NCBI GenBank assembly: GCA_044356215.1
Contig: JBIKWQ010000059.1
Coordinates: 1-21,930 of the forward strand
DNA from: Bdellovibrionota bacterium
GTDB lineage: Bacteria; Bdellovibrionota_C; UBA2361; OMII01
DNA length: 21,930 nucleotides
Reading direction: 5' to 3'
The notes below the pieces were generated by a model. That model ran no database searches. It had not been told where the DNA came from and saw only the letters and a program-made list of their open reading frames with translations. Shown here in pieces: positions 1 through 21,930 of the stretch (within the stretch, counting starts at the first letter, position 1; each line of letters opens with the position of its first letter). Made by a program: the position numbers and the translations under genes.

Positions 1-120
1 ACAGAGAACGGCCATTTTATGGGTAATTATGGGGTTTTCTCTGTGTCCTCTGCGTCCTCTGTGGTAAAAAATATTTTACTTATTATCCCAGCAGCTTACC
101 AAAAACACTGCGACGCCCTG
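1..120 (+). mobile_element. MITE copy A (left end cut by window edge)
   Basis: Matches 16389-16508 with 6 mismatches in 120 nt (counted by eye); ends in the terminal repeat ACTGCGACGCCCTG (107-120). Confidence 0.85.
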
Positions 121-139
121 AGGTGAAAAATGGCCTGCG

Positions 140-616
140 TCAAGCCGCTTGCCCCAACTGCGAATCAACCTGGCTAGCCAACGTCTTGGCTAAATCCTGG
201 GCAGCTCCCTCGGCTCCGCTCTTGGCGCTTGATATCTGATTGGCGATCTCCTGACGTCCCGCTGCCAACTCAGCCGCCGCCTGGTTCTCAGCCTCGCGAA
301 CGATCGCCGCGGCCTTTTCCTTTGCAGCAGCGACGATCTCAGCGCGCTTGGCGCTCCCCTCAACGCGAGCCTTAAATATCGACTCATCGAATCTAGCCTT
401 TAGAGCTGTCGTCTTTTGACGCATCTGAGTCGCCGTAAAAGCGGCTCCTGTTGTCAATGACTCACGTTGCTCAACATGCTCTAAAAGTGGCTTAAACACC
501 TTATTTTCAAGGATCTTATAGAGAAGGAACATCAACCCGGTGCAGACAACGATCATCACGCCGTCTGTTGGGGTTAAGGAAACTGCCGCAAGGATATTGA
601 TAATTGTGTCAACCAT
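140..616 (-). CDS. atpF: F0F1 ATP synthase subunit b/b' family protein
   Basis: 158 aa; one N-terminal hydrophobic helix, then 'LENKVFKPLLEHVEQRE' (the b-subunit F-x-P-L...R motif) and a long Ala/Glu/Lys-rich coiled coil; lies downstream of parAB. b versus b' is not resolved. Confidence 0.85.
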   Translation of the reverse strand: MVDTIINILAAVSLTPTDGVMIVVCTGLMFLLYKILENKVFKPLLEHVEQRESLTTGAAFTATQMRQKTTALKARFDESIFKARVEGSAKRAEIVAAAKEKAAAIVREAENQAAAELAAGRQEIANQISSAKSGAEGAAQDLAKTLASQVDSQLGQAA

Positions 617-626
617 AGCAGCCGGA

Positions 627-655
627 AGAATCCCCGATCTTGGGGTTTAGATCAA
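627..655 (-). promoter_or_regulatory. Putative sigma70 promoter of the atp b/b' gene
   Basis: TTGATC (655-650), 17-bp spacer, GATTCT (632-627), 10 nt before the ATG at 616; no Shine-Dalgarno. Confidence 0.4.
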
Positions 656-687
656 CTAGATGAAGCTAATTAAGTTCAACCTTTGTC

Positions 688-1107
688 CTATTTCTGCTCG
701 CTCATACTACAACGCCCGACGAATGTGGCGCCCGGCTCAATCATGATCACCGGAGTAGTAATGTCACCACGCACCTCAGCGGAGCCTAAGATTGAGAGCG
801 ACTTGCTCGCCGTTGAATCACCGTTTAAGCGGCCCTCAAGAACCACCTCGACAGCTAAGACCCGGCCGGTTACAGAGCCGCCCTGCGCTATTACGAGCTT
901 CCCCTCTGAGGAGACCTCGCCTTCAACGACCCCAGCGATAACGATATCACCCTTAGTCTTGATGTCCCCTTTAAGAGTAGCCTCGGCTCCTACGGTTGTC
1001 GCCCCTGCCCGCCCAGAGATCCCCTGAGCCGCCCCAGCGCCTAATGTGAACTTACTTACCGCCGCTCCAGCCGCTACTGAGTCCGCCGCATTTCCACCGA
1101 TAGCCAT
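688..1107 (-). CDS. Bactofilin (polymer-forming cytoskeletal protein)
   Basis: Beta-helix repeats 'TVGAEATLKGDI...IVIAGVVEGEV...LVIAQGGSVTGRV...VVLEGRLNGD...AEVRGDITT...IEPGATFVGRCSM'; SD AAGGAG upstream of the ATG. Confidence 0.92.
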   Translation of the reverse strand: MAIGGNAADSVAAGAAVSKFTLGAGAAQGISGRAGATTVGAEATLKGDIKTKGDIVIAGVVEGEVSSEGKLVIAQGGSVTGRVLAVEVVLEGRLNGDSTASKSLSILGSAEVRGDITTPVIMIEPGATFVGRCSMSEQK

Positions 1108-1164
1108 AACAATCTCCTTACTAAACTAAAAACTAGCTTTTTATCCCTATTTTTACCGTTTTTA

Positions 1165-2205
1165 TTAAAGCTCACGAGCCGCGAGTATCTGAACTAATCT
1201 ATCTAGCTCCTCATCAGAGAAGAAATGCAACTCAATCGATCCGCCCTTGCGCTTACGGTTAATCTTGACCTTTGTTCCAAGGGCGTTTCGCAACCTCTCC
1301 TCTATCTCAGGGTATGCCGCTACTCGCGCCGAGCGCCCACCCACAGAAGTCGCGCCTACTCCAGATCCGAGTTTTTTAGGCGCCTCAAGCACAACATCGC
1401 GCGCCACGATCGACTCTATAGCACGAACAGAGAGGCTTTCGTTTATTATCTTATTGGCCAAGCCAAGCTGCGCGCTAGGCTCACGAACAGTCAATATCGC
1501 TTTGGCGTGCCCAGTTGTGATTCGACCATCACGCACCATCTCCTGGATCTGCGTTGGAAGCTTAAGGAGGCGGATCGCGTTAGCCACAGTTGCGCGGTCC
1601 TTGCCAACCCGCTCAGCAACCTCGTTGGTCGTCAGCGAGAACTCGTCGACTAGCCTCTGATAGCCCAGGGCTTCTTCAATAGCGTTTAACCCCTGCCTCT
1701 GTATGTTCTCAACAAGTGCTATCTCAAGGGTCTCTTTCTCGTTCAAATCCTTAATAAGTACAGGCACTTGCGAAAGACCGGCGCGCATGGCAGCGCGGTA
1801 ACGTCGCTCACCCGCGACCACCTGGTACGTGGAGCTGGTTGAACCCTGAAGCGGCCTAACCAAGATAGGCTGCAGAACCCCTAAGGTCTTAATAGAATCA
1901 GACAACTCCGCGATCTCCTGATCTGAGAAGTCCTGGCGCGGCTGATTTGGATTAGCTCTTAATTGCGAAATAGGTAGGAATGTCACGCCCTTAGATAGGG
2001 AATCAACAGGTTGTGTCGGTTGTGGATAAATTATCGATTCGCCTCCGTCGATGTTACTAGGTTCAGCTCTTGAGCTAGCGGCCTCGCCGCCTGTTGCCAT
2101 AACAGGAACCGGAGCTGCCGCAGTTGTTGATACCAGAGCGCTAAGCCCCCTGCCGAGCGCTGGGCGCGCTGGCTTCTTTAATCCTATTGCTCCACCTTGT
2201 GCCAT
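1165..2205 (-). CDS. parB: Chromosome partitioning protein ParB/Spo0J (CTPase)
   Basis: N-terminal 'ALGRGLSAL', 'NPNQPRQDF', 'GVLQPILVR', 'VAGERRYRA', 'ALVENIQR', an HTH and C-terminal 'IELHFFSDEEL'; strong SD AAGGAGG; follows parA. Confidence 0.97.
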   Translation of the reverse strand: MAQGGAIGLKKPARPALGRGLSALVSTTAAAPVPVMATGGEAASSRAEPSNIDGGESIIYPQPTQPVDSLSKGVTFLPISQLRANPNQPRQDFSDQEIAELSDSIKTLGVLQPILVRPLQGSTSSTYQVVAGERRYRAAMRAGLSQVPVLIKDLNEKETLEIALVENIQRQGLNAIEEALGYQRLVDEFSLTTNEVAERVGKDRATVANAIRLLKLPTQIQEMVRDGRITTGHAKAILTVREPSAQLGLANKIINESLSVRAIESIVARDVVLEAPKKLGSGVGATSVGGRSARVAAYPEIEERLRNALGTKVKINRKRKGGSIELHFFSDEELDRLVQILAAREL

Positions 2206-2250
2206 AACTCAACCCCTCCTTCCCTATTCTAAAACTCCGCTCGTTATACA

Positions 2251-2266
2251 TGTTCCACGTGGAACA
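2251..2266. promoter_or_regulatory. parS site 1
   Basis: Perfect palindrome TGTTCCACGTGGAACA matching the canonical parS consensus; in the parA-parB spacer. Confidence 0.95.
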
Positions 2267-2276
2267 GGCGTTCCGG

Positions 2277-2292
2277 TGTTCCACGTGGAACA
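2277..2292. promoter_or_regulatory. parS site 2
   Basis: TGTTCCACGTGGAACA; palindrome extends to 2275-2294. Confidence 0.95.
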
Positions 2293-2297
2293 CCTCA

Positions 2298-3101
2298 TTA
2301 AGCCGCCCTCTCCGATCCCTCTTGACCCTTATTATTTAGGTTTAGCCTCTCTATCAGCTCGCCCGCCAAAGCTAGGTAGGCCTTTGCACCAGCGCTCTGC
2401 GGATCGTAGGAACAGATCGGCAGGCCGTGACTTGGGGACTCCGAGAGTCTAATGTTGCGTGGAATCTTTGACCTAAACACTTTATCAGCGAAATGACGCT
2501 CAGCTTCTTGAAGAACCTGGACGGAGAGGTTTGTCCGCGCGTCATACATGGTTAAAAATATGCCGAGTAGTCCAAGAGCTGGATTAAACGTCTGCTGCAC
2601 AAACGAGATCGTGCTCAACAGCCCCGTTAGTCCCTCAAGGGAGTAGTATTCAGCTTGTAGCGGAACAAGAACATGCTGCGCGCTTCCCAGCGCGTTTAGA
2701 GTCAAGAGACCGGAAGAGGGCGGACAGTCAATCAAGATGACATCGAAGGCGTCCTGAATCTCCCTAAAGGCGTTTCGAAGGATTAACTCGCGTCCGGGCG
2801 CCTTACCTATCTCCAGCTCAAGGCTGACTAAGTCGTGTGAGCCCGGGATCACCCAGAGATTTGGGATGGAAGAGGGGACTACCGTATCCCGAAAAGGGAT
2901 TCTTCCAAAAAATGCATCATAGAGGTCTGCGCCCTCGGGAAGCTTCTCCATACCAAGGCCGCTGGTAGCGGATGCCTGAGGGTCGAAATCGAGCAACAAA
3001 ACCTTAAAACCTAGCAGGGCGAGCTGACTTGAGAGGCTTACTGCACTGGTAGTCTTGCCAACACCACCTTTCTGATTTGCGATTGCGACTATGTGAGCCA
3101 T
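2298..3101 (-). CDS. parA: Chromosome partitioning ATPase ParA/Soj
   Basis: Deviant Walker A 'NQKGGVGKTT', 'DFDPQASAT', 'IDCPPS', 'PLQAEYY', 'IPRNIRLSESPSHG'. ATG at 3101 preferred over the TTG at 3116 in the ORF track. Confidence 0.97.
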   Translation of the reverse strand: MAHIVAIANQKGGVGKTTSAVSLSSQLALLGFKVLLLDFDPQASATSGLGMEKLPEGADLYDAFFGRIPFRDTVVPSSIPNLWVIPGSHDLVSLELEIGKAPGRELILRNAFREIQDAFDVILIDCPPSSGLLTLNALGSAQHVLVPLQAEYYSLEGLTGLLSTISFVQQTFNPALGLLGIFLTMYDARTNLSVQVLQEAERHFADKVFRSKIPRNIRLSESPSHGLPICSYDPQSAGAKAYLALAGELIERLNLNNKGQEGSERAA

Positions 3102-3245
3102 CGATGGAGATCTCAAATTATAGGAGCTGAAACCGCCTAAACCCGACTAGGAACGCATATAGGCGACAAGTTGTTACAGTTATCACGAGTAGTGACTAGA
3201 AACAAGCGAATTGAGCTGCGTGAGAGAATTTGCAGAGGGCGTGAG

Positions 3246-3261
3246 TGTTCCACGTGGAACA
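3246..3261. promoter_or_regulatory. parS site 3
   Basis: TGTTCCACGTGGAACA; palindrome extends to 3244-3263. Confidence 0.95.
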
Positions 3262-3289
3262 CTTCCGCGATGCTCAATCCAATACTTTA

Positions 3290-3372
3290 CCCCTCTTTGC
3301 TCTCACCGCTCTCTTTGTACAAATAAGGATGCGCCGAGATTTTAATTTAAACAAAGAGGCCAGCCAGAACGG
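3290..3372 (+). repeat. Dispersed 9-nt-period repeat module, inverted copy of ~5225-5305
   Basis: CCCCTCTTTGCTCTCACCGCTCTCTTTGTACAAATAAGGAT...TTTAAACAAAGAGGCCAGCCAGAACGG aligns with the reverse complement of 5225-5305 with scattered mismatches. Confidence 0.8.
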
Positions 3373-3453
3373 ACAGAGGGGGGGGATACTGACGGTGCGG
3401 CTTATAGCTTCCTTCGCTGGTCTAGTTGTGAAAAACTGCTCAGCGTTAACGAG

Positions 3454-3469
3454 TGTTCCACGTGGAACA
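3454..3469. promoter_or_regulatory. parS site 4
   Basis: TGTTCCACGTGGAACA; palindrome extends to 3451-3472. Confidence 0.95.
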
Positions 3470-3555
3470 CTCTTGTGATGCCGTATCCAATATTTCTCAG
3501 CACAAAGGACCCGAAGGACACAAAGGAGGGGACAGGGAAGTCGTCGGCGCACACA

Positions 3556-3571
3556 TGTTCCACGTGGAACA
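3556..3571. promoter_or_regulatory. parS site 5
   Basis: TGTTCCACGTGGAACA; palindrome extends to 3554-3573. Confidence 0.95.
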
Positions 3572-3605
3572 TGAATAATATTAATAATATCAACCCACTA
3601 CTGCC

Positions 3606-3854
3606 CTAAACGCCGTTCTTACTAGCATAACAACTCCCCGCTCTACGATAAGCCACCGCTACCATAACCGGCCCGGCGTCAACTGGCGAAACCGATACTG
3701 TATTCTCCCTGCCACACCCAAAGCTAAGCTCCAGGCCCCGCTCGGTTATCCCCTCGAATCTATAGATCCCCGCAGGGGCAGACCCTACCGGCCATAGCAG
3801 CTTATAAAAACGGCCCCTCTTTAAACGAGTGGCGATATTGATATCATCTCTCAT
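3606..3854 (-). CDS. Small hypothetical protein (82 aa)
   Basis: ATG start with AAGGA about 6 nt upstream; fills the gap between the parS cluster and the divergent binding-protein gene; no family recognised. Confidence 0.5.
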   Translation of the reverse strand: MRDDINIATRLKRGRFYKLLWPVGSAPAGIYRFEGITERGLELSFGCGRENTVSVSPVDAGPVMVAVAYRRAGSCYASKNGV

Positions 3855-3953
3855 ACCGATCCTTACTAAGCAACAAATCTCATCGCCTCAGGAAAGAGGC
3901 TTCTATATAATCGCCCGGTCCCCAATAAAAGTTGCTCAAATAAAGGTTAAAAA

Positions 3954-5081
3954 ATGAAACGCGCACTCCGCTTTATCCTGCTTCTTATCTGCGTAACCCA
4001 CGTCTCTAACTCAATCTCCGCGCAAGAGAGCGCTCCGCCGATTGAACACGCCACCAAAGGCCCAACAAAAATCGGCGTGATACTCCCACTAACCGGCGAC
4101 TTCGCTTACTTTGGAGCTCAAGCAAAGATCGGAATAGAAACAGCTCTAAGCGAATTAAACTCAAGCGGAAACAACTTTAAAGTTATCTACGAAGACGATC
4201 GTTGCTTACCGAAGGACGCGTTAAAGAGCTTTAAAAAACTAGCCTCTGTCGATCACGTCGACCAGATCCTAGGGCCAGTCTGCACGGGATCAATACTAGC
4301 CGTAGCAGAGAGCGCCAAAAGTATGAAGCGTCACTTCCTCGCGCTACTAGACGCCAACCGCCCAGTCGCGGCATCAGGTGAGTTTACCTACGCCATCGGA
4401 TACAGCAGCGAAGAGGAGGCTGAGCTAATAGCAGAACACATGCGGTCATCCGGATACGTATCTCCAGCGGTAATATACGAAGAGGACGCTTGGGCTGTCG
4501 GAGTAAAAGACGCATTTAAAGCAAAATTCACAGCTATCGGCGGCAATATCACATCTGAAGAGGCGCAGGTGATCTCTGATGGCGTATCAGCGCAAGACTA
4601 CAAGCCGGTCATCACTAAAGCGATGAGACATAAGCCCGACTCATTATTTATCGTTCCTGCTTACAACGGCGGATTTATGATTAAGCAGATACGCGCCATG
4701 GGTGTAACCCTACCGATCTTTGGTCCCGACACCTGCGGAACAAATGAGGTGATCGAAACCGCTAAAGACTCCGCCAACGGGGTAATCTTCGCCAATGCCG
4801 TAGTTCCAAAAGACACTCCGGCGCTAAAGAAAATTGAGTTAGCCTTAACCAGATCATTAAAGCGAAAACCTGACTCAGTATTTTACGCAGGTCTTGGGTA
4901 CGATGGATTAAATATATTAGCGAGCGCGGCTAACTCCGGAAAACCATTCCCTGAGGCGATAGCCACAAGCGATCTAAGTAAGTCACTCCTAGGTTTTAAA
5001 ACCATTGGTGCCGATCGACAGAGTAGATTATCGCCAGGGTTGTTTGTGATTAAGGAGAAGAGAATTGAGCCGCTAAGGTAG
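3954..5081 (+). CDS. ABC transporter substrate-binding protein, LivJ/LivK (branched-chain amino acid) type
   Basis: Signal peptide, then 'KIGVILPLTGDFAYFG', 'VIYEDDRCLP', 'ILGPVCTG', 'DYKPVITK', 'AGLGYDG'. Confidence 0.9.
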   Translation: MKRALRFILLLICVTHVSNSISAQESAPPIEHATKGPTKIGVILPLTGDFAYFGAQAKIGIETALSELNSSGNNFKVIYEDDRCLPKDALKSFKKLASVDHVDQILGPVCTGSILAVAESAKSMKRHFLALLDANRPVAASGEFTYAIGYSSEEEAELIAEHMRSSGYVSPAVIYEEDAWAVGVKDAFKAKFTAIGGNITSEEAQVISDGVSAQDYKPVITKAMRHKPDSLFIVPAYNGGFMIKQIRAMGVTLPIFGPDTCGTNEVIETAKDSANGVIFANAVVPKDTPALKKIELALTRSLKRKPDSVFYAGLGYDGLNILASAANSGKPFPEAIATSDLSKSLLGFKTIGADRQSRLSPGLFVIKEKRIEPLR

Positions 5082-5124
5082 CTTCTCGGATCACTAGCTA
5101 AGCAAGCAAAATACACCCAGAGCC

Positions 5125-5232
5125 CAGGGCATCGCAGTGTTTTTGGTAAGCTGCTGGGATAATTAGTAAAATATTTTCTACCACAGAGGACGCAGAGAAA
5201 ACTCTATAATTGCCCATAAAATGGCCGTTCTC
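5125..5232 (-). mobile_element. MITE copy B (one terminal repeat; other end replaced by a different repeat module)
   Basis: Begins CAGGGCATCGCAGT at 5125; reverse complement of the right ~115 nt of the 16348-16508 element, with one 9-nt unit (GACACAGAG) deleted. Confidence 0.82.
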
Positions 5233-5305
5233 GCTGGCCTCTTTGTTTAAATGAAACCTGGGCGGATCCTTTTTGTACAAAGAGAGCGGCGAGGGAAAAG
5301 AGGGG
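5225..5305 (-). repeat. Dispersed repeat module shared with 3290-3372, fused to MITE copy B
   Basis: Reverse complement reads CCCCTCTTTTCCCTCGCCGCTCTCTTTGTACAAAAAGGATCCGCCCAGGTTTCATTTAAACAAAGAGGCCAGCGAGAACGG. Confidence 0.8.
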
Positions 5306-5398
5306 AGGGAAGAGGTGCTGTATAAAAGATGTGAAGCCATGCCTGTCAGCACTGAGCCAATCCCAAGATTATTATCTAAACATCTTTCCTCTCTACTA

Positions 5399-6187
5399 CT
5401 ACTTGTGGGTAATGGTGAGAGCTACACATCCACCCACACTCCCAAACCGCCTGTCTAGTGAAGCATTTGGATCGATCATCCTTGGAACAACACCTGAGGA
5501 ATTAACAAAGACACACCCCAGACTATCCGGCGGAAGTTGATCCACTAACGAGCGCGCCTCATCAAGCGCCCTCAGCCAATCTCTCTTCAGTTGTACTGGG
5601 TCTAAAGGAGCTCGCAATTGCTCAACAGCTAGCAAATCAGGGGTAATACGCGCGTTCCTACTCAACAATTCAAGTATTAAATCAGGGGTAAATCCCGGAT
5701 CCTTTCCGCATGCCGCCCAACAACATAGGCCTAAATGCAGGGTCTCTTGATGTATCGATAGCAGATCGATTACGTCACGAACTTCGGTTCGATTGGCGAG
5801 AGCGAGCGCCTTATTTATCGCCGCATCTATATCATGCAGCCTATAGCCGAACTCGAGATCAGCGACGGCAGGGAAGAATCGAAATGCGGTGTCAGATACC
5901 CATTCCAGCTTTACCGACTCAGAATCCTTTAACGCGATGCAGCGGACAAAGCCACGCTGCTCCGACAAAATCTTGACCTGATAATAGTTGGCACGAAGCG
6001 TTGACATATCTATCCCCGCGCAAGCTTGAACAGAAACATCTGGATCGTTAAATATGTCCACATCAACTGAGAAACGCGGGGAGCTATCAGACCTATTGAT
6101 AACAGTCGCTCCCGCAACATAGCTATCTGGGGCTCGATTACTCGCCAGAAGCCTTAGCACCGCGCGTTGAAAATCGGTTATGGGCAT
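5399..6187 (-). CDS. AbiEii/AbiGii-family nucleotidyltransferase (putative toxin)
   Basis: 'YVAGATVIN...PRFSVDVDIF' (G-x-T ... R-x-S-x-D-x-D) and 'INKALALANRTEVRDVIDL' (K...R...RD-x-x-D); start overlaps the upstream stop (ATGCCCATAA). Confidence 0.82.
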   Translation of the reverse strand: MPITDFQRAVLRLLASNRAPDSYVAGATVINRSDSSPRFSVDVDIFNDPDVSVQACAGIDMSTLRANYYQVKILSEQRGFVRCIALKDSESVKLEWVSDTAFRFFPAVADLEFGYRLHDIDAAINKALALANRTEVRDVIDLLSIHQETLHLGLCCWAACGKDPGFTPDLILELLSRNARITPDLLAVEQLRAPLDPVQLKRDWLRALDEARSLVDQLPPDSLGCVFVNSSGVVPRMIDPNASLDRRFGSVGGCVALTITHK

Positions 6188-6591
6188 AACTTCTTAGCCT
6201 CCATAAAACCTTCGCGTCCTCCATGCCGCCGCAATCCCTGCGCGATAAGCGGAAGCAGCTTGGGCGTAACTTCAAGATCTGGGCGAAGATGCCAGAAGCA
6301 CTGCGCGTAATACCGCTTAAATAGCTGCTGGCCCATTCGAGCTCTCTCTTCCTCCGACGGGGCGCTAGCAGAAACACCACCTGCGGTGCCGTGACTTAAA
6401 TTATCCGACTGTACCAAGGCAACATATTCGCTAAGTATCTCGTTTATTCGCGCCTGGTACCCGCGCCCCTGAGATTTAAAGTATGAAACCACAGAGGGGG
6501 CTAATTTGATGTATACTGGCACCTTTTCCTCAGCGGCTTTATCGGCGCTCCGCCTGCTTTGCACAAGTGCTTTTAGGTACTTATCCTGCAT
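6178..6591 (-). CDS. Putative antitoxin: BrnA-type ribbon-helix-helix domain fused to a small C-terminal helical domain
   Basis: 'KVPVYIKLAPSVVSYFKSQGRGYQARINEIL' fits the BrnA antitoxin motif; a Gly/Ser linker precedes 'LFKRYYAQCFWHLRPDLEVT...GLRRHGGREG'; coupled to the nucleotidyltransferase. Confidence 0.75.
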   Translation of the reverse strand: MQDKYLKALVQSRRSADKAAEEKVPVYIKLAPSVVSYFKSQGRGYQARINEILSEYVALVQSDNLSHGTAGGVSASAPSEEERARMGQQLFKRYYAQCFWHLRPDLEVTPKLLPLIAQGLRRHGGREGFMEAKKLCP

Positions 6592-6627
6592 ATATATAAT
6601 TATATATATAAGCTAGTGTGCCGTCAA
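6590..6627 (-). promoter_or_regulatory. Sigma70 promoter (leaderless) with overlapping 20-bp palindrome
   Basis: TTGACG (6627-6622), 17-bp spacer, TATAAT (6604-6599), 7 nt, ATG (6591); perfect palindrome ATATATATAATTATATATAT at 6590-6609. Confidence 0.8.
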
Positions 6628-6643
6628 AAGCTTTCGCACGCCA

Positions 6644-8062
6644 CTACTTCCCAGCACTACGCCCCTGCAACCTCTCGCGCCTACGCTTAGCCCAGCCCTC
6701 TTTTAAGCTCTGCTCAGCGCGGCCAAGCGCTAAAGCATCCTGCGGCACATCGCGAGTAATCACAGATCCAGCGGCGATTAAAGCTCCCTCACCTATCTTA
6801 ACCGGAGCTACCAGGCACGAGTTGCTTCCAACAAAAACTCCCCGGCCTATCTCTGTGCGGGACTTCTTGTAGCCATCGTAATTACAGGTGATCGTTCCTG
6901 CGCCGATATTAGCGTCCTCGCCAACTTCACAATCACCTAAGTAAGTAAGGTGCGAAGCCTTCGCTCCATCAGCTAAGACCGCGTTCTTTACCTCAACGAA
7001 ATTACCAACTCGCGCGTTCTTACCAAGCACAGTTCCGGGCCGTAGATGCGCGCACGGACCAACAGTCGTTCCCTCACCAACTGTGGCGCCCTCAATCCGA
7101 GAACCAAAACGTACCTCGGCGCTTTCTCCAATCTGCGCATCTATTAAAAGCACCGAGCCCTCGATGACGGCGTTCTTGCCTATCCTAGTTCTGCCTTTTA
7201 GCTGCGTAGCCGGCCCGATTAAAGCACCAGGCTCAATCTCAACCTCCGGATCAATCCAGCATGTAGCAGGATCAACAAAATTAACCCCAGAATCCTGAAG
7301 CTTTACGATCTCTCTCTCAACGAGAACTGAGTTAACAAAATCAAGATCTCTCCTGGTGTTCACACCAGCCGCTTCGCGCGCGTCACCTAATGGAAAAGCC
7401 GTAACGCGTTGACCCTCTTTAACAGCTTTAGCGACGATATCAGTTAAGTAATACTCACGTTGCGCATTGTCGTTTGTAAGCGACTCGACCGCTGGCTTTA
7501 AGAATGCCGAATCAACGGCGTAAATTCCGGAGTTTACCTCAGTTATAAGTAGCTCCTCAGGATTACAGTCCTTCGCCTCTGTGATCCGCTCAACATCTCC
7601 AGACCTGTTACGAACGATCCTTCCGTATCCATTAGGGGGAGGGGAGGTAAACGAGATCATGCTCAAAGTTGAGCTCTTAAATGTGTGGTAGCTAATAAAG
7701 TGACTTAATGTAGCCTGTGTAAACAGCGGATGGTCGGCATAAGAGAGGATAACAGTCCCCTTACATCCAGCTAGATTAGGCAGCGCACGCTTTACCGCGT
7801 CGCCCGTTCCCAGCTGCTCATCCTGAAAGGCGAACTCAATATTGTGACCCTTCGCCGCCGCGCTTTGAGCGAGATGCGCCTCAACAAGCTCTCGTTTGTG
7901 ACCAACAACGATAACTGTCTTCTCAGGTTTTAAAACTGATAAACCAGCGAGCACCTGATCGATTAAAGCCCCACGCCGGGTCTCTGTAATAGCCTTTGGA
8001 AGATCGCCCCCCAAACGCTTACCGAGCCCAGCAGCTAAAATTACGCAGAATATCTTTTCCAT
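6644..8062 (-). CDS. glmU: Bifunctional UDP-N-acetylglucosamine pyrophosphorylase / glucosamine-1-phosphate N-acetyltransferase
   Basis: 'ILAAGLGKRL...PK', 'QDEQLGTGDAV', 'GYGRIVR', 'EVNSGIY', 'NDNAQREYYLTD', hexapeptide repeats, 'GNFVEVK', 'HLTYLGD', 'NIGAGTITCNYDG'. ATG at 8062 preferred. Confidence 0.97.
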   Translation of the reverse strand: MEKIFCVILAAGLGKRLGGDLPKAITETRRGALIDQVLAGLSVLKPEKTVIVVGHKRELVEAHLAQSAAAKGHNIEFAFQDEQLGTGDAVKRALPNLAGCKGTVILSYADHPLFTQATLSHFISYHTFKSSTLSMISFTSPPPNGYGRIVRNRSGDVERITEAKDCNPEELLITEVNSGIYAVDSAFLKPAVESLTNDNAQREYYLTDIVAKAVKEGQRVTAFPLGDAREAAGVNTRRDLDFVNSVLVEREIVKLQDSGVNFVDPATCWIDPEVEIEPGALIGPATQLKGRTRIGKNAVIEGSVLLIDAQIGESAEVRFGSRIEGATVGEGTTVGPCAHLRPGTVLGKNARVGNFVEVKNAVLADGAKASHLTYLGDCEVGEDANIGAGTITCNYDGYKKSRTEIGRGVFVGSNSCLVAPVKIGEGALIAAGSVITRDVPQDALALGRAEQSLKEGWAKRRRERLQGRSAGK

Positions 8063-8130
8063 GGCCGGGTAAGTATCCCATACAATGGGGGTTAGGGCTA
8101 TCAAGGAGATGTGGCAGGGAGCGTCGCTCC

Positions 8131-9282
8131 TTAGTTTTTTCCACTTACTGCCGCTAGTGTCCCGCTCCGATAGTGAATCTGGCCCACGCTAAAAAGTCTG
8201 GCTCTGAAGATCGCAGCGCATGAGTACAGGTAAAAATTCCATACTCGCTTAAATCGCTCGCCATAAGCGTCTTTTAAAGTTGGCCAGGCACGATTGAAAT
8301 TATCCGCCCACGCCATCAGAGTTTGATCGTAACTAGAGCTGATATCCTCCCAACTTACGATATTCAGCTCCCCTGTAGCGCATGGGGCTACTAACTCCTG
8401 TAAATTAGGGAGATAGCCAGCGGGAAATATGTTCCTCTCTAGCCACAAACCGAATTCATCCGCTAGGGGATTTGAACGTCGTGAAAAAAGCTCGGCGCTG
8501 ATTACTTGCAAGACAAAATCTCCTCCGTCATTTAAGCAACGCTTAACCATATTAAAAAAGACCGGGATATTTCGCTTACCAACCGCCTCAATCATCTCTA
8601 TCGAGGCTACACAATCAAATTTCCCGCTAAAAGTGCGGTAGTCTTGCAGTAGCACCTCAACTGATAGTCCATGACACCGCTCTTTAGCTAACTTGGCCTG
8701 TTCTTTGGAAACAGTTAATCCCGTGGCGATCACCCCGTAATTCTCAGCGGCGAACTTCAATAGATTTCCCCAGCCACATCCTATATCTAAAAGCCGCATG
8801 CCTCTCTGTAAATTTAATTTCTTACAGATACGATCTAACTTCGCCGCTTGCGCCTGATCTAGATTCTTGGCCTCCGCCCAATAGCCGCAGGTATAACTCA
8901 TACTCGAGTCGAGCATCGCTCTGAACAGATCGTTACCCTTATCGTAGTGATTGCGCGCGATTGAGAAAGCTCGCGATCCACGCTGCTGGTCGATTAGCAC
9001 ATTGCCTAAGACATATCTCATGGTCGCCATCCACGAGCGCCGCTGTGTGCGCTCGTCACGAGATACAAACAGATCGTACATCACCTGATCTAAACGATCA
9101 GAATCCCACGCCCCTTCGCTATAAGAGATCCCTAGAGCGCGCGGACCAACACCGCGCGGATACTCAAGCGCTTTTGAGCGCGGAGCGGTGTCGCCACCAC
9201 TTACTAGCTCTATGCTTCTTTGATCACCTGATACCTCAGAGTTTAACGCTAGATTTTCAACCATAACACCCCAGTCAGACAC
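8131..9282 (-). CDS. cfa: Cyclopropane-fatty-acyl-phospholipid synthase family SAM methyltransferase
   Basis: 'HYDKGNDLFRAMLDSSMSYTCGYW', 'LDQAQAAKL', 'LLDIGCGWG', 'SIEMIEAVG', 'IFPAGYLP', 'WNFYLYSCAAIF'. The start may be the ATG at 9264. Confidence 0.92.
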   Translation of the reverse strand: MSDWGVMVENLALNSEVSGDQRSIELVSGGDTAPRSKALEYPRGVGPRALGISYSEGAWDSDRLDQVMYDLFVSRDERTQRRSWMATMRYVLGNVLIDQQRGSRAFSIARNHYDKGNDLFRAMLDSSMSYTCGYWAEAKNLDQAQAAKLDRICKKLNLQRGMRLLDIGCGWGNLLKFAAENYGVIATGLTVSKEQAKLAKERCHGLSVEVLLQDYRTFSGKFDCVASIEMIEAVGKRNIPVFFNMVKRCLNDGGDFVLQVISAELFSRRSNPLADEFGLWLERNIFPAGYLPNLQELVAPCATGELNIVSWEDISSSYDQTLMAWADNFNRAWPTLKDAYGERFKRVWNFYLYSCAAIFRARLFSVGQIHYRSGTLAAVSGKN

Positions 9283-9285
9283 AAC

Positions 9286-10224
9286 TTAAAAAACGTCACC
9301 TTTCCTGTTTCGCCGAGCGACAAATCGACGGAGCCTATCAGACCAGCGGGCCAATAATCGCGGTCTAGCATACCTGCACATCGCTCTATCAGACAGCTCT
9401 GGCTTATCCTGTAACGGCACCCTATGAAACCACGTTAACACCACCGCGTGCAAATAAATAAGGGGCAAAGTAGCCCATCCAGTAAGTGGGTGCCGCACGA
9501 GCGCCTTAATCAGCTCCTTATCGGTAAATGGGCGCGCTCTACCCTCAAGCCCAGCGACAAAGCTAAGGCCCTCCTGGTTACTAGCGTCACTTTTCCTTAA
9601 GCTTACCGAACACTCAAACGAGCGGGTGTCATCAGATAGACTCACATGATAGCTGCCCCGCGTGTCCATGAAAGGGGAGACGAAGAAAGCTTTAGCCATC
9701 ATCGCCGACGCGCTCCACGGGCAGCCATCTTCCGCCGGCGCTGATGCTGGGCAGGAACTTTTTGGGGCCATACTTGGCGCGACAACGTAAGCGTAGCTCT
9801 CATCAAATGTGTTATTAACCTCTCCAACTAACGCGTAGAGCTCCCCCTCTCTGTTGTAGCAAAGATAAAAGTTGACTGGATTAAAGACCACTCCGAAAAC
9901 CCTCGGCGTTGTAATCAGCACAGCTCTCTGAAAATCTCGATCAAAGCCCTTCCGCTCCAAAAGCGTTCGGAGCTTCTCGGTTATATCATTAGACCCAGCC
10001 GACTCTGAATCAGGGCCTAGATAGTCACGATCCCAGACGCTAAACAGGGACCATCTGTTGTAGCCAAACGATCTTAAATTCTTGGATAGCTGTGATAACT
10101 CACCCAGATCAACTCTGAGGAAGAACAGCTTATGCGCGAAGTGTCGCTGGCGCACCTCAAAACGTGAGTGCCACGTTTGCCCTAACATAACCGAGGACTT
10201 AGTGTCGCCTGTAATAGACCCCAT
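9286..10224 (-). CDS. DUF1365 family protein (UfaO-like)
   Basis: 'GQTWHSRF...HF', 'LITTPRVFGVVFNPVNFYLCY', 'EVNNTFDE', 'KAFFVSPFM', 'IYLHAVVL'; sits between the FAD oxidoreductase and cfa. Start uncertain (10224 or 10248). Confidence 0.9.
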   Translation of the reverse strand: MGSITGDTKSSVMLGQTWHSRFEVRQRHFAHKLFFLRVDLGELSQLSKNLRSFGYNRWSLFSVWDRDYLGPDSESAGSNDITEKLRTLLERKGFDRDFQRAVLITTPRVFGVVFNPVNFYLCYNREGELYALVGEVNNTFDESYAYVVAPSMAPKSSCPASAPAEDGCPWSASAMMAKAFFVSPFMDTRGSYHVSLSDDTRSFECSVSLRKSDASNQEGLSFVAGLEGRARPFTDKELIKALVRHPLTGWATLPLIYLHAVVLTWFHRVPLQDKPELSDRAMCRYARPRLLARWSDRLRRFVARRNRKGDVF

Positions 10225-10267
10225 TTTACTAATGCTATTAAACCACAACTAACGGCCCACGGTTGTC

Positions 10268-11542
10268 TTAACCCTGGCCCCAACTCACATCTACTCCCAG
10301 CGACCGCGCGACCGATACGGCTGACCAGACAGCATCTTCGTGAAATCCGTAGCGCATATAGCTACCACAAAAGAAGGTGTTTCGGGTGCCGTTAAGATCT
10401 CTGAGCTTATCCTGGGATGAGGTCGCCGCCGCCGTAAAGCAGGGATGCGTGTAATTTGTTGAGTAGATAATCTGATCGGGAGCGATCGTATTCTGATCGT
10501 TAAGGGTAACGAAGTAATCAACTGCTCCATTCAACCCCTGCAAACGATTCATATAGTACGTTATTGATAAGGAATCCGTTGAGCAAGACTCAGAGAGTCG
10601 TCGATAGTTCCATGAGGCCCAAACGCGTCGGTTCTTAGGCATAATACTACGGTCAGTATGCAGTACGGTCTTATTGGCGTGATAACTCCAAGCTCCTAAA
10701 AGGCTAGCCTCGGCCTCAGATGGATCCTCTAGAAGCCGCAACGCCTGATCGGCGTGAGTGGCGATGACTAGACGGTGAAAATTTAGCGTCTCACCACTAG
10801 TTAAGCGAACCTCCGCAGAGTTATCGCCCAAGCGCCTTACCTGCGCGGCGGGATCACCTATAATTACCTGGCCTCTAAATCGCTCTCGGAAAGCGCGCAC
10901 ATACGAGTAGCTACCACCTACCACTGTCTGCCAAGTAGGCTGCTTTGAAGGGCGCAAAACTCCGTGATTGTGGAAAAAAGTCAGGAATACTCTGGCGGGA
11001 AAATCAAGCATATTCCTATCTGGACTCGACCAGATGGCGCTGCCCAGGGGAATGATAAAGTTATCAATAAAGAAATCACTCACTCCGATCTGTCGCAAAT
11101 ACTCCCCGAGGGTGACATCCGGCACTGCATCCGCACCTAGGTGCTCTAAAGCACGCGAGTTAAAGCGGTACTGATCACCCAGCAACCTGATAAAGCGGGG
11201 ATTTAAGAGGTTTCGTGGATTCTTCAGAAAATCTCTTAACGCTGGGCCGATGTACGACAAGCCAGTGCGGTCGCACGAGAATCCAAAAGACATATCGCTA
11301 TCTCGTAGCGAGATACCAAGCTCTCTTAAGAATCCGTAAAAAAGTGGGTACGTAACCGGATTACAAACGATAAATCCAGTATCAACTGGCACAATTCGAT
11401 TATCCGCGGCCTTAACTTCTATAGTATTTGTATGCCCACCCAGATAGGAGGCCCCCTCTATAAGCGTTACATCATAGCGCTTCGATAGGAGATAGGCGGT
11501 GGTAATTCCAGCTACTCCACCACCGATTACCGCGATTTTCAT
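10268..11542 (-). CDS. FAD/NAD(P)-binding oxidoreductase, amine-oxidase-like (UfaD-like)
   Basis: 'MKIAVIGGGVAG', 'GGHTNT', 'VDTGFIV', 'SDMSF', 'AIWS', 'FFHNHG', 'ATHADQAL', 'WASWNY', 'TYYMNRLQ', 'YGFHED'; the ATG at 11542 overlaps the SDR stop (ATGA). Confidence 0.92.
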   Translation of the reverse strand: MKIAVIGGGVAGITTAYLLSKRYDVTLIEGASYLGGHTNTIEVKAADNRIVPVDTGFIVCNPVTYPLFYGFLRELGISLRDSDMSFGFSCDRTGLSYIGPALRDFLKNPRNLLNPRFIRLLGDQYRFNSRALEHLGADAVPDVTLGEYLRQIGVSDFFIDNFIIPLGSAIWSSPDRNMLDFPARVFLTFFHNHGVLRPSKQPTWQTVVGGSYSYVRAFRERFRGQVIIGDPAAQVRRLGDNSAEVRLTSGETLNFHRLVIATHADQALRLLEDPSEAEASLLGAWSYHANKTVLHTDRSIMPKNRRVWASWNYRRLSESCSTDSLSITYYMNRLQGLNGAVDYFVTLNDQNTIAPDQIIYSTNYTHPCFTAAATSSQDKLRDLNGTRNTFFCGSYMRYGFHEDAVWSAVSVARSLGVDVSWGQG

Positions 11543-12318
11543 CTGTAATTCATCCGCGCCCATGCTCTAACCCAAATAAATTCGTACAACGGCGCCGGAA
11601 TAACGCGCATAAATTTCGCGAACAACGCGAAGAAAAAGGGGAATGCCACCTCACGCTTTCGCCGCGCGATCCCGTCACATATAATCCGCGCGGCGTCCTC
11701 TGGCTCAGTCAAGAAAGGCATCTCAAAATCGTTTTTATCGGTTAACGGGGTCCTAACAAAACCGGGATTGATGATCGTCACACTCAGCCCAGCTCTTTTT
11801 AGATAGAACCTGGCGCTCTCCAAAAAATTGATAATCGCCGCCTTGCTAGCGCCGTACGCGGCTGCTCTCGGGAGTCCTCTATAGCCAGTTAAACTAGCCA
11901 TACCTACAATCTGTCCGGCTCTCCTCTGAAGCATATCTGGCAGAACAACCTCGATACATTTTAAGAGCCCTCCGTAATTAAGATCCATCTGGGTCATGTA
12001 CTCAGTGGAATCAAATTGTAGTGGATTAGAAGCTATATAAGTTCCGGCGTTAGCTATTAGGATATCGATCCGCCCGAAGGAGCTCCTTATGGCGCTCTCT
12101 ATCTGCTTTAACTCCTCTAAATTGCGCACATCACCGGGAAAAGCTATCAATTTCCCGGACAACGACGCCGCATCAGCTACAACCTGCTCGAGCGTTTCCC
12201 TTGTTCGAGAAGTTATCGCGCATGTAGCTCCACGTCGCGCGAGTTCTAAGCTGAGGTATCTACCGATCCCGCTACTTGCGCCGGTAATCCAAACTACCTT
12301 ACCTTTAAAATAATCCAT
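11539..12318 (-). CDS. Short-chain dehydrogenase/reductase
   Basis: 'TGASSGIG', 'NAG', catalytic 'YGASK', 'NPGFVRTPLTDKNDFEMPF'. ATG at 12318 preferred. Confidence 0.93.
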   Translation of the reverse strand: MDYFKGKVVWITGASSGIGRYLSLELARRGATCAITSRTRETLEQVVADAASLSGKLIAFPGDVRNLEELKQIESAIRSSFGRIDILIANAGTYIASNPLQFDSTEYMTQMDLNYGGLLKCIEVVLPDMLQRRAGQIVGMASLTGYRGLPRAAAYGASKAAIINFLESARFYLKRAGLSVTIINPGFVRTPLTDKNDFEMPFLTEPEDAARIICDGIARRKREVAFPFFFALFAKFMRVIPAPLYEFIWVRAWARMNYR

Positions 12319-12401
12319 TTGGCCGCCTAAAATATCGATCATCCACCAAGGACACCGTAGTTTAGTCATATTCGCCTGGATCCCGCCATACCAACAGGAG
12401 C

Positions 12402-13499
12402 TTATAACACCTCACGACTCTTTCCAGACAGCCGCTTAAAAATCGGCGTCTTTATCACTCCGCCCTTTGAATCAAAGCGTATCGGCCCGCTAGCGCCGGT
12501 CATCTCTGTAGCCAAGATAGCGTCGCGTAACTTAAGTGGATCCGTTGAACCTACGCGCTCTATAGCGTTTCTATAAAGATACACTATGTCGTACCCGGTA
12601 TCGGCTCCCATATCGGGGGATATTTTAAACCTCGACTTAAAACGCTCGACAAAATTCGTCTCTGCGTCGGAGTATGTCGCAAAGATAGTGCCTTCAAGAG
12701 CACCGGAGGCTACATCGATCTGAGGATCCTCAAGGAGAACGGTCATCTTGGCCGCGTCAACTCCAGCTTCCTTTAAGGCCCGGCCGGTAAGCCCTAGCTG
12801 ACTATAGTTAGTCATGAAGACTAGATCTGGCTTAGAGCTTCTAATCTTCGCTGCCGCTGTACGTAAAGGAGTGGCGTCTGATGACGAGTGCTCTACAAAA
12901 TCAGTCTCAACACCACCTAGCCGTCGATACTCTTCCTGAAAGATCCGCGCCAACCGAGATTCCCATGGGTTTGTGTTGCTAATCACCGCGGCTCTCTTCC
13001 AGCCGCGCTTTATCGCCAACTCCGCGAGCGCCTTGGTTGACACGCTATCGTGCGGCCAGAGACAAAAGATATTATCCGCCGTCTCATTAAAGTCCTCTAA
13101 TCCTACAGTAGGAGCGATGATGATAACCGGATCGCGCGCGGCTATCGGGGCGATCGCTAACCCTCCGATACTCCAACTAGGCCCGGCAAAGAGCGATATC
13201 TCACGGTCCAATCTTAACTGTCTGTACGCGCTAACAGAGTAAGACGGTGAATCAACCTCGCGGCTATCCTGAACAACTAACTCCACCGGTCGGTTTAAGA
13301 TCCCTCCTTTAGAATTAATCTCATCACGCGCCAGCATCATGCCGTTTAACGCGTGCGTTCCGGTCTGCTGACATCCTCCGCTTAAGCACAGAACAACTCC
13401 TATCTTAAGTGGCTTAACTTGAGCTTCTAACTGAGAGGGGAATAGAAGTAGCCAGAGGACAGCTAGAAAAAATGTATAGAGAGATTTGTGTTTGATCAT
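12402..13499 (-). CDS. ABC transporter substrate-binding protein, LivJ/LivK type
   Basis: Signal peptide, 'LKIGVVLCLSG', 'EINSKGGILNRPVELVVQD', 'GYD', 'GASGPIRFDSKG'. The ATG at 13499 avoids overlap with the upstream gene. Confidence 0.9.
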   Translation of the reverse strand: MIKHKSLYTFFLAVLWLLLFPSQLEAQVKPLKIGVVLCLSGGCQQTGTHALNGMMLARDEINSKGGILNRPVELVVQDSREVDSPSYSVSAYRQLRLDREISLFAGPSWSIGGLAIAPIAARDPVIIIAPTVGLEDFNETADNIFCLWPHDSVSTKALAELAIKRGWKRAAVISNTNPWESRLARIFQEEYRRLGGVETDFVEHSSSDATPLRTAAAKIRSSKPDLVFMTNYSQLGLTGRALKEAGVDAAKMTVLLEDPQIDVASGALEGTIFATYSDAETNFVERFKSRFKISPDMGADTGYDIVYLYRNAIERVGSTDPLKLRDAILATEMTGASGPIRFDSKGGVIKTPIFKRLSGKSREVL

Positions 13500-13521
13500 A
13501 ATATTGGTATCTATATAGCTC

Positions 13522-14685
13522 CTATTCCGGAAACTCAATTCCCAGTTCTTTGAGTCCATCTATCCAATGCAAGCACACTACCGAATTTATCTTTTTTGGG
13601 ATGTTATCTAATGAAAAAACATATCCCACCGCGCCCGCCACATCTTTCATAAACCTCTCAACGCTACGAGTGTGCGAATCATTCACACTACTAGTGGATT
13701 TTATCTCTATCAACGCCGTTGGCATACCTGCTCGCTCTACAACTAGATCAACCTCTTGATTATCCTCTACCCTGATAAAAGACAGCCGAAAGCTCCTCTC
13801 AGCGTATGTTAAAAGTCGGTGTATCTCATTAATCACAAAGCTCTCAAACAACGATCCGTACTCAAACGATCTAGCCACGACTGGAATATCACCCGTACCG
13901 GAGAGAAGACGTCTGACTCCGGTATCAAACCAGTAAAACTTGGGAGAGCTGCGCTGTCGCTTTCGAATCGAAGTGTGATACGGCTCGAGAAAAAAGCCTA
14001 ACAAAGTATCCTCAAGTATCGAGTAGTAGCTAGCTACACTTTTAGGGTCGCTTCGAATATCCCTGGCGATCGCCGCGTAGTTAATTATCTCTGTATCTTG
14101 AGCCGCCGCCACCTCAAGAAACCTCCTAAACGGTGGTACGTTTCGGATGATCTGCTCAACTAAGATCTCCTCTTTCAAATAAACCTCGGTGTACGATCTA
14201 AGAAACGAGATCTTCTCTCGCTGTGATGATAGCTTGAATATCTTGGCCATCGTCCCAAAACGGAGGGCGCTCTCGAGATCAAAATCAGCGCCTAACTCTA
14301 GGTGCGTTAGTGGAAAAAGCTTATAGAGAAACGCTCGCCCCGCTAAAAGATTGGCCGAGTCTCTCTTAAGTTTGCGCGCGCTTGAGCCCGTGAGCGCGAA
14401 TTTTAAGCCACCGGACTCAATATGAGAATGAACAATATCGAGCAATTGAGGGAGCTTCTGAATCTCATCGATAATGCACCACGGTTTACGGCTCTGCGCC
14501 AAGATCCTACTTAACTCTGCAGGATTGGCCTGCAAAGGTGCCAGCATCTCTGGCTTTAAGAGGTCGATAACGAGCGTCTCATCTGGCGAAAAGAGCTCTG
14601 ATAATAGGGTAGACTTTCCTGTACCCCTGGCGCCAAACAAAAAGAAGCTGTTTGTTTTCAGCGGCTTAAGGAGTCGATGGTACAT
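13522..14685 (-). CDS. AAA_14 family ATPase with C-terminal DUF4143 (PD-(D/E)xK-like) domain
   Basis: Walker A 'GARGTGKST', Walker B 'IIDEIQK', 'LTGSSARKL', 'LAGRA', 'PKFYWFDTG', 'FESFV', 'EVDLVV...IEIKS'. Confidence 0.92.
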   Translation of the reverse strand: MYHRLLKPLKTNSFFLFGARGTGKSTLLSELFSPDETLVIDLLKPEMLAPLQANPAELSRILAQSRKPWCIIDEIQKLPQLLDIVHSHIESGGLKFALTGSSARKLKRDSANLLAGRAFLYKLFPLTHLELGADFDLESALRFGTMAKIFKLSSQREKISFLRSYTEVYLKEEILVEQIIRNVPPFRRFLEVAAAQDTEIINYAAIARDIRSDPKSVASYYSILEDTLLGFFLEPYHTSIRKRQRSSPKFYWFDTGVRRLLSGTGDIPVVARSFEYGSLFESFVINEIHRLLTYAERSFRLSFIRVEDNQEVDLVVERAGMPTALIEIKSTSSVNDSHTRSVERFMKDVAGAVGYVFSLDNIPKKINSVVCLHWIDGLKELGIEFPE

Positions 14686-14800
14686 GATTCCGATTATGAG
14701 TCAAAATAAGGATTATATTACCTTTTTTGAGGAAGCCACGCAACGACTAAAACTGAGCTAACTAGCAACATGCAAAAGCGAAATTCCCTCCCTGCGACAA

Positions 14801-14824
14801 GCGGCGCGGGAGCGCCGCGCTCCA
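14801..14824 (-). repeat. REP-like GC-rich hairpin (GGAG + palindrome)
   Basis: Minus strand reads TGGAGC GCGGCGC TCCC GCGCCGC: a 7-bp stem with a 4-nt loop; single copy in the window. Confidence 0.4.
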
Positions 14825-14927
14825 TTTTACCGCTAGATCTTACCTCACAAAATCAATCGCCCCATTCCGAGCGATCCCTTTAAGAAAATCATACTGTATG
14901 CGGCGATCGATCACTTCTCAGCCGGCA

Positions 14928-14956
14928 CCTCCGCGTCCTCTGTATTAAAAAATATT
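14928..14956 (+). repeat. Degenerate fragment of the MITE internal arm
   Basis: CCTCCGCGTCCTCTGTATTAAAAAATATT versus MITE CCTCTGCGTCCTCTGTGGTAAAAAATATT (26/29 identical). Confidence 0.65.
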
Positions 14957-15021
14957 CAGCGACAGAAGCCTGAAGCGGCCCAATGCTCAAGTAAGGCGTA
15001 TCACACCCGCTTTGCCGCCCC

Positions 15022-16221
15022 TTAATAGGGCCTAACTTTATTTCCCAGCTTCAACGCCCGATACGTCGGATAAACAAGAACAAAGCACAACACAGCGATA
15101 ATGATCGGCGGAATAGCTCGGTTGAAGTTCTCATAAAGATACCCAAGTGGCATACCAACAAGTCCAATCATTATAGCCTCAGTCGTCGAGAATAGAGAGA
15201 GACATGCAGCGCGGTGGCTGCTCGGCAGATGAGAATTAAGGATGGTGCCACTAGATGAAACGATTAGCCCAAATCCGATGCTAGTTATAAGTTGCGCGAT
15301 AACCAAATGCACTGGGCTCTCAACTATAGCGAAGATAACAGCGCCGCACCCGCAGACAAGCAGCGATGAGCAAAAAGCCAATTCGTCTCGGTGCCGCGTA
15401 ATTAGCGCCTTACCTACGCGAGCTCCAAGCACACTGCCAAGCGCGCTCAAGGCGTAACTAAATCCCACCTGAACGGGCCGCATCTGCGCCCCTAAGAGTA
15501 ATGGCTGAATTGAGATCCAGAGCTGTTCCAGGAGAATCGCGCCCGCCAACATCAGGGTACTCATGCGCAGTAGGTTCTCGGTACTTAAGAAAACTCTAAC
15601 TCCTTGCATAATATGCTCACGATCAGCGCTGGCACCTGTTTTCTCAAAAGGTAGCTCTTTAATTAAAGCTGTACAGTAGGCTCCAGTGAGTAAAGCTACC
15701 GCTAGAGTTATATAGGGCAGGGTGGGGTGGAGACTAAATAGGACCCCTGAGAGCACAAACGCCACGGTGCGAGAGCAATAGTTCATCATCACTGTATTAG
15801 ACATGTAGCGACGAAAGCTCGCCTCTTCGCCCCGAGCTTTAAGATTATCATGCAGAAGGGCAGTCTTTGCGCCAGAGAGCTGCGCGCTGCCAAAACCTTT
15901 AGCTACCGCGGCCAAAATCAGCACAGAAGTCGAGTAAGCGAAGATCATCAGCATCGCTGCGATAGCTTTAGAGACAAACCCGATTATGACCACCCGCCTC
16001 CTACCGAAGCGATCAGCCCAGGATCCGGTAGGCAGGTCAAGGAGCCCCGAAACAAAGGTAGTCCCCGCCTGAAAAGCTACTGCCTCGGTGAGCGAAAATT
16101 GGCAGTACTCAGTAAGATAAAAAGACCAGATGCTTGAATCAATCAGAAACTCCGAGATCGCAAAGAGCGCGTAGAACTTATTTATTTCGCGGGAGAGGTC
16201 GCTTGAAATTAGAGATGTCAT
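15022..16221 (-). CDS. MFS transporter
   Basis: About 12 hydrophobic segments; motif A 'DLPTGSWADRFGRR'; 'SGAKTALLHDNL'; 'LPSSHRAACLS'. ATG at 16221 preferred. Confidence 0.92.
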   Translation of the reverse strand: MTSLISSDLSREINKFYALFAISEFLIDSSIWSFYLTEYCQFSLTEAVAFQAGTTFVSGLLDLPTGSWADRFGRRRVVIIGFVSKAIAAMLMIFAYSTSVLILAAVAKGFGSAQLSGAKTALLHDNLKARGEEASFRRYMSNTVMMNYCSRTVAFVLSGVLFSLHPTLPYITLAVALLTGAYCTALIKELPFEKTGASADREHIMQGVRVFLSTENLLRMSTLMLAGAILLEQLWISIQPLLLGAQMRPVQVGFSYALSALGSVLGARVGKALITRHRDELAFCSSLLVCGCGAVIFAIVESPVHLVIAQLITSIGFGLIVSSSGTILNSHLPSSHRAACLSLFSTTEAIMIGLVGMPLGYLYENFNRAIPPIIIAVLCFVLVYPTYRALKLGNKVRPY

Positions 16222-16347
16222 ATCGTAACTACTCAGCAAATTACGCCGCAATAACGTTAGCCCCTATTAAGGGGCGGCTTTGCGGAGCAAAGCGGGGTGG
16301 GAATATATCTTCACCGCAACCGCGAAGCTCCCGGCTATTGCTCAATG

Positions 16348-16508
16348 TAGGGCGTCGCAGTTCTTTATCACCACAGAGGACGCAGAGGACAGAGAACGGC
16401 CATTTTACGGGCATTTATGGAGTTTTCTCTGTGTCCTCTGCGTCCTCTGTGGTAAAAAATATTTTACTAATTATCCCAGCAGCTTACCAAAAACACTGCA
16501 ACGCCCTG
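16348..16508 (+). mobile_element. Complete 161-bp MITE (copy C) with 9-bp target-site duplication
   Basis: Terminal repeats TAGGGCGTCGCAGT (16348-16361) and ACTGCAACGCCCTG (16495-16508), 12/14 complementary; direct repeat TGCTCAATG at 16339-16347 and 16509-16517; perfect 21-bp internal inverted repeat at 16370-16390 / 16433-16453. Confidence 0.92.
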
Positions 16509-16673
16509 TGCTCAATGAGAGCTCACTAATGACCCTGCAGTCAGACCCATCAAATACTTAAACAACTTTCAACCCAAATCAACCGGCTGTTTTGGGTGCT
16601 TTTAGCCCAATTAAGCCGGTAGTGGTCCTCCTTTAAGCAAAACATCGCGCAAGCGAGGTTTTGCTCTCTATTT

Positions 16674-18176
16674 TTAACCATACCCCACAACCACCACCCG
16701 CCAAGTCCTAGCTCCAAAAGGCTTAAGCGATCCAAGCTCCTTCCAGCCACCTGGGAGCTTCGCTAGCGACCCCTCTTTTACAAATACGACATCGCCCGCT
16801 TGCGGCGCGTAATCAGTAAGCTCTTTGATACTTCTTAATCCTGGCCTAAGCGTCTCACGGTAGATCCCCTCTAAATTAAATCTACCCTTTATCGGATTAC
16901 TTCGGCCGGAGACGGAGTCTTCAAGAATTACAAAATTATCGTAGCGCGCGCGTAATTCACTAACCAACAGATCGATCTCAATTCTCTTATTATCATTCAA
17001 TACAAATCGCGCGTGACGATCTATCGCTCTCCAATACGCCGGCAGAGTAAGGGCGCACAGCGCTATAGACAAAACACGCTTAACCCAAACTCTCTTGCCT
17101 AATAGATCCCTAGCTTTTAACGCCCCCCAAAACGACACGATGCTAATAAACGGAAGAAAGGGATTGATGTACCAAGGAACTTTTGAAGCTGATAAAGAAT
17201 AAAGCGCTACCGGCAAAAACGCCCAAATAAGCAGGAATCTCGAGCGTGGGTCTTTAAAACAGGTTAAAACCGCTCCCGCGACTCCGACAATCAAAAGATA
17301 CCGTGGAACAGCCGAGCCCCGAATAAACAAGCTCCAGAGATAAAACCAACTACTGCCAGTGTTGTGCCCCTCAAATCCATGAAACGTCCGAGTTAGGATC
17401 TCAACACCAATAAAGATAGAGATCCCTTTACTACCAGCCACACTCCATAAAGCGATTAGATACGCTACAAAAGTAACAACTGGTATACCAACGATCCAAA
17501 AAACAGGACGGCAACTTGTTAAGATCTGCCGGATATCCCGAGTAACCAGCACTCCACTACAAATTATAAAAGCTACTGTCGCGCAGATGGCAGGAACGAA
17601 TCCAGCCACACTCTTGGTTAAAACTCCAAGAGCACAAACAACACCGATAAGAATCGCTAGCTTAGATCTATCCTCGTCACGCGCCTTAATAAGGCTCCAA
17701 GTTAGCCAACACGATATAACAGTCAGCGTAGTTAAGAGCCCATCCAGCACAGCGCGCCTAAATCCGTGGTGCGAAATGACAAGCTCAGGCATCCCTAAAA
17801 GTGCCAACCCTGAAAGCAGCGCCAGAGGTAGCGACCCTGTAATCTTCAGAGCCAAAGCTATCGTTAGCGCCACGGTGGCTACACCAAGCGCCCCATCAAG
17901 CGCCCTAAAGCTAAAGTTTCCCTCTCCAAAAAGCGCCGGCGCGACAGCGCCTAACCAAAGTTTAAGTGGCGGCTTCTCATAGGTCGGCGCGTTACCGTGT
18001 TGTAAAGGAAAGAACGTGCCTTTGTGAAGGACCGATTGAGTTACACGGGTATAAATGATCTCATCAGAGCCAAGCGAGATTGACGATGCGCCTAAATTAA
18101 ATAAAAAGAACCATCCGGCGATAAAAGCAACTAGAGCTGAGGCTAGAAGTGCCTTAGTTAGCGAGGGGTGTTTCAT
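16674..18176 (-). CDS. ArnT/PMT-like integral membrane glycosyltransferase (GT-C fold)
   Basis: 'SDEIIY', 'YEKPPLKLW', 'FSFR', 'RAVLDGLL', 'GVLTKSVAG', 'SASKVPWYINPFLP'; many transmembrane segments. Confidence 0.88.
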   Translation of the reverse strand: MKHPSLTKALLASALVAFIAGWFFLFNLGASSISLGSDEIIYTRVTQSVLHKGTFFPLQHGNAPTYEKPPLKLWLGAVAPALFGEGNFSFRALDGALGVATVALTIALALKITGSLPLALLSGLALLGMPELVISHHGFRRAVLDGLLTTLTVISCWLTWSLIKARDEDRSKLAILIGVVCALGVLTKSVAGFVPAICATVAFIICSGVLVTRDIRQILTSCRPVFWIVGIPVVTFVAYLIALWSVAGSKGISIFIGVEILTRTFHGFEGHNTGSSWFYLWSLFIRGSAVPRYLLIVGVAGAVLTCFKDPRSRFLLIWAFLPVALYSLSASKVPWYINPFLPFISIVSFWGALKARDLLGKRVWVKRVLSIALCALTLPAYWRAIDRHARFVLNDNKRIEIDLLVSELRARYDNFVILEDSVSGRSNPIKGRFNLEGIYRETLRPGLRSIKELTDYAPQAGDVVFVKEGSLAKLPGGWKELGSLKPFGARTWRVVVVGYG

Positions 18177-18642
18177 GTCGGGGAGATTATCAGCTCTCTG
18201 GTAGGCGAAGCAAACGCCGTAGCTGCGCGGGCGCCTAATTCAGCACATACAAACTATGCGCCAGATTAGGGTAAGAAGACAATCTGAATTAAGCTACGCG
18301 GGAAGAATGAGCTACGGAGATAGAAGCCAAGCGCCGTGTGATCGACGATACCTTATGAGTTTTTACAAGCTCTGTCAGATAAGCTACCAGCGTAGTTGCT
18401 TCTGCTGGCATCCAGGAAGCTTTATGCTCTTCGCACCACAATCTAAACTCTCTTAGGTCGCTTGCATAGGCGCCCCTAGTGTTAGGAGCAAGTGAAGCGT
18501 CTAAGTATTCGCGAGCCTCATGGAGTAGAGCCTAGATAATCTCTGAAACCTGATTGTTTTGAGATGTTGTTTCAGGTTGTAACTTGTTGGCCGATTACGG
18601 TGGACGCTCCCGTTGCAAATGTAGAATAAAGCCGTGAACTGA

Positions 18643-19800
18643 TCAGTTCGGGTCAGAAAATGCTGGATTGGTCAAGAACTCTTGATCAGTAAGACTTTTT
18701 AAAAAGTTCACTAGATCTGTTCTTTCGGTTTCACTCAAACTGAAACCAGAGACAAAACCACTCTTAAATGGATTGCTCTTGCCATCACCCCTGAATGGAC
18801 CGCTCTGGACGTTTCTGCCGCCACGAGAATAAAAATCAATAACCTCTTCCAAGGTTTTCATGCTGCCATCATGCATATACGGTCCAGATACCTCGACATT
18901 CCGAAGCGATGGCGCTCTGAACTTACCCATGTCGTTCCTATCCTGAGAGAACTCATATACTCCTGTATTGTCTGGAGGGTAGTCTCCAGTTCCACCGATA
19001 TTATACAGCCCAGTATTATGGAATGATTTGGTGATAGTCTGGTCGTTTGAGTGCGTGGTGGAGTGCGTGAAGTTAAAACCACCATGGCAATGATGGCATT
19101 CGAGGCGTTCAGAGCTAAACAAGTCTAGCCCACGCTTTGCCGATGCTGATAACTGAGTAGCATCTCCAGCAACAAATCTGTCGTACGGAGAGTTCCCAGA
19201 GTTAAGCGTCCTTACAAAAGAAGCTATCGCAAAAACTACTGAGTTAAACGAAACTGGGTCTTCTTGATCAGGGAATGCGGCATTAAACATCTCAGAATAT
19301 TCTTGGCTATTACGAAGCTTGAACAAGATCTCTTCTTCTTTCCCTGTTGCCCCTAACTCAATCGGGGATAGCGAAAAAAGCGGAACAAATATCTGGCGTT
19401 CAATAGTTAAAAGATTTGGATTAGCCCAAGTTAAGGTGGAGTTGAAAGCAGCATTTACGAGTGTGTTAGTATTGCGTGGATGTCGTTCGCCAGTTGATCC
19501 GATCGCAAAAGTTTCAGAACTAGCAAATGCTCTTGATTGCTGATGACACGAGCCACAAGACTGTGTTGAGTTTCCAGATAGATTCTTCTCATAGAAGAGG
19601 TGTCTTCCAAGAGTGATTTTTGCTGTGGAAATCGGATTGTCGTCCGGTATCCTTGGATTTGGAAACCCTTCTGGGATGTTTAGGCTACTTGAGGAGGCAC
19701 CTTGACCATCCCCACCTGACCCACATCCAGTCAATAGCAGTCCAAAAAGCAAAGCCGAGCAAATGACTGACGACTTCATTCTATACTTCCTGATAATCAT
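18643..19800 (-). CDS. mbnH: MbnH-family di-heme enzyme (cytochrome c peroxidase/MauG superfamily), lipoprotein
   Basis: Two heme motifs CGSCH and CHHCH; 'LGRHLFY', 'LSGN', 'LTWANP', 'GKFRAPSLRNV', 'PYMHDG', 'VIDFYSRGG'; lipobox 'LTGC'; ATGA overlap with the upstream gene (alternative start 19779). Confidence 0.88.
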   Translation of the reverse strand: MIIRKYRMKSSVICSALLFGLLLTGCGSGGDGQGASSSSLNIPEGFPNPRIPDDNPISTAKITLGRHLFYEKNLSGNSTQSCGSCHQQSRAFASSETFAIGSTGERHPRNTNTLVNAAFNSTLTWANPNLLTIERQIFVPLFSLSPIELGATGKEEEILFKLRNSQEYSEMFNAAFPDQEDPVSFNSVVFAIASFVRTLNSGNSPYDRFVAGDATQLSASAKRGLDLFSSERLECHHCHGGFNFTHSTTHSNDQTITKSFHNTGLYNIGGTGDYPPDNTGVYEFSQDRNDMGKFRAPSLRNVEVSGPYMHDGSMKTLEEVIDFYSRGGRNVQSGPFRGDGKSNPFKSGFVSGFSLSETERTDLVNFLKSLTDQEFLTNPAFSDPN

Positions 19801-20654
19801 CTGACATAGAAGGCTGATTGATTACTACAACTCTCTTCGCATTTACCGGTCGCAAGCGAGAGCCCAAAGTTTGGAAAGATTTCCGAGCACTCGTTATCTG
19901 CTCTTTCCGACATACATCCAGGTGCGGTGTTGGGTGTTGATTTAGTCAGATCTACACCTTGAAGAAGACTAGCTACATCAAGAACGATTGTCTTATCTAC
20001 GCTATAGTTCGTGAGGGTAATAGTCGGAACGTTTGGATTAGAGCATGGTGATGAAGGTGCAGATGTAAACGCATCAGAAACACAACCTGAACTTCCAAGG
20101 TGAATGAACCAAGGCTTGCCATCGGCTTTTAAGTCAGTTCGGAAAAGTATATGCCCAACTTGCCAAAACCAATTCATGGCAGAGATATTCAGTGGCGATG
20201 GCGAGGAGGTAGGGTCAAGATGGTTCAGATCAAATGGAATACCTAAGTCAAAACGCACACCTGACACATCAGAAATGTCAGCCTTGCCTCGTAGTGTAGT
20301 ATTGGTTTCAGCAGTGCCTACTTCAGAGCATCCCGACGTAGCATTTTCAAAATCCAATAGGGCAGTATCTTGATACTGCCAGATACCATCTTGATCTAAC
20401 TCAACTGGATGTTCATCACCAGTACTATCTAGTAACCTTACATTGGAAACAAAGAAGCGGATTCCATTCACGACAACGTTGCTATTACGGCTGCCTAATC
20501 CATTATAGGTTCTACCGCAGGCCGCATCTTGCTCTCCGACTTTAGCAGCAAACTTAAGGCTTACTACCTCGCTATTTGACCCGCCACCACCACATCCACT
20601 AGCAAAAAGAACAGTAATAATAGATGCTAATGTGAGATGGCTGGTTGGTGTCAT
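19797..20654 (-). CDS. mbnP: MbnP-family copper-binding protein (metallo-mystery pair Cys-motif protein), lipoprotein
   Basis: 'FAAKVG...ACG', 'RFFVSNVRL', 'WQYQDTALLDFEN', 'FDLGIPFDLNH', W-x-W motif 'MNWFWQVGH', 'IHLGSSGC', 'CSNPN', 'GCMS'; lipobox 'ASGC'; paired with the di-heme gene. Confidence 0.88.
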   Translation of the reverse strand: MTPTSHLTLASIITVLFASGCGGGGSNSEVVSLKFAAKVGEQDAACGRTYNGLGSRNSNVVVNGIRFFVSNVRLLDSTGDEHPVELDQDGIWQYQDTALLDFENATSGCSEVGTAETNTTLRGKADISDVSGVRFDLGIPFDLNHLDPTSSPSPLNISAMNWFWQVGHILFRTDLKADGKPWFIHLGSSGCVSDAFTSAPSSPCSNPNVPTITLTNYSVDKTIVLDVASLLQGVDLTKSTPNTAPGCMSERADNECSEIFPNFGLSLATGKCEESCSNQSAFYVR

Positions 20655-20721
20655 TTTTGTTTGCCTTTTAAGGTGCTTAAAATTTTAGAATAATTTAGGC
20701 AGATACCAAAAGGAAGTAAAT

Positions 20722-20736
20722 GCGGCAAAATGTCGC
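20722..20736. promoter_or_regulatory. RegA/RegR/PrrA-type binding box upstream of mbnP
   Basis: GCGGC-AAAAT-GTCGC fits the GCGGC-N5-GTCGC consensus; it starts 68 nt upstream of the mbnP ATG. Confidence 0.55.
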
Positions 20737-20900
20737 AGTGATGTGAGGCTTTGGGGATAACGTCAGTGAGCAAGCAGCGAGAGCTCTAGCAAAGGATTTA
20801 AACGATAAGGTGCGCGACGTATCGCATACTCGGCCAGCAGCAGAGGAAAGTCCGACTCTAGGTGCGTAGCCCAGTTTGACCGAGCTATTGTGAGGGTGTC

Positions 20901-21404
20901 TTAGAGCCCCAATCTAGCTGTCGGATTCCCTCGAAAAACTGTCGCATCACGAATATACCGCTTCAGCATATCAAGCGACGCGTGCCCTGAGTGTCTCTGC
21001 ACATCAAGCGGATCTACTCCTGCTTGAATCGCAGACGTTACAAGCCCAGCTCTTAGAGAATGCCCAGAGAACTTACTAGGCTCTAACCCAATATCAGAGC
21101 CGTAGCGTTTCACCATGCGGGCGACCGCTTTATCCGAGAGTCTAGTATCCTGCACCTTGCTCCATCTAACCGGCCGAAACAGCGGCCCATCCCCGATTCC
21201 TCCTGCCTTCATCCAAGCAGTAACTGCCTTCACAGGGCAGGTCTCCTCATGGTCTCCAAAGCACACACCAACTTTTCTCCCAAACGAATACTGGTCGGTC
21301 TTACTTTTCTTAATCGTCAATACTAGACCTTCTTTGCACAGTGCAAGGTCTTCAACGCCGATCCCAACTAGCTTGCTACGTCTTAGCGCACCAGAGAGCC
21401 CAAG
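20901..21404 (-). pseudogene. 5'-truncated Cre-like tyrosine recombinase (catalytic domain only)
   Basis: The frame extends above the TTG at 21320 as 'LGLSGALRRSKLV...LTIKKSKTDQ', followed by 'CPV', 'SGHSLRAG', 'SGHAS' and 'RYIR' (R-K-H-R-H-Y catalytic set). There is an in-frame stop at 21441-21443 and no N-terminal core-binding domain. Confidence 0.85.
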
Positions 21405-21452
21405 CCTTATTTTACGGTCTAGTAAAAGATAACAAGCTAGTTATCGACGCCA

Positions 21453-21788
21453 CTAGCGCTTTCTCTTCTCACTGCGCTTAGAATCACTTTTAGTCTTATT
21501 CTCTTTAAGCTTTTCAATTTCTTCTATGAAAGATGGGGATAGATTAGAAATCAAGCTCTCAATATCGCGGACCTGATACATCACGGCTAAAACCGCTATT
21601 CCATCCGCAATGCGGTCATAAACCACGAAATGTTTTCTTGCGGGAACCATTAAGAAGGGTGCGGAGCGATGTTTTCTCAAAAGACCAGCATCGGGATTAG
21701 CAGCAGCCTTGCTCATTGAAGCGTAGATATCCGCTATGTAACGGCTGGCCGTCGCCTCGCCCCATTCCCGACGCGATCGGTCATATAG
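21453..21788 (-). pseudogene. ParE/RelE-family toxin, N-terminus apparently lost or replaced
   Basis: 'YDRSRREWGEATASRYIADI...AANPDAG...KHFVVY...VLAVMYQVRD' fits ParE. The upstream in-frame stretch to the TTG at 21854 does not resemble the usual ParE start, and no antitoxin is visible. Confidence 0.65.
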
Positions 21789-21930
21789 GTAGATAGTCAA
21801 AAGATAAGCAACACCTGGATTAGATTTTGAATCTAGGTAGTTATGGAAAACCAAAGAAAGAGACGTAAGCTCAGTCTAATGACGCGTGAAACTATTTATT
21901 CGATGAGAAGGCAAGGCTGCAAGATTCGAG

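Follow-up and report, generated by a model that had tools for sequence, protein, structure and literature searches.

A pair of reverse-strand genes in the window, by which we mean the whole 21,930-nucleotide stretch of DNA that was analysed, probably forms an autoregulated bicistronic toxin-antitoxin module of MenT-like type, or an abortive-infection-type module, with an antitoxin of a new family. The first gene (6178..6591, (-)), delimited from the ORF list, Pfam, homologue alignments and a structure model, encodes the putative antitoxin, a protein of 137 aa with two domains and a linker. The second (5399..6187, (-)), delimited from the ORF list, Pfam and a fold search, encodes a 262-aa nucleotidyltransferase of the DUF1814/AbiEii/MenT fold, which is the proposed toxin. 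The observations behind this reading are the domain identities, the fold and active-site residues of the enzyme, the obligate pairing of the two genes, their asymmetric loss, and the co-variation of DNA-binding heads with palindromes.

Gene layout, promoter and putative DNA-binding head

Reading the sequence directly, we found that the antitoxin gene ends inside the start of the enzyme gene, with 10 nt in common (ATGCCCATAA, 6178..6187, (-)), and that a Shine-Dalgarno-like GGAGG for the enzyme gene (6198..6202, (-)) is sited within the 3′ end of the antitoxin gene, 10 nt ahead of the enzyme’s ATG. The overlap suggests translational coupling of the two genes, with the enzyme presumably translated from the internal GGAGG. 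Upstream of the module lies glmU (6644..8104, (-)), recognised by Hexapep and NTP_transferase matches, and the wider neighbourhood includes parAB and a cyclopropane-fatty-acid synthase-like gene. The initial annotation had placed a small ORF just downstream of glmU and overlapping the nucleotidyltransferase start; the ORF coordinates agree, the 137-aa frame is uninterrupted in the ORF list, and every string that had been quoted from the protein occurs in its translation.

Residues 13-57 of the small protein (6421..6555, (-)) make up a BrnA-type, putative ribbon-helix-helix head, matching PF14384 (BrnA_antitoxin) at E 1e-11 and 45.5 bits against a gathering cut-off of 26.1. The profile is covered in part, from position 24 to 68 of 68, which leaves its first third unmatched; the same span was recovered in a genome-wide BrnA search. 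In structure comparisons, residues 21-72 of the model matched CopA(SO), omega repressor, ParD, TacA1 and PrpA, among others, with Z of 3.1-3.7. These matches agree with one another, but the scores are low for a model built as a monomer when the fold assembles as a dimer. A low-complexity linker follows (residues ~58-74; 6370..6420, (-)), defined by pLDDT and by length variation: residues 67-74 fall below pLDDT 50 in the structure model of the small protein, and linker length differs among the sequences of alignment A3. Both the BrnA-like N-terminal half and the flexible linker proposed earlier are thereby upheld. The absence of BrnT was also correctly called, as the neighbouring gene is the AbiEii-type enzyme and no BrnT (PF04365) adjoins the antitoxin gene; all six of the genome’s BrnT matches are on contigs other than this one, and three of them stand directly upstream of BrnA matches (contigs C36, C50 and C115).

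The module’s own promoter, which had also been proposed, was recovered between glmU and the antitoxin gene by consensus matching as a -35 box TTGACG (6622..6627, (-)) and a -10 box TATAAT (6599..6604, (-)), agreeing at 11 of 12 consensus positions across a 17-nt spacer. Promoter-like sites are no more frequent in the region than in shuffled sequence (2 versus 1.7), so the case for the promoter is built on how good this single site is, where it lies and how well it is conserved; by eye, TTGAC-type boxes stand at equal distance in related loci. Only 7 nt separate the end of the -10 box from the A of the antitoxin start codon, and no Shine-Dalgarno sequence occurs between the box and that ATG. 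Under the -10-to-start spacing rule for transcripts, a -10 box so close to the start codon makes a leaderless antitoxin mRNA likely.

A palindrome search returned a perfect 20-bp palindrome, ATATATATAA/TTATATATAT (6590..6609, no strand assigned), which spans the -10 box and extends into the antitoxin start codon and is a candidate operator for the ribbon-helix-helix head. TA-rich palindromes are present in all 15 BrnA-headed loci, seven of the ATATATAAT type and eight of the GTATATAC type, and ATATATAATYRTATAT, allowing at most one mismatch, occurs in 7/15 of these loci and in 0/14 loci whose small protein bears a different, ‘IGRKGG’ head. The latter carry TCATAAGCNGCTTATGA-like palindromes (13 of 14 loci), and neither palindrome type was seen at the start of the opposite head class. 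Both headed forms have a palindrome of their own, placed over a promoter whose transcript is probably leaderless. Such co-variation is consistent with a head that dimerises, binds the TA-rich palindrome over the -10 box and start codon, and would in this way repress the operon.

The domain attached to these heads, the C-terminal domain or C-domain of the small protein, occurs in at least three states: headless, with a BrnA-type ribbon-helix-helix, and with ‘IGRKGG’. When mapped onto the enzyme tree, the head types cluster, needing 2 changes where shuffles average 8.8 (none of 200 shuffles was as low), and the BrnA-partnered enzymes form a single clade with weak support (67/78). The initial annotation had spoken of a head grafted onto a partner protein; the fused BrnA head agrees with this, but it is better regarded as one state of a partner family whose heads come in at least three.

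The nucleotidyltransferase and the C-domain

The 262-aa protein matched PF08843 (AbiEii) at E 8.7e-6 over profile positions 6-223 of 238, scoring 26.3 bits where the cut-off is 22.5, a small margin of 3.8 bits. With the PADLOC AbiEii model PDLC02298 it gave a weak E of 7e-4 only, and the antitoxin had no PADLOC match. Searches of the PDB with the enzyme sequence and with the enzyme profile returned chance-level rows and no MenT-family entries. The structure model of the enzyme has pLDDT 91.7, and its best Foldseek matches were JHP933 (E 1e-6), TglT/MenT3, MenT4 (TM 0.55) and MenT1, all four at probability 1.00, with E 1e-6 to 1e-4, TM 0.38-0.55 and 12-17% identity. Since the HMM and PADLOC scores are weak and the PDB sequence and profile searches were empty, membership in the DUF1814/AbiEii/MenT group draws largely on the fold search, and we regard the enzyme as a probable distant member.

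An alignment of 39 family sequences places the active-site stretch at R38-F-S40-V-D42-V-D44 (6056..6076, (-)). Invariant positions are G26, R38, S40, N125, K126, R133, R137, D138 and D141, while at least 90% of the sequences retain D42 and D44. The spacing is that of MenT3 R76/S78/D82, as given in an excerpt of PMC11375011 and in PDB titles, the equivalence of S40 with the MenT3 residue being one of spacing and not of superposition. By analogy with such toxins, the enzyme may halt translation by extending the 3′ ends of tRNAs with nucleotides. No relatives of the enzyme were found in the phage records searched. Two Amycolatopsis loci were dropped, the matches being 13-residue chance matches. 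Plasmids of Devosia and Cereibacter carry distant homologues of the enzyme, but hhalign gave no link between the C-domain and the small proteins encoded upstream of them (probability 0.5-1.5%).

The C-domain itself (residues ~74-137; 6181..6372, (-)), the proposed toxin-neutralising module, was delimited from alignments and the structure model and consists of three helices (80-98, 110-123 and 125-135) in a block with pLDDT ~89-92. C-F-W (the CFW motif) is invariant, and D, L-R and G-G are conserved. The domain matched nothing in Pfam, NCBIfam or the PDB, where a search with its profile gave chance-level rows (best E 0.93), and NCBIfam held nothing for the small protein, the enzyme or 19 relatives. 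Foldseek returned nothing for the antitoxin model at E<=0.001, and a wide VIA structure search with residues 71-137 yielded generic helical matches alone (Z <= 4.2), which do not establish the fold as new. The Atlas look-alikes, scoring 0.88-0.90 and mostly from Verrucomicrobiota, were ‘hypothetical protein’ clusters alone, and none of these searches found structural relatives that hint at a mode of action. A DUF6922- or MenA-like tail had been put forward for testing; no DUF6922, MenA1 (PF18993) or AbiEi family matched the tail at E<=1.

The family of the C-domain comprises 266 clusters at 50% identity, and three of its relatives are labelled Acidobacteriota and Pseudomonadota. Among the 150 cluster representatives listed, 132 match residues ~51-137 only, most of them 63-120 aa long. 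We collected 80 metagenome loci with stand-alone forms, starting from alignment A4 and the pattern CFWHx[PKR][PR]DL, which biases the sample. A full-length enzyme gene lay directly downstream in 44, an enzyme gene ended by the contig end in 17, and a partial one in 8; of the rest, 4 had none and 7 had no room for one. The tail-only representatives and the metagenome pairing bear out the earlier view of the tail as a separate small domain that partners the enzyme, and give a positive outcome for the proposed check for stand-alone tails upstream of the enzyme clade. That the architecture is absent from the libraries searched was likewise confirmed, as neither Pfam nor NCBIfam has a family for the tail and no AbiEii/BrnA pairing was found in the literature searched. 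The C-domain thus seems, from its sequence conservation and gene neighbours, to be a conserved, dedicated partner of the enzyme.

Pairing, loss and alternative readings

In a survey of 124 genomes of the phylum, in which an enzyme counted as intact when its match started at profile position 1, a C-domain gene lay directly upstream of each of the 32 enzyme genes whose 5′ end was intact, and 28 of the 32 pairs shared the overlap register. The pair has the generic layout of a toxin-antitoxin system, namely a coupled bicistron in which the enzyme is always paired and orphan small genes are tolerated. Together with the BrnA match and the recurrence of the fusion, the pairing of the tail supports the earlier proposal of a hybrid between a type II DNA-binding module and the small partner of a nucleotidyltransferase.

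We propose that the ~60-aa three-helix C-domain is a toxin-specific neutraliser that works by binding the enzyme directly, a contact suggested by genomic association, and that it may induce the enzyme to phosphorylate itself at the invariant Ser40, an effect that MenA1, MenA3 and AbiEi have on their toxins. It is unlikely that the module is real and its antitoxin never touches the enzyme, with the C-domain protecting or restoring the target, or only regulating the genes, in a type IV-like manner. AbiE was originally classed as type IV, and an excerpt of bioRxiv 10.64898/2026.01.19.700257 reports no interaction between MenA4 and MenT4, so that a mode without contact is also represented in the MenT family. 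However, the same preprint now reports AbiEi itself as binding AbiEii, headless C-domain proteins (63-110 aa, with no DNA-binding part) are still strictly coupled to the enzyme, and the tight gene overlap points to matched expression levels.

We consider it quite unlikely that the enzyme is non-toxic, a housekeeping, resistance or signalling nucleotidyltransferase for which the small protein would serve as transcriptional regulator or specificity subunit. The DUF1814 superfamily does include ANT(2'')-Ia and JHP933 (bioRxiv 10.64898/2026.01.19.700257, in the portion available), JHP933 being the best fold match, and the neighbours of the module are of housekeeping type. A housekeeping role is nevertheless at odds with the patchy distribution of the enzyme, which is present in 37 of the 124 genomes, and with the absence of the module from all 29 other glmU loci of the genus. 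Enzyme remnants persist beside intact antitoxin genes at four loci (L009, L024, L025 and L030), as if the enzyme genes were decaying, and one copy adjoins IS91-type transposase remnants. The genome also holds 10 other AbiEii-type matches, and seven ORFs scanned upstream of such loci include AbiEi (AbiEi_3 and AbiEi_4), DUF6088 and Rv0078B-type partners.

Asymmetric loss also bears on the assignment of roles. In HepT-MntA the antitoxin is a nucleotidyltransferase that modifies its toxin, so such antitoxins exist, and the invariant residues of the C-domain have no assigned role; a reversed arrangement, in which the small protein is the toxin and the nucleotidyltransferase the modifying antitoxin, is very unlikely all the same. 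Ten of 45 C-domain genes have no detectable enzyme gene, whereas none of the 32 intact enzymes lacks a C-domain gene. The small protein is encoded first and bears the DNA-binding heads, as is usual for antitoxins, and the fold relatives of the enzyme are toxins. As for an artefact of assembly or gene calling, which a 131-contig draft genome might invite, the frame is uninterrupted here and the repeated occurrence of the fusion refutes the idea. Alignment A3 has 21 fused homologues at 28-87% identity, and the fusion followed by the same enzyme is found at 14 further loci elsewhere in the phylum, making 15 loci from different genomes, and at 13 metagenome loci, a positive outcome for the recurrence check proposed in the initial annotation.

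Returning to the toxin-antitoxin reading, a more far-reaching version of it is tentative, and we think it doubtful as a whole. The C-domain would be an unrecognised, widespread antitoxin domain offering a new three-helix interface against MenT-type enzymes, most likely by forcing Ser40 auto-phosphorylation, and would act as a plug-in platform onto which at least two different DNA-binding heads have been recruited, of which ‘IGRKGG...SRR’ would be a new one that reads ATCATAAGC-N-GCTTATGAT.

Significance and comparison with known systems

Work on MenT/AbiEii toxins is active because of their part in blocking tRNA function and in phage defence. The antitoxins known for them, AbiEi/MenA3, MenA1 and MenA4, are mutually unrelated, yet at least three of these induce auto-phosphorylation of the toxin. 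If our reading is true, the C-domain would add to them a fourth family, again unrelated, which is both small and widespread and would give a clean test of whether auto-phosphorylation is general, and its three head states, the headed forms with palindromes of their own, would amount to a natural experiment in the gain of antitoxin autoregulation. The finding would leave current ideas standing; antitoxins are well known to exchange their DNA-binding domains.

The best fold match of the enzyme, Helicobacter pylori JHP933 (PDB 4o8s and 4ok0), aligns at E 1e-6 and TM 0.48/0.53, with an identity of 15-16%. The likeness to BrnTA lies in the BrnA ribbon-helix-helix part with its G-x-G-Y-Q signature, which scores above the Pfam threshold; the present protein differs in covering profile positions 24-68 only and in having no adjoining BrnT, whereas canonical BrnT-then-BrnA pairs stand elsewhere in the genome and, in an excerpt of PMC6504116, the TASmania BrnA-like cluster is paired with BrnT in 99.88% of cases.

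Parallels also exist with AbiEi-AbiEii/MenAT3 (COG5340 plus DUF1814), which share the antitoxin-then-toxin order, the AbiEii enzyme family, the R-x-S-x-D-x-D layout and, as proposed here, an antitoxin that binds DNA through its N-terminal part and neutralises through its C-terminal one. The present antitoxin nonetheless has no AbiEi_1, AbiEi_3, AbiEi_4 or DUF6088 match at E<=1, is 137 aa long where AbiEi is typically ~200-280 aa, and carries a putative ribbon-helix-helix head in place of the AbiEi winged helix; the AbiE partners AbiEi_3, AbiEi_4 and DUF6088 occur at this genome’s other AbiEii loci.

MenAT1 (MenA1/Rv0078B plus MenT1) likewise has a small antitoxin gene first, followed by a DUF1814-fold nucleotidyltransferase with a Ser/Thr two residues ahead of DxD, S40 in the present enzyme. 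A Thr of this genome’s own MenT1-like protein aligns with S40, in an hhalign alignment that is non-significant. In contrast to MenA1, the C-domain has no PF18993 match at E<=1 in the window protein or 20 relatives, and hhalign gives it a probability of 0.9% against this genome’s Rv0078B-like protein; MenT1 has ~195 aa and the present enzyme 262 aa. According to an excerpt of PMC11375011, MenAT1 is without autoregulation, whereas the present antitoxin has a putative DNA-binding head and a palindrome over its own promoter. The same excerpt describes antitoxin-induced auto-phosphorylation of MenT1 T39 and MenT3 S78, and AbiEii T65 is reported to be auto-phosphorylated likewise (bioRxiv 10.64898/2026.01.19.700257, in part).

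The two-gene module downstream of glmU

Beginning 52 nt past glmU (6644-8104, minus strand; Hexapep and NTP_transferase matches), a 137-aa ORF (6178-6591, minus strand) shares a 10-nt overlap with a 262-aa ORF (5399-6187, minus strand). The 52-nt gap holds a near-consensus promoter on the minus strand, matched at 11 of 12 positions, consisting of a -35 box TTGACG (6627-6622) and a -10 box TATAAT (6604-6599) separated by a 17-nt spacer, in agreement with the initial annotation, which had given the pair a promoter of its own. Promoter-like sites in the region are no more numerous than in shuffles, so it is solely by quality and position that the 6627-6599 promoter stands out. A 20-bp perfect palindrome (6590-6609) links the -10 box to the small gene's ATG, into which it reaches. 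Just 7 nt separate the end of the -10 box from the A of that ATG, with no Shine-Dalgarno sequence between them; given the usual spacing from a -10 box to the transcript start, the transcript would therefore begin at or beside the start codon. The ATG of the 262-aa ORF is preceded, at a distance of 10 nt, by a GGAGG (6198-6202, minus strand).

The small protein had been read as BrnA-like in its N-terminal half, and its residues 13-57 do match Pfam BrnA_antitoxin (E 1e-11, 45.5 bits vs 26.1), the match being restricted to profile positions 24-68 of 68. In a structure model built on 21 fused homologues (mean pLDDT 79.7), residues 21-72 align to antitoxins and repressors of the ribbon-helix-helix fold, namely CopA(SO), omega, ParD, TacA1 and PrpA, with Z values of 3.1-3.7 that are individually weak and mutually consistent. 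Residues 67-74 of the model are disordered, and residues 80-135 of the C-terminal tail (the C-domain) form three helices with a block pLDDT of about 89-92. The C-domain matched no Pfam family at E ≤ 1, the DUF6922 and MenA-like families that the initial annotation had named for testing included; it likewise matched no NCBIfam family above its cut-off and, with a 59-sequence profile, no PDB sequence, and a fold search with the model gave no convincing match. C-F-W is invariant in the 59-sequence alignment, and D, L-R and a G of a GG pair are nearly so.

The large protein matches AbiEii narrowly above threshold (26.3 bits vs 22.5) and weakly in PADLOC, and nothing was matched in NCBIfam or, by sequence and by profile, in the PDB. 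Its structure model is confident (pLDDT 91.7, pTM 0.88), and the top Foldseek matches are all DUF1814 enzymes at 12-17% identity, including JHP933 (E 1e-6), TglT/MenT3, MenT4 (TM 0.55) and MenT1. The residues G26, R38, S40, N125, K126, R133, R137, D138 and D141 do not vary across 39 homologues, at least 90% of which also keep D42 and D44. The spacing of R38-x-S40-x-D42-x-D44 is that of MenT3 R76/S78/D82, residues named in PDB titles and in PMC11375011, where S78 is the residue that gets phosphorylated.

Pairing of the C-domain with the enzyme

With the 137-aa protein as query, an exhaustive search returned 266 cluster representatives at E ≤ 1e-3. Among the 150 matches listed, 132 match the tail only (mostly 63-120 aa), 16 carry both domains, one is a plain BrnA and one a repetitive chance match. 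Of 124 genomes of the phylum, 39 have the C-domain, at 45 places in all, and 37 have the enzyme family, at 41. Every enzyme match that begins at profile position 1 (32/32) has a C-domain match immediately upstream on the same strand, and 28 of these 32 pairs share one common overlap register. The remaining nine enzyme matches comprise two that begin at a contig start and seven without a 5′ part, three of which still have a C-domain match upstream.

No enzyme match accompanies 10 of the 45 C-domain matches. Intact small genes stand beside enzyme remnants covering only residues 1-29 at L009 (the second copy in the window's own genome), residues 1-46 at L024 and residues 84-143 at L030, and beside an enzyme that has lost roughly residues 35-153 from its interior at L025; at L037, close inspection beside the intact small gene found no enzyme remnant at all. 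This pattern of pairing and loss is what would be expected if the enzyme were harmful without the small protein and the small protein harmless alone.

Whether the C-domain stands alone upstream of this enzyme clade had also been raised. Among 80 metagenome loci, found with headless forms (C-domains without a head) and hence a sample biased by the search pattern, a full enzyme lies just downstream in 44, and in 17 an enzyme starts there but is truncated by the end of the contig; the others have a partial enzyme (8), none (4) or no room (7). Search-pattern bias notwithstanding, these loci show the headless tail on its own in front of members of this enzyme family. To judge from sequence, the partner conserved alongside the enzyme is the tail. 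In P0221 (a protein) and at loci L125, L139 and L142, one open frame joins the C-domain directly to an enzyme reduced to its C-terminal two-thirds; the enzyme part begins at profile positions 67-82, the catalytic N-terminal part having been deleted and a fused remnant left.

The window's own 3.2-Mb genome carries 11 AbiEii-type matches, 10 of them above cut-off. Six of seven scanned ORFs upstream of AbiEii-type genes match the AbiEi_3, AbiEi_4, DUF6088 or Rv0078B families; the AbiEi_4 match at L017 falls below cut-off, and the upstream ORF at L011 matched no family. Partners at L010-L017 belong to four families (AbiEi_3, AbiEi_4/AbiEi_1, DUF6088 and an Rv0078B-related 72-aa protein), and the C-domain shows no likeness to the AbiEi_3, AbiEi_4, DUF6088 or Rv0078B partners. 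Canonical BrnT-then-BrnA pairs are present elsewhere in this genome. On another contig (C7:26622-26789; L079:1492-1926), a BrnA-type match shares a frame region with the 3′ end of a carbamoyltransferase-like ORF, and neither a BrnT nor an AbiEii-type gene was seen beside the match.

Head types and their palindromes

The fusion recurs, a point left for checking by the initial annotation: of 31 C-domain loci, 15 have a BrnA-type head, 14 have a second head with the motif IGRKGG..SRR, and 2 are headless. The second head (IGRKGG..SRR..VREARRAF) matched no Pfam family and may be an undescribed DNA-binding module.

All 15 BrnA-headed loci have TA-rich palindromes at their start, ATATATAATYRTATAT in seven and GTATATAC-like octamers in eight, the octamers being present as two copies 13 nt apart in six loci, two copies 28 nt apart in one and a single copy in one. 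A TCATAAGCNGCTTATGA-like palindrome occurs in 13 of the 14 IGRKGG-headed loci (L009, L027, L030, L033, L035, L037-L040, L042, L044, L045 and L005), conserved over the -10 box in the form ATCATAAGC-N-GCTTATGAT in two phyla, of which the second is represented by L005, a Vicinamibacterales locus. Among the 31 loci, no BrnA-class motif was found at an IGRKGG-headed start or the reverse, and neither palindrome type stands at the start of the two loci that lack a head. Visual inspection shows one order in many loci of the two headed classes: TTGAC, ~17 nt, -10 box inside the palindrome, 6-7 nt, start codon.

In a tree built from 25 enzymes, from which ORFs <240 aa and the duplicates L001-L004 were excluded, head type changes only twice, against a shuffled mean of 8.8 (0/200 shuffles as low). 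Enzymes with the one TA-rich operator type and those with the other form separate supported groups (93/94, 94/97), and a single clade of BrnA-partnered enzymes is weakly supported (67/78). Mainly because head type and palindrome co-vary, we predict that the heads bind their own palindromes while the tail has another role.

The second C-domain gene of this genome (C83:14314-14496; L009:1498-1797, minus strand) encodes a 99-aa protein with an IGRKGG head and a ATCATAAGCTGCTTATGAT palindrome upstream. It appears to be an orphan antitoxin gene, with no more than the opening ~29 codons of its enzyme gene remaining.

Possible mobility, proposed mechanism and relation to known systems

The module is accessory, and was absent within 1.5 kb of glmU at 29/29 other glmU loci of the genus. 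A relative (L001:1447-2080, minus strand, and L001:2177-2527) carries a copy of the module with 95% identity. What precedes this copy is only a 3′ fragment of glmU (residues 365-481, with 90% identity to the glmU of the window), and IS91-type transposase remnants adjoin the copy (Y2_Tnp, E 1.6e-5; Zn_Tnp_IS91, E 0.004, below cut-off), an arrangement that hints at joint movement of the module and part of glmU. No enzyme relatives were found in phage records. Remote enzyme homologues with 30-37% identity, annotated as AbiEii/AbiGii-family or hypothetical, reside on alphaproteobacterial plasmids, preceded by other small hypothetical proteins. Two of them, at 30-33% identity (L118:1162-2301, Devosia neptuniae; L119:1280-2277, Cereibacter sphaeroides 2.4.1), follow small proteins without annotation, 111 and 72 aa long; hhalign matches the C-terminal helices of these proteins to the C-domain without significance, and a link could not be drawn. 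Elsewhere in the window, five perfect copies of the palindrome GTTCCACGTGGAAC (2252-2265, 2278-2291, 3247-3260, 3455-3468 and 3557-3570; none expected by chance) flank parA (2298-3116) and parB (1165-2205); their resemblance to the parS centromere consensus suggests that the window lies near the replication origin.

Alongside the anatomy, fold, pairing statistics, decay pattern and head-operator co-variation documented here, we propose that the enzyme would act as a toxin that, by analogy with MenT1/3 and AbiEii, would extend tRNA 3′ ends. The tail would neutralise it by contact; since R-x-S-x-D-x-D is conserved, a specific and testable possibility is that the tail might induce auto-phosphorylation of S40. 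The BrnA-type head would repress the promoter through the palindrome, and the overlap together with the internal GGAGG would couple toxin translation to antitoxin translation.

TASmania reports its BrnA-like cluster as paired with BrnT in 99.88% of cases (PMC6504116), and a marine survey gives AbiEi, DUF6088 or "hypothetical" partners for AbiEii, BrnA not being among them (PMC12654330). The literature searched gave no description of an AbiEii/BrnA pairing, consistent with the earlier impression of an undescribed hybrid, and nothing on NetFlax with AbiEii; the surveys' supplementary tables could hold such a pairing. The module would work much as MenAT and AbiE do. Its enzyme passes AbiEii family tests narrowly; its putative antitoxin fails the tests for AbiEi, for MenA1 and for BrnTA as a system. 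We see in the module a probable toxin of a familiar kind, paired with a new and modular family of antitoxins.
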